Positions 1 through 64,000 of a stretch of 64,000 nucleotides of DNA are shown here, one piece after another. This DNA comes from Candidatus Eiseniibacteriota bacterium. GTDB lineage: Bacteria > Eisenbacteria > RBG-16-71-46 > CAZEPH01. The notes below the pieces were generated by a model. It was not told the origin of the DNA. It worked only from the letters and a program-made list of their open reading frames with translations, and made no database searches. The stretch covers positions 17,312 through 81,311 of the forward strand of contig JBGATO010000009.1 of NCBI GenBank assembly GCA_044229145.1, given 5' to 3'. The position numbers were made by a program, and so were the translations under genes. Each line of letters begins with the position of its first letter. Position 1 is the first letter of the stretch.

Positions 1-484
1 CCACCGCGCCACCGTGTACTCGGTGTCCTTGCGGCTGCTCGGCAATGCCCACGACGCCGAGGACGCCACGCAGGAAGTCTTCCTTCTGCTCCACCGTAAG
101 CTGGGCTCGTTCCGCGGCCAGTCGGCTCTCGGCACGTGGATCTACCGCCTGGCGCTGAACGTCTGCTTCTCCATCCTGCGCCGCAAGAAGCGCCGCCCCG
201 AGCCGTGGGACCCGGCGCTGATGGGCAACCTCAAGGCGCGGCCGGAAGGCACTTCCTGGAAGCCTCTCATCGAACAGGCGCTGGCCAAGCTCCCGGACGG
301 AGCGCGGTCGGTGTTCCTGCTCCACGACATCGAGGGCCTCGAGCACGAGGAAATCGGCCAAATGCTCGGCATCTCCTCGGGCACCTCGAAGTCGCAACTG
401 TTCAAGGCGCGGCAAGCGCTGCGCCGTCACCTCAGCGAGCCCCTCAACCTGGAGTCTCGTCACTGGAGCGGCAGTCATGCCTGA
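1..484 (+). CDS. ECF-type RNA polymerase sigma-70 factor (5' truncated by the window edge)
   Basis: Region 2 (DAEDATQEVF...FRGQSALGTWIYRLALN) and region 4 (EEIGQMLGISSGTSKSQLFKAR). The frame is open to the window start, and the stop overlaps the start of an anti-sigma gene. Confidence 0.9.
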   Translation, partial: HRATVYSVSLRLLGNAHDAEDATQEVFLLLHRKLGSFRGQSALGTWIYRLALNVCFSILRRKKRRPEPWDPALMGNLKARPEGTSWKPLIEQALAKLPDGARSVFLLHDIEGLEHEEIGQMLGISSGTSKSQLFKARQALRRHLSEPLNLESRHWSGSHA

Positions 485-1460
485 CACTCAGCTTCTCGAC
501 CCCCTGCCGAACCTGCCGTGCGTCAACCTGCCGTTGGTGCACGAATACGTCGACGGCACGCTCGACCCCGCGACTCAGCGTCGCGTGGCGGCCCACCTCG
601 CGGGATGCGCGGTGTGCGAGAGCGAGCGTGCCTTCGTCGTCGAACTACGCGCACAGGTCGCGGACATGCCGCGCCTGGCGCCGCCGGATCACCTCTGGGA
701 GTCCATCGCCGCCTCGCTCGGCGCCGCGTCCGACCGCGGTGACGACAGTGGCGAGGGCGATCCGCTCCCCGAGTGGGGGACCGGCACTTTTGGCGCGGAC
801 GTGGAGCCGCCGGTGCGAGCGACCCGTCGTGCCCCGCGCTGGCGGGGATGGATCGCGGGACTCTCCGTGTCGGCGGCGGCCGCCGCGGTGGTCGTTCCGA
901 CCCTGATCCAGCGGGCGCACGTGCCGGTGGTCGCCTCGCGGGATGCGGCACCGGTGACGCAGCGTGCGGCGGTCACCCCGCCGAGCACCGCGGCCGTCCT
1001 TTCGCCCGTCGCGGGGGCAGATGCGCACTCCGCGAACGCCTCGCACGGGACGCGCGCGACGACGAATGCGGCGCCGGCGCAGCTTGCCTCCGCGACGTCC
1101 TCGGACGCGCAGCCACGCACCAACCCGTTGCTCAGCGATGGCATGGTGGTGGACGGCATGATGCTCACCGGGGTGTCGCTCGACCGTTCGCTTGGCTCGC
1201 GTCAAGGGCAGCAGGCTGAGGTCGCCTTGGAACAGGAAAAGCTCTTCCAGGCCGAGGCGGCGATCGCCAGTTGCGAAGCGGCATTGCGCGAAAACCCGAA
1301 CGATCCGCGCGTGAACCAGGAGTACAAGCGCGCACTCGAAATCAAGGCGCACGCCTTGGAAGTCATCCGTGCTGCGGGCCGGTCGACCTTCTCGTCGCCG
1401 GGATCGCCCGAGGCGTACCCGGTGAGTCTGGAACCGGCGGGCTCGCCGCGCCGGTGGTAG
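477..1460 (+). CDS. Zinc-finger (zf-HC2) membrane anti-sigma factor
   Basis: HxxxCxxC motif (HLAGCAVC), one hydrophobic helix (IAGLSVSAAAAAVVVP), and overlap with the ECF sigma gene. Confidence 0.8.
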   Translation: MPDTQLLDPLPNLPCVNLPLVHEYVDGTLDPATQRRVAAHLAGCAVCESERAFVVELRAQVADMPRLAPPDHLWESIAASLGAASDRGDDSGEGDPLPEWGTGTFGADVEPPVRATRRAPRWRGWIAGLSVSAAAAAVVVPTLIQRAHVPVVASRDAAPVTQRAAVTPPSTAAVLSPVAGADAHSANASHGTRATTNAAPAQLASATSSDAQPRTNPLLSDGMVVDGMMLTGVSLDRSLGSRQGQQAEVALEQEKLFQAEAAIASCEAALRENPNDPRVNQEYKRALEIKAHALEVIRAAGRSTFSSPGSPEAYPVSLEPAGSPRRW

Positions 1461-1462
1461 AG

Positions 1463-3187
1463 ATGCAGCGGCGCCGATGGTCGGGAGTGATCGCCGGCGC
1501 GTGGAGTCTCGCGGTGGCAGGCGTGGCGTTCGCCTACGCCTCCGCCGCGGCGGACGGTCCCGCGGCTCCGGCGCCCGTGTACCACCGGGTGGTCGTCACG
1601 CGACCGGCCGTGCCGTCGCCCGCCACGCGGGATACGCTTTCGCTCGAAGCGGAGTTGGCGCGCACGCGCGCGCAGCTCGAGCGCATCAGCGAGCGGCTCG
1701 ATGCCCTCCGTTCGTCTCCGCGCACGCGCGGCAGCGCGCCTGCCCGCGCGCACGTCGTGCCGGTGCCGCCGGCGCTCCTCGATGACAGCGGAGGCACCTT
1801 CGATCTCGGATTCCTCGCGGAGTTCGCCGAATCGATCGCCACGTCCTTGCGTCGCGCATCGCCGATCGCCCCGGGTGGATTGGCCCGGCTGGACGACGCG
1901 CCGGTGCATGTGCCCAACTGCTGGTCGCCGGCGTTCGACGCGGCCACCGACGACCGGGAGTACGTCGCCCGGCGCTCGCACACCATCGCGGTGCCCGGCG
2001 GCGCGCCCATTCGCATCACGCACAGCTACGGCGATGTGAGTGTCGAGCCCAGCGACGGCGAGGAGATCGAACTCGTCGAACGCGTGTCTGTGGACTGGCA
2101 GGGCCGCGATCCCGACGCGGTCGCGCGCTACCTGGACGCACTCACCGTCTCCGCGGTGCGTCGTGGCGACTCCGTCCTGGTGTCGCTGACGCGGCCGGCG
2201 GTTCGTCCGCCGGACATTAGTCAACTCGGCCTCGACCTGGCGCTGCGGGTTCCGGCGGGGCATCCCATCGTGGTCGGGTCGTCCTACGGGGATGTCGTGC
2301 TGCGGGGGCTGACCTCGCCGCTCACCGCCCGCTCCTCCTTCGGTGATGTCGAAGTGGTGCGGACCAGTGGCCCGCTCGTCCTCGGCTGTCAGAACGGGGA
2401 CGTGGTGGTACGCCGGCACGACGGTTCGCTGGTCATCGACAATGCGAACGGCGCCGTCAACCTGGTGGACGTCAGCGGCGCCGTGTCGGTGTCCGGGCGT
2501 CTGAGCGAGGTGTTCGGGCGCATGCTCGACGGGGCCTGCACGCTCGACCTGCGGGGCGGCAGTGGTCTGGTGTCCGACATCCAGGGATCCCTGACGGTGA
2601 GTGGTGAGAAAGCGACGCTCGAAGCGCGCGACATCGAGGGGCGGGTGACCCTGACCTCGGATCTCGGAGACGTGCGGCTGACGCGCCTCCAATCCGGGGC
2701 GTCGGTCCACGTTCGCCGCGGTTCGCTCGAGGTCGAGGAAGGCGATGGCGACATCGACATCGAGGCGCGCGACGCCTTCACGCGCGTCCAGAGTCCGAGC
2801 GGGCGCCTTCACCTCAACAGCCAGCGGGGCGACGTGGTCGTCGACGCCCGCGACGGTGCTCCGCTCCATGGCCTGCGTGCAGACGTAATAGACGGTTCCG
2901 CAGTCATTTACGTCTCTCCGACGATTCCGGCCTCGGTCGAGGCGCGCGCGGTGGGGGGCCACATTCTGACCGATTTGCCCTTGGCCGTGGTCAGTGGGCC
3001 GGACGGCACACGGACGAGCGGATTCGTGGGTGGAGGCACCGTGCCACTCACGATTAACACGACATCGGGCAGTGTCTACCTGTATGCTGGCATCTCGTCA
3101 GCGCAGGCGCACGCAACACGCATCCCTCGGTTCGCACCGCGCCCGGACGCCCCTCGAGCGGTACCCGCCGTCCGTCCGGAGCGCTGA
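1463..3187 (+). CDS. Exported DUF4097-type beta-strand-repeat (adhesin-like) protein
   Basis: ATG 2 nt after the anti-sigma stop, signal/TM segment, short coiled coil, then repeated SSYGDV/SSFGDV/NANGAV/TTSGSV beta-solenoid motifs. Confidence 0.75.
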   Translation: MQRRRWSGVIAGAWSLAVAGVAFAYASAAADGPAAPAPVYHRVVVTRPAVPSPATRDTLSLEAELARTRAQLERISERLDALRSSPRTRGSAPARAHVVPVPPALLDDSGGTFDLGFLAEFAESIATSLRRASPIAPGGLARLDDAPVHVPNCWSPAFDAATDDREYVARRSHTIAVPGGAPIRITHSYGDVSVEPSDGEEIELVERVSVDWQGRDPDAVARYLDALTVSAVRRGDSVLVSLTRPAVRPPDISQLGLDLALRVPAGHPIVVGSSYGDVVLRGLTSPLTARSSFGDVEVVRTSGPLVLGCQNGDVVVRRHDGSLVIDNANGAVNLVDVSGAVSVSGRLSEVFGRMLDGACTLDLRGGSGLVSDIQGSLTVSGEKATLEARDIEGRVTLTSDLGDVRLTRLQSGASVHVRRGSLEVEEGDGDIDIEARDAFTRVQSPSGRLHLNSQRGDVVVDARDGAPLHGLRADVIDGSAVIYVSPTIPASVEARAVGGHILTDLPLAVVSGPDGTRTSGFVGGGTVPLTINTTSGSVYLYAGISSAQAHATRIPRFAPRPDAPRAVPAVRPER

Positions 3188-3317
3188 CTCGTCCGCCGCC
3201 TGAGGTCTCTCGAAGTACTCCTCAGGGTGGGCGCGTCCTCCCCGAACGACGGGCCGCCATCCCGCGTCGCAGTGCTGGGTTATTTACAGCATCGTGCATG
3301 ACATCGTGCTAAGCCGC

Positions 3318-3347
3318 TTGCCGGTTCGCTGGGCGATCAGGTAGACT
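3318..3347 (+). promoter_or_regulatory. Putative sigma70 promoter for the secreted TWG-tail protein
   Basis: TTGCCG-N18-TAGACT. A CATCGTGC direct repeat (3290-3297, 3302-3309) lies just upstream. Confidence 0.45.
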
Positions 3348-3477
3348 AGGTGAGTACTCGACAGGAGAGACAGGTCCCACGCGTGGGACGATGACCTCTG
3401 CCTCCCGATCTCTGGTCCACTCGCTCCTCTAGACCGCCAGCTCCTCTACGACGGACTTCCCAGAAGGAGACAGCTAC

Positions 3478-4131
3478 ATGCGTTTTGCTGTGGTCGCGTT
3501 GCTCGTATTGCTCTGCGTCGCGGGTGTGACTCAGGCGCAGGCCAACGACTTCCTGTACAACTACCACGGGAACGTGTGGGAGGTGGGTGCGTTCGGCTCG
3601 TTGGGCAGCACCGCCTACGCCGTCGGCGAAGTCGACAGTATCGCACCGTTCCTCACGCAGGGTTCGGGCTGCACCTGGACCTTCTACTTGTCGAACCTCG
3701 TCGCGCAGAGCGTGTCGGTGAACGGCAACAAGGTCACCGTCTGCTACACGGGCGGCACCATCGAGGTGCACGAGGACTGCCTGAACTCCCCGGCGTCCTG
3801 CTACGGCACCACTACGCCGCCGAACGACTGCGCCCCGAGCACCTTCACCGACGGCCCGACCGTGCTCCTCGGCGACATGTCGAACTTCTGCATCGTGCAG
3901 AACATCTCGACGCAGCAGGGGACGTTCTCCGGCGATGTCAACTTTACCGGTGGGACGCTGCTCAGCAGCCTCCCGACGCGGAGCGGCTGGACCTTTGGTG
4001 CGGACTTCAACCGCTTCGCGAACCAGGGCTACCAGCACTACGCCATCGGAAAGGTGGAGTTGCTGCCGGTCACGCCGGTGCGCCCGTCCACGTGGGGCTC
4101 GATCAAGTCGCTGTACACCACGACGCAGTAA
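3478..4131 (+). CDS. Secreted Cys-containing beta-rich protein with C-terminal TWGSIKSLY motif
   Basis: AAGGAG RBS, signal peptide (MRFAVVALLVLLCVAGVTQAQA), coding-like codon bias, own terminator. Confidence 0.85.
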   Translation: MRFAVVALLVLLCVAGVTQAQANDFLYNYHGNVWEVGAFGSLGSTAYAVGEVDSIAPFLTQGSGCTWTFYLSNLVAQSVSVNGNKVTVCYTGGTIEVHEDCLNSPASCYGTTTPPNDCAPSTFTDGPTVLLGDMSNFCIVQNISTQQGTFSGDVNFTGGTLLSSLPTRSGWTFGADFNRFANQGYQHYAIGKVELLPVTPVRPSTWGSIKSLYTTTQ

Positions 4132-4178
4132 CCGTCGTCCCGGGTGGGGAGCGCATCGCGCTCCCTCCAACCACGCGG

Positions 4179-4216
4179 AAGAGGCCGCGAGCTCAGGCTC
4201 GCGGCCTCTTTCATTT
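4179..4216. terminator. Bidirectional intrinsic terminator
   Basis: AAGAGGCCGCGAGC-TCAG-GCTCGCGGCCTCTT followed by TCATTT, between convergent genes. Confidence 0.75.
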
Positions 4217-5419
4217 GCCGCGGGGGAGTTCCGCGAGCACGCGGCGGTAGAAGGCCAGCGTGCGGTCGACCACTCCGCGAAGCCGGAAGCGTGCCTCGGC
4301 CTCGGAGCGCGCCGCACTGCCGAGGGCGGCCGCGTGAGACGCGTCGCCCAGGACGCGGGTGAGGGCTCGCGCGAGGGGCGCCACGGCACTGGGATCGACG
4401 AGATAGCCGGTGCGGCCCTCGTCGACCAAGCCGGGAATGCCGCCGACGCGGGTTGCGATCACCGCGCGCCCGGCGGCCATCGCCTGTTGCACCGCCACTG
4501 GCAACGTCTCTCGAAGAGAGGGCAGCACGAGCACCTGGCAGCGTGCGTATTCCGCGAGCATCTGCTCGTCGCTCAGGTACCCGAGCAAGTGCACGCGATC
4601 CGCAAGCCCCCGCGACCCGATCGCCGCGCGAAGCGTCTCGGCGAACGGCGCGTCGAACAGCGTGCCCCCGATGCGCAGTTGCGCCTCCGGGAGTGCGCGT
4701 GCGACCTCCGCGAACGCCTCCACCGCGACATCGACACCCTTGAGCGGCGTGACTGCGCCGACGAACAAGGCCGTGCGCGTCTCCGCCATGTCCGGCACGT
4801 CGAAATACGGATCGAGCACCGGATTCTCGAGGGACTCGACGACGAGGTCGCGCGGCAGCAGCGCGCGGTATTCCTCGAGCACGAAAGGCGAACACGCTGC
4901 GAGGTAGCGCAGCCGCGGCAGACACGCGCGCTCGAGACGCTCCATCTGGAGCAGCCGCACGCGGTCCCACAGCGTGCGCAGCAGGATACGCACTTCGAGC
5001 GCGGCGATGCCGTGAATGACGCCGACCGTCGGGATGCCGCTCCGCAACGCCCCGAGCATCGGCGCATCGATCGCGTGCGCGTGGACGATGTCCGGCTGGA
5101 TGCGCCGGAGGGCCGCGGTGATGCGCGCGGGGTCGAGTTCGGTGACGCGAAGCACGAAGGGAAGCCGGGCCGCGGCGCGCAACAGATGCACCGTCATCCC
5201 CGGGCGCTGCTGCACCTCGTCGGGACCACCATCGCGTCGCACCGCAAGGACGTGGAGCTCGACGTCCGGCCGCCGCGCAAGTTCGCCAGCGAGCGCCGTC
5301 ATGACGGCTTCGATACCGCCAACCATGCGATCCGGCGACGCCGGGAAGGCGCCGGCCAGCACCACGCGCAGGCGGCGTGGTGCGGCAGACGGGTCGGGGG
5401 ACAGCGGGGCAGGAGTCAC
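4211..5419 (-). CDS. Glycosyltransferase family 4 (GT-B)
   Basis: GGIE, PDIVHAH, FVGAVTPLKG, LVLPSLRETLPVAVQQAMAAGRAVIATRVGGIP motifs. Confidence 0.9.
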   Translation of the reverse strand: MTPAPLSPDPSAAPRRLRVVLAGAFPASPDRMVGGIEAVMTALAGELARRPDVELHVLAVRRDGGPDEVQQRPGMTVHLLRAAARLPFVLRVTELDPARITAALRRIQPDIVHAHAIDAPMLGALRSGIPTVGVIHGIAALEVRILLRTLWDRVRLLQMERLERACLPRLRYLAACSPFVLEEYRALLPRDLVVESLENPVLDPYFDVPDMAETRTALFVGAVTPLKGVDVAVEAFAEVARALPEAQLRIGGTLFDAPFAETLRAAIGSRGLADRVHLLGYLSDEQMLAEYARCQVLVLPSLRETLPVAVQQAMAAGRAVIATRVGGIPGLVDEGRTGYLVDPSAVAPLARALTRVLGDASHAAALGSAARSEAEARFRLRGVVDRTLAFYRRVLAELPRGK

Positions 5420-5427
5420 GGCCGGGC

Positions 5428-5481
5428 ACTATACCACGGGACCTTCCGCTCGTTGACACCGCCGGAGGTGGCCCGTAGGCT
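5428..5481. promoter_or_regulatory. Divergent sigma70 promoters (GT4 and dapL operon)
   Basis: Plus strand: TTGACA(5453)-N17-TAGGCT(5476). Minus strand: extended -10 TGGTATAGT (5436-5428), 8 nt before the GTG. Confidence 0.65.
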
Positions 5482-5491
5482 CGCGCGCGCC

Positions 5492-6688
5492 ATGAGACCA
5501 TTCGCGCGCGCCCACCGGCTGGACGTCCTGCCGCCGTATCTCTTCGTCGAAATCGACCGCTTGAAGCGCGAGGCACTCGCGCGCGGTCAGGACGTGATCG
5601 ACCTCGGGGTCGGCGATCCCGACATGCCGACGCCGCAGCCGATCATCGAGGCGCTGGCGCAGGCCGCGCACGATGCACGTCATCACCAATATCCGCCGAG
5701 CAACGGCCTCGCGGAGCTTCGCGAGGAGATCGCGCGCTGGTTCCACGCGCGCTTCGGCGTCCAGCTCGATCCAGCCAGCGAGATCCTGCCGATCATCGGG
5801 TCGAAGGAAGCGCTGGGGCACACGCCGCTCGCCATGATCGATCCCGGCGACCGCGTGCTGGTGCCGGACCCCGGCTATCCGGTGTATCGCAGCGGCACCA
5901 TCTTCGCCGGCGGCGAGCCGGTGACGCTGCCGCTCACCGCGGCGCGCGGCTTCCTGCCGGCGCTCGACGCGCTGACGGCCGCCGATCTCGCCGGCACCAA
6001 GCTCATGTTCCTCAACTATCCGAACAACCCGACCGCCGCGTGCGCCGACCCCGCGTTCTTCGAGGACGTCGTGCGCTTCGCGGATCGACACGGGGTGTTC
6101 GTGATCAACGACTGCGCGTACAGCGAGACGACTTTCGACGGCTTCCGCGCCCCGAGTCTGATGCAGATCCCCGGCGGCAAGGACGTCGGCATCGAACTGC
6201 ACTCGCTGTCGAAGACCTTCAACATGACAGGCTGGCGCATCGGATTCGCGGTGGGCAACGCGGAGATGCTGAAGGCGCTGCATGCGATCAAGTCGAACCT
6301 CGACTCCGGCCAATTCGGCGCGATCCAGATGGCGGCGATCACGGCGTTGCGGTTGCCGGCGTCGGTGCCGCAGCAGATCGTCGACACATACAAGGCGCGC
6401 CGCGATGTGACGGTGGCGGCCCTACGTGAGGCTGGCTGTCCCGTGGAAGCGCCGCGCGGGACGTTCTTCGTGTGGGCACCTGTCCCTGCCGGTACCGATT
6501 CGATGGCGTTCGTCCAGCGTGTGCTGACGGAGACCGGCGTGGTGATGACTCCGGGCGTCGGCTTCGGCGCGCACGGCGAAGGATTCTTCCGCATCTCCTG
6601 CACGAAGGACGTCGACCGCATGCGCGAGGCGGGACGCCGGCTCGCCGCGTTGGCGCCGTGGTCCGGCGCGGCGCACCCGTCGGCGTAG
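5492..6688 (+). CDS. dapL: LL-diaminopimelate aminotransferase (PLP class I/II)
   Basis: LPPYLF, DLGVGDPD, GSKE, LNYPNNPT, DCAY, SLSKTFNMTGWRIG. The true start is the ATG at 5492 inside the longer 3935 ORF. Confidence 0.85.
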   Translation: MRPFARAHRLDVLPPYLFVEIDRLKREALARGQDVIDLGVGDPDMPTPQPIIEALAQAAHDARHHQYPPSNGLAELREEIARWFHARFGVQLDPASEILPIIGSKEALGHTPLAMIDPGDRVLVPDPGYPVYRSGTIFAGGEPVTLPLTAARGFLPALDALTAADLAGTKLMFLNYPNNPTAACADPAFFEDVVRFADRHGVFVINDCAYSETTFDGFRAPSLMQIPGGKDVGIELHSLSKTFNMTGWRIGFAVGNAEMLKALHAIKSNLDSGQFGAIQMAAITALRLPASVPQQIVDTYKARRDVTVAALREAGCPVEAPRGTFFVWAPVPAGTDSMAFVQRVLTETGVVMTPGVGFGAHGEGFFRISCTKDVDRMREAGRRLAALAPWSGAAHPSA

Positions 6689-6698
6689 GCGCGCGACG

Positions 6699-7073
6699 AT
6701 GACCGCCACCGGCGAGCGCGTGCCGACTGTCGTGCGGCTCAAGAACGTCGTACTGTTCGGGCATCACGGCGTGAGCGCGGCGGAACGCGAGGTCGGGACC
6801 CGCATCGAGGTCGATGTCGAGATGCGCGTGTTGGTGGATCCGCGCGATAGTTTGTCGAGCACCGTCGACTACTCCGCGGTGTTCCGCACCGTCGAGCAAG
6901 TCGTCACGCATCGGCACTTCCAGCTGCTCGAGTCGCTTGGCGCCGCGATTCGTGACGCCGTGCTCGCGGAGTTCGCCGCGGAGCAGGTCGCGGTGCGCGT
7001 GCGCAAACCCAACGTGCCGTTCCCGGGCGGCGACAGTTACGCGGAGATCGAGGTCGGCACGTGCAGTCTCTAG
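6699..7073 (+). CDS. folB: Dihydroneopterin aldolase
   Basis: FGHHGVSAAERE, TVDY, FQLLESL, VRKP; directly upstream of folK. Confidence 0.92.
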   Translation: MTATGERVPTVVRLKNVVLFGHHGVSAAEREVGTRIEVDVEMRVLVDPRDSLSSTVDYSAVFRTVEQVVTHRHFQLLESLGAAIRDAVLAEFAAEQVAVRVRKPNVPFPGGDSYAEIEVGTCSL

Positions 7074-7576
7074 GCCACACGGCGTTTCTCAGTCTCGGCT
7101 CGAACATGGGCGACCGCCGCGCGGCGCTCGAGGCCGCGCTCGCGCAGTTGCGCGCGATGCCGGAGACCGAGGTCGTGGCGGTGTCGTCGCTCTACGACAC
7201 CGCGCCGGTGGGCGAGACCGCGCAAGAGCGCTTCCTCAATCTCGTCGTCGAGATCGACACCGCTCTGGCGCCGCCGCAAGTGCTCTGGCACTGCATGTTG
7301 ATCGAACAGCGGCTCGGACGTGTGCGGACGCGGCGCTGGGCGCCGCGCCCCATCGACGTCGACATCCTGCTGTACGACGACTGGGTCGTGCATGAGGAAG
7401 GGCTGAGCATTCCGCATCCTGAGATGGTGCGCCGCGCCTTCGTCCTGGTGCCGCTGTGCGAACTGGCGCCCGAAGTCGTGCATCCCGAGACCGGTCTCAC
7501 CGTGCTGCAACATCTTCGCGCGCTCGATGGCGATGCCGACCACGACGTCGTGCACCAAGGACGGGTGACGCCGTGA
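7061..7576 (+). CDS. folK: 2-amino-4-hydroxy-6-hydroxymethyldihydropteridine diphosphokinase
   Basis: LSLGSNMGD, RWAPRPIDVDIL, IPHP, RAFVLVPL. Confidence 0.95.
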   Translation: MQSLGHTAFLSLGSNMGDRRAALEAALAQLRAMPETEVVAVSSLYDTAPVGETAQERFLNLVVEIDTALAPPQVLWHCMLIEQRLGRVRTRRWAPRPIDVDILLYDDWVVHEEGLSIPHPEMVRRAFVLVPLCELAPEVVHPETGLTVLQHLRALDGDADHDVVHQGRVTP

Positions 7577-8232
7577 GCGGCCGGCTTGGCTACCTGGCCA
7601 TCGAAGGCGCGATCGGCGCCGGAAAGGCGGCGCTGGCGAAAGCCCTCGCGCCGCGGCTCAACGCGCGGCTGGTGCTCGAAGAACCGAGCGCGAATCCGTT
7701 CCTGCACGATTTCTACGACGACCGCGTCCGGTGGGCGCTGCACACGCAGCTCGCGTTCCTGCTCTCGCGTCACCAGGCCTTGACGCCGATCGCCGCCGCG
7801 GAGGAAGAACGAAATCGGACGCTGATCACCGACTTCTTCGTCGCCAAGGACAAGATCTTCGCGCGCGCGACGCTCGACGAGCGCGAGCTGACGCTGTACG
7901 AGGAGATCGCCGGCGAACTGCGCATGAGCGGGCCGACACCGGATCTCGTCATCTACTTGCAGGCATCGACCGATCTGCTCCAACGGCATCTCGCCACCAC
8001 GCGCCGCGCCGGCGAGCGCGAGATCCCGCGCGACTACCTCGACGCCTTGAACGAGGCGTACAACCATTTCTTCTTCCACTTCACCGATGCGCCTCTGTTG
8101 GTGATCAACGTCAATGAGGTCGATCCGGTCGAATCGCCGGGCGAACTCGACGCGATCCTCGAGCGCATCGGCGCACATCCCGGCGGGACGGTCTTCTATT
8201 CGCCGGCACGGGGGGTACGTGACGCCGGATAA
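7573..8232 (+). CDS. Deoxynucleoside kinase family protein (atypical Walker A)
   Basis: IAIEG-like start YLAIEGAIGAGK, LEEPSANPFLHDFY, QLAFLLSR, PDLVIYLQA; usual position between folK and panB. Confidence 0.85.
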   Translation: MSGRLGYLAIEGAIGAGKAALAKALAPRLNARLVLEEPSANPFLHDFYDDRVRWALHTQLAFLLSRHQALTPIAAAEEERNRTLITDFFVAKDKIFARATLDERELTLYEEIAGELRMSGPTPDLVIYLQASTDLLQRHLATTRRAGEREIPRDYLDALNEAYNHFFFHFTDAPLLVINVNEVDPVESPGELDAILERIGAHPGGTVFYSPARGVRDAG

Positions 8233-9025
8233 GATCACGCCGCAGGTGCTGCGCGCGATGAAGAAGCGCAAAGAGGCGATCGCCGCGATCACCGCCTACG
8301 ATTGCCCGACCGCCGACCACGTCGATGCGGCTGGCGCGGAGGTAATCCTGGTCGGCGATAGTCTCGGCATGGTGGTGCTCGGCTTCGACAGCACGCTGCC
8401 GGTGACGCTCGAGCACATGATCCACCACACCAGCGCGGTGACACGGCGCAAGCGGCGCGCGCTGGTGGTGGCCGACATGCCGTGGCTCACCTTCCACACG
8501 GGTCCGCGCGACACCATCCTCAACGCCGGCCGCCTGGTGAAGGAGACCGGCTGCGACGCGGTGAAGCTCGAAGGCGGCGTGCGGATTGCCGAGACATTGC
8601 GGGCGGTGGTGGAGGCGCAGATTCCGGTCATGGGGCACGTCGGACTGACGCCGCAGTCGGTGCTGGCGTTCGGCGGCTACAAAGTCCAGGGCAAGAGCGA
8701 CGCGGCGGCGCAGCGCGTGCTCGACGACGCCAAGGCGTGCGAGGACGCCGGCTGCTTCGCGCTCGTGCTCGAAGGCCTTCCCAGCACGCTCGGGCGCGCG
8801 GTGACCGAGGCGGTGAGCATTCCGACCATCGGCATCGGAGCGGGTGCGGAGTGCGATGGGCAGATCCTCGTCGTGCACGACATGCTCGGACTGTACGGCG
8901 ACCTCCGTCCGAAGTTCGTCAAGCGCTACGCCGAGATCGGCGAGGCGATGCGGGATGCCACGCGGGAGTACATCCGCGAGGTCAAGGAACGCGCGTTCCC
9001 GGCGCCCGAACACACGTACGACTAG
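8219..9025 (+). CDS. panB: 3-methyl-2-oxobutanoate hydroxymethyltransferase
   Basis: TAYD, LVGDSLGM, VKLEGG, GHVGLTPQS, TIGIGAG, DGQILV. Confidence 0.96.
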   Translation: MTPDKITPQVLRAMKKRKEAIAAITAYDCPTADHVDAAGAEVILVGDSLGMVVLGFDSTLPVTLEHMIHHTSAVTRRKRRALVVADMPWLTFHTGPRDTILNAGRLVKETGCDAVKLEGGVRIAETLRAVVEAQIPVMGHVGLTPQSVLAFGGYKVQGKSDAAAQRVLDDAKACEDAGCFALVLEGLPSTLGRAVTEAVSIPTIGIGAGAECDGQILVVHDMLGLYGDLRPKFVKRYAEIGEAMRDATREYIREVKERAFPAPEHTYD

Positions 9026-9034
9026 TCCGCCGAG

Positions 9035-9943
9035 ATGACTCGCTCGATTCCTCGTCTGCAGACCGTGCGCCGCGTGGCGGCGGTGCGTCGCGTCGTCCGC
9101 GCCGCCCGGCGTGATGGTCGCCGCGTCTCGTTCGTCCCCACCATGGGGGCGCTGCACGACGGACACCTGGCGTTGGTCCGGCGGGCGCGGCGCCTCGGCG
9201 ACCTCGTGGTGGTGAGCGTCTTCGTCAATCCACTGCAATTCGGCCCGCGTGAGGATTTCAGCCGCTATCCGCGCGATCTGCGTCGCGACGCGGCGTTGCT
9301 GCGCGATGCCGGTGCCGATGTGCTCTTCGCGCCGGCGCTCGACGAGATGTATCCGCATCCGCCGCTGACCGCGGTGGACGTGCCGGCGCTCGCGACCACG
9401 CTGTGCGGGCCGTATCGTCCCGGGCATTTCGCCGGCGTGTGCTTCGTCGTACTGAAGCTCCTGCACCTCGTCGAAGCCGATGTCATGGTGATGGGGCAGA
9501 AGGACGCGCAGCAGGCGACGATCCTCGGCCGCATGCTCGACGACCTCGGGGTGCCCACGCGTTTGGTGGTCGCGCCGACGGTGCGCGAGAGCGATGGGCT
9601 CGCGATGTCGTCGCGCAACGCGTACCTGACGCCGGAACAGCGTGCGACGGCGCCTCGCTTGTACGCGGCGTTGCGCGAGGCCGCGGCGCGGATCGCCGCC
9701 GGCGAATCGTCGCGCGCCCGCGTCGAGCGGCATCTGCACCGTGCGCTGGCACGGGTGCCCGGGTTCGACATGCAGTACGCGCAGGTGGTGGATCGCGCGA
9801 GCTTGCAGCCGCCGCGTCGCATCGAGGCGCCCGTGCTGGTGGCGCTCGCCGGATTCTTCGGCACGACGCGCTTGATCGACAACATCGTCGCCGTGCCGCC
9901 GCGGGCGCCACGCGCGACGCGGTCCCCAAGGAGGAGTGCGTGA
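9035..9943 (+). CDS. panC: Pantoate--beta-alanine ligase
   Basis: VPTMGALHDGH, SVFVNPLQF, RPGHF, GQKDAQQ, DGLAMSSRN, RLIDN. Confidence 0.96.
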   Translation: MTRSIPRLQTVRRVAAVRRVVRAARRDGRRVSFVPTMGALHDGHLALVRRARRLGDLVVVSVFVNPLQFGPREDFSRYPRDLRRDAALLRDAGADVLFAPALDEMYPHPPLTAVDVPALATTLCGPYRPGHFAGVCFVVLKLLHLVEADVMVMGQKDAQQATILGRMLDDLGVPTRLVVAPTVRESDGLAMSSRNAYLTPEQRATAPRLYAALREAAARIAAGESSRARVERHLHRALARVPGFDMQYAQVVDRASLQPPRRIEAPVLVALAGFFGTTRLIDNIVAVPPRAPRATRSPRRSA

Positions 9944-10716
9944 GCAGTCAGAAGGCGCGTGCCGCGATCGTCCTTGCCGCCGGGCAGGGCACCCGGATGG
10001 AGTCCGACCGTGCGAAGGTGCTGCACGAGGTCGGCGGCCATCCGATGGTCGAGCACGTGGTGCGCAGCGTCGTGCGTGCCGGCATCGACATCATCGTCGT
10101 GGTAGTCGGGCACCAAGCGGCCGACGTCAAGGCGGCGGTGCGGAATTTCATCCAGGTCACGTGCGTCGAGCAGCGCGAGCGTCGCGGTACCGGACACGCC
10201 ACGCAGCAGGCGATGCCGTTCCTGCGCGGGACGTGGTCGGAGACGGTGCTGGTGCTCGCCGGCGATGCGCCGCTCTTGCGATCGGAGACGCTGCTCGCGT
10301 TGGCCGACGGCCACGATGCCAGCGGCGCCGCCGCCACCGTGCTGACCGCCGACCTCGATGACCCCACCGGCTATGGCCGCGTGGTGCGCGATGGCGCCGG
10401 CATGCTCGACCGCATCGTCGAACACAAAGATGCGTCGCCCGAGATTCAGGCCGTGCACGAGATCAACAGCGGCATCTACGCCTTCGACATCGAGGCGCTC
10501 GATCACACGCTGCAGCAGGTCACCAACGACAACGCGCAGGGCGAATTCTATCTGACCGACACTATCGGCCTGTTGCGCCGCGCCGGCCGCCCGGTGGCCG
10601 CGGTGAAAGCCTCCGAGCCGAACGAGATCCTCGGCATCAACACGGTGGCGCAGCTCGCCGAGGTCAATGCGATCTACGCGGCGCGCGTCGCCGCGGACCC
10701 TGGACTCGCCTGGTAG
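9940..10716 (+). CDS. Stand-alone GlmU-type sugar-phosphate nucleotidyltransferase (uridyltransferase domain only)
   Basis: LAAGQGTRM...KVLH, GTGHA, GDAPLL, PTGYGRV, EINSGIY, NAQGEFYLTD, GIN. Stops at 258 aa with no hexapeptide domain. AAGGAGG RBS. Confidence 0.85.
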   Translation: MSSQKARAAIVLAAGQGTRMESDRAKVLHEVGGHPMVEHVVRSVVRAGIDIIVVVVGHQAADVKAAVRNFIQVTCVEQRERRGTGHATQQAMPFLRGTWSETVLVLAGDAPLLRSETLLALADGHDASGAAATVLTADLDDPTGYGRVVRDGAGMLDRIVEHKDASPEIQAVHEINSGIYAFDIEALDHTLQQVTNDNAQGEFYLTDTIGLLRRAGRPVAAVKASEPNEILGINTVAQLAEVNAIYAARVAADPGLAW

Positions 10717-10721
10717 GAGCG

Positions 10722-11306
10722 ATGCGCATGGAACGACTGTGGGCCGGGTGGCGCATGACCTACATCAAGGGGCTCGATGGGCATGGCGCGCGCTGCCTGT
10801 TCTGCGGCCTGAAGGACCAGCCGGCTTCCGCGCGCTCGATGATCCTCGAGGTCGGCGAAACGATGTACCTCGTGCTCAATGCGTATCCGTACAACGTCGG
10901 GCACATGATGGTGGTGCCCAAGCGCCACATCGCCGGGCCGGCCAAATTGAAGCCGGCCGAGTCGATCGAATACATGGCGCTCGCGGCGCGCGCCGAGGCG
11001 GCATTGCGTGCGGTGTACAAGCCGCACGGCTTCAATCTCGGGGTGAATCTGGGGCGCACCGCGGGGGCAGGAGTGCTCGGTCACATGCATTTGCACGTCG
11101 TGCCGCGGTGGAACGGCGACACCAATTTCATGCCGGTGATCGGCGCCACCAAGGTGCTGCCCGAAGACTTGCTCGAAACCTACGAGAAGTTGCGCGCCGC
11201 GCTCGCGGGGGAGGCCGCGCCGCGCCGCGTGTCGCGACGTGCCACGCCGCCGACACCGCTGGCGCGCGCCGCCACGGCGCGCCGCCGTCCGCGCGCGCGA
11301 GGCTGA
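10722..11306 (+). CDS. HIT-family nucleotide hydrolase (Ap4A phosphorylase-like)
   Basis: CLFC, LNAYPYNVGH, GFNLGVNLGRTAGAG, HMHLHVVPRWNGDTNF. Confidence 0.92.
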   Translation: MRMERLWAGWRMTYIKGLDGHGARCLFCGLKDQPASARSMILEVGETMYLVLNAYPYNVGHMMVVPKRHIAGPAKLKPAESIEYMALAARAEAALRAVYKPHGFNLGVNLGRTAGAGVLGHMHLHVVPRWNGDTNFMPVIGATKVLPEDLLETYEKLRAALAGEAAPRRVSRRATPPTPLARAATARRRPRARG

Positions 11307-11758
11307 TGGGGCGCCGCCGTCGCGGCGCGCGGGAGTCCGCACACCCCGCCGCCTTCGCCATCCTCATCGTCGGGGGACTCCTGGTCTTGACCGCCGCCGG
11401 GTCGATCGGCGTGGGCTGGTGGATGCGGCGCGACCACGCGGGTCCGGCTCCCGTCACGCGACCCGATACTCCGGGCGAGATCACCGTCGAAGTGCTCGGT
11501 GGGGAGCCAGGGGCCGGCAGCGCGGGGGAAATGGCGGCGGAACTGCGCGAGGCAGGCTTCACCGTCGTGCGGACGGGCCGCGCGGATCGCCGCGACTATC
11601 ACGGACTCCTGGTGGTCGCGCGGATCGAACCGCCGGAAGGCCTCGCGCGCGCACGCCGCGTCGCGGCCTCGCTCGGCACGCCGCGTGTGATCGTGCAGCG
11701 TCAGGATCGGCCGAGCGCCGACGTCACGGTCATCGTCGGCGCGCCCGCCTCGCGCTGA
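11306..11758 (+). CDS. Membrane-anchored LytR C-terminal domain protein
   Basis: TGATG coupling to the HIT gene, one TM helix, ITVEVLGG...AAELREAGF...ADVTVIVG. Confidence 0.7.
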   Translation: MGRRRRGARESAHPAAFAILIVGGLLVLTAAGSIGVGWWMRRDHAGPAPVTRPDTPGEITVEVLGGEPGAGSAGEMAAELREAGFTVVRTGRADRRDYHGLLVVARIEPPEGLARARRVAASLGTPRVIVQRQDRPSADVTVIVGAPASR

Positions 11759-11778
11759 GCGCCCATCCGCCGAAACGC

Positions 11779-11813
11779 CGAAGGCCGGTCCTCGCGGAGA
11801 GGACCGGCCTTCG
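11779..11813. terminator. Hairpin between convergent genes (likely bidirectional terminator)
   Basis: CGAAGGCCGGTCCTC-GCGGA-GAGGACCGGCCTTCG, perfect 15-bp stem. Confidence 0.7.
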
Positions 11814-11839
11814 CGCTGCTCCGTCGTGACTGCGGGCGG

Positions 11840-13639
11840 CTAGCCTTCGTAGCCCGCCTTGGCGCGGTAGTCGACGATCTTCGCGGCCTTGTAGATGTCC
11901 TGGAACCAGCGGTTCAGCATCATCTGCTGGCGGTTCCCCATCAACTGCTGCCGCAGCTGCTCCTTCTGTGTCGCGAAGAGCGTCATGTCGGCCGGCGTCT
12001 TCGAGACGACCTGCGCGATGGCCCAGCCCGAGGGCAGTTCCTGCGGCTTGGTGACGCCGCCCGCCGGCGTGGCGAAGGCGGCACCGAGAAGAGCCGGCGC
12101 CTCGCCGATCCCGGGGAGTGCCTGCACGCGTGACATGCCCGGCGCGGCCTGCACCGGGATGCCAGCCGCCGCCGCCGCCGCCGCGAGCGTCTGGCCACCG
12201 GCCACCGCCTTGGCGATCTGCTCGATGCGCGCCTTCGCGGCATCCATGCGGCGCTGCTGCACCACCATCTGCCGCAACTCCGGCCGCACCGCGTCCATCG
12301 GCTGCAAACCGGCCTTGCGGCGGTCGAGCACGCTCACCACGAGCCACGCGTTCGGCCGGTTGATGGCGTCGCTCACGGTGCCGATCTTCGCGCTGAAGGC
12401 GTAGTCGATGATGCCGCCGCTGTCGAGGCCCTGGAGCGGACGGTCCTTGCTGAAGTACGGCGTCGCGCCGGCCATCAGCTTCATCTCGGTGGCCGCCTGC
12501 TGCAGTCCGCTCTTCTTGGCTGCCTCGATGAGCTGATCGACGCGTTCCTTGGCCTTGCGCAGCGTCTCGTCACCCGGGCGCACCTTGATCAAGATTTCCG
12601 AGTACTGGTAGCCGGGCAGGCCGTTCGACGTCACCGCGCCCTTCGACCCGAACTTGAGGATGTGGATGCCGGCCTGATCCATGACCGGCGCGCTCACCGC
12701 GCCCGGCTGGAGCGCGTCGAGCGCGCTCTTGATCTGCGGGCTCACCACGTTCGCCGGCATCGGCTGCGGCGAGGCGCCGCCGTTCGACGCCCACGGGCCT
12801 TCGGACATCGACTTGGCGACCTCGGCGAAGTCGCGCGTCTTGAGCTCGTCGAGAGCCGCCTTCGCGGTCTCCATCGCCTGCGCCTGGTCGGCGGGCGAGG
12901 GGATAGTCGGGATCTGCACGACGAACAGCTTCGCCTGCTCGTCGGTGGTGAAGAGCGCGTGGTGGCCGTCGTAGAACTTCTTCATGTCCGACTCGCCGAT
13001 GTTCGAGGAGTCGGCGGGGAAGCCGGCGGCGCTCGCCGCCGCCACCATGAGGTCGGCCTTCTCGGCCTGGTCGATGAACGCTTGCTTGACCTCGGCGTCG
13101 GAGACCGTCACGCCGGCGAGCAAGCGCATCTGCAGCTTCTGCACCGGCAGCTGCTGGCGGACTTCCTCTTCGACCGGCGACCAGTCGACGTTGGGATTGG
13201 CGAGCGCCGCGCGGTACTTCGCCGGGTCGAACTGGCCGTTGGTCTGGAACTGCGGCATCTGCGCGACGTCCTGCGGCGGGTTCGTCTTCACCGCCTGGAC
13301 GATCTCGGCATCGCTCACGGTGATCTTGTACTTCTTGACCATCTGCGCGAGCAGCTTGTCGCGCACCAGCGTCTGCCAGGTCTGGTCGTCGATGGCGGTG
13401 CGGGTGGCATCGTCCATCTCGCCGCCGCCGCGCTGACGGTAGTCATTGTAGGCGCGGGCGGTGGCGGCGCGATACTCGGTGATCGAGATCGCCTCGCCGT
13501 TCACCTTGCCGATCACGTTCGCGGGCGCGTTGCCGCCGCCGCTCGAACCGCGGCCCCACATGATGAAGCCGAAGAGGAGGAACGCGGCCGTCACGACGAT
13601 GAAGTAGGCTTTCGCCTGCTGGCGCATGTGCTGCATCAT
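11840..13639 (-). CDS. PpiD/SurA-like periplasmic chaperone with parvulin PPIase domain
   Basis: MMQHMRQ start with GGAG RBS, TM anchor, IGKVNGEAIS, ITVSDAEI, DFAEVAKSMSEGP. Confidence 0.85.
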   Translation of the reverse strand: MMQHMRQQAKAYFIVVTAAFLLFGFIMWGRGSSGGGNAPANVIGKVNGEAISITEYRAATARAYNDYRQRGGGEMDDATRTAIDDQTWQTLVRDKLLAQMVKKYKITVSDAEIVQAVKTNPPQDVAQMPQFQTNGQFDPAKYRAALANPNVDWSPVEEEVRQQLPVQKLQMRLLAGVTVSDAEVKQAFIDQAEKADLMVAAASAAGFPADSSNIGESDMKKFYDGHHALFTTDEQAKLFVVQIPTIPSPADQAQAMETAKAALDELKTRDFAEVAKSMSEGPWASNGGASPQPMPANVVSPQIKSALDALQPGAVSAPVMDQAGIHILKFGSKGAVTSNGLPGYQYSEILIKVRPGDETLRKAKERVDQLIEAAKKSGLQQAATEMKLMAGATPYFSKDRPLQGLDSGGIIDYAFSAKIGTVSDAINRPNAWLVVSVLDRRKAGLQPMDAVRPELRQMVVQQRRMDAAKARIEQIAKAVAGGQTLAAAAAAAGIPVQAAPGMSRVQALPGIGEAPALLGAAFATPAGGVTKPQELPSGWAIAQVVSKTPADMTLFATQKEQLRQQLMGNRQQMMLNRWFQDIYKAAKIVDYRAKAGYEG

Positions 13640-13803
13640 GGCTGAGACAACTCCTGGGTGAGGCAAAGGCGCCCACGAAGGGGCCGAATCGGACGAGGGG
13701 TCCGCGCGTCCGCCGCGTGTCGCCCTTCCACAAATGAGACCGAGCACTGTACCATGCGGGCCACGCAGCCGCAACCGACGCGGCCGCCCCGCCCTGGAGC
13801 CGT

Positions 13804-14901
13804 ATGCCGACTCGCACCGAACCACGCACACGGGACGCCTGGATGGATCTGGCGCTGGCCGCGCTCGACCGGGGCGTGCTGGCGCTCGACGACGAGCGCC
13901 GGGTGGTCTTCGTGAACCGCCGGGCCGAGGAGATGCTCGGCCGCTCCGGCGACGAACTGGCCGGTCTGGAGATTTGCGCCGCCCTTGGCGCCCGCGACGA
14001 CCGCTGGCTCGACCCCGAAGGCGACGCCCGGCTCGGCGAACCGGACGCCGAGCGCGTCCTGCGCTTCGAGGTCGGCGGCCGCGAGGTCGCCCTGCGCAGC
14101 GAACCGGCGGCCCTGCTCGACGGCCGCGGCACGGCGGCCGGCACCGTCGTGCTGCTCGAGGAGGAGGACAGCGACCCCGACCTCGAGCAAGCCCGGAAGA
14201 CCGACCGCCTGATTTCGCTCGGCGAGTTATCGGCCTATGTGGCCCACGAGATTCGCAATCCGCTCACCGGTATCCGGACCACGGTGCAATTCGTCGGGTC
14301 GAAGCTGGCGCCCGACGACGACCGCCGCCAGGACCTCGCCGACGTCATCGCCGAGATCGACCGCATCGAGCAGATCATCACCAGCCTGCTGATCTTCGCG
14401 CGGCCGCCAGTGGGCAAGCCATCGCCGACCGCGGTGGGCGACGTGGTGCGTCGCGCCCTCGATAACGTGGCGCCGCAGTGCGCGAGCGCGGGGGTCGCGG
14501 TGGAGATCGCGATCGCCGACGCGGTGCCGCTGGTGCGGGCGGACGCCGACCTCCTGCTGCAGGTCTTCCTCAATCTCGCGCTCAACGCGGTGCAGGCGAT
14601 GACCGAGGGCGGCGGCACTCTCAGCGTCTCGGTGTCGCCGAAGCGCACGCGCTATCGCCGCAACATGGTCGACGTGGTGTTCGCCGACACCGGCGGCGGC
14701 ATCGCGCCCGAGGCGCTCGAGAAGATCTTCGCGCCGTTCTTCACCACGCGGTCGGCGGGTACCGGACTCGGGCTCGCGATCTCGCAGCAGATCGTGCGCG
14801 AGTACGACGGGCTGATCAGTGCGGCCAACCGGCCAGGCGGCGGCGCGCAGTTCCGCGTGTTGTTGCCGGGGCTCTCCGCGCGGCAGGCGGCACATGCCTG
14901 A
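13804..14901 (+). CDS. Cytoplasmic PAS-domain sensor histidine kinase (NtrB/AtoS-like)
   Basis: PAS start (VVFVNRRAEEMLG), H-box AHEIRNPL, N-box NLALNAVQA, DTGGG, FAPFFTT, GTGLGL; no TM segment. Confidence 0.93.
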   Translation: MPTRTEPRTRDAWMDLALAALDRGVLALDDERRVVFVNRRAEEMLGRSGDELAGLEICAALGARDDRWLDPEGDARLGEPDAERVLRFEVGGREVALRSEPAALLDGRGTAAGTVVLLEEEDSDPDLEQARKTDRLISLGELSAYVAHEIRNPLTGIRTTVQFVGSKLAPDDDRRQDLADVIAEIDRIEQIITSLLIFARPPVGKPSPTAVGDVVRRALDNVAPQCASAGVAVEIAIADAVPLVRADADLLLQVFLNLALNAVQAMTEGGGTLSVSVSPKRTRYRRNMVDVVFADTGGGIAPEALEKIFAPFFTTRSAGTGLGLAISQQIVREYDGLISAANRPGGGAQFRVLLPGLSARQAAHA

Positions 14902-16357
14902 TCTCGGACTCGTCCGCGCCGCGACGCGCGTGCTCGTCATCGACGACGAACCATCGATTCGCCGTTCGCTCACCCGCGTGCTCGAGGAGCGCGGCTTCGA
15001 GGTCGAAACCGCGCGCACCGGCGGGGACGGCCTCAAGGCCGCCGAACGCTGGGATCCGACGGTGGTGTTGCTCGACCTCAAGTTGCCCGACGCCACCGGG
15101 CTCGAGATCCTGCGCGCCCTGAAGGAACGCGACCCGGCGGTCGCGGTGCTGATGATCACTGCGTACGGCGACGTCTCCGAAGCGGTCGAAGCCCTGCGTC
15201 TCGGCGCCGCCGACTTCCTCAAGAAGCCGTACGAACTCGAAGATGTCGTGTTGTCGGTCACCGCGGCGGCGCGTCGCGCGGCACTCGAGGCCGAGCTCGC
15301 CCGCTATCGCGCCCGCGACGCCGACACGCTGCGCCGCGACACCTTCCTTGGCGAATGCGAAGCCGTACAGGAACTCCGGGCGCTCATCGTCAAGGTGGCG
15401 CGCGGCAGCGGCACCACCGTCCTGCTCGAGGGAGAAAGCGGCACCGGCAAAGAGGTGGTGGCGCGCGCCGTGCACCGCGAGAGCGACCGGCGCGACGGTC
15501 CGTTCATGGACATCAACTGCGCCGCGGTCCAGGAGACGCTGCTCGAGAACGAACTGTTCGGCCACGAACGCGGTGCCTTCACCGATGCGCGTGAACTCAA
15601 GCGCGGGCTCGCCGAACTCGCCGACGGCGGGACGTTGTTCCTCGACGAAGTCGCCGACATGCCGGCGGCGGTGCAGGCGAAGCTGCTACGCTTCCTCGAC
15701 GGCCGCACGTTCAAGCGGGTTGGCGGCACGCGCGAGATCAGCGTCGACCTCCGGGTGATCGCCGCCACCAACAAGTCGCTCGCCGACGCGGTGGCGGACG
15801 GACGCTTCCGTGCCGATCTCTACTATCGCCTCCGCGTCGTGTCGCTCACCCTGCCGCCGCTGCGCGAGCGTGGCGGCGATGTCGAACTGCTCGCCGAGCA
15901 CTTCCTCGCGCAGTACGCCAAGCGCTTCCACAAGCGCTTCCGCGGCTTGAGCGACGCCTGCCGCGCGGTCTTCCGCCACTACTCGTGGCCGGGCAACGTG
16001 CGCGAGTTGAAGAACGTGATCGAACGCGCCGTGCTGCTCGAGGACGCGGTGTGGCTGGAGCCGGCGCACCTGCCGGCAGAGATCGCGTTGCTCGGCGCGC
16101 CCGACGTGGCGCTCCCGCCGCACACGCTCGACGACGTTGCGCCGCTGCTCGACGAGGCGGCGGACGAGGAACTCGCCGGCACTCCGCCCGACGGATTACT
16201 CACCCTCGACGAAATCACCGATCGCCATATCCTCGCCGTGTTGGAGCATTGCCACGGCAATCGTTCGCAGGCCGCGCGCGTGTTGGGATTGTCGCGCCAA
16301 GGTCTGCTCAATCGTCTGCGCAGTTTGCAAGATCGCTTGCCCCGCATCACGAGTTGA
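14894..16357 (+). CDS. Sigma54-dependent response regulator (REC-AAA+-Fis HTH, NtrC/AtoC family)
   Basis: VLVIDDE...LLD receiver, GESGTGKE, ELFGHERGAFTDA, LFLDEV, WPGNVREL, GNRSQAARVLGLSR. Confidence 0.95.
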   Translation: MPDLGLVRAATRVLVIDDEPSIRRSLTRVLEERGFEVETARTGGDGLKAAERWDPTVVLLDLKLPDATGLEILRALKERDPAVAVLMITAYGDVSEAVEALRLGAADFLKKPYELEDVVLSVTAAARRAALEAELARYRARDADTLRRDTFLGECEAVQELRALIVKVARGSGTTVLLEGESGTGKEVVARAVHRESDRRDGPFMDINCAAVQETLLENELFGHERGAFTDARELKRGLAELADGGTLFLDEVADMPAAVQAKLLRFLDGRTFKRVGGTREISVDLRVIAATNKSLADAVADGRFRADLYYRLRVVSLTLPPLRERGGDVELLAEHFLAQYAKRFHKRFRGLSDACRAVFRHYSWPGNVRELKNVIERAVLLEDAVWLEPAHLPAEIALLGAPDVALPPHTLDDVAPLLDEAADEELAGTPPDGLLTLDEITDRHILAVLEHCHGNRSQAARVLGLSRQGLLNRLRSLQDRLPRITS

Positions 16358-16360
16358 TCC

Positions 16361-16439
16361 TGTCCACAATCTAGACGTGTCAACGAAGTAGACAGGCGAG
16401 CGCGCGCTGCGCCTGCGTGCGCTGTCCACATCGTTCACA
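16361..16439. promoter_or_regulatory. Three putative enhancer-binding-protein sites (TGTC-N9-GACA-like)
   Basis: TGTCCACAATCTAGACG (16361-16377), TGTCAACGAAGTAGACA (16378-16394), TGTCCACATCGTTCACA (16423-16439). AT-richer than the surroundings and upstream of a sigma54 promoter. Confidence 0.6.
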
Positions 16440-16537
16440 GGCGCCTCGCGCGCGCCCGTGCGGCGGACGAATGCGGCGCGACGATTTCGTGGCGTCCGTA
16501 TGCGGTTTTCGCTGCACGTCGTGTGCGTCGCGGAGAA

Positions 16538-16555
16538 TTGGCACGCCGACTGCTA
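16538..16555 (+). promoter_or_regulatory. Sigma54 (-24/-12) promoter
   Basis: TTGGCACGCCGACTGCTA: GG at 16540-16541, exactly 10 nt, GC at 16552-16553. Confidence 0.8.
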
Positions 16556-16604
16556 TCTCGTGACGCTGCGAAATGCGTGGACCGTGACGTGAGGAGGTGG
16601 GGCG

Positions 16605-16979
16605 GTGGCGCAGGCAATTCTCATCGTCGATGACGAGCGCCTCCTGGTTCGCACGCTCTCGGCGGCTCTTCGAGAGGCCGGGTATCGTACCGTCACGGCA
16701 TCGTCCGCGGAACAGGCCGAGAAATATCTCGAGCCGGACGCGGCGATCGCGGTCGCGGTGCTGGACAATCGCCTTCCCGGGCGCTCAGGGATCGAGATGC
16801 TGCGGGAAGCGCGTGCGCGAGGTCTGGAGTGGCGGGTCGTCCTGATGACCGCCTTCGAGAGCGCGGACGCACAACGAGAGGCCACGGAACTCGGGGTGGA
16901 TCGCTACGTGCACAAGCCGTTCGATCTGCCGGACATGGTGTCGACCATCGCCGCTCTGTACGGAGCACGCGAGGTCTGA
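16605..16979 (+). CDS. Single-domain response regulator (CheY-like receiver)
   Basis: GAGGAGG RBS, ILIVDDE, VLD-NRLPG, MTA, KPF. Confidence 0.92.
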   Translation: MAQAILIVDDERLLVRTLSAALREAGYRTVTASSAEQAEKYLEPDAAIAVAVLDNRLPGRSGIEMLREARARGLEWRVVLMTAFESADAQREATELGVDRYVHKPFDLPDMVSTIAALYGAREV

Positions 16980-17018
16980 CGAGTCCTCTGCAAACCACGA
17001 GGGGAGGTGACGAAGACA

Positions 17019-17162
17019 ATGGCAGCTGCGAAGAAGGCGGCGAAGAAGGTGGCCAAGAAGGCTCCGGCCAAGAAGGCCGTGAAGAAGGCCGCGAAGAAGG
17101 CGACGAAGAAGGTCGCCAAGAAGGCGACGAAGAAGGTCGCGAAGAAGGCCGCGAAGAAGTAA
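17019..17162 (+). CDS. 47-aa histone H1-like Lys/Ala-rich protein (not in the ORF track)
   Basis: [59 protein letters not shown], 22 Lys, no acidic residue, followed by a terminator. Confidence 0.85.
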   Translation: MAAAKKAAKKVAKKAPAKKAVKKAAKKATKKVAKKATKKVAKKAAKK

Positions 17163-17183
17163 CCTCGGCTGGATGCGGTACTC

Positions 17184-17223
17184 GCGGGGATCACCGAGTC
17201 TCTCGGTGGTCCCCCGCTTCTTT
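17184..17223 (+). terminator. Intrinsic terminator closing the sigma54 operon
   Basis: GCGGGGATCACCGAG-TCT-CTCGGTGGTCCCCCGC followed by TTCTTT. Confidence 0.75.
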
Positions 17224-17234
17224 GGGGGCGCGCG

Positions 17235-17729
17235 GTGACGGCTCGGACGATCGGCATGGGAGTGGCGATCGCGGCATGCGTGGCGATCGCGGGGTGGCGG
17301 GTGGCGCAGTGGGCGCCGCGCGACCGCGGCCTGACGCGCGCCGATTCGTATCCCGCCTCGGTGGTGGCGCCGCCGCCGGGCAGTTACACGCTGCGGTTGC
17401 CGCCGGGCGACTGGCGCCCGCGGACGTTGGCGCCGGGAACCGCGGCGGTGCGAGAGTTGCCGGTGCGCCTCGTGTTTCCGCCCGACGCGCCGGGCACGGA
17501 TTCGTCGCGCTACGAAGGGCTGTACTTGGCGCCGGCGGGGGAGCCGGCGGGCGCGACGCATCGCGTGGTGTTGTTGGCCGAGGCGCCCGAGGCGGGCGAA
17601 TGGGGAGCCCGTGCCGCGGCGTTGGTGCGTCCAGGGCAGTGGTGTTTGGTGGTGGCGTTGCGGTCTCCCGAACCGCCAGACGATTCGCTCACGCTCGTGC
17701 TGACCGCGGCAGCGCGCGCCGCCGAATGA
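17235..17729 (+). CDS. Hypothetical exported or membrane-anchored protein
   Basis: N-terminal hydrophobic segment; fills the gap between the terminator and a convergent gene. No family recognised. Confidence 0.5.
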   Translation: MTARTIGMGVAIAACVAIAGWRVAQWAPRDRGLTRADSYPASVVAPPPGSYTLRLPPGDWRPRTLAPGTAAVRELPVRLVFPPDAPGTDSSRYEGLYLAPAGEPAGATHRVVLLAEAPEAGEWGARAAALVRPGQWCLVVALRSPEPPDDSLTLVLTAAARAAE

Positions 17730-17733
17730 CGCA

Positions 17734-19152
17734 CTACGGCGCGTACGGGGTGATCGCCCGGACGTGGCCGTCCCATCCCATCGCCACCACGGTGCGGCCC
17801 GGATAGGGCTCGCCGACTTGCGGAAACGCGACGGCGCGCAGTCGCGGGCACACCATCGTCAACGCCCGTCCATCGGACAGCGCGCTGCGCACGTTCTGCC
17901 CGTACCAGCCGTGATTGCGCCAGGCGGCGCGCGGATAGCGGCGCGGCATCCACACCGCGACGGCGTCGCCGAGCGGCACGCCGGCGAGATCGCCCACCGC
18001 GTGTCCGGCAATCTGCGCGTGGCGCAGCGAGGATTGCGCGTGCACGTCGGTCCCCGGCAGCCGCGCGTCTTCGATGCGGCCGAGTGTGGTCGCCGACCCT
18101 GCGAGACACACGGCGCCAAGCGCACAAGCGATCGCCGGCGGCACGCGCGGCTCACTCAGGGCGCGTGCCGCCAGGATCGCCACGCCGGTCAGCGGCATGT
18201 AGAGGTAGTAGAGGACGAACATGCTGCGCGTCGTCGTCGCCGGCGCGATGCCGCACACGAACCACGCTGCGGCGAACCACGCGAGTGGCCGCACCGCGGG
18301 CCGCGCCGCGCACGACGCCCACGCCGCGACCGCCGCCGCGATGAACCACGGAGACGGCGACGCCACGTTGCGGTACGCATCCACCCGCGTGCCGAACCAA
18401 TCTGCGGTCGCGCTCACGTAGCCAAGGAATTGACCCAGCGCCTCCGTGGGAGAGGCGGAGATGTAGAGGTGCGCGAACTGTTGTGTCACCCACGCGCCGG
18501 TCAGCCGCAATAGCGCCAGCCAGGCGACGCTCACGCCGAGCATCGTCCACGCGGCGCGGCGCCGCCCCGGCAGCAGCAGCATCGCCAGCGGCAGCGCGGC
18601 CACGGTTTCCTTACAGGCGAGGGCGACGACGAAGCAACCCACCGCCGCGGCGATGCGCCCGTCGAGCACCAGCCAGAGCGAGACCAGCGCGGCGAGCGCC
18701 GCCGCGATATCGGCCGCGCTCGCCACGTTGTAGAGGCTGTAGGCATGTGTCGCCCCGGCGGCGAACGCGGCCGCCGCGACCACCGCCGGCACACGGCCTG
18801 CGCCGTAGCGGCGCGCCACGCGCGTCACCATCCACGCGACCGTGAGGTGAAGCGCCAGCACCACGGCGTGATACGGCCAGGCAGTGGCCCCTGCCGCCGC
18901 CCACAGCGCGTGGAACATCGCGACGACGACGATGCGCCACGGGCCGTGCCACGCGCCGGCGAGCAGAAAGTCATCCTGGTGCAGGGCGAGTCGCGCGGTG
19001 CCGCCCCACCAGGCGAGGACGACCACGGCGAGGAGCGCGACATCGAAGGCGTCGCGGCGATCGCGCGGGATCAGCGAGAGGCGCGGCGGCGGAACGGACG
19101 GCGCCGGCGCAGCAGTCGGGCGCGGCGGGCGCGTGGAGCGTCGGGAGGACAT
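17734..19152 (-). CDS. Multi-pass membrane protein, GT-C glycosyltransferase-like
   Basis: About 10 hydrophobic helices, acidic QDDF loop after TM1, YHAVVLALH and ALACKETVAALP motifs. Confidence 0.6.
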   Translation of the reverse strand: MSSRRSTRPPRPTAAPAPSVPPPRLSLIPRDRRDAFDVALLAVVVLAWWGGTARLALHQDDFLLAGAWHGPWRIVVVAMFHALWAAAGATAWPYHAVVLALHLTVAWMVTRVARRYGAGRVPAVVAAAAFAAGATHAYSLYNVASAADIAAALAALVSLWLVLDGRIAAAVGCFVVALACKETVAALPLAMLLLPGRRRAAWTMLGVSVAWLALLRLTGAWVTQQFAHLYISASPTEALGQFLGYVSATADWFGTRVDAYRNVASPSPWFIAAAVAAWASCAARPAVRPLAWFAAAWFVCGIAPATTTRSMFVLYYLYMPLTGVAILAARALSEPRVPPAIACALGAVCLAGSATTLGRIEDARLPGTDVHAQSSLRHAQIAGHAVGDLAGVPLGDAVAVWMPRRYPRAAWRNHGWYGQNVRSALSDGRALTMVCPRLRAVAFPQVGEPYPGRTVVAMGWDGHVRAITPYAP

Positions 19153-19229
19153 GCGGGCGATTGTGGCGAGCCGCCGCGCCTCTGACAACCCCGCGCCTCG
19201 CATGCCGCGGTGGTAGACTGCGCCGCATC

Positions 19230-22130
19230 GTGACCGAGAACGCTTCCGACACGCCGGTGCTGCTGCTACGCGGCGCCCGCCACCACAATCTCCGCGACGT
19301 GACCGTGCGCTTCCCGCGCGGCCGGCTCACGGTGGTGACCGGCGTCTCCGGCTCCGGCAAGTCGTCGCTGGTCTTCGACACCTTGTACGCGGAAGGGCAG
19401 CGGCGGTACAGCGAGTCGGTGTCGGCGTACGCGCGGCAGTTCCTCGAGCGCGTGGCGCGGCCGGATCTCGACGCACTCGAAGGCATTTGTCCGGCGATTG
19501 CGATCGGGCGCAGCGATCCGCCGCGCACCGCGCGCAGCACGGTGGGCACGGTGACCGAAGTCGCCGATGCGCTGCGGCTGCTCTGGGCGCGAGTCGGCGT
19601 GACGATCTGCCCCGACTGCGGGCGCGAGGTGGAAGCCGACACGCCGGGGGGCGTCGCCGATCGCGTGCTCGCCACGCCGCGTGCCGAGGAGTCCGCCGTC
19701 GTCACCTTCGCGCCCGAGTGGCGGGCGGACGCCTCACTGCGGGAGCTCGCCGAACGGCTCCTCGCACAGGGTTTCGTACGGCTGTACGCCGACGGCGTCC
19801 TGTTCCGCGCCGACGATCCCGGCTCGTTGCCGTCGCGCGCGGCGCGGGTCGACGTGGTGGTGGATCGCGTCACGCTCCTGCCGAGCGAACGCGCGCGGCT
19901 CGTCGAGGCACTCGAACTCGCGTTCCGCGCCGGGCATGGCAGCGCCGCAGTGCGCATCGGCGATGACATCCGTGCGCTCAGCGACCGCGCCGCCTGCGCG
20001 CCGTGCGGGCGCAGCTTCACGCCGCCGACGCCGCTGCTGTTCTCGTTCAACGCGCCGCTCGGCGCCTGCCCGCAGTGCCGCGGCTTCGGCGACGTGCTCG
20101 AGTTCGACCTGCGCCGCATCGTGCCGGATCCGCGCCGCTCGCTGCGCGAGAACGCGCTGGCGCCGTGGGCCGGCAGCTGGCGCCGCTACTACATGGGCGA
20201 ACTGACCAAGCTCGCGGCGGGCCTCGGCTTCTCACTCGACACGCCGTGGGCTGATTTGCCGCCGGTGGTACAGCAGATCATCCTGCGCGGCGACGCGCGC
20301 TTCGAAGGTGTCTTCCCGTTCCTCGAGGCCATCAAGCAGGAAAGCTACAAACCGGGCAGCCGCTTCCTGGTGAAGCGCTTCCAGAGTGCGGTGCCGTGTC
20401 GCGCATGCGGCGGTGCGCGGCTCACCGCCGATGCGCTCGCGGTGCGCCTCGACGGCAAGACGATTGCCCAGGCGATGGCGTGGCAAGTGCGCGATCTGCG
20501 GCGCTGGCTGGGGGCGCTGTCGCTCGAGGGCGCGCGCGCGACGATCGCCGCGCCCGCACTCGCGGAGGCCACCGCGCGGCTGGCGTACCTCGACGATGTC
20601 GGGCTGCCGTACCTCACGCTCGATCGCCCGGCGCGCACGCTGTCGGGCGGCGAGATGCAGCGCATCGGGATGGCACGCGCTCTCGGCGCGCAGCTTACCG
20701 ACACGCTCTACGTGCTCGACGAACCGAGCGTCGGATTGCACGCGCGCGACGCCGGCCGCCTCTACGGCGTGCTCGACTGCTTGGTGGAGCGCGGCAACAC
20801 CGTGGTCGTGGTCGAACACGATCGCGGCATCTTGGAACGCGCCGATTGGGTGATCGACCTCGGGCCGGGAGCCGGAACGCGCGGCGGAGAGGTGGTGGCG
20901 GAGGGCACGCCCGAGGACATCCGCGAGCATCCGACCTCGCTGACCGCGGCGTTCGTGCGCGGCGATCTGCGCGTCGCACGCACCGCGCCGCGCCTGGCGC
21001 CGGGCGCGGCCCGCATCACGGTGCGCGGGGCGACGCTGCACAACCTGCGCGGCGTCGACGTCGATCTGCCGCTCGGCCTGCTGGTGTGCATCACCGGCGT
21101 GTCGGGCTCCGGCAAATCGACGCTGATCCGCGACCTCGTCGTCCCGCGGCTGCGCACCGACGCTGCGCCCGACGGCGGCGATGACGACGACGCGCCCGCC
21201 GCCGACACCGGCCTCGCGCAGGTCGCCGGCGGCGAGGCGCTACGCGAGGTGGTGCTCGTCGACCAATCGCCGATCGGCCGTTCGCCGCGATCGAATCCCG
21301 CCACCTTCTGCGGTCTCTACTCCGACATCCGCGCGCTGTTCGGCGCGGAGCCCGAGGCACGGCGCCGCGGCTACACCGCCGGCACCTTCTCGTTCAATGT
21401 TCCCGGCGGCCGCTGCGACGCGTGCGAGGGCGAAGGCATCGAGCGCATCGAGATGTATTGGCTCGCCGACGTCACCGTCGAGTGCGGTGCGTGCGGCGGC
21501 ACCAAGTTCCGCCGCGACGCCCTCGACATCCTCCACCACGGCCTGTCGATCCACCAGGTGTTGTCGCTGACCATCGACGAGGCCGTGCGGTTCTTCGCCC
21601 GCACGCCGAAGCTGGCGCACAAGCTGTGGCTCCTGCAGCGCGTGGGGCTCGGCTATCTGACGCTCGGCCAATCGGCCACCACGCTGAGCGGCGGTGAAGC
21701 CCAGCGGCTCAAGATCGCGCGCGAACTCATCGACGGCGGCAAGCCGGGCGCGCTCTACGTCCTCGACGAGCCGACGGTGGGGCTGCACGCCGCCGACGTG
21801 CAGAAGCTGCTGGAGTTGCTGCTCGAATTGGTGGCGGAACGCGGAGCGAGCGTCTGGGTGATCGAACACAATCTCGAGGTCATCTGGGCCGCCGACTGGG
21901 TGATCGATCTCGGGCCCGACGGCGGCGAAGCGGGCGGGCGCATCGTCGCGCAGGGGACGCCGGAGACGATCGCCGCCACCGCGGGTTCGCTGACCGGCGA
22001 GGCGCTGGCGGCGGCGTGCGCGCGTGGGGCGCTCGTGCCGCCGCCCCGCACCGCGCCGCCGCGCGCGCGGAAATCAGCTCTGACGGCCCCGCGGGCGCGT
22101 GCAGGAACCTCGCGACGACGTGCAACCTGA
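19230..22130 (+). CDS. uvrA: Excinuclease ABC subunit A (UvrA family)
   Basis: GARHHNL, TGVSGSGKSS, YAEGQRRY, CxxC zinc fingers, LSGGE twice, LDEP twice, second GVSGSGKST. Start codon uncertain. Confidence 0.92.
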   Translation: MTENASDTPVLLLRGARHHNLRDVTVRFPRGRLTVVTGVSGSGKSSLVFDTLYAEGQRRYSESVSAYARQFLERVARPDLDALEGICPAIAIGRSDPPRTARSTVGTVTEVADALRLLWARVGVTICPDCGREVEADTPGGVADRVLATPRAEESAVVTFAPEWRADASLRELAERLLAQGFVRLYADGVLFRADDPGSLPSRAARVDVVVDRVTLLPSERARLVEALELAFRAGHGSAAVRIGDDIRALSDRAACAPCGRSFTPPTPLLFSFNAPLGACPQCRGFGDVLEFDLRRIVPDPRRSLRENALAPWAGSWRRYYMGELTKLAAGLGFSLDTPWADLPPVVQQIILRGDARFEGVFPFLEAIKQESYKPGSRFLVKRFQSAVPCRACGGARLTADALAVRLDGKTIAQAMAWQVRDLRRWLGALSLEGARATIAAPALAEATARLAYLDDVGLPYLTLDRPARTLSGGEMQRIGMARALGAQLTDTLYVLDEPSVGLHARDAGRLYGVLDCLVERGNTVVVVEHDRGILERADWVIDLGPGAGTRGGEVVAEGTPEDIREHPTSLTAAFVRGDLRVARTAPRLAPGAARITVRGATLHNLRGVDVDLPLGLLVCITGVSGSGKSTLIRDLVVPRLRTDAAPDGGDDDDAPAADTGLAQVAGGEALREVVLVDQSPIGRSPRSNPATFCGLYSDIRALFGAEPEARRRGYTAGTFSFNVPGGRCDACEGEGIERIEMYWLADVTVECGACGGTKFRRDALDILHHGLSIHQVLSLTIDEAVRFFARTPKLAHKLWLLQRVGLGYLTLGQSATTLSGGEAQRLKIARELIDGGKPGALYVLDEPTVGLHAADVQKLLELLLELVAERGASVWVIEHNLEVIWAADWVIDLGPDGGEAGGRIVAQGTPETIAATAGSLTGEALAAACARGALVPPPRTAPPRARKSALTAPRARAGTSRRRAT

Positions 22131-22156
22131 GCCCGCCCCACACGGGAGAATCCCGC

Positions 22157-24793
22157 ATGCGCGCCTCCACCCACGCATCCGCGCTGCTCGCCGCCTTCGT
22201 CGTCACCTCCGGCGGCCTCGCCCCCGCCGCGGCGCTGGCACCGGTGCCCGAAGCGACGGCCGCCCGCGTCGACCGCGGTCCGCACATCGACGGCCGGCTC
22301 ACCGATCCGGAATGGGCCGCCGCCACACCCATCACGCAATTCACGCAGAGCGATCCCACCGATGGCGCCCCGGCGAGCGAGCGGACAGAGGTTCGCGTGT
22401 TGCGCGACGGCGATGCGCTGTACATCGGCGCGCGGCTGTACGATCACGATCCCTCGAAGATCCTCACCAAGCTCTCGCGGCGCGACAATTCGGTCAGCAC
22501 CGACCGCTTCGAGGTGATGATCGACGGCTATCACAACCGGCTCACCGGCGCGCACTTTCGCGTCAATCCCGGCGGTGCGATCTACGACGGTTTGATCTCC
22601 GCGGCAGGCGGGGAAGATGCCTCGTGGGATCCTGTGTGGGACGCCGCCGCCCACGTGGACTCACTCGGCTGGTGTGCCGAGATGCGCATTCCCTTCAGCC
22701 AACTGCGCTACACGCCGCAGTCGGGTGGCGATTGGGGCATCCAGATCGCCCGCGTCATCTTCCGGACCGGCGAAATCGATTGGTTCTCGCACACGCCGAA
22801 GAGCGAGACCGGCGGCGTGGCGCGGTACGGCGTGCTGCACGGCGTCGGCGATCTCCCGGCGACGCGCCGCTTGGAAGTGCGGCCGTACCTGCTCGCGCGC
22901 GATCAAGCATTGCACGACGCGGATCTGCGGCCGCTGCAGCCGCCGGCGCAGTCGCTGGAAGGCGGCCTCGACGCCAAGTACGGCCTCACATCGACGCTGA
23001 CCCTCGACGCCACCTTCAATCCGGACTTTGGCCAAGTCGAAGTCGATCCGGCGTCGGTCAACCTCACGACGGCGGAGACGTTCTATCCCGAGAAGCGCGG
23101 CTTCTTCGTCGAAGGTGCGGACAACTTCGCGTTCGGCCGCTCACGGTCGATGAACAGTTTCGGCTTGCTGCGGGTGTTCCACTCGCGCCGCATCGGCCGG
23201 GCGCCGACGCGTGCATTGCGCGGCGTCGAAGACGTCGATGCGCCGGCGGAAGCCACCATCCTCGGCGCGGCGAAGGTCACCGGACGACTCGGGGGCGGCT
23301 GGACGCTCGGCGTCCTCGATGCCCTCACCGCACGCGAACGCGCCGACGTCATCTACGGCGGCGGCACCCGCGGGGTCGAAACCGTGGAGCCGTTCACGCA
23401 CTACGGCATCGCCCGCGTCTCGCGCGAGATGCGCCACGGCGACACCGTGCTCGGCGGCCTGGTCACCGCGACGCAGCGCGCACTGCCCGAGCAAGCGCTC
23501 CGCGACCAATATCGTTCGAGCGCCTACTTGGCCGGCGTCGACCTCAACCACGCCTGGGCACGGCAGACGTGGGCGTTCGACGCGTCGGTCGTCGGGACCT
23601 GGCTCGAGGGTTCGCCGAATGCCATCGCGGCGGCGCAACGCTCGCCGCTGCGCTACTTCAATCGCGTCGACCACGAATCGTACGAACACTACGATCCGAC
23701 GCGCACGTCGCTCGCGGGCTTCGGCTGGGAGTCATCGTTGGCCAAGAACGGCGGCAAGCACTGGCTGGGCTCGATTTCGTTCGGCGGCAAGAGTCCGGGA
23801 CTCGAGTTCAACGATCTCGGCTTCCACACGCAGGCCGACTACCACGCGGTGTCGCCGATCCTCATGTACCAGGAGAACACGCCGCACCGCGTGGTGCGCT
23901 CGTGGACTATCTATCCGTACACGAATTGGGTGTGGGACTTCGGCGGCAAGAAGATCTACGACGGCAACGCGGTGGGCGGGAACGCGACGCTCGCGAACTT
24001 CTGGAACGTATGGGGAAGCTACACCGACAACCGGCGTGCCTACGACAACCGCCTGACCCGCGGCGGTCCGGCGACGCTGCTGCCGCACATCCACTCGTAC
24101 GACATGGGCGTGAGCACCGATTCGCGCAAGACGTGGTCGATTTCGCCGAACTACTCGCACTCGGCGAATGACCTTGGGGGGTGGGGCAACTCGACCGGAC
24201 TCACCGCGTCGTTCCGGCCCTCGCCGACGTTGCGGTTCTCCTTCGAACCGTCGTACGACGAATCGCACAGCCTCTTCCAGTACGTGCAGAAGGTGGCGGA
24301 CAGCGACGTTGCGTACGGGACGCGCTACATCGTGTCGGCGCTCGACCAGCGCACCCTCTCGCTGGTCACCCGGCTCGACGCCACGTTCACGCCGCGCCTC
24401 AGCGTGCAGTTGTATCTCCAGCCGCTGGTGTCGACGGGCAAGTACTCCGAGTTCAAGGACCTCTACGATCCGCGGCATCTCGCGTACGCGATCTTCGGGC
24501 GCGATCGCGGCACCATCACGCGCCAGGAGAACGGCGACTACGTCGTCGATCCCGGCAATGGCACGACGTTCACGATCCCGAATCCCGATTTCAATTTCCG
24601 CTCGCTGCTCGGCAACGCGGTCGTGCGTTGGGAGTATCGGCCGGGGTCGACGCTCTACGCGGTGTGGCAGCACACGCGGCAGGGGGCCGAGGGATACGGG
24701 GACTTCTCGTTCCACCGCGACTTCAGCGCGCTGGTGCACCAGCCGGCCGACAACGTGTTCGTGGTCAAGGCGACGTACTGGCTCGGCGTCTGA
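22157..24793 (+). CDS. DUF5916-type exported protein (CBM9-like N-domain plus probable outer-membrane beta-barrel)
   Basis: Signal peptide, PHIDGRLTDPEW, GWCAEMRIPFSQLRY, LDATFNPDFGQVEVD, FYPEKRGFFVEG, NAVVRWEYRPGS, VVKATYW end. Confidence 0.8.
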   Translation: MRASTHASALLAAFVVTSGGLAPAAALAPVPEATAARVDRGPHIDGRLTDPEWAAATPITQFTQSDPTDGAPASERTEVRVLRDGDALYIGARLYDHDPSKILTKLSRRDNSVSTDRFEVMIDGYHNRLTGAHFRVNPGGAIYDGLISAAGGEDASWDPVWDAAAHVDSLGWCAEMRIPFSQLRYTPQSGGDWGIQIARVIFRTGEIDWFSHTPKSETGGVARYGVLHGVGDLPATRRLEVRPYLLARDQALHDADLRPLQPPAQSLEGGLDAKYGLTSTLTLDATFNPDFGQVEVDPASVNLTTAETFYPEKRGFFVEGADNFAFGRSRSMNSFGLLRVFHSRRIGRAPTRALRGVEDVDAPAEATILGAAKVTGRLGGGWTLGVLDALTARERADVIYGGGTRGVETVEPFTHYGIARVSREMRHGDTVLGGLVTATQRALPEQALRDQYRSSAYLAGVDLNHAWARQTWAFDASVVGTWLEGSPNAIAAAQRSPLRYFNRVDHESYEHYDPTRTSLAGFGWESSLAKNGGKHWLGSISFGGKSPGLEFNDLGFHTQADYHAVSPILMYQENTPHRVVRSWTIYPYTNWVWDFGGKKIYDGNAVGGNATLANFWNVWGSYTDNRRAYDNRLTRGGPATLLPHIHSYDMGVSTDSRKTWSISPNYSHSANDLGGWGNSTGLTASFRPSPTLRFSFEPSYDESHSLFQYVQKVADSDVAYGTRYIVSALDQRTLSLVTRLDATFTPRLSVQLYLQPLVSTGKYSEFKDLYDPRHLAYAIFGRDRGTITRQENGDYVVDPGNGTTFTIPNPDFNFRSLLGNAVVRWEYRPGSTLYAVWQHTRQGAEGYGDFSFHRDFSALVHQPADNVFVVKATYWLGV

Positions 24794-24815
24794 GGCGGCC
24801 GTGAAGGGGTGTGCC

Positions 24816-24850
24816 GAAGCCCGGGACGCCGCACGGTGTCCCGGGCTTTT
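24816..24850 (+). terminator. Intrinsic terminator
   Basis: GAAGCCCGGGACGCC-GCAC-GGTGTCCCGGGCTTTT. Confidence 0.7.
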
Positions 24851-24865
24851 CCGCGCCGCGGTGCC

Positions 24866-25381
24866 CTAGAATCCGATGCCCACCGCGACGTAGTCGAACA
24901 CGTACTTGCTCGGCGCCGTCCACCGCGTCTCGAGGAACGGCCGCGCGCCCTCGATCGACGGGCCACGCACGCCGGCCCAGAAGTGCCCCTTCACGCTGCT
25001 CTCGGTGCCGCTCAGCGTGCCGATGCCCTCGATGGTGCGGCGGCTGCGGATCGCGTGTAGACCGGCACCCACCGCGACGAAGGGGCTCGCCACCGCCTTC
25101 GGGAATGCATAGTGCCGCAACATCACGTACGCGGCGAGCGAGGTGGAGTTCACGCCATCACGGGACGCGCCGTAGACCTCCACGGCGGCGGCGACGTTCT
25201 TGACCTGTGGCCCAAGCGGGAGCGGCGCTTCGGCGCGGCCGAACACCGCGCGATCGTAGAAGCCGCGCGGCCAGGCGCTGGCCACCCGCACGACTTCGGC
25301 ATGCGCCGGCGGCGTCAGCCACAGGGCGATCACTCCCGCCGCGGAGAGGACGCACGCGACACGACGAACGACTGCGAGCAT
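24866..25381 (-). CDS. Small outer-membrane beta-barrel-like protein
   Basis: GAAAGGAGGA RBS, signal peptide ending PAHA, amphipathic strands (SPFVAVGAG), C-terminal Phe (YVAVGIGF). Confidence 0.6.
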   Translation of the reverse strand: MLAVVRRVACVLSAAGVIALWLTPPAHAEVVRVASAWPRGFYDRAVFGRAEAPLPLGPQVKNVAAAVEVYGASRDGVNSTSLAAYVMLRHYAFPKAVASPFVAVGAGLHAIRSRRTIEGIGTLSGTESSVKGHFWAGVRGPSIEGARPFLETRWTAPSKYVFDYVAVGIGF

Positions 25382-25395
25382 CGAGCGTCCTCCTT

Positions 25396-25923
25396 TCATC
25401 GGAACAGGCTCACATCGCCATGGATGGTTTGGTTCGACATCTTGACGTAGATGCGGTAGTCGCCGCTCGGAGCCGGCGCGCCGGCATCGGTGTCGAGGTT
25501 CCACACCTCGGTGATGTAGCCCGGCGTTGCGCGCATGCCCTGGACGCGCCGCACGAGCTCGCCGTGCGCGTCGAGGATGGTCAGCGTCATCTCGAGCGAA
25601 TCGGCGCTGGCGGGCGCGAATGGCGAGTAGATGGTGAGCGTGATCGGCGAATTGCTGGCGACGTTCGCGTCGCCGCACATCAGCAGGGACGTCGGCACGT
25701 CGCCCTTTCCGCCGCCGCAGTCGAGCGGCAGGCTCGAGGCCGCGGTGCGCTCGAACAGCGCCGGCGGGTCGAGGAGGTTGGAGTTCACGCATCCTGCCAG
25801 CGCCGCAGCCGCGACCATGCTGGCGCCGACCGCGGCCACCACGCGCAGTGGGCGACCAGACGCCGGGCTTTTCGCTTGCCCGGCCCGGAGGGAATTTCTA
25901 AGGTTGTCGGTCCGTCGGGACAT
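25396..25923 (-). CDS. Lipoprotein with FlgD-like Ig domain
   Basis: AAGGAG RBS, lipobox LAGC, LTILDAHGELVRR...VWNLDTDAGAPAPSGDYRIYV. Confidence 0.65.
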   Translation of the reverse strand: MSRRTDNLRNSLRAGQAKSPASGRPLRVVAAVGASMVAAAALAGCVNSNLLDPPALFERTAASSLPLDCGGGKGDVPTSLLMCGDANVASNSPITLTIYSPFAPASADSLEMTLTILDAHGELVRRVQGMRATPGYITEVWNLDTDAGAPAPSGDYRIYVKMSNQTIHGDVSLFR

Positions 25924-26136
25924 ACCGTCTCCTTGCCAATCAGCGGCCGAGTGGCACACGCGTGCATCCGGCGAGCGGAAGTGCGCCAGGAGCGGGGGTG
26001 GGCCAATATATAGAGAAGTACGGGCCGATCCGCTAGTCCTTCCGCGTGCGGCAGCCACGGCGGAGGTGCGGCACACCGGGCGGGGTGCCGATACCGGCAC
26101 GGAAAGCTCGGATGGAACGGCCAGGAGGATGGGGCG

Positions 26137-27159
26137 ATGCGGGTTTTGGTGACCGGAGGCGCGGGCTACATCGGCAGCGTGGTGGTGGAGCAGCTGCTGG
26201 CGCGCGGCACCGATGTCGTGGTGGTGGACGATCTCTCGAAGGGCCATCCCGACGCGCTGCCCGCCGGGCTGCCGCTCCACATCGTCGACATCCGCGACGA
26301 AGCCGCGATGGTGCCGCTGCTCGACGGCTGCGACGGCGTGATTCACCTCGCCGCCGAGAGCTTGGTCGAAGAGTCGATGCGCGAGCCGGTGCGCTACTTC
26401 CAATCGAACGTCACCGCGACCACCGCGCTCTTGCAGGCGATGGGGAAGGCGGGCGTCGGCAAGATCGTGTTCTCGTCGACCGCCGCGACGTATGGCCATC
26501 CGCTCTCCGTCCCGATCACCGAAGACCAAGCCGACCGCCCGGTGAATCCCTACGGCGAATCGAAGCTGGCCGCCGAGCGTTTGATCAACTGGACCGCGCT
26601 CACCGGCGCGCTGTCGTACGTCACGTTGCGCTACTTCAACGCCAGCGGGGCCACCGAACGCTGCGGCGAAGACCACGCGCCGGAGTCGCACCTGATTCCG
26701 ATTTGTCTGAACGCCGCGATGCACGGCGGACCGCCGGTGAAGGTGTTCGGAACCGACTATCCCACCCCGGACGGCACGTGCGTGCGCGACTACGTGCACG
26801 TGTCCGACATTGCCGCGGTGCACCTGTTGGCGCTCGACAAGATGCAGGCAGGCGATCGCATAACGGTGAACATCGGCTCCTGGACGGGGACGTCGGTGCG
26901 CGAAATCGTCGACATCGTCCGGCGGGTGACCGGCCGCGAGTTGCCGAGCGTCGACGCACCGCGCCGCGATGGCGATCCCGCCGTGTTGGTGGCAGCCGGC
27001 GATCGCGCGCGCGACCTGCTCGGATTCCAGCCGCGCCACACCGACGTCGGCGCCATCGTCGAGTCGGCGTGGGCGTGGCTGGTCGCGCACCCCGAGGGCT
27101 ACGGCGATCGCGCGCGCGCCAAGGCGATGCGCGAGGCGCTGCGGATGTCGCGTGTCTGA
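26137..27159 (+). CDS. galE: UDP-glucose 4-epimerase
   Basis: GGAGYIGS, HLAAESLVEES, FSSTAATYG, YGESK, LRYFN, DYPTPDGTCVRDYVHV. Confidence 0.95.
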   Translation: MRVLVTGGAGYIGSVVVEQLLARGTDVVVVDDLSKGHPDALPAGLPLHIVDIRDEAAMVPLLDGCDGVIHLAAESLVEESMREPVRYFQSNVTATTALLQAMGKAGVGKIVFSSTAATYGHPLSVPITEDQADRPVNPYGESKLAAERLINWTALTGALSYVTLRYFNASGATERCGEDHAPESHLIPICLNAAMHGGPPVKVFGTDYPTPDGTCVRDYVHVSDIAAVHLLALDKMQAGDRITVNIGSWTGTSVREIVDIVRRVTGRELPSVDAPRRDGDPAVLVAAGDRARDLLGFQPRHTDVGAIVESAWAWLVAHPEGYGDRARAKAMREALRMSRV

Positions 27160-28117
27160 GACCGTCGCCATCCCGCGTCTGCCGCGTGAGCGCGTCGCGG
27201 CGCTGGCCGCCGCGTGGGAGGCGACGCGTGTCGTGGTGCTCGGCGATGTGATGTCGGATCACTATCTGTGGGGCACCGTGCACCGCATGTCGCCCGAGGC
27301 GCCGGTGCCGGTCGTCGAAGTGGCCGCCGAGTCCACGCGGCCTGGCGGTGCCGCCAACGTCGCGCGCACGCTGCGGGCCCTCGGCGTGCGGGTGTCGCTC
27401 CTCGGCGTGGTGGGCGCGGACGCCGCCGCCGACGTGTTCCGCACCGAACTCGCCGCCGCCGGCGTGGACGCCGATGGGTTGATCGTCGATCCCGGGCGCC
27501 CGACCACCGTGAAGAGCGCGCACGGTCTGGTGCTCAGCGACTACGCGAAGGGCGTGTTGAGCGGCGATGTGGTCACCGCCGCGATGCAGGCCGCCGCCGC
27601 GCGCGGCGTTCCCGTGTTCGTCGACCCGAAAGAGGCGCGGCTGCTGTTCGAGTTTCGCGGCGCCGAGATCGTCTCGCTCAACGAATCGCGCGCCGCGCAG
27701 GTTGGCGGCCGCCCGGTTACCGACGACTCGGTCGAGGAAATCGGCTGGGCGCTGCGCGAACGCATCGGCTGCCGCTGCCTCCTCATCACGCGCGGGCCGC
27801 GCGGCCTGTGTTTGCTCGACGACGAAGGACGCGCGCGCCACATCGGCACCGTCGCGCGCAAAGTGTTCGACGTCACCGGTGCCGGCGACACCGTCGTCGC
27901 GACCGTCGCCGCCGTGCGCGCCGCCGGCGGCAGCGCGTACGAGGCCGCGGTCATGGCGAACCACGCGGCAGGCCTCGTCGTCGCCGAAGTTGGCACCGCC
28001 GCGCCGGCGCGCGACGCCCTGCTCGCCGCCTGCGCTCAGGGCGAACGCGCGCACGACGGCGCCGCCGCCGAGCAGGGCGCGCTCGCTGACTACTTCCGCA
28101 AGGTGCAGTCGTCGTGA
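27152..28117 (+). CDS. rfaE1: Heptose-7-phosphate kinase (HldE/RfaE domain I) with an internal in-frame deletion
   Basis: [46 protein letters not shown] is joined almost directly to LVLSDY. Confidence 0.8.
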
Positions 28118-28584
28118 GCGGCTGCCACGCGCCGGTGCTGTCGCGGGACGCGGCCATCGCGTGGCGCGCCGCCGAACGCGCCGCCGGACGTCGTGTTGCG
28201 TTCACCAACGGCTGCTTCGACCTATTGCACGTCGGACATCTCGCCGTGTTGGAGGCGGCCCGCGGCGCCGCCGATTCGCTCATCGTCGCGCTCAACACCG
28301 ACGCGAGCGTGCGGCGCCTCAAGGGTCCGTCGCGCCCGATCATCGGCGAGGGCGACCGTGCGGCGATGATGTCGGCCATGCGCTGCGTCGACGCGGTGAC
28401 CCTGTTCGACGAGGACACCCCGCGCGAGTTGATCGAGGCGCTGGTGCCGGACGTGCTCGTGAAGGGCGGCGACTACACGCCGGAGACGGTGGTGGGGCGG
28501 GAGACCGTCGAGGCCGCCGGAGGCCGCGTGCTCATCGTGGCGACGGTGCCGGGGCGGTCGACGACGGCGCTGCTCGACCGCTAG
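28114..28584 (+). CDS. rfaE2: Heptose-1-phosphate adenylyltransferase (RfaE domain II)
   Basis: [41 protein letters not shown]. Confidence 0.93.
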
Positions 28585-28638
28585 AAACACCGCGTGGCCC
28601 TCGCCACCGCACCCTCTGCCGTCGCATAATCTCCCCCC

Positions 28639-30654
<2,016 letters not shown>

Positions 30655-30694
30655 CGGTCCGGCGGCCTCCACCTTTCGGAGGATACGCCGTGTG

Positions 30695-30723
30695 TTGACG
30701 GCCGCCCGGCAGGCTCCTACTCT
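30695..30723 (+). promoter_or_regulatory. Putative sigma70 promoter of the ATPase-sucCD operon
   Basis: TTGACG-N17-TACTCT, about 310 nt upstream of the first ATG. Confidence 0.55.
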
Positions 30724-31031
30724 GAGGTTGCGTGCGACGTCAGTCGCGTCGCACCTCCGCCGAGCGAAGGATCCGTACGCGAGTCATGCGATCCGTTCCC
30801 GTCCATCGCAAGTGGCGTCTCGGGCAAAACGTCTACGCGTTCCCGTGACGTGAACCGCCGGCCCGCTTCCACGCGGGCGCCGGTGCGGTGGCGTGTCCCT
30901 ACCCGCCGCATCGCCCACCATGCGTTCCTCCCTCCATCATGATTCGCCGCATCGATCGCGCACGACCGTGCGCGGCTCCCCGAGGGAGCGGACGCCGACC
31001 AGGCGACGTACCTTTCGTGAGGAGCGAACCC

Positions 31032-32420
31032 ATGAAGCGCACGCGTGTCGTGATCCAAGGGGCCGGTGGCCGCGACTTCCACAACTTCAACGTCCGGTAC
31101 CGCGATCGCGAAGAGTTCGAGGTGGTGGCCTTCACCGCCGCCCAGATTCCCGACATCGACGACCGGACCTATCCGGCCGTGCTCGCCGGCTCTCTCTATA
31201 AGAAGGGCATCCCGATCCGGCCGGAGGCGGACCTCGCCCGGCTGATCGTCGGCGAAGGCATCGACCAAGTCGTGTTCTCGTACTCGGACGTCCCGCACAC
31301 CACGGTCATGCACCACGCGTCGATGGTGAACGCGCTCGGCGCCGACTTCGTGCTGATGGGCACCCGCGAGACGATGCTGCGCAGCAAGAAGCCGGTGGTG
31401 GCGATCTGTGCCGTGCGCACCGGTTCCGGCAAGAGCCAGACGACGCGCCGGGTGTGCGAGCTGCTCAAGGCCCGCGGCCTCAAAGTCGCGGCGATCCGTC
31501 ACCCGATGCCCTACGGCGACCTCTCGAAGCAGATCGTCCAGCGCTTCGCCACCTACGCCGACCTCGACAAGCACCACTGCACGATCGAGGAGCGCGAGGA
31601 GTACGAGCCGCACATCGACACCGGCACGATCGTCTACGCCGGCGTCGACTACGGGAAGATCCTCGCCGCCGCCGAGGCGGAAGCCGACGTCATCGTGTGG
31701 GACGGCGGCAACAACGACACGCCGTTCTACTGGCCGGACCTCCACATCGTGGTGGCCGACCCGCACCGCGCCGGTCACGAAGTCACCTATCATCCGGGCG
31801 AGACGAACATCCGCATGGCCGACGTCGTGGTGATCAACAAGGAGACCACGACCACCTACGCGAACATCGAGGCAGTGCGCCAATCGGTCTTCTCGCTGAA
31901 CCCGCGGGCGCGAATCGTTGATGCAGCCAGCCCCATCTTCGTGGACAATGGCGACGCGCTGCGCCACAAGCGCGTGCTGGTGGTCGAAGACGGACCGACG
32001 GTGACGCACGGCGAGATGGCGTACGGCGCCGGCTGGGTCGCCGCGCAGAAGTACGGCGCGGCCGAGATGATCGACCCGCGGCCGTTCGCGGTGGGCTCGA
32101 TCGCCGCCGCGTACAAGAAGTACACGCACCTCGAGCGCGTCCTGCCGGCGCTCGGCTACGGCGACACGCAGGTCAAGGAGCTGGAGAAGACGATCAACCG
32201 CTCCGACGCCGACGTCGTCGTGGTGGCGACGCCGATCGACATCCGGCGCGTCGCCAAGCTGACCAAGCCGGCGGTGCGCGTGCGCTACGAGCTCGCCGAG
32301 ATCGGCGCGCCGACGCTGAACGACATGCTCGCCGAGATCTTCGACGAGGAGGCGACACCCTCCGCGAACGGCTCGGCGAAGAAGGCCACGAAGACCACGT
32401 CCAAGAGGAGCCGTCGATGA
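31032..32420 (+). CDS. COG2403-type P-loop protein (often annotated GTPase or cyclic 2,3-DPG synthase-like; probable arginine synthetase ArcE family)
   Basis: GAGGAG RBS, GAGGRDFHNFN, AFTAAQIP, AVRTGSGKSQT, RHPMPYG, TIEEREEYEPH, WDGGNND, EDGPT. Family recognised from memory. Confidence 0.75.
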   Translation: MKRTRVVIQGAGGRDFHNFNVRYRDREEFEVVAFTAAQIPDIDDRTYPAVLAGSLYKKGIPIRPEADLARLIVGEGIDQVVFSYSDVPHTTVMHHASMVNALGADFVLMGTRETMLRSKKPVVAICAVRTGSGKSQTTRRVCELLKARGLKVAAIRHPMPYGDLSKQIVQRFATYADLDKHHCTIEEREEYEPHIDTGTIVYAGVDYGKILAAAEAEADVIVWDGGNNDTPFYWPDLHIVVADPHRAGHEVTYHPGETNIRMADVVVINKETTTTYANIEAVRQSVFSLNPRARIVDAASPIFVDNGDALRHKRVLVVEDGPTVTHGEMAYGAGWVAAQKYGAAEMIDPRPFAVGSIAAAYKKYTHLERVLPALGYGDTQVKELEKTINRSDADVVVVATPIDIRRVAKLTKPAVRVRYELAEIGAPTLNDMLAEIFDEEATPSANGSAKKATKTTSKRSRR

Positions 32421-33580
32421 ATCTGTACGAGTTCCAAGCGCGCGAGCTGCTGCGGCAGGGGGGGATCCCGGTGCCGCGCGGCGAGGTCGCGCGTACCGCC
32501 GCGGAGGCGCGCGCCATCGCCGAGCGCACGCCCGGGCTCCTGGTCATCAAGGCGCAGGTGCACGCCGGCGGCCGCGGCAAGGCCGGCGGCGTGAAGCTGG
32601 CGCGCACGCCGGACGAGGCGCACACGCACGCGGCGAACATCCTGCAGCTCACCATCAAGGGACTGCCGGTACGCCAGGTGCTGGTCTCGAGCGCCGTCGA
32701 CATCGCGCACGAGTACTATGTCTCGATCCTCATCGACCGCGCGGCGAAGGCGCCGATGCTGATGGCGAGCTCCGCCGGCGGCATGGACATCGAGGAAGTC
32801 GCGGCGACGGCGCCGGAGAAGATCGTCAAGGTCGGTCTCTCCGCGGATCGCCCGATGACGCAGGCGGAGGCCGACGATGTCGCGGCGCGTCTCGGATTCA
32901 CCGGACACGCGGCGCGGCAAGCCGCCGACATCTTCCGCAAACTCGAGACGGTGTTCTGGCAGAGCGACGCGTCGCTCGTCGAAGTGAATCCGCTCGTCGT
33001 GTCGCCCGATCAGGCGGTGTGGGCGGTGGACGCAAAGATCTCGCTCGACGACAACGCGCTCTTCCGGCACAGTGATCTCGAATCGTTGCGCGACGAGTCG
33101 GCGGAGGATCCGCGTGAAGTTCAGGCGCGGCATGCCGATCTTTCTTTCGTCGGACTGCAAGGTGCGATAGGCTGTTGCGTGAATGGTGCAGGACTCGCGA
33201 TGGCCACGATGGATCTCGTGAAGTACTTCGGCGGCGAACCGGCGAACTTTCTCGACATCGGCGGTTCGAGTAATCCGACGAAGGTCGTCAACGCGATGAA
33301 GATCCTCACCAGCGATCCCGATGTGCGCGCGGTGCTGATCAACATCTTCGGTGGCATCACGCGCTGCGACGATGTGGCGCGCGGAATCCTGACGGCGCTC
33401 GACGAACTGACGATCACGCTGCCGATCGTGATCCGCCTGACCGGGACGCGCGAAGCGGAGGCCAAGGAACTGCTCGAGAAGGAAGGCCGCGGACGCCTCA
33501 TGTGGGCGTCGACGATGGACGAAGCCGTGCAGAAGGTCATCAAGGCTGCCGGCGGGACGGTCAAGGGGGTGCGCTCGTGA
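32417..33580 (+). CDS. sucC: Succinate--CoA ligase subunit beta
   Basis: [58 protein letters not shown]. Confidence 0.97.
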
Positions 33581-35151
33581 GCATCCTGATCGACCGTTCC
33601 ACCCGCGTCCTCGTCCAGGGCATCACCGGCCGCGACGGTTCGTTCCACGCCCGCTCCATGAAGGCGTACGGCACCCAGGTGGTCGGGGGAGTGACACCCG
33701 GCAAGGGTGGCCAGTTCGTCGACGACATGCCGGTGTTCAATAGTGTCGCCGAAGGGCGCGCCGCCACCGGCGCCAACGCCACCTGCATTTTCGTCCCCGC
33801 GCCGTTCGCCGCGAAGGCGATCCTCGAAGCGGCGGACGCCGGCATCGAGTTCATCGTCGCCATCACCGAGGGCGTGCCCGTCCTCGACATGTCGAAGGTG
33901 TGGAAGGCGCTCCAGGACAAGCCGAAGACACGGCTGCTCGGCGCCAACTGTCCCGGCCTCATCACGCCGGGCCAGTCCAAGATCGGCATCATGCCGGGCC
34001 ACATCACGACGCCCGGACCGATCGGCCTCGTCTCGCGCTCCGGCACGCTCACCTATGAAGTGGTATGGGCGCTCACCGAAGCCGGCCTCGGCCAGACGAC
34101 CTGCGTCGGCATCGGCGGCGACCCGATCAACGGCACCAACTTCCTCGACGTGCTGCGCATGTTCGAGGCGGATCCGGCCACCAAGGCCGTGGTGATGATC
34201 GGCGAGATCGGCGGCAATGACGAAGAAGTCGCCGCCGAGTTCATCCGCACACAAATGACCAAGCCCGTGGTCGGATTCATCGCCGGCCAGACCGCCCCGC
34301 CTGGCCGCCGCATGGGCCACGCCGGCGCGATCGTCACCGGCAACTCGGGCACCGCGGAATCGAAGATCGAGGCGTTCCGCCGCGCCGGCGTACCGGTGGC
34401 GCGCATCACCTCGGAGATTCCGGGACTCATTCGGCAGGTCATGGCGAAGCGCGGCGCAGCGAAGCCCGCGCCGAAGAAGGCCACGCCTGCCAGCAAGACG
34501 TTGGAGGACGGCGCGAAGCGGCGCGCGAAGGCATCGTCGGTGAAGACGAAGCCCACCCCCGCCGCCAAGGCCGCGTCTGCGAAGACGAAGGCGACCGCGA
34601 ACAAGGCGAAGACAGCACCGTCGGGGAAGACGGCGCCCAAGGCTGCATCGTCGGTGAAGACGACGCAGAAGTCTGCCGTGTCCGCGAAGCGCGCATCCTC
34701 CACGAGACCGGCTGCGCACGGAAAGGCGCAGCCCGGTCGCCCCGCCGGCTCGGCGGCCGTGAAGACGGCCAAGGCGTCCGGTGGGTCACGCGTCACGTCC
34801 GAACGGTCGGGCGGGACGCGTCGCGCGTCGAGCTCCCAGGCAGGAACGCGCACGGAGACCACCGCACCCAAGACGCAGAAAGCGTCTCGGACTACCGTGG
34901 GAGGAAGAATGGCAAAGACTGCTGCTCCGAAGAAGGCTGCCAAGAAGGCGGCGAAGAAGTCGACCGCCAAGAAGGCGGCGAAGAAGGCCACCAAGAAGGC
35001 CACGAAGAAGGTCGCGAAGAAGGCCACCAAGAAGACGGCCAAGAAGGCGACGAAGAAGGCCGTGAAGAAGGTCGCGAAGAAGGCTCCGGCCAAGAAGGCG
35101 GCGAAGAAGCGCACCGCGAAGAAGGCCGCGAAGAAGGCCGCCAAGAAGTAA
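33577..35151 (+). CDS. sucD: Succinate--CoA ligase subunit alpha with a ~236-aa Lys/Ala-rich C-terminal extension
   Basis: [39 protein letters not shown] (phospho-His). No stop after the normal end near 34440. Confidence 0.93.
34909..35151 (+). CDS. Nested in-frame 80-aa histone H1-like protein at the end of sucD
   Basis: GGGAGGAAGA-ATG internal start; [13 protein letters not shown]...[10 protein letters not shown], 37 Lys and no acidic residue. Confidence 0.65.
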
Positions 35152-35254
35152 CTCGCGGACCACTCGCCCGTCGCCGGCCGCGCCACACGCCCTGGGAGCA
35201 GGACGCGCGCCGGGGGCGGGCGAGCTCCGTATTCATCGCATGAAGGAGGGAGTA

Positions 35255-35686
35255 GTGCAGACGCTGTTCATGATCAAGCCGGATGGGGTGCAGCGTAACC
35301 TCACCGGCCGCATCCTTGCCCGGATCGAAGAGGCCGGTTTCACCATCCGCGGAGTCAGCCTGCAGCAGATGTCCCAGGCCGACGCGGAGGAGTTCTACGC
35401 CGTTCACAAGGAGCGGCCCTTCTTTCCCGACCTCGTGTCCTACATGACGTCCGGGCCGATCGTCGTCTGCGTGCTCGAGCACGACAACGCCGTGCAGCAC
35501 CTCCGCGACACCATCGGTGCGACCGACCCGGCGGAAGCCGCGCCGGGCACCATCCGCAAGGAGTTCGGTCTGTCGAAGCAGATGAACTCGTGCCACGGCT
35601 CGGACTCGCCGGAGAACGGCCAGATCGAGATCGCCTACTGGGTGAAGCGTGGCATCAAGCTGACGCCGGAGAAGGTGTCGGCGTAG
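35255..35686 (+). CDS. ndk: Nucleoside diphosphate kinase
   Basis: [47 protein letters not shown] follows AAGGAGG (alternative ATG at 35240). Confidence 0.96.
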
Positions 35687-35876
35687 AGCCGTGCCGCAGC
35701 GCAGTGTGCGAGGGCAGTCCGCTTCGGCGGGCTGCCCTCGTCGCATGCGTGGTGCGCCTCCGGCAGCGGACCGCGTACCGCCGGGGCGCCACGGACAGCG
35801 GCAGAGCCGTCGCCCACACTGGCCCGTGGCCACGGGACCCGCACGGGGCGGCGTCCCGGGCCGGGAGGATGCCAGC

Positions 35877-36344
35877 ATGTCGACGGTACCCGCGCCCATC
35901 GCGCGGTTCCTGGAGGGCAAACGCATTGCCGTCGTCGGGCTGACGGCAGAGGCGCCCGATCCCGCGCGGGCGATCGCCGCGCGGCTCGCCGCGACCGGAC
36001 ATGAGGTGGTGCCGGTGTCGCGTGAGGTCGTAGAGTTCGAGGGGCACGCCTGCTACCCGGCGCTCGGGGCCGTCGCAGGCCCGCTCGACGGCGCCTTCGT
36101 GGCGCCCGGGCCTGCCGGATCGCTGGCGCTGGCGGCCGAGTGCGTCGCGGCCGGCGTGCCGCGCATCTGGTTTCACTGGACGATCGGGGAAGGACACGTG
36201 CCGGAGGAGACGCGGGCCTATTGCGCGGAGCACGGCGTCGAGTGCATCGACGGCGGCTGCCCGCTGATGTTCTGCCCGCCGGTGGATCCGTTCCACCGCT
36301 GCTTGTGCTGGGTGGGGCAAAGGACCGGCCACGTTCCGCGGTGA
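35877..36344 (+). CDS. CoA-binding domain protein (YccU-like)
   Basis: GGGAGG RBS, KRIAVVG, GHEVVPV, CYPAL, IWFH, GGCPLMF. Confidence 0.8.
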   Translation: MSTVPAPIARFLEGKRIAVVGLTAEAPDPARAIAARLAATGHEVVPVSREVVEFEGHACYPALGAVAGPLDGAFVAPGPAGSLALAAECVAAGVPRIWFHWTIGEGHVPEETRAYCAEHGVECIDGGCPLMFCPPVDPFHRCLCWVGQRTGHVPR

Positions 36345-36452
36345 CACGGTCCGGACGACGGTGGTGTGGCACCGTCCGCCAGACGAGTCCAAGGTCCAGG
36401 CGGGGAAGGGGTTAGCCGCTGGACCAGGGGGCCGCCTGTCGCCCCTTCCCGG

Positions 36453-36481
36453 TTGAAACTTCCCGACGTGTCTGGTATGGT
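36453..36481 (+). promoter_or_regulatory. Putative sigma70 promoter of the yceD-rpmF-plsX-fab cluster
   Basis: TTGAAA-N17-TATGGT with extended -10 TG. Confidence 0.6.
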
Positions 36482-36560
36482 GCCCGCTTCGGTTGGGACC
36501 CCCTGTGGCTTCGCGGCCGTGTACGCCGCCCTGCGGCAGGTGAGATCTCCGGAGGCATCC

Positions 36561-37100
36561 GTGCGCATCGACGTCACCCATCTCGTCCACGGGCTCAATA
36601 CGTTGAGCGTGGACGAGGCACCCGCCACACTTCACCTTCCGGAACCTCGGAAGGAGGCCGCGGGTGACACGGAGGCTCACGCAGATGCGGCCCTCGGGGC
36701 GACGTTCCCGGGGCCGGTGCACGCCGCGTTGCGCATCACGCGCAACGAGGACGAATTCCTGCTCGACGCGGATCTCGGTTCGCCGGTCGAGTTGGAGTGC
36801 GCGCGATGCCTCACCTGGTACGCCAGCACCGTGGAGACGAGCTTTCGAGGCTTCGTCCGCCGCGGGGAAGGGCCGGCGGCCCATCGCAACTTCGAAGACC
36901 AGATGGACGAAGGCGGCGTGATCTATCACACCGGCCGCTATCTGGACATCGGCGAAGCGGTGCGCGAAGCCTTGCTCTTGGCGGTGCCGATGCGACCACT
37001 CTGCCGCGAGGACTGTCGGGGTCTCTGCGCGGGATGCGGGGCGGATCTCAACCGGGATACGTGTGCGTGCGCGGGTGCGCCGGACACGCGAGCGTCCTGA
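36561..37100 (+). CDS. yceD: DUF177 / YceD family protein
   Basis: GGAGG RBS, ECARCL, LAVPMRPLCREDCRGLCAGCGADLN; upstream of rpmF. Confidence 0.9.
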   Translation: MRIDVTHLVHGLNTLSVDEAPATLHLPEPRKEAAGDTEAHADAALGATFPGPVHAALRITRNEDEFLLDADLGSPVELECARCLTWYASTVETSFRGFVRRGEGPAAHRNFEDQMDEGGVIYHTGRYLDIGEAVREALLLAVPMRPLCREDCRGLCAGCGADLNRDTCACAGAPDTRAS

Positions 37101-37176
37101 GGGAATCGGGACGCTCTTGACCACACGCTCGGCCGCGTGCATCAGGCCGGGACTCGTTGAAGGAGAAGAACGCCTC

Positions 37177-37365
37177 ATGGCTGTTCCGAAGAGACGACAC
37201 TCGTCGACGCGTCGCGACAAGCGCCGCCACACCAACTCGCAGTTGTTCGCGCCGCTCCTCGGCCGCTGCTCTCACTGCGGCCAGCCCGCGCTCCCGCACC
37301 GTGTCTGCAAGGAATGCGGATACTACAAGGGTGTCGCGGTGCTCAAGAAGGACCTGGACGACTAA
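37177..37365 (+). CDS. rpmF: 50S ribosomal protein L32
   Basis: MAVPKRRHS..RRDKRR, CSHCG, PHRVCKECGYYKG. Confidence 0.97.
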   Translation: MAVPKRRHSSTRRDKRRHTNSQLFAPLLGRCSHCGQPALPHRVCKECGYYKGVAVLKKDLDD

Positions 37366-37471
37366 ACAGGGTGAACGCTCCCTCGCGTGAGCGACGCGCC
37401 ATCGAGCGCACCGGCACGATGCCGGTGTCGCGCCGCGTGCTCCGCGGGGCCCGGGCGGCCCTGACACTCCC

Positions 37472-38512
37472 GTGACGGACTCCACTTCTCTCCCCCGCAT
37501 CGCGCTCGACGCGATGGGCGGCGACCACGCACCTGGCGTGGTCGTCGAAGGCGCCCTCGCGGCCCTCACCGAGGCGCCCGGCGAGTTCACCGTGACGCTG
37601 GTCGGCGATCGCGCCGCCATCGAGGCCGAGTTGGCGCGCCTCGGCACCGGCGAGGTGCCCGGCCTGTCGATCCTCCACGCGGAGGAATCGGTGGACATGG
37701 CCGAGAAGGCCGCCGCGTCCGCGCGCAAGAAGACGCACTCGAGCATCGCCGTCGCCTTGAAGGCGGTGAAGGACGGCGAGGCCGACGCGATGATCAGCGC
37801 CGGCAACACCGGCGCCGTCGCGTCCACGGCGATGTTGACGCTCGGGCGCATCGCGGGGCTCAAGCGCCCCGCCATCGCCGCGTTCATTCCTACCAACGCG
37901 GGCGGCTGCATCCTGCTCGACTGCGGCGCCACCGCGGACTGCAAGCCGGAACACTTGCTGCAGTTCGCCGTGATGGGCTCGGTGTATTGCCGCGCGCTGC
38001 TCGAGCGCGACCAGCCGCGCGTCGCGCTGCTCAACATCGGCGAAGAGCCCGGCAAGGGCAACGAATTGGCGATCGCCACGCACCAACTGCTCGCGGCATC
38101 CGGAATGCCGTTCGTGGGCAATGTCGAAGGACGCGACGTGCTGAGCGGGGGAGCGGACGTCATCGTCACCGACGGCTTCACGGGGAACATCCTCTTGAAG
38201 TTCGCGGAGAGCGTCATCGGCTGGATCACCGGATTGGTGCGCGAGTCGATGAGCGGAACGTCCGGCGCTCAGCCGGGCGGTGCGGCCGAGGCCTTCGGGC
38301 CGGTGTTGGCGAATCTGCGCAAGCGGATCGACTACGCCGAATACGGCGGCGCCCCCCTGTTGGGCGTGGACGGTGTGTGCTTCATCGCCCACGGGTCCTC
38401 CTCGGCCCGCGCGGTCAAGAACGCAGTGCGGTCGTCCGCCCGCCTCGTGAGGGACGGTCTGGCGACGCGCATTCGTGACGAGTTGGCTGCCATGGAAGGG
38501 GATAGTCAATGA
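37472..38512 (+). CDS. plsX: Phosphate acyltransferase
   Basis: IALDAMGGDHAP, SAGNTGA, RPAIA, LLNIGEEPGKG, VTDGFTGN, YGGAPLLGV, HGSS. Confidence 0.96.
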   Translation: MTDSTSLPRIALDAMGGDHAPGVVVEGALAALTEAPGEFTVTLVGDRAAIEAELARLGTGEVPGLSILHAEESVDMAEKAAASARKKTHSSIAVALKAVKDGEADAMISAGNTGAVASTAMLTLGRIAGLKRPAIAAFIPTNAGGCILLDCGATADCKPEHLLQFAVMGSVYCRALLERDQPRVALLNIGEEPGKGNELAIATHQLLAASGMPFVGNVEGRDVLSGGADVIVTDGFTGNILLKFAESVIGWITGLVRESMSGTSGAQPGGAAEAFGPVLANLRKRIDYAEYGGAPLLGVDGVCFIAHGSSSARAVKNAVRSSARLVRDGLATRIRDELAAMEGDSQ

Positions 38513-39504
38513 GAGGATCGCTGCGCGGCATCCGCATGGTGTCGACCGGGGCCTACGTCCCCGAGCGCGTCATGACGAATGGCGATTTCGAGAAACTGGT
38601 CGACACCACCGACGAATGGATCACCACCCGCACCGGCATCAAGGAGCGCCACATCGCCCCGTCGGACATGCCGACGTCGGAGATGGCGTGTCACGCGGCG
38701 GAGGCGGCGATCGCCGAGGCCGGCATCGATGTCGAGGCGATCGATTGCATCATCGTCGCGACGGTGACGCCGGACCAACCGTTCCCCGCCACTGCCTGCC
38801 ACGTGCAGGCGAAGCTCGGCGCGACGAAGGCCGCGGCGTTCGACGTCAGCGCGGCGTGCAGTGGCTTCCTGTACGGCACGCAGATCGCCACCGGTTTGAT
38901 CGCCAGTGGTCTCAAGGACTGCGTGCTGGTGGTCGGCGTCGAGTCGCTGTCGAAGATCGTCGACTACACCGATCGGAACACCTGTGTGCTGTTCGGCGAT
39001 GGCGCGGGGGCGGCGCTCTACACCGCCACCGACAATCCGAAGACCGGCGTGCTGGCGGCGCTGTCGCAGAGCGACGGCACGCTGACGCATCTGCTCGAGT
39101 TGCCGGCCGGCGGCACGCGCCTTGGCGTCAGCCACGATACGGTCGACGCGCGCCTGCACTTCCTGCGCATGCGCGGCAACGAGACGTTCAAGATCGCGGT
39201 GCGCAACATGTCGGAGATCGCGCTCGAGGCGTTGGCGCGCGCCGGCAAGTCGCCCGCCGAACTCGATCTTCTCGTGCCGCACCAGGCGAACATCCGCATC
39301 ATCGAAGCGGTCGCCCGCGCGCTCGACTTCCCGATGGACAAGGTGATGGTCAACATCGACCGTTTCGGCAACACGTCCTCGGCGTCGATCCCGATGGCGC
39401 TCGACGAGGCGCGCAAATCGGGCCGCATCAAGCCGGGCGATCTGGTCGAACTCGTCGCCTTCGGCGGCGGCATGACGTGGGGCGCCGTGGTGGTGCAGTT
39501 CTGA
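38509..39504 (+). CDS. fabH: 3-oxoacyl-ACP synthase III
   Basis: DTTDEWITTRTGI, AACSGF, LFGDGAGA, PHQAN, GNTSSASIP. Confidence 0.96.
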   Translation: MRGSLRGIRMVSTGAYVPERVMTNGDFEKLVDTTDEWITTRTGIKERHIAPSDMPTSEMACHAAEAAIAEAGIDVEAIDCIIVATVTPDQPFPATACHVQAKLGATKAAAFDVSAACSGFLYGTQIATGLIASGLKDCVLVVGVESLSKIVDYTDRNTCVLFGDGAGAALYTATDNPKTGVLAALSQSDGTLTHLLELPAGGTRLGVSHDTVDARLHFLRMRGNETFKIAVRNMSEIALEALARAGKSPAELDLLVPHQANIRIIEAVARALDFPMDKVMVNIDRFGNTSSASIPMALDEARKSGRIKPGDLVELVAFGGGMTWGAVVVQF

Positions 39505-40460
39505 TGGCGCCGAAGATCGCGTTCCTCTGTCCGGGGCAAGGCGCGCAGTACGTCGGGATGGGCAAGGCGTTCGCCGATGCCGATCCGGCGATCGCCGCGC
39601 TCTATCGCGAGGCGGACGACATCGTCGGCGCGCCACTCTCGTCGATTTGCTTCGAGGGGCCGGACACCGAGCTGGTGAAGACGGTGAACACGCAGCCGGC
39701 GCTGCTCCTGCACTCGGTGGCGGCGATGACCGCGCTGCGCGCGCACGGCATCGAGGCGAACGCGGCGGTGGGCCACAGCTTGGGTGAATACAGCGCGAAC
39801 GTCGCGGTGGGTTCGCTCGCGTGGCAGGACGCGCTGCGCTTGGTGCGCCGGCGCGGCGCGCTGATGTACCAGGCCGGACTCGACAATCCCGGCACGATGG
39901 CCGCGATCCTCGGCCTCGCCGGCGAGGCGGTGGAGCAGCTGTGCGCCGACACCGTCGCCGCCGGCCACGGCGTCGTGCAGGCGGCGAACCTGAACTCACC
40001 CGGTCAGGTCGTGATCAGCGGCGAGATCGCGGCGGTCGAAGCCGCGATGGCCCTCGCGAAAGACCGCGGCGCCAAGCGGGCGATCCGGCTCGAGGTCAGC
40101 GGCGCGTTCCACTCGCCGTTGATGGGCAGCGCGGCGGCCGGTCTCGCCGAGGCCATCGCCGCGACCACGATCCACGCGCCGCGCGGTCCGGTGTACGCCA
40201 ACGTCAGCGCGTCGCCGGTCACCGAGCCGCCGGCGATCGCCGATGCGCTGTCGCGGCAGCTGCTCGGCGCGGTACGCTGGGAAGCCTCGATGCGCGCGTT
40301 GGTGGCGGACGGCTATGCGCTCTTCGTCGAGGTCGGCAGCGGCAAGGTGCTGAAGGGCCTGATGCGTCAGATCGCCCCGGAGGCGGAAGTGCTGAACGTC
40401 GAAGATCCGGCGACGCTGGCCGCGGCGCTCGAGCGCCTGCGCGCGCTGGCCACCGCGTAA
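39504..40460 (+). CDS. fabD: Malonyl-CoA:ACP transacylase
   Basis: PGQGAQYVGMG, TQPAL, GHSLGEY, NSPGQVVISG, VSGAFHS; TGATG coupling. Confidence 0.96.
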   Translation: MAPKIAFLCPGQGAQYVGMGKAFADADPAIAALYREADDIVGAPLSSICFEGPDTELVKTVNTQPALLLHSVAAMTALRAHGIEANAAVGHSLGEYSANVAVGSLAWQDALRLVRRRGALMYQAGLDNPGTMAAILGLAGEAVEQLCADTVAAGHGVVQAANLNSPGQVVISGEIAAVEAAMALAKDRGAKRAIRLEVSGAFHSPLMGSAAAGLAEAIAATTIHAPRGPVYANVSASPVTEPPAIADALSRQLLGAVRWEASMRALVADGYALFVEVGSGKVLKGLMRQIAPEAEVLNVEDPATLAAALERLRALATA

Positions 40461-40491
40461 TCGACACGACAGGGAAGGAGATCCCCGCTTC

Positions 40492-41244
40492 ATGAGCGAA
40501 CGGGAATTCGCCGGCAAGAACGTGTTCGTCACGGGCGCCTCGCGCTCGATCGGCGAGGCGGTCGCGCGCTACTTCGCGGCCCGGGGCGCCGCGGTGGCGA
40601 TCGTCGGCACCAAGCAGGAGACGATCGAAGCCGCCGCCAGCCAGTTGCGCGCCGACACCGGCGCGACCGTCGTCCCGTGCGCGTGCGACGTCGCCGACAC
40701 GGCCGCCGTCCAGGCGATGGTGCAGCAAGCCGAAGCGGCGCTCGGCTCCGGCATCGACATCCTGGTCAACAACGCGGGGATCACCAAGGACGGCCTGCTT
40801 CTCCGGATGGACGAGGCGCAGTGGGATACAGTCCTGGACGTGAACCTGAAGGGTACCTACAATTGCACCAAAGCCGTCCTGCGGAACATGATGAAGAAGA
40901 AGGCGGGACGCATCGTGAACATTACGTCCATCGTGGGCATCACCGGGAACGCCGGCCAAGCCAACTACGTCGCGTCGAAGGCGGGCGTGATCGGCTTCAC
41001 CAAGGCGGTGGCGCGCGAGGTTGCGAGCCGCGGCATTACCGTGAACGCGGTTGCACCCGGATACATCGACACCCCGATGACGCAAGCCTTGCCCGAGGCC
41101 ATTCGCGAGGGCATGCTCACCCGGATCCCCCTCGGGCGATTCGGCACACCTGAAGATGTCGCGGACGTCGTCGGTTTTCTCGCGTCCGATGCTGCCCGCT
41201 ATGTCACCGGGCAGGTCATTCAAGTCGACGGAGGCTGGGTCTAA
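40492..41244 (+). CDS. fabG: 3-oxoacyl-ACP reductase
   Basis: [38 protein letters not shown]. Confidence 0.96.
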
Positions 41245-41366
41245 CCCGGTCACCGACGGCTGAGCCGCGGTCCCCCGGTGCATTCGACGGACGACACCGA
41301 CGCATGCGCGCATGGGGTGGCAGCACCGCATCACCCTACAATCCAAAGAGAGGAGTCAGTCGATAC

Positions 41367-41618
41367 ATGCCCAGTCCGTACAGCGATGAGCGTGTGAAGG
41401 AAATCATCATGGAGCAGTTGGGGGTGTCCGCCGAGCAGGTGACCCCGTCCGCCTCCTTCATCGACGACCTCGGTGCCGACTCGCTGGACACCGTGGAGCT
41501 GGTCATGGCGCTCGAGGAGGAGTTTGGCGTCGAGATTCCCGACGAGAACGCGGAGAAAATCCGCACCGTCGGCGACGCGATGGGCTACCTCAAGGAGCAC
41601 CTCGCCGCGGGCGCCTAA
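41367..41618 (+). CDS. acpP: Acyl carrier protein
   Basis: [28 protein letters not shown]. Confidence 0.97.
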
Positions 41619-41762
41619 GGCGTTCGCAGTTGCACGTCGGAGCGAGTGTCCGGGGAAGGTCGCGTGCGGCGGCCGCGCCGCAGGGCGGGTATACCGCGCG
41701 ACGAGCTTCCCCGGGCGTCCTCCGAGGCCCCTCATGTCGTACGCAGTGACGTCTGGAGAGCA

Positions 41763-43043
<1,281 letters not shown>

Positions 43044-43164
43044 CCCCGCTCGCCAGCGCGGGCAACGAACGCCTCCGAGCCGCGCGCCGTGCGCGCCGCT
43101 CGGCGCCGCTCGTGCGGAGCCTCGGCCTCCTGGGCGTCGAACCCACACAGGTGAGACACATGCG

Positions 43165-44229
43165 ATGGAACGCATGACAGCGAGTTCCGGCAATCCGCCG
43201 CGCCGCCGCCCCGCGCGCAAGCGCAACGCGGCCGCGTCCACGGAAGGCGGCGTCCACGCCACCGCCGCGCGCAAGGCCGCGGCGCTGGCGCCGGCGCCGT
43301 CGACCAACCCGATCGCCCGCTTGATCGAGGCGGTGGTCGCGCGCCGCAAGGGCGCCGATGCCGCGAGCGACAAACGCCTGCAGCAATTCCAGCGTGCCAT
43401 CGGCATGCGCTTCAAGACGCCGACGTTGTTGCGCCAGGCGCTGACCCACCGCAGTTTCGTCTACGATCATGCGGGCGACGGTCGCGAGTCGAACGAACGC
43501 ATGGAATTCCTCGGCGACTCGGTGCTGGGCTTGGTGGTCAACGAGCACCTCTACAAGACCTTCCCGAACAACCGCGAAGGCTCGCTCACCCAGATGAAGT
43601 CGCTGCTGGTCAGCGAAGCCGTGCTGGCGAAGATCGCACGCACGATGAACCTCGGAGCCTTCCTCTACCTCTCCGATGCCGAGGCCGAGTCCGGCGGACG
43701 CGACCGTTCCTCGATACTCGCCGATGCCTTCGAAGCGGTGATCGCGGCGATCTACCTCGATGGCGGTCTCGAGCCGGCGCGGCGCTTCTGCGAAGAGCGG
43801 CTGCTGCGCGAGGCGCACACCATCGTCGTCGACAAATCGCACATGAATCACAAGAGCCTGCTGCAGGAGTTCGCGCAGGGGCACTTCAAGACGCATCCGC
43901 GGTATCGCGTGAGCCGCGAAGATGGTCCGGATCACGAGAAGACGTTTTCGGTCGAGGTCTACATCGGCGACGTGTTGCTCGGTCGCGGAAACGGCAAGAA
44001 CAAGAAGGACGCCGAGCAGGATGCGGCGCGCGCCGCGCTCGCGGTGCTCGAGTCCGAACAGGCCGCCGAGGAAAGCGCGCCGCGCCCCGACCGTCGGCCG
44101 TCTCGCCGCGGGCGCAGCGACTCCACCCCGCGCCGTGCGGAAGCGTCTGCCGAGACCCCGACGGTGACCCGCCACACCCGCCCGCGGCGCGTCGCCGCCG
44201 ATGATTCCACCTCCGAGACGCGGCGCTGA
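43165..44229 (+). CDS. rnc: Ribonuclease III with basic N- and C-terminal extensions
   Basis: QALTHRS, NERMEFLGDSVL, ADAFEA, dsRBD (KSLLQE...GPDH...KKDAEQDAA). Start uncertain (43165 or 43174). Confidence 0.93.
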   Translation: MERMTASSGNPPRRRPARKRNAAASTEGGVHATAARKAAALAPAPSTNPIARLIEAVVARRKGADAASDKRLQQFQRAIGMRFKTPTLLRQALTHRSFVYDHAGDGRESNERMEFLGDSVLGLVVNEHLYKTFPNNREGSLTQMKSLLVSEAVLAKIARTMNLGAFLYLSDAEAESGGRDRSSILADAFEAVIAAIYLDGGLEPARRFCEERLLREAHTIVVDKSHMNHKSLLQEFAQGHFKTHPRYRVSREDGPDHEKTFSVEVYIGDVLLGRGNGKNKKDAEQDAARAALAVLESEQAAEESAPRPDRRPSRRGRSDSTPRRAEASAETPTVTRHTRPRRVAADDSTSETRR

Positions 44230-44235
44230 TCGGGC

Positions 44236-46320
44236 ATGGCCGATCGCCGAGTCCCACGCCGTTCCGCCGCCCCGCGCTCAGCTCCCACTGACGCCGGTGC
44301 CGTCGCGCGCGGCCGCCGCGCCACGGCACGGCCGGCGCGACTGTTCGATGCCGGCCCGTACGTCGTCTTCGTCGTTGCCGCGCTCGTGCGCGTTCTGACC
44401 GTCTGGCAACTCCGCGACACGCCATTCTTCGTGCATCCCGTCATCGACGAAAAGTCGTACGACGAATGGGCGCGCATGTTGTCGCACGGCGACTGGTTCC
44501 CGCGCCTCGTATTCTGGCAGCCGCCGTTCTACGCATACTGGCTGGCGATCGTCTACAAGCTGACCGGCGGCGCATACCTCGCGGCGCGTCTGGTCACCGC
44601 GCTGCTCGGGGCAGTGGGATGCGCGCTGACCTTCGTGCTCGGCGCGCGCATCCTGCCGCGCACCGCCGCCTGGGGAGGCGCCTTGGCCGCCGCTCTGTGC
44701 GGCCCGCTGGTGCTCGCCGACACGCAGCTGCTTGCCACCACCCTGGCGACCGTGCTGCTCCTTGGCGCGCTGCTCCTGCTGCATCACGCGCAGTCGCGCG
44801 GTTCGCTCCCGCGGCTCGCGCTCGGCGCCTTCGTCATTGGCTTGCTGGCCATCGCGCGCGGTGAAGCGCTCCTGCTGCTGCCGCTGCTCACGCTGTGGGC
44901 GTTCAGCTACGCGCAGCCACAGCGCGAACGCAACGTGCGGCTGGGCTGGGCCGGTACGTTCCTTCTCTGCGCGTTGGTGCCGGTGAGCGCGGCGACGCTG
45001 AGCAATCGCGTGCGCGGCGGCGAGTGGGTCGTGGTGTCGTCGAACGGCGGCGTGAACTTCTACATCGGGAACAACCCGAACTACGACCAGACGGTCGGCA
45101 TAAGGCCGGGCGAGGAATGGGAACGCCTGATTCGCGAGCCGGTGCGCAAGGGCATTACGCGGGCGGGCGACCAATCGGCGTACTTCTACTCGCGCGGGCT
45201 GGCGTTCGTGGTGCGCGAGACGCGGCCGTGGCTCGGGGTGATGGCGCAGAAGGCGGTGTTGGCGCTCAACGCGCGCGAGATCCAGCGCGATCTCGATCCG
45301 TACAGCTATCGCGCCGATTCGGGCGTGCTCCGCGTGCTGCTGTGGCCGTCGCCGCTCGGGTTCCCATTCGGCGTGCTGGGGCCGTTCGCGGTGCTCGGTG
45401 TCCTGCTCCTGGTGCTGGAGTGGCGGCGCTACGCGTTGATCCATCTCGTGCTCGTCGGGCAGAGCGCGGCCCTGCTGCTGTTCTTCGTGACCTCGCGGTA
45501 TCGCACACCGATGTTGCCGCTGGTGTGTCTGGTCGCGGCGTACGCGGCCACCTGGCTATTGCGCCGGGTGCGGCATCACGAATGGGGGCGCTTCCGCACC
45601 GGACTCGTGGTGTGGGTCCTGGCGGCGCTGGCCGTCAACGTGCCGCGGGCGCCGGGACAAACGCCGCGCGAGCGGGCCGAGGAGGTCTACTACCGCGGCT
45701 ACGCGGCATTGCAGGCCGGACGTCCGGACGACGCGCTGGCCGCTGCGCGCGAGGCGGCGCAACTGGATCCCCGCTATGCGAAGGCCGCGTTCTTCGAAGG
45801 CTACGTCTTGGCGGCGCAGCGCGACACGATGGGTGCGCGCACGGCGTATCAGCGGGCCCTGACGCTGGCGCCGGACTACGCCGAGGCGCACCAGGGGATG
45901 GGGAACCTGCTGGCGTCACAGGGTGCCTTCGAGGCCGCGGCCGCGGAGATGCGGCAGGCGATCGCCCTGCGGTCACCCTTTCCCGACGCGCACTACTACC
46001 TGGCGGCGGTGCTCACCCGGCTCGGCCAGTTGGCGGCCGCGGAGTCGGAGTTGCGCACCGCGGTGGCCCAGCAGCCGACGTTCGCCGCGGCGTGGGTGAG
46101 CCTGGGCACGCTGCAGCGCTCCCGGGGCGAGCTCGCCGGCGCGGTCGAATCGTTCCGCGCGGCGGTGGAGGCGGATCCCGCGGTGGCGACCTCCCATGGG
46201 CGGCTGGCGGACGCGCTGCTGGCGCTCGGGCGTCGCGACGAGGCGGTCGCCGCCGCCCGCGACGCCCTGCGGCTCGATCCTCAAGACCCATTGGCCCATA
46301 GGGTACTTCAGTCGCAGTGA
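44236..46320 (+). CDS. GT-C (ArnT/PMT-like) membrane glycosyltransferase fused to C-terminal TPR repeats
   Basis: DE motif (IDEKSYDEW) in the first loop, PPFY, many TM helices, NGGVNFYIGNNP, RYR, then about 6 TPR repeats. Confidence 0.8.
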   Translation: MADRRVPRRSAAPRSAPTDAGAVARGRRATARPARLFDAGPYVVFVVAALVRVLTVWQLRDTPFFVHPVIDEKSYDEWARMLSHGDWFPRLVFWQPPFYAYWLAIVYKLTGGAYLAARLVTALLGAVGCALTFVLGARILPRTAAWGGALAAALCGPLVLADTQLLATTLATVLLLGALLLLHHAQSRGSLPRLALGAFVIGLLAIARGEALLLLPLLTLWAFSYAQPQRERNVRLGWAGTFLLCALVPVSAATLSNRVRGGEWVVVSSNGGVNFYIGNNPNYDQTVGIRPGEEWERLIREPVRKGITRAGDQSAYFYSRGLAFVVRETRPWLGVMAQKAVLALNAREIQRDLDPYSYRADSGVLRVLLWPSPLGFPFGVLGPFAVLGVLLLVLEWRRYALIHLVLVGQSAALLLFFVTSRYRTPMLPLVCLVAAYAATWLLRRVRHHEWGRFRTGLVVWVLAALAVNVPRAPGQTPRERAEEVYYRGYAALQAGRPDDALAAAREAAQLDPRYAKAAFFEGYVLAAQRDTMGARTAYQRALTLAPDYAEAHQGMGNLLASQGAFEAAAAEMRQAIALRSPFPDAHYYLAAVLTRLGQLAAAESELRTAVAQQPTFAAAWVSLGTLQRSRGELAGAVESFRAAVEADPAVATSHGRLADALLALGRRDEAVAAARDALRLDPQDPLAHRVLQSQ

Positions 46321-46415
46321 TCGTTTCGCACTGACGGCGTATTGTAACGCCTGACGGACGCGCGACATCCGGCCGCGGATGTCCCCCCGCCGAAGACTTC
46401 AGGGAGAGTGCACCC

Positions 46416-47018
46416 ATGTCCGCATTGGCGTTACCCCTTCAGACGGCAGCCTACGATCTGTGGCCTTCGCCGCTGGGAACCCTTGGCGTCCTTTTGGTCG
46501 ACGAAGGCGTTCTCCGCGTGCTCCTCGACACCCGCGAGGATGAGGTCCGGCACGTGGCCACCGAAACCGATCACGTTCTCGCGTCCCGCGACAGCCGCGC
46601 ATGTTCCGCGGTGCGCGAGGCGCTGACCTCCTACCTCGCGGGCGATCCGACGCCGCTCGCGTTCCCCGTGGTGACACACGTCGGGACCGAATTCCAACGC
46701 AAGGTGTGGAAGGCGCTCACGCGCATTCCGCGCGGCTCGGCCGCCAGCTACGCCTGGCTTGCCGGCGCGGCCGGCGCACCCGGCGGCACACGTGCGGTCG
46801 GCCAAGCCAACCGCGCCAACCCGCACCCGCTGCTCGTGCCCTGTCACCGTGTGGTGCAATCCGACGGCACGCTGGGCGGCTACGCGGGTCCGCACACCTG
46901 GATGAAGGAACTGCTGCTCCGCCTCGAAGGGTGTCCGCTGGAGCTGCGCCGCGGCGCGCCGGTGGTGGCGCACGAGGCGCTTTGGGGCGCGGAGGAGTTC
47001 ATGCTGCACGCGCGGTGA
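46416..47018 (+). CDS. ogt: Methylated-DNA--protein-cysteine methyltransferase
   Basis: GTEFQRKVW, IPRG, RAVGQA, NP, PCHRV active site, GGYAG. Confidence 0.92.
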   Translation: MSALALPLQTAAYDLWPSPLGTLGVLLVDEGVLRVLLDTREDEVRHVATETDHVLASRDSRACSAVREALTSYLAGDPTPLAFPVVTHVGTEFQRKVWKALTRIPRGSAASYAWLAGAAGAPGGTRAVGQANRANPHPLLVPCHRVVQSDGTLGGYAGPHTWMKELLLRLEGCPLELRRGAPVVAHEALWGAEEFMLHAR

Positions 47019-47028
47019 CCGCCGCGCA

Positions 47029-48942
47029 TCACGCTGGGTCGGACGGCGCTTCCGCAGGGAGGCGCCGTCCGGCGTTGGGGCGCCGCCCCTGCCCGCGCCA
47101 GCGCTCCTTGAAGTCTCGCGTATCGATGTCGTATTTGCGCAACAGGACGTGGAAGTGCACGCGGCTCATGCCGACGGATTCGGCGGCGCGCGAGACGTGC
47201 CCGCCGCACCGCCGTAGTGCCGCCTCGACGAACGGCCGTTCGACACGTTCGTACGCCTCGTCGCGGGCGCGCCGCTTCGCCTCTTGGAGGTCGGTGGCGC
47301 TGAGCACCACCGGGCCGCCCAGACCCGAACGCACGTAGTCGGGAAAGTGCTCGTCGCCGACGACGCCTTCGCGCGTCAGGATGGCGGCGCGGCGCACCAC
47401 GTTTTCCAACTCGCGGATGTTGCCGGGCCACGCATACGTCATGAGCGTCCGCATCGCGGCGTGCGTGAAGCCGGGAAGCTCGCGCCCGAGCGCGCGTGCC
47501 TCGGTGGCGAGGAAGTGTTCGGCGAGCGGCAGGATGTCCTCGGGGCGCTCGCGCAAGGGCGGCATCTCGATCGCGATCACGTTGAGGCGATGGAACAGGT
47601 CCTCGCGGAACTTGCCGTCCTTCACCATCTGCCGCAGGTCGCGATTGGTGGCGGCGATGATGCGCACGTCGACGTGCAGCGGCCGGTTGGAGCCGACGCG
47701 CTCGATCTCCCGCGCCTGCAAGACGCGCAGCAGCTTCGCCTGCAGCGGCATCGGCATCTCGCCGATTTCGTCCATGAACAACGTACCGCCGTCGGCGACT
47801 TCGAACTTGCCGGCCTTCGCCTCGATGGCGCCGGTGAACGCGCCCTTCACATGTCCGAACAATTCGCTCTCGAGCAGGTTCTCGGGGATCGCCGCGCAGT
47901 TGAGCACCACCAGCTGCTTCTCGGCACGCCGCGAGTTGGCGTGCACCGCTTGCGCGATGAGCTCCTTCCCGGTGCCGTTCTCGCCTTGGATCAACACCGT
48001 CGCGTCGGTGTCGGCGACATCGGCCGTGAGCTTGAGCACGCGCACGAAGGCGGGGGAGTTGCCGAGGATGCGGTCGAAGCGGAAGCGCCCGCGCAATTGC
48101 CGCTCGAGTTCTTCCTGGCGGCGTTCCATCTGGCGAAATTCGAGCGCGTGCGCGATGCCGGTGGCGATCACCGCGCCGAGTTCGTTGAGCAGCGCGACGT
48201 CCATCTCGGTGAAGATGCCGCTCACCGTGGAGTTGTCGAGATAGAGCACGCCCACCAGCCGCTCCGGCGTCGCCAGCGGCACGCACACGACCGACTGCAG
48301 GCGCAACCGCTGCACCGATTCCGCCATCGCGAAGCGCTCGTCGCTCAGCGCCGACGTGATGCGCTCGGCCTGCCGCGTGTCGATGACCTTGCGGATGATC
48401 GAGCGGCTCGATTGGAACGCCGGTTCGTCGAGTTCGAGTTTGTCGATGGCCCGCGCGACGCGATAGTCCAGACGCCCGGTGTCGTCGACCAGCACCAGAA
48501 GTCCACGCTCGGCGCGCGCCACCGCGATCGCCGTGTCCATGATCGCTTCGAGCAAGCGGTCGACGTTGGTCTCGCGCCCAAGCATCGACGCAATGGTGTT
48601 CACGGTGGCGACGTTGCGGACGCGAGCCTCGGCGTCGCGCAAGCGCGCGGCGAGCGCGTCGAGGGCGCGCCGCACCGCGCGCGCCGCCTCGTCGAGCGGC
48701 ACCGAAGCGGCCTGCACGTGATGGGCGAGCAGATCGAGCTGCTCGGCGAGTTCGCGCGCGGCGGCCTGCGCGTCGCCCTGCAGGCTGTCCGCGAGGGTGT
48801 CGAGCAGCCCGCGCGTGTCGGTGATCTGGCGGGCGGCATGCGCCGTGGCGGCTTGGATCTGGCGATCCAGCGCGGCCAGCGCGGCGGCGGGTTCGGGTCC
48901 TGGCTGGGCAGCCGGCACGGCCGGCGGCGGGTCCTGCGGCAC
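47029..48942 (-). CDS. Sigma54-dependent activator: coiled coil-GAF-AAA+-Fis HTH
   Basis: GGGGAG RBS before the GTG, GAF (SVVCVPL...GVLYLDN), [34 protein letters not shown]. Confidence 0.92.
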
Positions 48943-49091
48943 GGTGGCATCTCCCCACGGGCGAGGCGAGTCGGGAGCGGGAGTATGCCGCAGGCCCGCA
49001 CCCGCTGCATCCGGAAACCCGACGATGTTTGCCGACCGGCGACAGACCGTCGCCTGCCGGCGGTGGATCCGCGCAGCGGGCCGCCCGCGCG

Positions 49092-49121
49092 TTGACCGCG
49101 CCGGGAGCCGACCGCTACAAT
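49092..49121 (+). promoter_or_regulatory. Putative sigma70 promoter
   Basis: TTGACC-N18-TACAAT upstream of the second TWG-tail gene. Confidence 0.55.
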
Positions 49122-49224
49122 AAGGCAACGCTCTCCACGATCCGATCCCCGCACCCGCGACCTGCCACTCCCCGCTGTCCGGCGTGCCGGCATCCGTGCG
49201 CTTGTCTCCCGCTTCGAGGATCCC

Positions 49225-50124
49225 GTGAAGACTGACCCTTCTCCGTGCCGTCTCGCACTGTTGAGTGCTCTGGCCGTCGTCTCGCTGGCCGTTGCTCCGG
49301 CGAGCGCCGCGCCCCGCGCCCACACGGCCACGCTCTTGCCGCGTATCCTGATCTGGGACAACGACAACGGCGTCACCCTCTGCGATCCCGACATCGCTGC
49401 CACCGCCTGCGTGCCGGTGGGCACCGAGGTCGGGCTGGTGCGCGCGGTCATCGACAATGGCGGCGACCCGTGGCTGGTGACCCAGCTGCCCAGCGACCTG
49501 TCGACCTACGACGCCGTCTACATCACCCTCGGCTGGGCGACCGCGAGTGGCCCGGCGGGTCAGATCTCGACCGCCGACCAGCAGACGCTGGTGAACTACA
49601 TCGAGGACGGTCACCCGGTGTTCCTCGAGGGGAACGACTTCGCGCACGACTACCAGGGCACCACGTTGCTGTCGCTCTTCGGGGCCGTGTACAACGGCGA
49701 CGGATCGACCGAGGGCAACGTCAGCCAGCTCATCGGACGGCCCGGTACCTTCGCGCAAGGGATGACCTTCGGCTATCCGTTCGGCAGCGCGGCGGACTTC
49801 AGCGTCGATGACGTGCTGCCCGGCGGCAGCAACCCGGGAGTGATCCTGTTCGACGACCAGAACGGCCCGGGGAAGGCGATGTCGTCGCCCTCCGAGGGCG
49901 GCGCGCCGCGCGGCAAGGGCCGCGGCGACGGCGGGCCGGCGACGCAGTCGGTGACGCGCGGACGCACCGTGCTGTTCACGACCTCGTTCGGCGCGATGCC
50001 GGACGGCTTGCCGCCGTCGACGAAGGATTTGTTGATGGGCCGGGTGCTGGTGAACTTCGGCTTGTTAGTCACGCCGGCGCCGCCGGCGACGTGGGGATCG
50101 ATCAAGGCGCTGTTCAACCACTAA
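49225..50124 (+). CDS. Secreted acidic protein with C-terminal TWGSIKALF motif
   Basis: GAGG RBS, signal peptide (...VAPASA), alpha/beta body (DLSTYDAVYITLG, YIEDGHPVFLEGND), own promoter and terminator. Confidence 0.8.
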   Translation: MKTDPSPCRLALLSALAVVSLAVAPASAAPRAHTATLLPRILIWDNDNGVTLCDPDIAATACVPVGTEVGLVRAVIDNGGDPWLVTQLPSDLSTYDAVYITLGWATASGPAGQISTADQQTLVNYIEDGHPVFLEGNDFAHDYQGTTLLSLFGAVYNGDGSTEGNVSQLIGRPGTFAQGMTFGYPFGSAADFSVDDVLPGGSNPGVILFDDQNGPGKAMSSPSEGGAPRGKGRGDGGPATQSVTRGRTVLFTTSFGAMPDGLPPSTKDLLMGRVLVNFGLLVTPAPPATWGSIKALFNH

Positions 50125-50141
50125 TCGCAGCGAGTGCGGGA

Positions 50142-50175
50142 GACGGGCCGCGTTCCGTTGGGGACGCGGCCCGTC
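50142..50175. terminator. Hairpin between convergent genes
   Basis: GACGGGCCGCGTTCC-GTTG-GGGACGCGGCCCGTC. Confidence 0.65.
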
Positions 50176-50181
50176 GGCGTT

Positions 50182-53100
50182 TCAGGCTGCGCGCCGAGGG
50201 CGCGGAGTTGCGCGCACGGCGTCCACCGCCGCGTCGCCCGCCCACGTGCGCACATCGGGATGCGCGGCCAGGCGCGCCACCAGGCTCGCGGCGCGGGCGA
50301 GGAAGCGCGCGCGGTGATCGCGGTAGCACCGGCGCAGCGTCTCGTCGGGCAGGCGGGACCATGCCTCGTGCACGCGGCTCACGGCGTCGCGCGCACACGC
50401 CCACGCGAGGCTGGCGAGGCCCTCGCCGAACTCGGCTTCCGCGCGATGCAAGGCGGCGCTGGCGTGGGTGTCGTGATCGCCGCCGCGGCTGGCGGCGTCG
50501 GCGGCACGTTGCGCGGGCGATGCGCGGCGCGTCGGTGTCCCAACGCGCCGCGCGGCGGCCGCCAGGGGATGGAGGCCCTGCGCCTGCGCGCGTGCGGCGA
50601 CCCGTGCGAGCAGCGCGCGTCCAGCGGCGATGTCGCCGGTGGCCAGAGTCAAGAGGCCGAGCGTGTGCGCCAGGCGCAGCAGGTCGCGGCGATCACCGTG
50701 TGCCAGGCTGCGGCGGGCGGCGTCGGTGAGCCAGGCCAGCGCGCGCGCCGGCGACAGGCCGGGATGCACGAGCACCCACGCGCGGGCGATACGCGGACGC
50801 GCCTCGCGCAACGCCGCGAAGCGCGCCTCGCGCAGCGGCGCAACGGCCGCCGCGCGCGCGTCATCGCCGAGTGCGAGCCACGCATCCGCGAGGGCAGGCG
50901 GATCGCCAGTTCATCTTCGACGTCGGCGCGCGTGTCGGCGCCGTCGAGCGCGGCGAGATCGGCGACGATCGCCGCTCCGTCGGCGACCCCGATCGCCCAG
51001 CGCAAATGGAGGCAGCGGGCGCGGATCGCCAGCCCGGTATCGCCGGCGCGTTCGGCCTCGGCGAGGCTCGCGGCGGCCGCGGCGCCGCCCTCGTCCCAGG
51101 CGCCGGCATCGAGCAGCACCTCGGCAAGATTGGCGCGCGCGAAGGCTTCCTCGAGGGTCGCCCGGCGTGCGCGAAGGCGGCGAGGCTGGCCTCGTAGGCG
51201 CGGCGGCTGGAGGCCAGCCGTGCGGTGGCGGCGTCGGCCAGCGCGAGGTTGTGCAGCGCGCGCGCGCGTTCGATGTCCTGCCCCGCGCGCCGCCAGCCGG
51301 CGGCCGCGATGCGATAGCAGCGGCGCGCGGCAGAGAACCGACCGCGGCCCTGCCACGTGTTCCCGAGGTGCATGAGGGCACGCCAGGCGTCCTCGCGGCT
51401 CGCCGGCGTGCCGCCGGGCGTCCGTGCGAGGCCGGCATGAATCGCGGCGCGGTCGCAGGCGATGCTGGCGCGCCAGTCGCCGGATTGCCGGTGCATCTCG
51501 CCGAGGTTGACCAGCGCCCGGGCGCGCGCCGCGTCATCGCCGAGCCGTGTCCAGAGCGCCAATGCGTCTTCGACGTGCGCTGCGCCAGCTCGCGGATCGC
51601 CGGCACGCCAGAGCGTCACGCCGAGATCGTTGAGCGCCAGCGCTTCGTCGGCGGGCGCATGGAGGGTGCGGGCCAGTGCGAGAACTTCCTCGGCGAGGGC
51701 GCGCGCGGCCTGTGGCCGGCCGGCAAGCGCCAGCAGGCGGCGCAGCGCGCGCAACACATCGAGTCGCGCGGCGGCCGGCGCGCCGGGCATCGCCGCGAGG
51801 GTCTGGCGCGCGTGTTCGCCCCACGTCACCGCTTCCGGGAGCGCGTGGGCGGCGGCGGCGGCCCGCGCGGCGCGCAGGGCCAGCGGCCACGCGTCCTCCG
51901 GTGCCCCGGCGTCCAGCAGGCGGCGCGGCGCGCGTTGCCAGGGCCGGCGTGACCTCTCCGTGCGCCTCGCACCACGCGGCCCACGCGTTGGCGGTCAGGC
52001 GAGCGTGGGCGCGCCGCGCGTCCACCGGCAGTGCGTCCCGCAGCGCACGCGGCCACAGCGGATCGGCGAACGACAGCATCGGGCCGACCGGCGAGTCTTC
52101 CTGTCGCATCCAGCCGCGAGCCAGGCACGTCGATCGATCGCCGGCGACACCAGCGAAGCCGGCCACGGTCCACCACCCAGCAGCGCGGCGTGGGCGAGCG
52201 CCTCGCGCGTCTCCGCCGGCCAGGTTTCCACGAGGTCGGCGCGCGCTTGGGCCAACGCAGTGGCGAGCGATCCGCTGCCGCTCCACCGCACGCCATCGCC
52301 GCGCACCTGCACCGCGCCAGCCTCGCGGAGCGCGCGCATCGCGGCGCGGACGGCGCGCGGGCTACCATCTGTTTCGCGTTCCAGTGCGTCCGCGAGGGCG
52401 GCGGCGGGAGCGATGCCGTCACACACGGCGGCGACCGCATCGGCGATGCCGGCCGCCGCGCGCACCGGAATCACGCGCGTCTCCGCCGCCCACGCGTGGA
52501 GCACCTCCCGGGCCGCTGGCGCGCACGGCCACGCTTCGCCGAGCGCCACGCGCACGCTCGCCCACACACTCACCGGCGCGCTGGCCAGCGCGGCACGGAG
52601 CGCCAGCAATTTCGCAACGCCTGCGGCTGGATCACGCCGATGTCCTCGATGCACACCAGCACCGGACGCATGGCGGCCACGCGCGCGAGTCCGGCCGCCA
52701 AGTCATGCGAGGTGGTCGCGGGGGAGACAGGCGTGCCGAGCAGGTCGCGCAGCGCGTCGAGTCGCCGCCGGATCGCCGGCAGGGGCGACTCCGTGTCGCG
52801 CGGGTCGACCCGGACCTCGAGGATCGTGAGATCCGCCGACTGGCCGCGCGCCCGCCAGCCGCGCAAGAGATCGGCGGCGTCCTCTCCTTCGAGCAGGACA
52901 TGCACCGGGCGGCCGTCCCGCGCCGACCGTGCGGCCGCATCGAGGGCGGCCCTCACCGTGAGCGGCAGGTCATCGCCGCCACCGTGCCGCGCGCGGAGCG
53001 CGGCGAGTGCGGGGGGAAGCGGGACGCGGTCGCAGCTGCGCGCCGCTCCCTCCATCGCCCGCAGGGAGTGCGCGACCGCCGCGGCACCGGACGGCCGATC

Positions 53101-53916
53101 GCCCGGCAGCTTGGACAGCAGCGTGTCGATTAGCGCGTGCAGTTGCGGCGGCACCTGTGGCGCGCGCTCCGACAGCGGAGGCGGGACCGCCGTCAGGTGG
53201 CCGAGCACCACCGTGGCGAGTTCGCCGCCGGTGAACGGCGGTGTCCCCGCGATCAGTTCGTAGGCGATGCAGCCGAAGGCATACAGGTCCGAGGCCTCGC
53301 TCGCCGCGCCGCGCTCGATCAACTCGGGCGCCATGTACGGTGCGGTACCGGCACCGGCCTCCAACTCCACGCCGCCGCGCGCGACGACGTGCGCCAGTCC
53401 GAAGTCCATCACTCGCACCGCGCCACCGGGCGACACCATCACGTTCTCCGGCTTGAGATCGCGGTGGATCACACCCGCCGCGTGCAGCGCGGCCACGATG
53501 TCGGCGAGTGCGGCGAGCAGGGCGATCGTCGTGCTCGCGCTGCCGGTGAGTTCGAGCTGCGGGTCGCGCGGGGGCGGTGTGCGGGCGCCGCGCCATCCGG
53601 GAGCCGGGAACACGCCCTCGGCGAGCAACGCCCGCAGGGTGCGCCCGGCGAGAAGTTCGGACACCACGAAGGGGTGATCATCGTGCACGCCGAGATCGGA
53701 CACGGCAACCAAACCGGGATGGGAGAGCGTCGCCAGCACGTGGAATTCGCCGGCCGCACCCGCCAAGGAGGCTCCGGGCGCCAGCCGGGTCCGCAGCAGC
53801 TTCACCGCGACCTCGCGGTTCAACGCCTCGTCGACCGCCGCAAACACCTCGGCCGTACCGCCCGCGCCCAACGCCCGCACCAGGCGGTAGCGTCCGGCCA
53901 CCCGCGTGCCGATCAT
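50182..53916 (-). pseudogene. Ser/Thr kinase-AAA/STAND-TPR gene with at least five frameshifts (pseudogene or assembly errors)
   Basis: Intact kinase motifs (LGAGG, VAVK, HRDLKPEN, DFGLA, YMAPE, SDLYAFG). The protein continues through six frame segments, with shifts near 52630, 52110, 51930, 51160 and 50895. Confidence 0.75.
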
Positions 53917-54119
53917 GGGAGGACCAGCACGCGCCGGGTGCCGGCACGGCATCGCCGAGCGCGACGCGAAGCGGGAGCCCGAGCGGCGAGGGTGTGCATG
54001 CGCGGCACCCTACCCAGCCCCGGCGCGCAGCGTCAACGTCTTCGCCTGGTGCGACTTGACGGTCGCGTCAGGCGCCTCTAGGCTGCATCGTTTCGCCATG
54101 GAAAGGGAGGAGGACACTC

Positions 54120-55106
54120 GTGTCCCTGCGACAGGACGTGGACGGGGCGGTCGTCGTGGTGACCGGGGCGGCCGGCTTCATCGGCTCGCACTTGGTCGAA
54201 GGGCTGCTTGCGCGCGGCGCCGTGGTGCGCGCCGTCGATAACTTCGCCACCGGCCGGCCCTCGAACCTCGCCTTCGTCGAGGATCTGAGCGCCGAGGCGC
54301 GGGGCCGCTACCAGTTCTTCGAGACCGACATCCGCGATCAGGACGCCATGGCGGACATCTTCGACGGCGCGTACGGCGTGCTGCACGAAGCGGCGCTGCC
54401 GTCGGTGGCGCGTTCGGTCGAAGAGCCGGCCGACTCGCACGATGTCAATCTCACCGGCACGCTCAGTCTCCTGCTGCTGGCGCGTGAATACGGCCTCACG
54501 CGCTTCGTGATGGCAGGGTCGTCTTCGGTGTACGGCGACACGCCCACGCTTCCCAAGATCGAGACGATGCCGCAGACGCCGCAGTCGCCGTACGCGCTCA
54601 CCAAGGCGGCGGCCGAAACCTATTGCGGTCTGTTCACCAAACTCTACGGCCTCGAAACCGTCGTGCTGCGCTACTTCAATGTCTACGGCCCGCGCCAGGA
54701 CCCGAACTCGGACTACGCCGCCGTCGTGCCGGCCTTCATCCTGCGGTTGTTGCGCGGCGAGGCCCCGACGATCTACGGGGACGGCAAGCAGTCGCGCGAC
54801 TTCACGTTCATCGGCGATGTCGTGGCGGCGAACGTCGCGGCGCTCACCGCGCCCAAGGCGGCGGGACATTTCATGAACATCGGCGCCGGCACGCGCTACT
54901 CGCTGCTCGATCTGTTGGCCGCGCTGCGCGAGTCGGCCGGCGACACACCGCCGGTGTTCGCGCCGCCGCGCGCCGGGGACGTGCGCGACAGCCAGGCCGA
55001 CATCGGCCGCGCCCGCGAGTTGCTCGGCTATGAGCCGTCGGTGACGTTCGTGGAAGGACTGCGCCGCACCGTCGAATCGCTGCGGCCGCTGGCTCTCACC
55101 GGCTAA
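54120..55106 (+). CDS. NAD-dependent nucleotide-sugar epimerase/dehydratase (WbpP-like extended SDR)
   Basis: GGAGGAGG RBS, TGAAGFIGSH, AALPSVARS, SSSVYG, YALTK, LRYFNVYGPRQDP, GDGKQSRDF. Confidence 0.92.
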   Translation: MSLRQDVDGAVVVVTGAAGFIGSHLVEGLLARGAVVRAVDNFATGRPSNLAFVEDLSAEARGRYQFFETDIRDQDAMADIFDGAYGVLHEAALPSVARSVEEPADSHDVNLTGTLSLLLLAREYGLTRFVMAGSSSVYGDTPTLPKIETMPQTPQSPYALTKAAAETYCGLFTKLYGLETVVLRYFNVYGPRQDPNSDYAAVVPAFILRLLRGEAPTIYGDGKQSRDFTFIGDVVAANVAALTAPKAAGHFMNIGAGTRYSLLDLLAALRESAGDTPPVFAPPRAGDVRDSQADIGRARELLGYEPSVTFVEGLRRTVESLRPLALTG

Positions 55107-55124
55107 GCGCACACGCCACACGCA

Positions 55125-55160
55125 CGAAGGCCCGGCGGGGGAGATCCCGCCGGGCCTTCG
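55125..55160. terminator. Hairpin between convergent genes
   Basis: CGAAGGCCCGGCGGG-GGAGAT-CCCGCCGGGCCTTCG, 15-bp stem. Confidence 0.7.
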
Positions 55161-55184
55161 CGGTTGCGGTGATCGTCGTGCGGG

Positions 55185-56588
55185 TTAGCGGCTCGCCGCG
55201 AGCACCATCGCCACACGGTCCGCGGTGCGCAGCGGCAGCGCCGCCACGGTCGCGCGACGCGCCTCGGACGGCAAGCGCAGCGAGATCCCGCCGCCGGCCG
55301 GCGCCGCGGCCGGCGCCGGCAGCTTGCGGAACGCCGCGTCGTGCCAGCGCAGGTCGTCGTCGATGTGGTAGTAGACCTGGCTCGAGTGCGCGCCCGCGTA
55401 CTCGACATAGCGGTGCCCGATGCCGAGCGTCGACAGCTTCGCGTCGAACGCGCGGCACGCCGGCAAGATGTTGAAGCCGACACCGTCGTCCGCCGGGTTG
55501 TCGTCGTCGTAGAGCCCGCAGTCCATGTAGACCCGCAGATTCTTGAACGCCGCGTACGTCGCGTCGTTGGCCTGCGCCGCCGACGTGAGGAGCGACAGGC
55601 AGTCGTTCGCCAGGAACTTGTCGAACACCGGCTGGTCCACGGTGCCGGTGCCGTCGCCGTTCAGGATGATCGGGTACTGGAAGCCGAGCACCGCCTTCGC
55701 CGACGGCACACCCGGACACGCCACACCGGCCGACGCCAGCGTGTAGCCCTTCGGGTCAGTGAGCAGCGGGCTCAAGAATCGGCCGTCCGAACAGCTCTGC
55801 TCGTACGCGAACGCCAGACTCAGCGAGATCGACACCACCGACAGATAGCCGCCGGAGTTGACGAACGCCAGCGAGTCGAGGCGCGTCGAGTAGGTGCGCT
55901 CGCCCGTCAGCGTGTTGACGCGGCTGTTCTCGCGCGCCAAACGTGACAGCATCGACGGTGCGACGACCTGCGTGAAGTCGAGCGGCGCCGAGTGCGAGCA
56001 CACCGACGTGAACTTCGTCGGATACTTGAGCGCCAGCTTCATCGCGCCGTAGCCGCCCATCGAGTGCCCGCTCACGCCGACCTTCGTGGTGTCGACGTTG
56101 TAGGTCTGCATGATCTTCGGCATGAGCGTGCTGACGATGTAGCTCTGGTACGCGCCGAGGCCGCCGTCGGTGTAGAAACTCGAGCCGGTGGTCGGCGCGA
56201 TGCCGCCGGAGTACGGGAAGACGAGGATCATCGGCTTGATCTCGCCGCGGTTCATCATGTCCTCGGCCACCTGCGCGGCACCGGCATCGATGAACGTGTT
56301 GGCGCTGCCGCCGTAGCCGTGCAGCATGAACACGACGGGGTAGAGGACATCCACCGAGTCTGCGTTGTACTGCGGCGGCAGGTAGACGCGGTAGCCCATG
56401 CCGCTCTCCAGCGGCGTGAGCGCCGAGTTGAGCGAGATGAAGCCCGAGGTCTGCAAGGCCGGCGTGCGTGGCGCGATGGGCGTCAGCGTGCCTTTTTCCT
56501 GACATCCCGCCAGCGCGAGCGCGCCGGCCAGGATCGCCACCCCCGCCGCGAGGCGGGCGGCGGTCATGCGAGTGATGCGGTGCAGCAT
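55185..56588 (-). CDS. Lipoprotein alpha/beta-hydrolase esterase (CE1/tributyrin esterase-like)
   Basis: Lipobox LAGC, VYLPP.Y, YPVVFMLHG, nucleophile GHSMGG, DCGLYDD, YAGAH. Confidence 0.85.
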   Translation of the reverse strand: MLHRITRMTAARLAAGVAILAGALALAGCQEKGTLTPIAPRTPALQTSGFISLNSALTPLESGMGYRVYLPPQYNADSVDVLYPVVFMLHGYGGSANTFIDAGAAQVAEDMMNRGEIKPMILVFPYSGGIAPTTGSSFYTDGGLGAYQSYIVSTLMPKIMQTYNVDTTKVGVSGHSMGGYGAMKLALKYPTKFTSVCSHSAPLDFTQVVAPSMLSRLARENSRVNTLTGERTYSTRLDSLAFVNSGGYLSVVSISLSLAFAYEQSCSDGRFLSPLLTDPKGYTLASAGVACPGVPSAKAVLGFQYPIILNGDGTGTVDQPVFDKFLANDCLSLLTSAAQANDATYAAFKNLRVYMDCGLYDDDNPADDGVGFNILPACRAFDAKLSTLGIGHRYVEYAGAHSSQVYYHIDDDLRWHDAAFRKLPAPAAAPAGGGISLRLPSEARRATVAALPLRTADRVAMVLAASR

Positions 56589-56619
56589 GAGATGACTCCT
56601 TTCCGTCCGAGCGTCGGGG

Positions 56620-58185
56620 TTAGAAGGTGTACTGCAGGCCGGTGATCCACTCGTGGATGCGCAAGTGGTACGTGCCCGCGACGTTGGTCGGCGAGCCGAG
56701 CAGGTGGAACGTCTGCACGGCGTTCGGGTCGAGGCCGGTGGTGTCGAAGCTGTAGGCGTCGATCACGCGGTCCGACGTGGTGATGAACTTGTACACGCCG
56801 GTGAAGCTCCAGTGCGCCTTCGACAGCACGGCGCCGAGCTGGAACACCTTGCGCGTGTTGCCGTCCGGGATGAGCGGGATGAGCGTGGCGTTCGGCGCCG
56901 CGGTCGGGTCGGCGTAGAAGCCGCCGAGCAAGCGCGTCTGCAGACCGAACAGCGCGCCGGCGTCGTAGCGCGTCCCCAGCGAGACGCGGGTGACGTTCTT
57001 CCAGTGGAATTGCAGATTATCGTCGAGCGAGTCGCCGAGCACGGCCGGCGTCGACGCCGAGTTGCGCAGCTGCAACGTGACCTCGTCGAGCACCGAGTGG
57101 CGCGTCCAGTCGAAGTCGGCGCTCACCAGCCACTTCGGCGTCACCTGGTAGCCGATCCCGATGCCGAGGTTGAGCGGCAGCGGCACCTTCGCCGCGGCGC
57201 TGTACTGGTTCGGCACCACGGCGCCGGCGAAGTACCCGACCGCCTGCGCGCTGTCGTGCAGCGTCTGCGTGAGCAGCACGTCGTAGCCCGGCAGGCCGGC
57301 GACCACCGCGCCGCGGATCTTCTGCAACTGCCCGTGCAGCGCGCTGGCGAGCGACGACTGCATCGCGCTGCTCTGTGGGAAGTACGCGGTGAGCGTGCCG
57401 TCACCGTTGATGTCGAGATCGGTGTACCAGCGTGCCGCGGCGCCGATCTTGAGCTTGTCGCTCGCCTTCCACAGCATGCCGCCGTTGGCGCCGAAGCCGA
57501 AGCCGGTGCCTTCGACATCGACGTCGACCGGCAGATAGTCGAACGGCGCCGAGATCAGCGGCGACAGCCCGGTTGCGGTGAGCGGATTCTGGTTGAGCGC
57601 GACCTCGTGCAACTTGAGCGAGGCGTAGTTCATCGACACGCCGGCACCCACCGAGAAATTCGGCGACATGCGGTACGCCACCGTCGGGTGGATGTCGACC
57701 ACCTTCAGGTTGCTTTCCGTGCCCTGGCTCGGGTAGGTGGCGCTCGGGTTGTAGCCCGGCGGCAGGTGGTAGAGATCGTCCCACTGGAATCCGAGACCGA
57801 ATGGCGCCCACACCCCGATCCCGTAGGCCAGCTTCTTGTCGCCGCTGCGCGCGAAGCCGTTCACGCCGGGGGCGGTGATCGCGTTGCGGTTCTGGTAGAC
57901 GGTGCTCGTGCTGTAGCCGTTGAACTCGGTCGGCGTGAGGTTCATGTTCGGCAGCACGATGGTGCTGGTGCCCACGACCTGCGTGCCCGAGAGATCGATC
58001 AGACCGGCCGGGTTCCAGAATGCCGCGCTCCAGTCATCGGCGACGCCGCGGAACGCGCCCGCCATGCCCGCGGCCTGAGTGCCGGGGTAGAGCGCCAGCC
58101 CCGACGCGAACGCGGACGATGCTCCGCCGAGCATCGCGCCCGCGGCCAGCGCCGCGGAGATCCGTGCCATGTGCCTCACCGTCAT
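56620..58185 (-). CDS. FadL/OmpP1/TodX family outer-membrane transporter
   Basis: Signal peptide, GMAGAF...ADDWSAAFWNPAGL plug motif, APFGLG, C-terminal LQYTF. Confidence 0.85.
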   Translation of the reverse strand: MTVRHMARISAALAAGAMLGGASSAFASGLALYPGTQAAGMAGAFRGVADDWSAAFWNPAGLIDLSGTQVVGTSTIVLPNMNLTPTEFNGYSTSTVYQNRNAITAPGVNGFARSGDKKLAYGIGVWAPFGLGFQWDDLYHLPPGYNPSATYPSQGTESNLKVVDIHPTVAYRMSPNFSVGAGVSMNYASLKLHEVALNQNPLTATGLSPLISAPFDYLPVDVDVEGTGFGFGANGGMLWKASDKLKIGAAARWYTDLDINGDGTLTAYFPQSSAMQSSLASALHGQLQKIRGAVVAGLPGYDVLLTQTLHDSAQAVGYFAGAVVPNQYSAAAKVPLPLNLGIGIGYQVTPKWLVSADFDWTRHSVLDEVTLQLRNSASTPAVLGDSLDDNLQFHWKNVTRVSLGTRYDAGALFGLQTRLLGGFYADPTAAPNATLIPLIPDGNTRKVFQLGAVLSKAHWSFTGVYKFITTSDRVIDAYSFDTTGLDPNAVQTFHLLGSPTNVAGTYHLRIHEWITGLQYTF

Positions 58186-58209
58186 GCAACTCCTCCTCCG
58201 TGCAGGCGA

Positions 58210-58971
58210 CTACTTCCCCTTGGAGAGCGTGGCGAGGAGCTCCTCGGCTTCCGCACGCTTCTCGGGGTCATCGACTTTGGCGTCCGCGAGGCCCTTGCTC
58301 AGCCAGTCGCGGGCCGCATCCTTGTTCTTCATGCGGATCTGGTAGCGCGCCATCTCGATGTGATGGTTGAGATGGTGCGGGTTCAACTCGAGGGCCTTCT
58401 GGATGTCTGCGTAGCCGGCAGTGAGGTCGGCGTCGCCGAGACCGAGCGGCACGCGCGCGAACTTCGGCTTCTCGGTGACCTCGCGGTGCCAGCGGGCGCG
58501 CACGTGAAACGCGCCGTCGAGCGTCGGGTCGAGCGCGATGGCCTTGTCGACCTCGAGCTTGAGTTCCTTGCCGATCGGCACGCTCTTCCAGATGCCGGCG
58601 AACAGCGCTTCCTGTCCGAGACAGCGGGCGAGCCAGTAGTGCGCGGCGCCATCGCGCGGATTGAGCGCGATGGCCTGGCGCAGCAGCGCTTCCGCGGCCT
58701 TGAACTCGGCGAGCTGCTTGTCCTTCGGCAGGGCTTCGCCCATCAGGACACGGCACTCGCCGGACATGCGGATCGCCGCCGAGTTCTTCGGGTTGGCGCG
58801 GGCGAGTGCTTGATACACGGTGAGCGCTTCGCCGTAGTTCTTGGCGGCGAAGAAGCCGTCGGCACGCCGCATCGCGTCGCCGCCATCGGCGGCGCGGCCG
58901 GCGAGCGGCACGCCGGCAATGAGCAGGGCCACGACGGCGGCGCGCAGGCACCACAGGCCACGTCGAATCAC
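58210..58971 (-). CDS. Exported TPR-repeat protein
   Basis: GGGAGA RBS, signal peptide, AIALNP/AIALDP/ALELNP repeats, AHYWLA. Confidence 0.8.
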   Translation of the reverse strand: MIRRGLWCLRAAVVALLIAGVPLAGRAADGGDAMRRADGFFAAKNYGEALTVYQALARANPKNSAAIRMSGECRVLMGEALPKDKQLAEFKAAEALLRQAIALNPRDGAAHYWLARCLGQEALFAGIWKSVPIGKELKLEVDKAIALDPTLDGAFHVRARWHREVTEKPKFARVPLGLGDADLTAGYADIQKALELNPHHLNHHIEMARYQIRMKNKDAARDWLSKGLADAKVDDPEKRAEAEELLATLSKGK

Positions 58972-59046
58972 GGGCGGTGTCTCCCATTACGGTCGAGAAG
59001 CGGAAGGCGCGGCGGGGCCGCGGACGTGCGGGGCGTGCGGCGGCGG

Positions 59047-59141
59047 ACGTTACGGGACGGGGCGGGGGGTGTCAACGGATTGAGGCGAAGCGCCCACCGC
59101 CGGCGTTGTAACTTGGCGCAGGGCTACCTCGGTTGTATCGT
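59047..59141. promoter_or_regulatory. Divergent sigma70 promoters (TPR-FadL-esterase operon and FG-GAP genes)
   Basis: Minus strand: TTGACA(59075-59070)-N17-TAACGT(59052-59047). Plus strand: TTGGCG(59113)-N17-TATCGT(59136). Confidence 0.55.
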
Positions 59142-59273
59142 TGCCCGCGTCCCGCCACGGTCCCACACCCATGCTGTCACATCGTGTCCGGCCCGGTCCC
59201 CCATGCCTGGCCGCAGTGTCGTTCTGGGTCCTCCGCCTGCCGCCTCTCGCTGCGTGCCTTGGAGTCTCTGCCG

Positions 59274-62200
59274 ATGTCCGACCTGCAGTTGCCTCGCGCC
59301 TCCACCGCGCGTGGCCCAGAAATCCTCTGCCTGGCGCTGACGCTGCTCTGCGTCCTGGCGTCGGCTTCGGCGCGCGCCTCGTCCGCGCCGCCTGCCGCCC
59401 GCCCCGCCGCGCTGACGCTGATCAACGCCTGGACCCTCGACGGCGATCAGGTGGGCTGCGAATTCGGCGATTCGGTGACCACCGCCGGCGACGTCAACGC
59501 CGACGGCTACTCCGACGTCCTGGTCAGCGCGCCCTTCCACGACGGCGCGTTCGTCGACGAAGGACGCGTGTACCTGTTCCTCGGCGGCCCGGCCGGGCTC
59601 GCGACGACGCCCGCGTGGACGCACGACGGCGGGCAAGCTGGCGCCCACTTCGGCGTCGCCGTGAACTGTGCCGGCGACGTCAACGCCGATGGCTACGACG
59701 ACGTCATCGTCGGCGCCAATCGCTACGACGCGGGCCAAACCGACGAAGGCCGCGCCTATGTCTTCCTCGGCGGTGCGAGCGGTCTTGCCAACGCACCGGT
59801 GTGGGTGACCGAAGCCAACCAAGCTGGCGCCTACTACGGCCATGCGGTGGCCGGGGTCGGCGACGTCAACGGCGACGGCTTCGACGACGTGATGGTCGGC
59901 GCCGACTGGTTCGACAACGGCCTGACCGACGAAGGGCGCGCGTACCTGTTCTACGGCTCGGCGGCGGGCGTTTCGACGACACCCGCCTGGACGGTGGACG
60001 GCGACAACACCGATGCCTACCTTGGCGCGCCGGTGGCGGCCGCCGGCGACGTCAACGGCGACGGCTACGCCGACATCGCGGTTGGTGCGTTCGACTTCAG
60101 CATTCCGCAATCGCAGGGCGAAGGCCGCGCGTACGTCTACCTCGGCGGGCCGTCGGGGCCCGCCGTCGCCCCGGTCTTCACCGTCGAAGGCGTCTACCCG
60201 CAGGCCGGCATGGGCACGTCGATGGGCACCGCCGGCGACGTCAATGGCGACGGCTACGCCGATCTCATCGTCGGCGCCTCGCGCTACGCCGATGGCAACG
60301 GCGGCAACGCCGGCAAGGCCGCGCTCTACCTCGGCTCCGCGGCCGGCCCGGACACCACCGCCGATTGGGTGAAGACATCCTCGAACGTCGATGCGCGTCT
60401 CGGCGGTATGGTCTCGACCGCGGGCGACGTGAACGGCGACGGCTACGCCGACGTGCTGGTGGCTGCGTGGAATGACCGCGCGCCCTACTACGACGAAGGC
60501 GTGGCGTGGCTCTACCTCGGCTCGGCTGCCGGCCTCGACACGTCCGCTGCGTGGACCGCCAGCGGCGACACCATCAACGTGCACTACGGCTGGTCGCTCG
60601 ACACCGCGGGTGACGTCAACGGCGACGGCTATTCCGACTTCATCGTCAGCAGCCCGCTGCACAGCAATGGCCTGTACAAGCAGGGGCGTGCCTATCTCTA
60701 TCTCGGCGCCCCGAGCGCTCCCGCCGACCGCGCCGCCTGGACGCTGACCGGCAACCAGAATGGCGCGACGGTCGGCACCGCGCTCGCGTTCGCCGGCGAT
60801 GTGGACGGTGACGGGTTCAGCGACCTCCTCGCCGGCGTCCCGCTCTACGATCACGGACAGACCGACGAAGGCCGTGCGGTGCTCTTCCGCGGGTCGGCCA
60901 CCGGATTCGCCGCCGCCAGCGACTGGTCCTACGAGTCGAACCAGGCCGGCGCGCAGGCCGGCGGCACCGTGGCCTCCGCCGGCGACGTCAACGGAGACGG
61001 CTACACCGACGTCGTGGTCGGCGCGCCGCTGTACGACACGCCGGCCACCGACGCCGGCCGCGCGTGGTTGTTCCTCGGCGCGCCGGGCGGCCTTGGGACC
61101 TCGCCAGCGTGGACGGCGAGCGGCTGGCAGGCGAACGCGCACTTCGGCTCGGCGGTGGCGGGCATCGGCGACGTCAACGGCGACGGCTATGCCGACATCG
61201 CGGTCAGCGCCGCGCAACTCGACACCAGCGGCACCGACGCCGGCGCCGTGTACGCCTATCTCGGCTCCGCCAGTGGACTGTCGGCGACGCCCGCGTGGGT
61301 GCAGAAGGGCGACATTGCCAACGGGCAATTCGGCGTCACGGTGAGCGGCGCCGGCGACATCGATCGCGATGGCTACGGCGATCTGCTCATCGGCCAGCCG
61401 TATCGCACCGGCAGCTTCAGCGGCGAGGGGCGGGCGTGGCTCTTCCGCGGCGGTCCGAGCGGACTCGCCACGAGCGCCTCGTGGACCTACGACGGCGGGC
61501 AGATCAACGCCAACTGCGGCCTCGCGCTCGGCGACGCGGGCGACGTCAACGGCGACAGCTACGCCGACGCGGTGATCGCCGCGCCGGGCGGCACCAAGAC
61601 GCTGGCGGCCGAAGGAGTGGTGCGGCTGTTCCTTGGAGGGGCCGGCGGCCTCGCCGCGACGCCCGTGTGGACGGTGTCCGGCGGGGAAGCCAACGCGCGC
61701 TTCGGCACCGCCGCCGACGGCGCCGGCGATCTCGACGGCGACGGCTACGCCGACATCGCGGTCGGCGCGCCGCTGATGGACAGCACCACCGCGGATGTCG
61801 GAGCGGTCGCCGTGTTTGCCGGTGCGGCCGCCGGGCCCGCCGCCACGCCGCGATGGATCACCTACGGCGATCAGGCCGGCGCATCGTTCGGCCGCACGCT
61901 GGCGGGCCGTGGTGATGCGACGGGCGACGGGATGGCCGATCTCGCGGTGGCTGCGCCGCTGTACCAGCTCTCGATTTCGCTGCAGCGGGTTGGCCGCATG
62001 GTGCTCTATCCCGGCAACGCCGCGGCGGGCCCGCCGCGCCTGGCGCGTCAGCGCCGCGCCGATGACAGCGCGCCGCTCGACCTCAACGCACTCATCGCGC
62101 CGCCCTCGCTGCGGCTGGCGTACAGCGCGCGGACGCCGGCCGGACGCGGGCCAGTGTGGGTGGAATGGGAGGTCGCGCCGGTGGGCGTGGCGTTCGACGG

Positions 62201-62735
62201 TGTGCCGGACGGCAGTTCGCCGGTGCTGGACACGGGAGTCCCGGGCGCCGGCACCGGCAGCGCCGCGGCATACTCGGCGCTGGTGTCCTCGATCGCCCAG
62301 GCCGGCGGCTATCACTGGCGGATGCGCACGCGGTCCTCGCAGCCGCGGTTCGCACGCTCGCCGTGGGTGTCGTTCGTGCCAGCAGGCGCGACGGAGGCCG
62401 CGTTCCGTTCCAACGCATCGATCGTCGGCGTGGGGGAGCCCGGACGGGAGCCGGCTCTCAGCCTCGCGCTGCGCGCGCCGCGCCCCAATCCGGCGCGGGA
62501 GCAGGTGGAGGTGCGCTTCGTGCTGCCGCGCGCGGCCGCGGCGCGGGTCGCCGTCTTCGATCCGCGCGGGCGCTGGGTCGCGGATCTCGCGCAGGGGCCG
62601 CAGAGCGCGGGCGAACACGCGGTGCGCTGGAGTCTGCGGGATGCCGGCGGCCGCCGCGTGGCGGCGGGCCGCTACTTCGTCCGTCTCGAACTCGATGACG
62701 TGGTGCGGACCCGCGCGATCACGGTGAGCCGATGA
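59274..62735 (+). CDS. Secreted FG-GAP (integrin-alpha-like) repeat protein with C-terminal FlgD/T9SS-like domain
   Basis: GGAG RBS, signal peptide, 14 GDVNGDG-type repeats, C-terminal PNP...VAVFDPRGR...GRYFVRL domain. Confidence 0.9.
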   Translation: MSDLQLPRASTARGPEILCLALTLLCVLASASARASSAPPAARPAALTLINAWTLDGDQVGCEFGDSVTTAGDVNADGYSDVLVSAPFHDGAFVDEGRVYLFLGGPAGLATTPAWTHDGGQAGAHFGVAVNCAGDVNADGYDDVIVGANRYDAGQTDEGRAYVFLGGASGLANAPVWVTEANQAGAYYGHAVAGVGDVNGDGFDDVMVGADWFDNGLTDEGRAYLFYGSAAGVSTTPAWTVDGDNTDAYLGAPVAAAGDVNGDGYADIAVGAFDFSIPQSQGEGRAYVYLGGPSGPAVAPVFTVEGVYPQAGMGTSMGTAGDVNGDGYADLIVGASRYADGNGGNAGKAALYLGSAAGPDTTADWVKTSSNVDARLGGMVSTAGDVNGDGYADVLVAAWNDRAPYYDEGVAWLYLGSAAGLDTSAAWTASGDTINVHYGWSLDTAGDVNGDGYSDFIVSSPLHSNGLYKQGRAYLYLGAPSAPADRAAWTLTGNQNGATVGTALAFAGDVDGDGFSDLLAGVPLYDHGQTDEGRAVLFRGSATGFAAASDWSYESNQAGAQAGGTVASAGDVNGDGYTDVVVGAPLYDTPATDAGRAWLFLGAPGGLGTSPAWTASGWQANAHFGSAVAGIGDVNGDGYADIAVSAAQLDTSGTDAGAVYAYLGSASGLSATPAWVQKGDIANGQFGVTVSGAGDIDRDGYGDLLIGQPYRTGSFSGEGRAWLFRGGPSGLATSASWTYDGGQINANCGLALGDAGDVNGDSYADAVIAAPGGTKTLAAEGVVRLFLGGAGGLAATPVWTVSGGEANARFGTAADGAGDLDGDGYADIAVGAPLMDSTTADVGAVAVFAGAAAGPAATPRWITYGDQAGASFGRTLAGRGDATGDGMADLAVAAPLYQLSISLQRVGRMVLYPGNAAAGPPRLARQRRADDSAPLDLNALIAPPSLRLAYSARTPAGRGPVWVEWEVAPVGVAFDGVPDGSSPVLDTGVPGAGTGSAAAYSALVSSIAQAGGYHWRMRTRSSQPRFARSPWVSFVPAGATEAAFRSNASIVGVGEPGREPALSLALRAPRPNPAREQVEVRFVLPRAAAARVAVFDPRGRWVADLAQGPQSAGEHAVRWSLRDAGGRRVAAGRYFVRLELDDVVRTRAITVSR

Positions 62736-62746
62736 GGAGGGCGACG

Positions 62747-64000
62747 ATGCAGGCAGTCGTGTGGCGCTGCGCGCTCGCGTGCGTGTGCGCGGCCGGGCTG
62801 GCCGGTGCAGCGCGGGCAAACGATCCGGTGGGCCCCGTGTGGACGATGCGCGGCAGCACCGATGCGTCGCTGCTCGGCACCGGCGCCTGCGGGGCCGGCG
62901 ATGTCAACGGCGACGGCTACGATGACGTGATCGTCGGGTCGCCCGGCTTCTCCAATGGGCAGTACGACGAGGGCCGCGCCCAGCTGTTCCTCGGCTCGGC
63001 CGCGGGACTCGACACCGTCGCCGCCTGGACGGTGGAAGGCGGGACGGCGAGCGCGCAGTTCGGGTTCGACGTCGCCTCCGCGGGCGACGTGAATCACGAT
63101 GGCTACGCCGACGTCATCGTCGGCGCGCACTTCGACCCGACGGGCGGCTTCGAGGCGGGGAAGGCGTACGTGTACCTCGGAGGGCCACAAGGGCTGTCGA
63201 TGACGCCGGTGTGGACGAAGACCGGTACGCAAGTCGGCAGTCACTTCGGCGCCGCGGTGGCCGGAGCCGGCGACGTGAACGGGGACGACTTCGACGATGT
63301 CATCGTCTCGGCCGACCGCTACGACAACACCGCGGTGGACGAAGGCGCCGCCTACGTGTACCTCGGGTCCGCGACCGGTCTCGCCACTACGCCGGCCTGG
63401 GTCGAGTTCGGCGAGGTCGAGAACGCGGACTTCGGCGAGTCGGTCGCGGGAGCCGGCGACATCAACGGCGATGGCTACGCCGATATCCTGGTCGGCGCCT
63501 GGCGCTACAACTACCAGCAGAGCGTGACGCCGCAATACACGTTCGGCGGGCGCACATTCCTCTACTACGGTGGTCCGGGCGGCCCGTCGCTGACGCCCAA
63601 CTGGTCGGCGGATGGCGAGAAGCCGAACGCGAGCTTCGGACAGTCGGTGAGTGGCGTGGGCGACGTGACCGGCGATGGGTACGACGATTTCGTCGTCGGG
63701 GCGGAACGCTACACGCTCGACAACGCCTATCAGGGTGCGGTGTTCCTGTTCGCGGGTTCGCCGACGGCTCCCTCCCTCACGCCGACGTGGATCGGCACCA
63801 TCGATGCGCAGAATGTGCGCCTCGGGTTCTCGTGCGCCGGCCCAGGAGATCTCAACGGCGACGGGATCGACGACATCGTCAGCGGCGGCTTCCGCTACTC
63901 GTCGAACTTCCAGTACCAGGGCGTGGCGTGCGTTTTCTACGGTGCGCCGGGCGGCGCGTTGTCCGACAGGCCGGACTGGCAAATCGCGGGCGAGAGCGAC
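62747..64000 (+). CDS. Second secreted FG-GAP repeat protein (3' truncated; not in the ORF track)
   Basis: GAGGAGG RBS, MQAVVWRCALACVCAAGLAGAARA signal peptide, six GD(V/I/L)xGDG-type repeats before the window ends. Confidence 0.88.
   Translation, partial: MQAVVWRCALACVCAAGLAGAARANDPVGPVWTMRGSTDASLLGTGACGAGDVNGDGYDDVIVGSPGFSNGQYDEGRAQLFLGSAAGLDTVAAWTVEGGTASAQFGFDVASAGDVNHDGYADVIVGAHFDPTGGFEAGKAYVYLGGPQGLSMTPVWTKTGTQVGSHFGAAVAGAGDVNGDDFDDVIVSADRYDNTAVDEGAAYVYLGSATGLATTPAWVEFGEVENADFGESVAGAGDINGDGYADILVGAWRYNYQQSVTPQYTFGGRTFLYYGGPGGPSLTPNWSADGEKPNASFGQSVSGVGDVTGDGYDDFVVGAERYTLDNAYQGAVFLFAGSPTAPSLTPTWIGTIDAQNVRLGFSCAGPGDLNGDGIDDIVSGGFRYSSNFQYQGVACVFYGAPGGALSDRPDWQIAGESD

Follow-up and report, generated by a model that had tools for sequence, protein, structure and literature searches.

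Within the window, i.e. the whole 64-kb stretch of DNA that was analyzed, the genes for a PAS-type histidine kinase and an NtrC-type activator are followed by palindromic sites of the enhancer type, a -24/-12 promoter sequence, the gene for a lone receiver, a Lys-rich ORF and a hairpin (Table 1). Domain searches and sequence inspection located all seven elements where the earlier note had placed them, and the comparison with related genomes that it had suggested for synteny and motif conservation revealed the same order in all 42 genomes with loci read, kinase, activator and receiver being colinear in the relatives. Orthologs of the receiver were found in 99 of the 206 genomes of the phylum and in 17 of its 18 families. 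The three closest named relatives among the matches listed are labelled Candidatus Eisenbacteria (Eiseniibacteriota), and a scan of named genomes yielded at least three true receiver orthologs, the other 77 loci listed being paralogous receivers without a Lys-rich ORF. Searches in the phyla of a Bacteroidota-labelled MAG (0/301), a Sandaracinaceae-labelled MAG (0/251) and Acanthopleuribacter (0/251) found no receiver ortholog at E <= 1e-32, with 14-17 receiver candidates scored per genome.

Table 1. Genes and predicted elements of the locus (positions refer to the window).
Feature	Position	Strand	Characteristics
Cytoplasmic PAS-HisKA-HATPase histidine kinase, 365 aa	13804..14901	+	Pfam: PAS_8 5.5e-6, HisKA 1.6e-14, HATPase_c 1.7e-22
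NtrC-type sigma-54 activator, 488 aa	14891..16357	+	Response_reg PF00072 3.9e-28, Sigma54_activat PF00158 1.9e-65, HTH_8 PF02954 3.8e-10
Enhancer site 1 (predicted), 17 bp	16361..16377	.	TGTCCACAATCTAGACG; abuts site 2
Enhancer site 2 (predicted), 17 bp	16378..16394	.	TGTCAACGAAGTAGACA; exact TGTC-N9-GACA
Enhancer site 3 (predicted), 17 bp	16423..16439	.	TGTCCACATCGTTCACA; TGTC-N9-GACA type
Sigma-54 -24/-12 promoter (predicted)	16539..16554	+	TGGCACGCCGACTGCT; GG 16540-41, GC 16552-53; predicted start near 16565
Single-domain receiver, 124 aa	16605..16979	+	GTG start; Response_reg 1.6e-22; GAGGAGG 7 nt upstream
Lys/Ala-repeat ORF, 47 aa	17019..17162	+	GGGGAGGTG at 17001-17009 upstream of ATG
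Terminator-like hairpin	17186..17224 (stem 17186-17214)	+	13 pairs, 9 G-C; short T-containing tail, weak

The kinase combines an H-box dimerization domain (AHEIRNPL) with an ATPase domain, as is characteristic of HisKA-type kinases, and no N-terminal hydrophobic segment was found, consistent with the proposed cytoplasmic PAS kinase. Its ortholog is situated upstream of the activator gene in 19 of 20 loci of relatives, the contig being cut at the remaining one, while the activator is present in all 20; in the window the kinase and activator genes overlap by 11 nt. With its receiver, AAA+ sigma-54 interaction domain and Fis-type HTH, the activator belongs to the NtrC class of enhancer-binding proteins, and an rpoN gene was found in the genome. 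The sigma-54 contact loop reads GAFTDA instead of the canonical GAFTGA, a deviation that is shared by most of 19 orthologs (GAFTDA or GAYTDA in 15, GAFTGA in 4), whereas 10 of the 15 such loops in the window's genome are GAFTGA. The domain architectures of both proteins are the same as in the NtrB/NtrC and AtoS/AtoC systems. However, the best NCBIfam matches (AtoS 250.6, AtoC 421.6, NtrC 414.6 bits) remain under the equivalog cut-offs (646, 714 and 558.6), and besides the different loop, the target of the circuit in the window is not a metabolic operon.

The only exact match to TGGCAC-N6-TGCW within the window is the promoter sequence in front of the receiver gene. Since 0.20 such matches are expected by chance and 19 of 100 shuffles gave at least one, the match by itself is no proof. 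It nevertheless has the features of a sigma-54 promoter, i.e. GG-N10-GC in a TGGCAC and TGCW context in a genome with rpoN, and the exact promoter of the earlier note has counterparts in the relatives: in all 42 genomes, GG-N10-GC (or GG-N10-GT/GA) is located 38-66 nt upstream of the receiver start. Among 21 loci the canonical GG-N10-GC was found in 18 and TGGCAC/TGGAAC with TGT or TGA at -12 in 3, and the element is present in all 30 further loci. A search of 16300-17400 revealed no sigma-70-like promoter.

RNA from the operon is represented in four metatranscriptomes of three studies by exact contigs, which cover only 16591-17048 at a depth of 2-5 and include the receiver gene; two of them span its stop codon into the small ORF. 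The runs that hold this DNA are sludge and bioreactor samples. The contigs begin at 16591, 16595 and 16603, 26-38 nt past the start that is predicted about 12 nt behind the GC and never upstream of it; such contigs cannot map a start and their shared ends are a weak hint, and we infer initiation near 16565. Being assembled and unstranded, they give neither strand nor level. The regions 16062-16590 and 17217-17900 have no RNA cover, which is not evidence of silence, and depth over 16986-17216 was ignored, since it is mixed with Lys-repeat RNAs of other organisms. Downstream of the small ORF, the predicted terminator was recovered as a hairpin with a folding energy of -37.7 kcal/mol (z -2.54), albeit with a weak T-tail; it is identical in a relative of the same genus, and most relatives have a hairpin after the ORF.

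The three putative enhancer sites are located 110-180 bp upstream of the -24/-12 promoter and have counterparts in relatives, as expected from the TGTC-N9-GACA-like sites of the earlier note. Across 42 loci, 51 sites of this type were counted versus 0.68 expected, with at least one in 36 of the 42, the consensus being partly derived from the loci that were then counted and the relatives not being independent; a relative of the same family (L027) is without the motif. Among the 48 sigma-54-like sites in the window's genome this is the only one with the enhancer, merely 4 sites genome-wide have at most one mismatch to the consensus, 2 of them here, and sites with at most two mismatches cluster nowhere else. 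Because the motif clusters only here in the assembly, the activator looks dedicated to this promoter, as judged from the 4.2 Mb and 89% completeness of an assembly of which the unassembled part may hold further targets. A looser version of the pattern has 1004 matches in the genome and does not discriminate.

Several exceptional loci are consistent with binding of the activator to these palindromes, which is predicted from sequence. In one relative a 2.3-kb insertion splits the activator gene from the sites, which remain with the receiver operon. Where the recognition helix is changed, in a single ortholog that reads SRRGLLYRL for SRQGLLNRL, the upstream palindrome differs as well. Another relative harbours a second receiver-plus-peptide operon far from any activator, with the identical 19-mer CTATCCAGAAGCTGGATAG and its own -24/-12 element. 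The description of the circuit as self-contained applies to the window's genome.

It could be argued that such motifs adjoin an ordinary two-component pair by chance, because an exact promoter match per 64 kb is not rare in shuffles and the strict TGTC-N9-GACA count in the genome (38 versus 33.7 expected) is uninformative alone. However, the motifs are conserved at specific positions in 42 genomes of 17 families, and the RNA contigs are limited to the operon. Chance placement is already contradicted by the comparative data and hardly credible. It is the conservation, beyond any single match, that raises the observation above chance, since the combined arrangement recurs across the compared genomes. 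Collectively, synteny, promoter and enhancer footprints, the genome-wide motif scan and the operon-limited RNA contigs agree with the proposed wiring, in which a two-component pair acts through an upstream enhancer and a -24/-12 promoter on a receiver-peptide operon, and the circuit itself is well supported.

A related design is known from the GlrR system, in which, according to an excerpt of the report (PMC3045617), a two-component NtrC-type activator likewise uses three sites at a distance of over 100 bp upstream from a sigma-54 promoter, the motifs being TGTC-N10-GACA and the promoter driving one small non-enzymatic product, an sRNA. In contrast, the half-sites in the window are spaced by N9, so that the enhancer is not of the GlrR type described there, the output comprises a receiver and a peptide instead of an sRNA, a soluble PAS protein serves as kinase, and the activator reaches 310.2 bits on the GlrR model with its cut-off of 763.

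The first product of the operon has a receiver fold with an acidic pocket, acceptor Asp, Thr and Lys but no output domain, as is typical for single-domain response regulators and as the earlier note had stated; D10, D54, T82 and K104 are invariant across 20 orthologs. In this regard it resembles Spo0F, CheY-type sinks, DivK and CpdR, from which it differs in that its own gene is controlled by the circuit expected to phosphorylate it, and in its constant pairing with a polycationic ORF. A role as phosphate sink is plausible from the conserved residues, and no Hpt partner was seen in the locus. A function as acidic chaperone was ruled out by net charges from -6 to +2 across the 20 orthologs.

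The Lys-rich ORF directly follows the receiver gene and is preceded by a Shine-Dalgarno sequence in 42 of 42 genomes; the small ORF with its ribosome-binding site is therefore conserved, as the earlier note had demanded of a genuine output gene. Exact sequences of seven peptides (eight queries, the window's peptide with two starts) were all absent (0/8) from a collection of 15 billion proteins in which the receiver is present, which fits the expectation that gene callers would miss the ORF, but start choice or a low-complexity filter could explain the absence as well. Peptide lengths range from 13 to 227 aa among the orthologs, many being only 13-30 aa, and the largest module-bearing family has a product of only 16 aa. 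In this family (21 loci with 17 distinct DNAs) none of the 9 Lys positions varies, 3 of them alternating between the codons AAG and AAA, and in some lineages Lys is replaced by Arg. Invariant Lys positions with synonymous changes indicate that the peptide is under selection at the protein level, and the wide length range suggests that it probably acts through charge rather than through a fold.

These features also bear on the idea that the ORF is untranslated and its AAG-rich RNA functional, e.g. as an (A-R-N)n tract titrating an RNA-binding protein, or that a Phe/Ala-rich membrane peptide is encoded on the opposite strand. The AAG repeats are compatible with A-R-N triplets, the minus strand contains an open Phe/Ala-rich frame of 117 aa (16904-17257), and the RNA contigs are unstranded. 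However, every locus has an intact frame with ATG, rarely GTG, as start codon and a GGAGG-type site 5-10 nt upstream, the Lys codon changes are synonymous, and replacement of Lys by Arg preserves the charge while disrupting the AAG pattern. Moreover, opposite the 16-aa versions there is no antisense frame with a start, and 16300-17300 has no match in Rfam; hence, we regard an RNA or antisense function as very improbable.

Regarding known basic proteins, the window's peptide has no family match in Pfam or NCBIfam, and neither it nor its orthologs reach the threshold of any histone-like family: 4 of the 9 longer orthologs score 15.8-32.7 bits on HC2 (PF07382, cut-off 40), and a single ortholog of 227 aa matches the H1-like NF038053 with 30.3 bits (cut-off 80). 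Chlamydial Hc2 (HctB, PF07382) is likewise a Lys/Ala-rich repetitive basic protein of which the length varies by repeat number, and it is switched on in a stage-specific manner by an alternative sigma factor, hctB being sigma-28 dependent in the excerpted source (PMC12282069). In contrast to Hc2, the window's peptide lacks an HC2 match and many orthologs are much shorter. Nucleoid condensation, dormancy or a developmental stage, which the earlier note had seen as the purpose of the switch, do not emerge from these comparisons and are inferred. Many relatives encode products of 13-16 aa, which is very little for a protein that structures the nucleoid, and the 16-aa product of the largest family fits poorly with a histone-like protein of architectural function.

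Bacterial H1-tail-like Lys/Ala(/Pro) repeats also occur in AlgP and PhaF of Pseudomonas and in the Burkholderia-type H1-like proteins (NF038053). In AlgP, as in PhaF, the repeat forms the tail of a folded domain, whereas here it makes up the whole protein. The peptide might accordingly bind polyphosphate or another non-nucleic polyanion, and it is in line with such a role that sigma-54 circuits often respond to starvation and that the DNA was recovered from sludge and bioreactors. H1-tail-like repeats bind DNA, and the KPAA-repeat tail of AlgP also attaches to polyphosphate granules and sets their spacing under nitrogen starvation, according to an excerpt of PMC9239181. However, the 89%-complete genome yielded neither PPK1 nor a PPK2 above threshold, and PPK1 was detected in only 3 of 5 near-complete module-bearing relatives, not in G009 (98% complete) and G037 (90%, single contig), which makes polyphosphate an improbable target.

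Alternatively, the receiver might be the real output, acting as Spo0F-, DivK- or CpdR-like phospho-switch on another target, with the peptide as an accessory on RNA or ribosomes, e.g. a basic peptide associated with ribosomes in stationary phase, and not on the nucleoid. Among the products, conservation is highest for the receiver (approximately 50% identity across the phylum), which has Spo0F among its best solved relatives (83 bits), while the peptide varies 17-fold in length and seems, with 16 aa, too small for organizing DNA. Against this view, the peptide ORF was never lost at the 42 loci, purifying selection acts on its Lys positions, this query detected no Lys/Ala ORF among 5 genomes from the family without the receiver ortholog, and nothing in the data points to the ribosome. 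The receiver as output is therefore unlikely, though less so than polyphosphate binding.

In our preferred explanation, a cytoplasmic signal of unspecified nature would act on the PAS kinase, which would phosphorylate the NtrC-type activator. The latter would assemble on the three palindromes and use ATP to open the sigma-54 polymerase complex, giving rise to a transcript that ends at the hairpin near 17214 and encodes the lone receiver and the 47-aa peptide. The peptide would most likely work by its charge and bind, neutralize or compact nucleic acid, DNA in the first place and possibly RNA, whereas the receiver with its intact phospho-acceptor pocket would most likely receive phosphate from that kinase and serve as feedback, sink or relay. 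Taken as one whole including this mechanism, a dedicated two-component sigma-54 circuit is, on the sequence evidence, somewhat favoured. The further-reaching idea that the signal triggers a dose of polycation, in which a protamine-like peptide of as few as 13-16 residues, consisting of hardly more than Lys triplets, neutralizes and compacts nucleic acids and shuts down or protects the chromosome while the receiver times or limits the pulse, is tentative and rather doubtful.

Each single part of the circuit is of a textbook kind; as regards the combination, a private kinase-activator pair of which the only conserved target is a lone receiver with an almost all-lysine peptide was not found in open-access papers and bioRxiv. 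It implies that a conserved signalling pathway can have products of 13-50 aa, apparently absent from large protein catalogues, as its sole output. If the polycation idea is true, no smaller gene product dedicated to acting on chromatin would be known, and its private sigma-54 switch would have been retained throughout a candidate phylum. Since sigma-54 is present in E. coli, this host could be used to reconstruct the circuit. The locus offers a compact and testable example of how a signal may switch the global physical state in an uncultured phylum; this state could be charge neutralization or compaction of DNA or RNA.

Every element that the earlier note had listed for a self-contained sigma54 circuit with a tiny histone-like output could be confirmed in the window from the ORF list, the sequence and Pfam (see table). 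We regard the wiring of this circuit, in which kinase and activator act through the sites and the promoter on a receiver-peptide operon, as very probable. The kinase contains the H-box AHEIRNPL without a visible N-terminal membrane segment, and its stop overlaps the activator start by 11 nt. The peptide is composed of Lys and Ala with a few Val, Thr and Pro. The genome harbors rpoN, and a search of 16300-17400 gave no sigma-70-like promoter. Taken by itself, the match to the -24/-12 promoter counts for little: 19 of 100 shuffles yielded one within 64 kb. Two genes are situated between the operon and uvrA, one for a 164-aa protein with a hydrophobic N-terminal segment (17235-17729, + strand), which is conserved within the window's genus and family, and one for a 489-aa multi-span membrane protein (17734-19203, - strand); neither matched NCBIfam, and the 164-aa protein also had no Pfam match. 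In other families, uvrA directly follows the operon on its 3' side.

Features of the sigma-54 locus in window coordinates, with a candidate activator site of a relative
Feature	Position	Details
Histidine kinase, 365 aa	13804-14901	PAS, HisKA, HATPase_c (Pfam)
Activator, 488 aa	14891-16357	Response_reg, Sigma54_activat (1.9e-65), AAA_lid_14, HTH_8 (Pfam)
Three palindrome-like 17-bp sites	16361-16394 (abutting pair), 16423-16439	In the 247-bp activator-receiver spacer
Candidate activator site in a relative, CTATCCAGAAGCTGGATAG		Putative site for the relative's own activator
-24/-12 promoter, TGGCACGCCGACTGCT	16539-16554	Sequence match
Receiver, 124 aa, GTG start	16605-16979	GAGGAGG 7 nt 5' of start
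47-aa ORF	17019-17162	After a 39-nt gap from the receiver, preceded by GGGGAGGTG
13-pair hairpin	17186-17214	Folding

Among the sequencing runs that contain part of the window, 10 are metatranscriptomes. Exact contigs from four of them, belonging to three studies, cover the receiver and the beginning of the small ORF (16591-16824, 16595-16845, 16847-17048, 16603-16753, 16735-16885 and 16785-17024), and two of these run past the receiver stop and enter the small ORF. No metatranscriptome contig covers 16062-16590 or 17217-17900. Contig 5' ends lie 26-38 nt past the predicted start site near 16565; the contigs are of low depth and unstranded, and shared contig ends count as a weak hint. The RNA depth over the Lys repeat includes other organisms.

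The conservation of gene order and motifs among related genomes, which had been proposed as a check of the circuit, is seen. The activator is found upstream of the receiver in all 20 loci fetched from genomes of the same class, and the kinase precedes the activator in 19 of them, the contig of the 20th ending short. Of 21 loci, 18 have, 38-65 nt 5' of the receiver start, a GG-N10-GC element that agrees with the consensus in 8 or more of 10 letters, and the remaining three show TGGCAC or TGGAAC plus the -12 element TGT or TGA; the element recurs at about -48 to -66 in all of 30 further loci, 21 of them from new genomes. Likewise, 36 of 42 loci contain TGTCMA-N5-TKGACA sites with at most two mismatches, frequently two that abut and a single proximal one; their total of 51 compares with 0.68 expected from shuffles, with the reservation that the consensus was partly drawn from loci later counted and that the relatives are not independent. 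As a separate observation, the sigma-54 contact loop (window ~15551-15568) reads GAFTDA or GAYTDA, not GAFTGA, in 15 of 19 orthologs (L025-L043), and other activators in the window's genome mostly retain GAFTGA.

Three relatives represent natural experiments that link the sites with both the operon and the activator. First, in locus L028 a 2.3-kb insertion separates the activator gene from the enhancer sites, which remain with the receiver; this insertion bears, on the opposite strand, a gene for a Ser/Thr protein kinase of 650 aa whose tail is TPR-like. Second, genome G032 has a second receiver followed by a 116-aa Lys/Arg-rich ORF (L154, G032:C1:814500-820500) with no adjacent kinase or activator and no activator loop motif in the surrounding 6 kb. 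This second copy shares its enhancer 19-mer with the first and has its own -24/-12 element, the other spacer sequence being diverged. Third, the same-family relative L027 is the sole ortholog with a changed recognition helix (SRRGLLYRL), and its upstream palindrome also differs: the spacer before the receiver contains the long palindrome GCGCAAGAATTGC…GCAATTCTTGCGC in place of TGTC-N9-GACA, of which no site was found there. In the 4.23-Mb assembly of the window's genome, which is 89% complete, only one of 48 sigma-54-like sites, the one described here, has the enhancer motif upstream. Only four sites show at most one mismatch to the enhancer consensus, two of them at this locus, and sites with at most two mismatches cluster within 100 bp here only. 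On these scans, the activator has one predicted target in this genome.

The receiver forms a distinct ortholog group of about 50% identity, with orthologs scoring at least 117 bits in the profile search and paralogs at most 102. D10, D54, T82 and K104 are invariant across 20 orthologs, which are not consistently acidic, and the closest solved structures are generic receivers including Spo0F. Orthologs were found in 99 of 206 phylum genomes, all of one class and the 99 including the unpublished genome G083, and are spread over 17 of 18 families. The largest family has none in 89 genomes, yet 40 of its 41 sampled members kept rpoN, and a search with the window's peptide did not find the Lys/Ala ORF in five of five genomes of that family. 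Among the matches listed from named genomes, the best three are MAGs labelled Candidatus Eisenbacteria, all with the module. When three further phyla were sampled, with only 14-17 candidates scored per genome, the ortholog was found in 0 of 301, 0 of 251 and 0 of 251 genomes. A PpiD-like gene precedes the module in 12 of 21 loci and uvrA follows it in 10 of 21, hence the module is a stable chromosomal feature.

In all 42 genomes, the receiver is followed by a Lys-rich ORF that has a GGAGG-type site and a length between 13 and 227 aa. Its start signals and codon pattern contradict a reading of this segment as non-coding or as antisense. In one family the fixed 16-mer MPAKKKxxKKKxxKKK is encoded at 21 loci by 17 distinct DNAs giving 9 peptides; all nine Lys positions are invariant with AAG/AAA swaps at three, and the residues in between vary (Ala, Gly, Ser or Thr). 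Since Lys is kept despite these swaps and other lineages partly use Arg, selection acts on the protein and its charge. A 117-aa Phe/Ala-rich frame antisense to the Lys repeat (16904-17257, - strand) was rejected as a gene, being the artefactual mirror image of the AAG/GCC repeat. The window's peptide matched no Pfam or NCBIfam model; sub-threshold matches were obtained to HC2 for four of nine longer orthologs and to the Burkholderia-type H1-like model for one. A collection of 15 billion proteins contains the receiver but none of the 8 exact peptide sequences that were looked up. The only other match to the peptide in the genome is a Lys/Ala repeat (34921-35058) within a 625-aa frame (~33577-35151). 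At their C-terminus, the long Lys/Arg-rich orthologs carry short hydrophobic tails conserved within lineages (…DLPSIFxM in L036, L039, L040 and L154, …SxRM[IV]KM in L029 and L042, …PMEMPKPF in L041, …PMEPPITIL in L033), which could be docking or degradation motifs; the window's peptide has no tail. Between peptide stop and terminator hairpin, GG(G/C)CACGTCC is conserved in several families (L025, L026, L028, L030, L032, L034, L039 and L040).

Regarding known systems, the GlrR-type sigma-54 circuit (PMC3045617) has another spacing, another sensor and another product, and the activator family score differs as well. Among stage-specific Lys-rich proteins, chlamydial Hc2 comes closest, but it is sigma-28 dependent (PMC12282069). 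Searches of open-access papers and bioRxiv for this combination of parts yielded nothing relevant. An alternative role of the peptide connected to polyphosphate, modelled on AlgP (PMC9239181), is made less likely by searches that detected no PPK1 in the window's genome and none in two of the five near-complete relatives that bear the module. As the action of the peptide we propose a charge-based binding of nucleic acids, to which we give slightly less than even weight, and the function that we infer for the circuit in these bacteria should be understood in the same conditional sense.

Follow-up and report, generated by a model that had tools for sequence, protein, structure and literature searches.

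Why does the alpha subunit of succinyl-CoA synthetase, a protein that usually comprises about 290 residues and ends just past its last helix, run to 524 residues at this locus? In the 64,000-nt stretch of DNA analysed here (the window), the sucD frame is open from a GTG at 33577, which shares a 4-nt GTGA overlap with the TGA stop of sucC, to a TAA at 35149-35151 (Table 1). The earlier note had described a SucD core ending near 34440 within a much longer frame, and this description holds, as the core extends to approximately nt 34449 and is followed by ~233 codons (NF004230, Pfam). The SucD equivalog profile (NF004230/TIGR01019) matches with 441.3 bits against a cut-off of 336, aligning residues 2-291 with profile positions 2-290 of 291, and Pfam locates CoA_binding (PF02629) at residues 7-99 and Ligase_CoA (PF00549) at residues 152-271. 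The phosphohistidine loop M246-G247-H248-A249-G250-A251 is invariant across 30 aligned sequences, the adjacent beta-subunit gene sucC is present with its stop overlapping the sucD start, and AlphaFold predicts a confident fold over most of residues 1-294, the loops at 125-142 and 248-252 being of low confidence. Among the matches listed are 20 solved succinate-CoA ligase alpha chains of 286-321 residues, which align up to query residues 281-290. The excess length of the 524-residue protein is itself the anomaly and hence no argument against its membership in the SucD family. Searched with this SucD, the 89%-complete source assembly (164 contigs) yielded no other SucD-type alpha subunit. The SucD core is intact and complete, and the fusion is genuine.

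Table 1. Features of the sucC-sucD-ndk locus and of the standalone H1-like gene, in positions of the window
Feature	Position	Strand	Basis
sucC, ADP-forming succinate-CoA ligase beta subunit, 387 aa	32417..33580	+	NCBIfam NF001913, 497 bits (cut-off 370); ORF list
Whole sucD ORF, 524 aa then TAA stop	33577..35151	+	ORF list; same frame open in sister species G001
SucD catalytic core, aa 1-291, GHAGA phosphohistidine motif (H248)	33577..34449	+	NF004230, Pfam, AlphaFold
Linker part A, 73 codons, K/A/S/T-rich	34453..34671	+	GC3 0.89; repeat family; dN/dS 0.95 vs G001
Linker part B, 79 codons, S/T/G/R-rich, weak codon periodicity	34672..34908	+	GC1,2,3 = 0.60, 0.80, 0.76; dN/dS 1.15
Internal Shine-Dalgarno GGAGGA (34900-34905), AGA, ATG (34909-34911)	34900..34911	+	Read from sequence; conserved in G001
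H1-like module, 80 aa of (xAKK)n	34909..35148	+	Tandem Repeats Finder; dN/dS 0.20; GC3 0.925
GC-rich hairpin in the sucD stop-ndk spacer	35152..35232	+	Minimum free energy -56.3 kcal/mol, z -2.27
ndk, nucleoside-diphosphate kinase, GTG start; upstream ATG 35240 also possible	35255..35686	+	NF001908, 184 bits (cut-off 155)
Standalone H1-like gene, 47 aa, GGAGG upstream	17019..17162	+	Repeat type as in the sucD tail module

The earlier note had proposed comparing SucD lengths in relatives and inspecting 34430-34910 for a lost stop. The sister species G001, from an independent assembly, encodes the same sucD fusion, a protein of 536 residues with a 245-residue tail that is 84% identical to the query over residues 1-483 and has no stop in the region corresponding to 34440-34500. 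All seven indels between the two tails are multiples of 3 (9, 9 and 3 nt in the linker; 3, 3, 3 and 45 nt in the module). Assembled contigs from four studies likewise leave the frame open and match the window without differences across 34299-35010: a DNA contig of run X1, which may be the source sample, spans that entire interval, RNA-library contigs from two other studies cover 34542-34998 and 34606-34988, and a DNA contig from a fourth study covers 34780-34959. The RNA libraries may contain DNA and their contigs stop short of the core-linker junction, which is covered only by the X1 contig and the G001 homologue. That the sucD stop disappeared, or that an unrelated lysine-rich gene was appended, through a sequencing error, a misassembly or a chimeric contig is extremely improbable, since, although the source assembly is fragmented and incomplete and short-read contigs break in the repeat array at ~34990-35070, a different species has the same architecture, the contigs of four studies agree, and the gene order sucC-sucD-ndk is the conserved one; the sucD fusion is not an assembly error.

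The tail of ~233 residues carries a net charge of ~+69, the 232 residues past residue 292 containing 73 lysines and arginines versus four aspartates and glutamates. In the AlphaFold model almost the whole stretch of residues 297-524 has a pLDDT below 50, and past residue 294 the model assigns no secondary structure. With its tandem short repeats, strong positive charge and predicted disorder, the tail shows the sequence features of the bacterial lysine-rich low-complexity DNA-binding tails (KPAA in AlgP and PhaF, PAKKA in Hlp and Ku), which are grouped by function and not by homology. It is built of three parts, a K/A/S/T-rich repeat stretch, an S/T/G/R-rich spacer and a terminal 80-residue (xAKK)n module. 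Its likeness to eukaryotic linker histone H1 is confined to the composition of the H1 C-terminal tail; the winged-helix globular domain of histone H1 is absent in Pfam scans of the whole protein and of the tail. Pfam searches with the tail (232 residues) and the module (80 residues) returned no family even at E values up to 10, and the standalone H1-like gene matched no usable family, results to be read with the HMMER bias filters in mind, which penalise low-complexity sequence such as this tail. Open frames with at least 11 lysines in 40 residues number only nine in the genome, among them an inositol-1-phosphate synthase and a DUF1028 protein, which suggests that such tails are targeted rather than a genome-wide habit.

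Comparison with G001 separates the three regions of the protein, with dN/dS values of 0.11 in the core, ~1.06 in the linker and 0.20 in the module. The value for the linker indicates that its amino acid sequence is unconstrained, and the differences fall at the three codon positions in numbers of 31, 28 and 28 over 146 codons, with no third-position excess. As judged from the aligned sequences, only the open frame, the in-frame indels and the composition of the linker are kept, and the module is under purifying selection. A tolerated read-through would show the same linker pattern (dN/dS ~1, no third-position excess). The earlier note had regarded the linker as evolved coding sequence, partly on account of a 19-nt duplication. 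The duplicate was found exactly at 34531 and 34645 and nowhere else within the window, and it forms part of a set of five direct repeats, degenerate and 34 nt long, at 34458-34671, whose spacings of 66, 39, 45 and 30 nt are all multiples of 3. The broader claim stands in part: the first half of the linker has a GC3 of 0.89, and all three linker indels relative to G001 are multiples of 3, but the dN/dS of 1.06 does not bear it out, nor does the second half, where GC3 (0.76) is below GC2 (0.80) and not gene-like. Linker part B may once have been an intergenic spacer or a 5' leader. The linker is T-poor, and 7.4% of 20000 mononucleotide shuffles of it are stop-free, so that an open frame alone is weak evidence; in neutral simulations the linker stayed open in 27% of trials under the observed substitution spectrum and in 7.6% under a uniform one. 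The stronger evidence for a real frame comes from the relatives and the independent contigs.

The designation of the tail end as an H1-like repeat in the earlier note was borne out, the last 80 residues being an (xAKK)n array with a 12-nt period, present in 17.7 copies at 34928-35148 (Tandem Repeats Finder). The module shares 75% identity (E 4.4e-8) with the standalone gene at 17019..17162, while BLASTP of the two proteins returned no alignment owing to low-complexity masking and their DNA alignment reflects mostly the common AAGAAGGC period. Paralogy of the module and the standalone gene, for which the repeat type, the MA- start and the 75% match speak, is accordingly a suggestion and not proven. 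The first residues of the module, MAKTAAPKK, are similar to those with which two other H1-like proteins of the genome begin (MAAAKK and MASAKK), and the same repeat type is also found at the N-terminus of a SWIB-domain protein.

The module is preceded by an internal Shine-Dalgarno start, GGAGGA-N3-ATG, which is kept in G001 as GGAGGAACAATG. It includes codons that are rare in this genome (GGA, 8.1% of Gly codons; AGA, 1.1% of Arg codons); the pattern GGAGG-N3-9-ATG has 905 occurrences in 8.45 Mb, both strands counted. Conservation of the internal Shine-Dalgarno and ATG was compared in G001 only, the long-tailed relatives P0004-P0006 being known as proteins. A separately translated nested product from ATG 34909 is possible on the strength of this motif; the module retains its own ribosome-binding site and ATG, so that a free 8-kDa H1-like protein may be made as well. 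A scan of 34300-35300 with a sigma-70-type consensus, the consensus of this phylum lying outside the scan, gave no promoter-like sites, and a terminator scan of the same interval gave a single terminator-like site, which lies on the minus strand, numbers below those from shuffled sequence. The spacer between the sucD stop and ndk (35152-35254) is 87% identical to that of G001 over 102 aligned nt, and an Rfam scan of 30000-38000, hairpin at 35152..35232 included, returned no matches.

Basic SucD tails of 24-245 residues are present in 44 of 86 class genomes sampled. They are fixed in all four families in which they occur (f1, the family of this locus, 2/2; f9, 15/15; f10, 25/25; f17, 2/2) and absent in the 42 genomes of twelve other families of the class. 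The tails of f9, f10 and f17 are basic and lack any internal Met. On a quick SucD tree with SH-aLRT support, five proteins with long tails (133-258 residues; core identity to the query 72-91%) belong to one well-supported clade (SH-aLRT 99), of which three further members have core identities of 72-79%. One of these relatives, P0006, scores 34.8 bits on the Hc2 family PF07382, below the 40-bit cut-off, and its genome is not among the 206 species genomes of the class, a tally that includes one unpublished genome (G083) on which nothing stated here depends. The family has one other genus, represented by G002, in which sucD is cut at residue 104 by the contig end. Outside the class, two Zixibacteria genomes and one from GN15 encode SucD tails (143, 73 and 86 residues), and the tail-bearing clades are separate on the SucD tree. 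A search of metagenome and genome contigs returned mostly SucD of other phyla through the common word EIGGNDEE, and no DNA of the long-tailed relatives P0004-P0006. One further candidate for a long-tailed relative, L042, was rejected; it appeared to match query residues 1-463 and has a stop directly after the core.

With moderate confidence we read the locus of this uncultured Gemmatimonadota bacterium as a real fusion, in which an intact SucD carries a disordered polycation of ~233 residues, made up of a spacer and a selected module, that would bind polyanions. The spacer of ~150 residues drifts in sequence, while its frame stays open, its length changes stay in frame and its K/A/S/T/R composition is kept; the selected part is the 80-residue (xAKK)n H1-like module at the C-terminal end. 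Most likely the module goes back to an independent small H1-like gene, or to a copy of such a gene, placed between sucD and ndk.

The pattern of selection invites a different explanation, in which the locus serves to make a separate small H1-like protein that starts at the internal Shine-Dalgarno and ATG (34909), its message perhaps being a transcript that arises in the linker. On this view sucD has lost its stop and the read-through product, possibly trimmed by a protease, is a tolerated by-product. Purifying selection on the module and none on the linker, the lack of gene-like GC3 in linker part B, the rare-codon start conserved in G001, and the standalone gene of the same repeat type within the window all agree with such a nested gene. 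So does the low dS of the linker (0.22, versus 0.47-0.50 in the flanks), which fits constraint at the nucleotide level, as in a leader or promoter. Among the contigs listed, those from RNA libraries that are identical to the window begin within the linker (34542 and 34606) and continue into the module; however, contigs give no transcript starts and their depth cannot rank genes, and the 34300-35300 scan with its sigma-70-type consensus contributes no promoter. Moreover, the frame is still open and its indels are in frame in G001, and with no stop codon after the sucD core ribosomes must enter the linker, so that the fusion is made whatever else is produced. The tails of 133-258 residues in three more members of the clade, at 72-79% core identity, are too long-lived for unselected read-through, and the tails of f9, f10 and f17 are fixed without any internal Met. 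We consider it unlikely that the nested gene is the functional unit and the fusion a by-product.

If the fusion, with a predicted size of 52 kDa, is the functional product, each alpha2-beta2 enzyme would bear two long cationic arms, which would bind polyanions without sequence specificity, the chromosome being the most probable partner and RNA or polyphosphate the alternatives. The succinyl-CoA- and NTP-handling enzyme would thereby be held at a polyanionic surface. Which partner is bound, and to what physiological end, is our inference; the tail probably attaches the enzyme to DNA or another polyanion. Tethering to the nucleoid is plausible by likeness to AlgP, PhaF, Hlp and Ku. According to PMC9239181, the lysine-rich tails of AlgP and PhaF serve in DNA binding and in granule tethering (polyphosphate and PHA), and AlgP of P. 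aeruginosa localises to polyphosphate granules, its lysine-rich C-terminal domain being needed for their even spacing. These Pseudomonas proteins resemble the SucD fusion in having disordered, histone-H1-like Lys/Ala-rich C-terminal repeats on an unrelated folded N-terminal part. They differ in that the repeat here is xAKK without regular proline, whereas theirs is KPAA, and in that the folded part here is a TCA-cycle enzyme and not a regulator or phasin; the sucD tail has no sequence-family match to them, and its function is predicted. The PAKKA tails of mycobacterial Hlp (HupB) and Ku interact with DNA, as reported in PMC3553676, and are likewise low-complexity lysine-rich tails on conserved proteins in some lineages only, but their carriers already bind DNA, whereas SucD has no known nucleic-acid role. 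Bacterial H1-like proteins are described in PMC2848022 as having lysine-rich tandem repeats whose copy number varies by in-frame indels; chlamydial Hc2 (PF07382) shares both features with the sucD tail, but is a free protein and not an enzyme tail, and the sucD tail has no Pfam match.

The AlgP precedent also lends itself to a fusion whose tail, instead of binding the chromosome, recruits the enzyme to polyphosphate granules, ribosomes or RNA, drives charge-based condensates, or acts only as a solubility or entropic-bristle tag. The role of the AlgP domain in granule spacing (PMC9239181) favours a partner of this kind, as do the occurrence of the window sequence in bioreactor and sludge metagenomes and the scarcity of comparably lysine-rich frames in the genome, by which the tails appear targeted. 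For polyphosphate itself the enzymology is unfavourable, as PPK1 was not found and PPK2 gave a single 20.6-bit match, below the cut-off, in this 89%-complete genome. The repeat type of the module recurs in the standalone H1-like gene and at the N-terminus of the SWIB-domain protein, a context more typical of chromatin than of granules. We regard a partner or role of this kind as decidedly unlikely.

The polyanion-binding fusion could be extended into a model of regulation. In mitochondria, according to PMC3917248, a defect of succinyl-CoA synthetase (SCS) leads to mtDNA depletion, SUCLA2 has been raised as a possible nucleoid component, and an SCS-NDPK complex is cited. Here sucD adjoins ndk and carries a tail of DNA-binding type, which is an analogy only: the solved mitochondrial alpha subunits, of 305-321 residues, carry no such tail, and in bacteria the adjacency of ndk is independent of the tail. 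The earlier note had singled out ndk as lying directly downstream, but as a specific sign of tail function this has to be set aside, since 29 of 37 relatives, tailed and tailless alike, have ndk directly after sucD. The earlier idea that succinylation of the tail lysines couples metabolism to DNA compaction is speculation. As a sensor, ~70 lysines and arginines would lie beside the site that produces succinyl-CoA, and high succinyl-CoA would neutralise the arms, releasing the enzyme or loosening the DNA; as a source of two products, the locus alone would determine how much enzyme is tethered relative to the amount of free compaction protein. The joint model, with SucCD on the nucleoid through two +69 arms, local NTP supply together with Ndk, a self-succinylation sensor and a free H1-like protein, would be a bacterial counterpart of the mitochondrial link between SCS, NDPK and mtDNA maintenance, but seems to us very unlikely to hold in full.

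The literature searched, which left subscription journals mostly outside its scope, contained no paper that connects an H1-like or lysine-rich tail with succinyl-CoA synthetase; the SucD-tail fusion is conserved but previously unstudied. The Zixibacteria tails resemble that of f1 in being polycationic, disordered and attached to the same subunit, but the f1 tail is longer (232-245 residues), modular, with its drifting linker and selected module, and contains an internal Shine-Dalgarno and ATG. This internal start points to the capture of a separate gene.

A core TCA-cycle enzyme with a polycationic anchor, of the type by which proteins are tethered to DNA or to polyphosphate and PHA granules, stands against the usual picture of freely diffusing bacterial enzymes. 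Whole families of Gemmatimonadota carry the anchor as a fixed trait, and it reappears in Zixibacteria and GN15. That the same subunit has gained it repeatedly and kept it for long suggests that placing succinyl-CoA synthetase at a polyanionic surface brings a selected advantage. In the f1 form a small H1-like gene has apparently been captured with its ribosome-binding site retained, while the linker that joins it to the enzyme drifts neutrally yet stays open, making the f1 locus a clean case in which to study how disordered tails and nested genes arise.

The enzyme part of the SucD fusion is complete and ordinary, because the whole SucD equivalog model NF004230 is covered by residues 2-291 (441 bits, cut-off 336 bits), the Pfam domains CoA_binding and Ligase_CoA lie at 7-99 and 152-271, the phosphohistidine loop MGHAGA (residues 246-251) is invariant in an alignment of 30 sequences, and solved succinate-CoA ligase alpha chains (20 sequences of 286-321 aa among the matches listed) align to query residue 290 at most. 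The ~233 residues beyond are extra, as the earlier note had read from a core followed by ~236 codons of K/A/T/S-rich sequence. The final 232 contain 73 K+R and only four D+E. AlphaFold, using the 30-sequence alignment, predicts a fold that is largely confident over residues 1-294, the loops at 125-142 and 248-252 scoring low, and gives pLDDT below 50 across nearly all of 297-524, with no secondary structure past residue 294. The sucD start and the sucC TGA stop overlap within GTGA. With the window SucD as query, no second SucD-type alpha subunit was found in the window's own 89%-complete genome assembly (G000).

Features of the sucD locus and other lysine-rich proteins of the genome (window positions unless a G000 contig is named; dN/dS and dS are Nei-Gojobori estimates, window versus sister species G001)
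Feature	Position	Strand	Description	dN/dS	dS
Standalone H1-like gene	17019..17162	+	47 aa, GGAGG upstream, xAKK repeat type as in sucD module		
sucC	32417..33580	+	NF001913, 497 bits; directly upstream of sucD		
sucD	33577 (GTG)..35149-35151 (TAA)	+	single open frame, 524 aa		
SucD core				0.11	0.50
Linker part A	34453-34671	+	73 codons, K/A/S/T-rich, GC3 0.89 (gene-like)	0.95	0.24
Linker part B	34672-34908	+	79 codons, S/T/G/R-rich, GC3 0.76 < GC2 0.80	1.15	0.21
Whole linker	34453-34908			1.06	0.22
H1-like module	34909-35148	+	80 aa, near-perfect (xAKK)n, 12-nt period, 17.7 copies, GC3 0.925	0.20	0.47
GC-rich hairpin	35152-35232	+	sucD stop-ndk interval; minimum free energy -56.3 kcal/mol, z -2.27		
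ndk	directly downstream of sucD	+	NF001908		
Myo-inositol-1-phosphate synthase	C60:39635-41110	-	K-rich C-terminal tail		
DUF1028 protein	C77:13203-14642	-	K-rich C-terminal tail		
SWIB/MDM2-domain protein	C158:11865-12467	+	H1-like N-terminus		
Large putative primary sigma factor (sigma-70-like)	C125:83323-85668	-	K/A/P-rich N-terminus; read from sequence		

An open frame is by itself weak proof of a fusion here, because the stretch is T-poor and 68-70% G+C; 7.4% of 20000 linker shuffles lacked a stop codon, and one further linker frame is likewise open. The fusion is nevertheless genuine, since the same SucD-tail architecture occurs in G001, an independent assembly of the single congeneric species in the collection (core identity 91%, tail 245 aa, common junction motif TVGG(R/T)MAKTAAPKK), since all tail indels in the nucleotide alignment of the two have lengths divisible by three (linker: 9, 9 and 3 nt; repeat array: 3, 3, 3 and 45 nt), and since Logan contigs match the window with zero differences. 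These contigs derive from a DNA run that is possibly the source sample (34299-35010), from RNA libraries of two other studies (34542-34998 and 34606-34988), which are evidence of presence and not of transcription, and from DNA sequenced in a fourth study (34780-34959), the core-linker junction (34430-34540) being covered by the possible source run and the G001 homologue only.

The tail is not uniform in composition. Part A of the linker is made up of five degenerate direct repeats of 34 nt at spacings of 66, 39, 45 and 30 nt, every one in frame; the 19-nt duplication reported at 34531 and 34645 is exact, has no other copy in the window and belongs to this family. Part B has codon-position G+C that is not gene-like. 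Differences from G001 at codon positions 1/2/3 number 15/16/86 in the 291 codons of the core, 31/28/28 in the 146 of the linker and 9/7/20 in the 80 of the module. Together with dN/dS, this pattern indicates selection on the module as protein and not on the amino-acid sequence of the linker, in which open frame, in-frame indels and composition are what is kept. The proposal that the linker is evolved coding sequence needs correction: the G+C of part A and the indels fit it, its dN/dS and part B do not. Neutral simulation of the window's linker (20000 trials) left it stop-free in 27% under the observed substitution spectrum and 7.6% under a uniform one, so that the pairwise comparison alone gives frame maintenance only modest support. 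Despite a dN/dS near 1, the linker has a lower dS than core and module, which could reflect nucleotide-level constraint, e.g. a leader for a nested start or T avoidance.

A candidate for such a nested start lies at the module, which opens with ATG at 34909 directly after GTG GGA GGA AGA, i.e. GGAGGA plus three bases. In G000, GGA and AGA account for 8.1% of the glycine and 1.1% of the arginine codons, respectively, and GGAGG-N3-9-ATG has only 905 occurrences in 8.45 Mb, both strands counted. The site and start are kept in G001 as GGAGGAACAATG. The junction reads TMA in G001 and in the database proteins P0004 and P0006 (three of the five clade proteins) and RMA in the window, while P0005 is without the internal Met. 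The module N-terminus, MAKTAAPKK, resembles the starts of two further H1-like proteins of G000, namely the standalone 47-aa protein, which is 75% identical to tail residues 443-497 (E 4.4e-8), and the SWIB-domain protein (MASAKKASAKK). The standalone gene comes after a response-regulator-like ORF (16605..16979). Lysine-rich tails are uncommon in G000: only nine stop-to-stop frames have at least 11 K in any 40 residues, among them these two, SucD, the myo-inositol-1-phosphate synthase, the DUF1028 protein and the putative sigma factor. A second product, a free 8-kDa H1-like protein, is plausible from the internal Shine-Dalgarno sequence and ATG. The module itself seems to have been inserted or captured in the clade of family f1 specifically, to which the window and G001 belong.

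The earlier note placed ndk correctly, but the adjacency says nothing tail-specific because it recurs in 29 of 37 relatives with or without a tail; no K-rich small ORF lies between the two genes in these relatives. The hairpin after sucD, which lacks a U-run and any Rfam match, may be an attenuator or processing site; the spacer (35152-35254) is 87% identical to that of G001, more conserved than the upstream coding linker. Directly upstream of sucC lies a P-loop protein of 463-510 aa (30888-32420, +; probable start near 31029), which likewise ends in a short basic stretch and gave cobW at 19.4 bits (below cut-off), a weak PPK2-like stretch (20.6 bits) and nothing in NCBIfam. The G000 lineage is found in bioreactor and sludge samples.

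Further long forms in the protein database (P0004, 546 aa; P0005, 442 aa; P0006, 476 aa; cores 72-79% identical to the query) group with the window and G001 in one clade of a quick maximum-likelihood core tree (SH-aLRT 99); the tails in this clade span 133-258 aa. Among 86 genomes of the class with a readable SucD C-terminus (37 plus a non-random set of 49 chosen by family), 44 carry basic tails (24-245 aa, D+E 0-5), all in four families: f1 (2/2), f9 (15/15), f10 (25/25) and f17 (2/2). The remaining 42, from twelve families, lack one; in 41 of them SucD stops at most 7 residues from the core, and in G022 it has a non-basic extension of 15 residues. In f9 the tail starts with a conserved (R/K)-hydrophobic-(K/R)-(V/L)-V motif of LK(L/V)V type (e.g. 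PKLRVV, RLKLVS; loci L011, L012, L017, L029, L033, L036, L200-L209) and in f10 with an RxRxxNG type (e.g. RARKKNGAAK; L004, L005, L016, L022, L027, L230-L249), each followed by variable polybasic sequence; both may be short linear motifs. The tail-bearing groups form separate, well-supported clades amid tail-less ones, with five state changes most parsimonious and at least two forced by well-supported branches; the root and deep forks lack resolution, leaving gains versus losses uncounted. Outside the class, K-rich tails occur in 3 of 80 species genomes sharing a core word (143 and 73 aa in two Zixibacteria, 86 aa in one GN15 genome); a further match probably belongs to the window's class, because its tail sequence is the one also present in an f17 genome. 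Basic SucD tails also occur at 4 of 80 metagenome loci. This depth of retention across relatives makes a stronger case for selection than the pairwise comparison.

The comparisons show an intact SucD joined in one frame to a predicted disordered polycation whose terminal module is under selection, a trait long retained in several lineages. An alpha2-beta2 enzyme would thereby have two arms, each with ~+69 charge and able to attach to polyanions irrespective of sequence. The likeliest partner, by analogy, is DNA, because the module repeat type is that of the free H1-like proteins and the SWIB-domain protein N-terminus; PMC9239181 and PMC3553676 describe DNA binding by comparable tails of AlgP and PhaF and of mycobacterial Hlp and Ku, respectively. 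Polyphosphate is a live alternative, given that granules of it are positioned by the AlgP tail (also PMC9239181); in the 89%-complete G000, however, searches found no PPK1 (PF02503) and, for PPK2 (PF03976), only a match below the cut-off. The main rival holds that selection acts on the free H1-like protein from the internal start and that the fusion is merely tolerated, against which stand the open frames long retained across the f1 clade and the tails without internal start fixed in other families. The succinylation switch of the earlier note is speculation. Mitochondrial succinyl-CoA synthetase (SCS), whose defects deplete mtDNA, is a parallel by analogy only; PMC3917248 suggests that SUCLA2 may be part of the nucleoid and cites an SCS-NDPK complex.

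Lysine-rich low-complexity tails on bacterial proteins are of an already known kind; our literature search, with most subscription journals outside its coverage, did not find a TCA enzyme carrying such a tail fixed in whole families. The SucD tail is real and conserved and lends itself to testing, and such tails are not confined to the window. What the f1 form adds is an origin in modules, a ribosome-binding site still in place and a linker that drifts neutrally yet stays open.

Follow-up and report, generated by a model that had tools for sequence, protein, structure and literature searches.

Two kinds of feature described in bacteria meet at the locus analysed here: histone H1-like basic tails on proteins that handle DNA or granules, and in-frame internal start codons, known from E. 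coli. Ribo-RET located an in-frame internal start at a domain boundary of E. coli arcB, and the internal product of rpnE is 98% identical to the free-standing YpaA; the authors measured initiation and verified ArcB-C on a western blot (Meydan et al., bioRxiv 10.1101/520783). The sucD gene described below resembles both in carrying an in-frame start codon, led by a Shine-Dalgarno (SD) sequence, at a 3' domain boundary, which would release a C-terminal module, and, as for rpnE and ypaA, a separate gene of the same genome encodes a paralog of this module. Unlike ArcB-C and RpnE as described in that report, the sucD start is a candidate read from sequence, and the module is a low-complexity polycation instead of a folded domain. 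The gene for the Cas10d large subunit has been reported to give a small subunit by internal translation (bioRxiv 10.1101/2020.04.18.045682). Likewise, sucD is a candidate for two products by in-frame internal initiation; the two Cas10d products are described as assembling into one complex, whereas no such relation is known for SucD with its tail and a free module.

For the tail, the KPAA-repeat C-terminal domains of Pseudomonas AlgP and PhaF, reported to bind DNA and to position polyphosphate or PHA granules, offer a comparison: as in their description, a long disordered Lys/Ala-rich tetrapeptide repeat with an H1-tail-like composition is joined to another domain (PMC9239181). Unlike these, the sucD repeat reads (A/T/V)xKK with 3 Pro in 80 residues, and its partner is a TCA-cycle enzyme. 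Homology to the KPAA repeat was detected neither by Pfam and NCBIfam profiles nor by low-complexity alignments, which were no better than those of shuffles.

Mycobacterial HupB and topoisomerase I bear lysine-rich low-complexity tails, and topoisomerase I proteins with similar tails were among our protein search matches. A lysine-rich tail of PAKKA repeats has been described for M. smegmatis Ku (PMC3553676) and an H1-like domain for Streptomyces DdbA (PMC3643593). The sucD product shares with these four a modular basic tail on a folded protein and fast evolution via repeat changes; the difference is that their partner proteins already act on DNA. To our knowledge, SucD has no nucleic-acid role. 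Chlamydial Hc2 (hctB) is described as histone H1-like with lysine-rich repeats (PMC2848022; PF07382, NF038052). The sucD module is likewise small, extremely Lys/Ala-rich and variable in size with repeat number, but its repeat is a tetramer and not a pentamer, and neither the module nor its free-standing twin matches an HC2 profile. We considered assigning the tail to the HC2 family and rejected this, as no profile matched the module, the tail or the free ORF; the tail of one relative (P0022) gave a sub-threshold HC2 score of 34.8 bits against a cut-off of 40.

A polycationic tail on SucD

The window, the whole stretch of 64,000 nucleotides that was analysed, belongs to the genome of a Candidatus Eiseniibacteriota bacterium (G000), a fragmented draft of 164 contigs that is 89% complete. 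The features on which the following rests are:

17003..17162, + strand: free-standing paralog, 47 codons of xxKK repeat (22 K), with GGAGG at 17003-17007, ATG at 17019 and stop at 17160-17162
32417..33580, + strand: sucC, succinyl-CoA synthetase beta subunit (ORF; Pfam ATP-grasp_2, 2.9e-65, and Ligase_CoA)
33577..35151, + strand: sucD, 524 codons and stop (ORF), catalytic core with a 234-residue polycationic tail
33577..34446, + strand: SucD catalytic core, residues 1-290 (Pfam domains; dN/dS 0.11 against the congener G001)
34447..34908, + strand: irregular K/A/S/T/R-rich linker, 154 residues (composition; net charge about +33)
34900..34904, + strand: SD-like GGAGG, ending 4 nt before the internal ATG
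34909..34911, + strand: internal ATG in the frame of sucD (codon 445), candidate start and sole Met of the tail
34909..35151, + strand: (A/T/V)xKK repeat module, 80 residues and stop (composition, tandem array, dN/dS)
35155..35230, + strand: hairpin of very high stability, after the sucD stop and before the ndk ribosome-binding site (MFE -54.1 kcal/mol)
35255..35686, + strand: ndk, nucleoside diphosphate kinase (Pfam NDK, 2.7e-52)

The stop of sucC and the GTG start of sucD at 33577 overlap in GTGA, as read from the sequence, which couples the two genes. The product of sucD (database record P0001, 524 aa) begins with a core that matches CoA_binding (PF02629, residues 7-99, 2.5e-26) and Ligase_CoA (PF00549, residues 152-271, 2.6e-24) and is 60-70% identical to SucD proteins so named by their source databases. 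Its translation includes a GHAGA-type motif, kept in all relatives compared, which we take to be the phosphohistidine loop. The 234 residues that follow carry roughly 60 lysines and a net charge of about +71, and fall into two parts, the irregular linker and then the repeat module. GC3 of the linker is 0.82, against about 90% across the genes of the operon.

Within the module, a KK pair recurs each 4 residues from residue 8 on. Its 80 residues comprise 37 K, 27 A, 8 T and 3 Pro with neither D nor E, so that our recount agrees with the sequence-only reading of this DNA, which had given 37 Lys in 80 residues and an xxKK repeat starting at the ATG. Made alone, the module would have a computed mass of 8354 Da and a pI of 11.9. 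At 34928-35148, directly before the stop codon (35149-35151), Tandem Repeats Finder detects 17.7 copies of a 12-nt unit, and copy number differs between G000 and G001. The same reading had called the module histone-like. This holds for composition (Lys/Ala-rich, short tandem repeats, no D/E) but finds no match among Pfam and NCBIfam profiles, and at sequence level we use the term for compositional likeness only. When Pfam (E up to 10) and NCBIfam (E up to 1) were searched, no family was found for the 234-residue tail, the 80-residue module or the free 47-residue ORF.

Downstream, a spacer of 100 nt separates sucD from ndk, whose probable start is GTG 35255, preceded by AAGGAGG and 5 nt; the equivalent Val begins the ORF in G001. 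The hairpin in this spacer has a z of -3.9, with equal stability in 0 of 200 shuffles, and its sequence is largely kept in G001 across the aligned part. Rfam gave no match within 34300-35400, including the hairpin, and no sigma-70-like promoter was found in 34300-35300. A minus-strand ORF at 34053-35186, whose translation consists of Phe/Ala repeats, was considered as a cause of the odd substitutions in the linker and rejected as the shared-third-position shadow frame of a GC-rich gene.

Since such a repeat region is hard to assemble and the draft is fragmented, we weighed the explanation that a stop or frameshift is masked by a mistake in assembly or sequencing and that sucD and a small H1-like gene are separate. 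Four contigs from independent runs bridge ATG 34909 with exact or 1-mismatch sequence and together cover 34542-34998. Three are RNA-library contigs (X3, 34542-34998; X4, 34606-34988; X6, 34683-34958), from three metatranscriptome libraries of three studies, and one is a DNA-run contig (X5, 34780-34959). Being assemblies, these contigs establish the existence of the joined sequence and its occurrence in RNA libraries, and are not a record of transcript ends, levels or initiation. Those from RNA libraries extend at least 226-367 nt to the 5' side of the ATG, and among them there was no sign of a separate short transcript for the repeat module. The one same-genus genome, G001, is independent and has the same continuous frame: its sucD encodes 536 aa, with a core 91% identical and a tail of 247 residues. 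Three further relatives (P0020, P0021 and P0022) are also continuous fusions. The SucD-tail fusion is thus genuine, because G001 shares the open frame and the junction is bridged by contigs of three RNA libraries and of one DNA run, and an artefact is highly improbable.

Over the sucD core, RNA-library contigs for the source organism are patchy. Very high depth at 34901-35216 is due to the lysine-repeat genes that many other organisms carry, and is uninformative on sucD expression.

Start-site anatomy at the junction

The internal ATG lies 1332 nt (34909 minus 33577), or 444 codons, into sucD and is therefore in frame, as had been claimed from the sequence; GGGAGGAAGA occupies 34899-34908 directly 5' of it. 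The codons across the junction read ACC GTG GGA GGA AGA ATG GCA AAG ACT GCT GCT CCG AAG AAG. Composition agrees with the earlier placement of the ATG exactly at the change from irregular linker to xxKK repeat. The short spacing of about 4 nt between SD and ATG was also given correctly, and is shared by 44 of the 320 SD-led 5'-proximal ATGs of the genome.

We determined how often such an arrangement occurs inside genes. Among 2530 putative genes, in-frame GGAGG-N3-10-ATG sites number 126 at 100 or more codons inside a gene and 53 at 200 or more codons, the latter being 0.43% of 12,210 such ATGs. Near 5' ends, GGAGG precedes 7.6% of ATGs, an enrichment of about 10- to 18-fold, so the genome uses SD sequences and tends to avoid them within genes. 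No 16S rRNA from which to read the anti-SD was found in the assembly. Because of these 126 and 53 internal sites, SD plus ATG alone is weak evidence for a start.

Codon usage and RNA structure add to the picture. Ranked by codon usage among 943,012 internal 9-codon windows, the nine codons from the first GGA to the last GCT of the junction belong to the lowest 0.083%, a figure that is inflated by out-of-frame stretches in the crude gene set from which the windows were taken. Within the genome GGA makes up 7.5% of Gly codons, AGA 0.4% of Arg, ACT 2.0% of Thr, and GCA and GCT 5.1% and 2.3% of Ala. The 60-nt RNA window at the ATG has an MFE of -12.1 kcal/mol and is less structured than 98% of 900 windows of sucC-sucD-ndk; the openness at the sucC start is comparable, at the 99.8 percentile. 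In summary, the junction is built like a start site, with SD, ATG, rare codons and open RNA.

The sole other match to the module in the genome is the free-standing 47-aa ORF 18 kb upstream within the window. Both it and the sucD module start with Met-Ala behind GGAGG. G001 has an ortholog of 32 aa in the same position after a response-regulator gene, and CGAGGGGAGGTGACG upstream of the free-standing gene is identical in both genomes while the repeat number differs. The genus thus has a free small basic protein in addition to a like module on SucD.

These observations bear on the explanation that the arrangement is a coincidence, in which an older basic tail lengthened in place through slippage of the 12-nt repeat, GGAGG and the Met arose by chance in a Gly-Gly-Arg-Met stretch, and the twin looks alike through low complexity. 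The array is indeed slippage-prone, its copy number changes between the two genomes, and dozens of internal SD-ATG sites arise by chance in this genome. Against this, the codon outlier and the low RNA structure fall on the exact repeat boundary, and the module and the free-standing gene share their Met-Ala start behind GGAGG. Relatives add a point on each side, given below; on balance we consider coincidence unlikely.

Conservation in the congener and in wider relatives

Comparison at the DNA level was made with the single congener G001. Nei-Gojobori estimates for G000 against G001 differ between the three parts of the gene:

core: dS 0.50, dN 0.056, dN/dS 0.11
linker: dS 0.23, dN 0.23, dN/dS 1.0
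repeat module: dS 0.47, dN 0.096, dN/dS 0.20

By this measure the protein sequence of the module is under purifying selection while the linker drifts, so that the module is translated and matters. In the linker just composition and an open frame seem to count: all its indels are in-frame (multiples of three). Its synonymous rate is half that of the core.

G001 is identical from ACCGTGGGAGGAA through ATGGCAAAGACTGCTGCTCC save one base between SD and ATG (AGA to ACA). The SD/ATG block is one of only two 36-nt linker blocks with at least 97% identity to G001, in the top ~3% of 36-nt windows. Eight fixed bases would survive by chance in ~17% of cases at the linker divergence of about 20%, and we regard the SD/ATG conservation in this one comparison as suggestive.

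We also searched 5.8 billion proteins for SucDs close to that of the window. Only five close SucDs have long tails:

P0001 (this gene): 524 aa, core identity 100%, mid-tail motif GGRMA
P0002 (G001): 536 aa, core identity 91%, mid-tail motif GGTMA
P0020: 546 aa, core identity 79%, mid-tail motif GGGGTMA
P0022: 476 aa, core identity 73%, mid-tail motif ATMA
P0021: 442 aa, core identity 72%, no mid-tail Met

All other matches closer than 71% core identity have 288-295 residues, and the nearest short SucDs that carry names are from Gemmatimonadota. Tails of different genera align no better than shuffled tails. In a post hoc test on protein sequences (not DNA), GG.MA occurred in 1.2% and TMA in 5.1% of 20,000 shuffles of the P0020 tail, and TMA in 1.85% of 20,000 shuffles of the P0022 tail. 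The recurrence points to a Met-Ala site conserved in the mid-tail of long-tailed SucDs. Contigs encoding P0020, P0021 and P0022 were not found in the metagenome scans, the genome-contig scan, the tail search or the class-wide search of 206 genomes (a set that includes one unpublished genome, G083, on which no claim rests). Conservation of SD and ATG in relatives, whose absence the sequence-only reading had named as refuting, is seen in the DNA of G001; P0020 and P0022 share a mid-tail Met at protein level (GGTMA and TMA), and the tail of P0021 has no Met. For coincidence, the recurring GG.MA and TMA motifs count against it, while the long tails of 132-257 aa already present in the closest outgroups, and the failure of tails to align between genera, count in its favor.

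In order to place the tail in a wider context we compared 30 sucD loci of the class. In the two from the genus of the window the tail measures 234-247 residues; nine others, confined to two families, bear basic R/K tails of 26-79 residues, and 19 end at most 9 residues past the core. The gene directly after sucD is ndk in 29 of the 30, and a K-rich ORF downstream of sucD was seen in none (1.3-1.7 kb checked). The arrangement of sucD, a stop and a separate H1-like ORF that had been proposed for relatives was thus not encountered at any of these loci. The related suggestion that a formerly separate nucleoid gene was captured by sucD fits the paralog and the start-like junction, but its split intermediate is absent from the loci of the 30 relatives.

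Broader scans covered 250 loci, a broad but biased sample, with 35 tails of more than 10 residues and 25 of more than 30 residues. At loci titled Zixibacteria, tails measure 145 aa (L049) and 75 aa (L109); at other titled loci they measure 88 in GN15, 48-90 in Gammaproteobacteria and Steroidobacteraceae, and at least 40 residues in Verrucomicrobiota. Outside the genus of the window, no Met was found at the onset of lysine repeats at any of these loci, including 22 of other lineages with tails of more than 30 aa. Since tails of other lineages have no Met at this position, the tail works without a nested start. Basic SucD tails thus appear to be recurrent and convergent, and by these comparisons the nested start would be particular to this small lineage.

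This distribution is one of the points in favor of a fusion protein only, in which SD and ATG are the fossil of a joined small basic-protein gene, or of a copy of the free-standing one, kept by drift, and the tail serves as a tether only. Basic SucD tails without internal Met are common (9 of 28 other class loci, in addition to Zixibacteria, GN15, Gammaproteobacteria and Verrucomicrobiota), both genomes keep the frame open through the linker, where indels come in multiples of three, the RNA contigs run continuously over the junction, and at a linker divergence of just about 0.23 per site a fossil could persist. However, seven rare A/T-ending codons are all kept in both species despite about 90% GC3 in the operon, GGTMA and TMA persist in far more diverged tails, and an unstructured GGAGG-N4-AUG would be expected on physical grounds to bind 30S subunits. 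We consider this explanation a serious one, if somewhat doubtful.

A possible tether and a possible second product

Our best reading, to which we give about half of our confidence, is a SucD-polycation fusion in which an internal start still works. The gene encodes a normal succinyl-CoA synthetase alpha core, then a drifting basic spacer of 154 residues and finally an xxKK module of 80 residues that is under selection and is a twin of the free-standing small basic-protein gene of the same genome. The module would begin at a preserved initiation region made up of GGAGG, 4 nt, ATG-GCA, rare A/T-ending codons and open RNA. The best explanation for the junction is a small basic-protein gene that now forms the end of sucD and brought along its ribosome-binding site and start codon.

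Ribosomes may initiate at 34909 to some extent, in which case the locus would yield both full-length SucD with its tail and a free protein of ~8.4 kDa with a charge of ~+38. That the start at 34909 is still used and yields this protein beside full-length SucD has, going by the sequence, about an even chance. Rare codons, open RNA, conservation and the recurring Met-Ala motif count in its favor; the single DNA comparison, the Met-less tail of P0021, the 53 other deep SD-ATG sites, the RNA contigs that run on upstream, the lack of a sigma-70-like promoter in 34300-35300 and the tails of other lineages that manage with no such site count against it. The idea of two products from one locus, raised from the sequence, is thereby partly supported: start anatomy, conservation in G001, the free twin and selection on the module speak for it, and use of the start is what we infer from them.

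By analogy with the tails of AlgP, PhaF, Ku and HupB, the SucD tail may tether the enzyme to a polyanion, and most likely ties it to DNA, RNA or polyphosphate. A further step would make the nested start a selected device, with one mRNA giving a nucleoid- or polyphosphate-tethered TCA enzyme and a free H1-like coat whose supply is tied to sucCD expression, and with lysine succinylation that releases the enzyme. We think this quite unlikely and offer it as speculation. If it were true, succinylation of the ~60 tail lysines, carried as they are by an enzyme of succinyl-CoA metabolism, could neutralise their charge, and the tail would be a metabolic sensor on bacterial chromatin.

A full-text literature search, with subscription journals outside its coverage, turned up nothing published that describes lysine-rich tails of succinyl-CoA synthetase. 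H1-like basic tails on bacterial DNA-handling and granule proteins and in-frame internal starts in E. coli are known kinds; what is new is to see both together on a core enzyme of the Krebs cycle, alongside a free-standing twin of the module. If the tail tethers SucD to DNA, RNA or polyphosphate, this would be a spatial organisation of central metabolism not yet described, in uncultured bacteria. If the internal start works, sucD would be a clear natural example of nested genes in which the short product is also encoded by a gene of its own, and would show a gene fusion at a stage where both routes of expression are still intact.

Initiation of sucD, linker substitutions and the spacer hairpin

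The GTG start codon of sucD (33577, + strand) overlaps the stop codon of sucC in the sequence GTGA. The RNA window at this start codon folds with -29.5 kcal/mol, placing it in the 3rd percentile and thus among the most structured windows of the operon. The overlap and the structured GTG fit translational coupling to sucC rather than independent initiation.

Within the linker between the catalytic core and the repeat module (34447-34908, + strand) dN/dS is 1.0, and substitutions are found at an equal, reduced rate at all three codon positions. Synonymous divergence is 0.23, half of the 0.50 determined for the sucD core. Strong codon bias of Lys and Ala is one possible reason, a constraint acting on the nucleotide sequence itself another.

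Downstream of the stop codon RNA folding revealed a very stable structure:

35155-35230, + strand: hairpin in the sucD-ndk spacer, -54.1 kcal/mol, z = -3.9

Its sequence is well conserved in the congener, as far as it could be aligned. The hairpin lacks a clear U-tail and found no match in an Rfam search. It could act as a terminator or attenuator, or it could stabilise the 3' end of the sucCD mRNA.

Free-standing lysine-repeat genes

Upstream of sucD the xxKK pattern also occurs in a separate reading frame:

17003-17162, + strand: xxKK-repeat ORF of 47 codons (22 Lys), preceded by GGAGG and directly 3' of a response-regulator gene

A 32-codon ortholog is found at the unchanged position in the congener. 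The ORF has no entry in the protein collection because it is too short. It probably encodes a real small protein, either nucleoid-type or polyanion-binding.

In the sludge and sediment RNA libraries (X3, X4 and X6) depth reaches hundreds to thousands across the repeat at 34901-35216, with loose ends such as ...GAGGTGA...ATGGC... over the same window. Many other organisms thus contribute abundant free-standing lysine-repeat genes to these libraries.

Lysine-rich extensions of other proteins and of SucD

Lysine-rich stretches are also carried by other proteins of the source genome (G000), at three loci:

L289, G000:C60:39638-41110, - strand
L290, G000:C77:13206-14642, - strand
L291, G000:C158:11865-12464, + strand

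A myo-inositol-1-phosphate synthase and a DUF1028 + TPR protein have lysine-rich C-terminal tails, and a SWIB/MDM2-domain protein has an N-terminal KKAA repeat.

Basic SucD tails of 40-145 residues were found at the 3' ends of sucD loci from other organisms (L049, L109, L044, L218, L226, L246, L235 and L266), titled Zixibacteria, GN15, Gammaproteobacteria or Steroidobacteraceae, and Verrucomicrobiota. This points to independent gain on more than one occasion.
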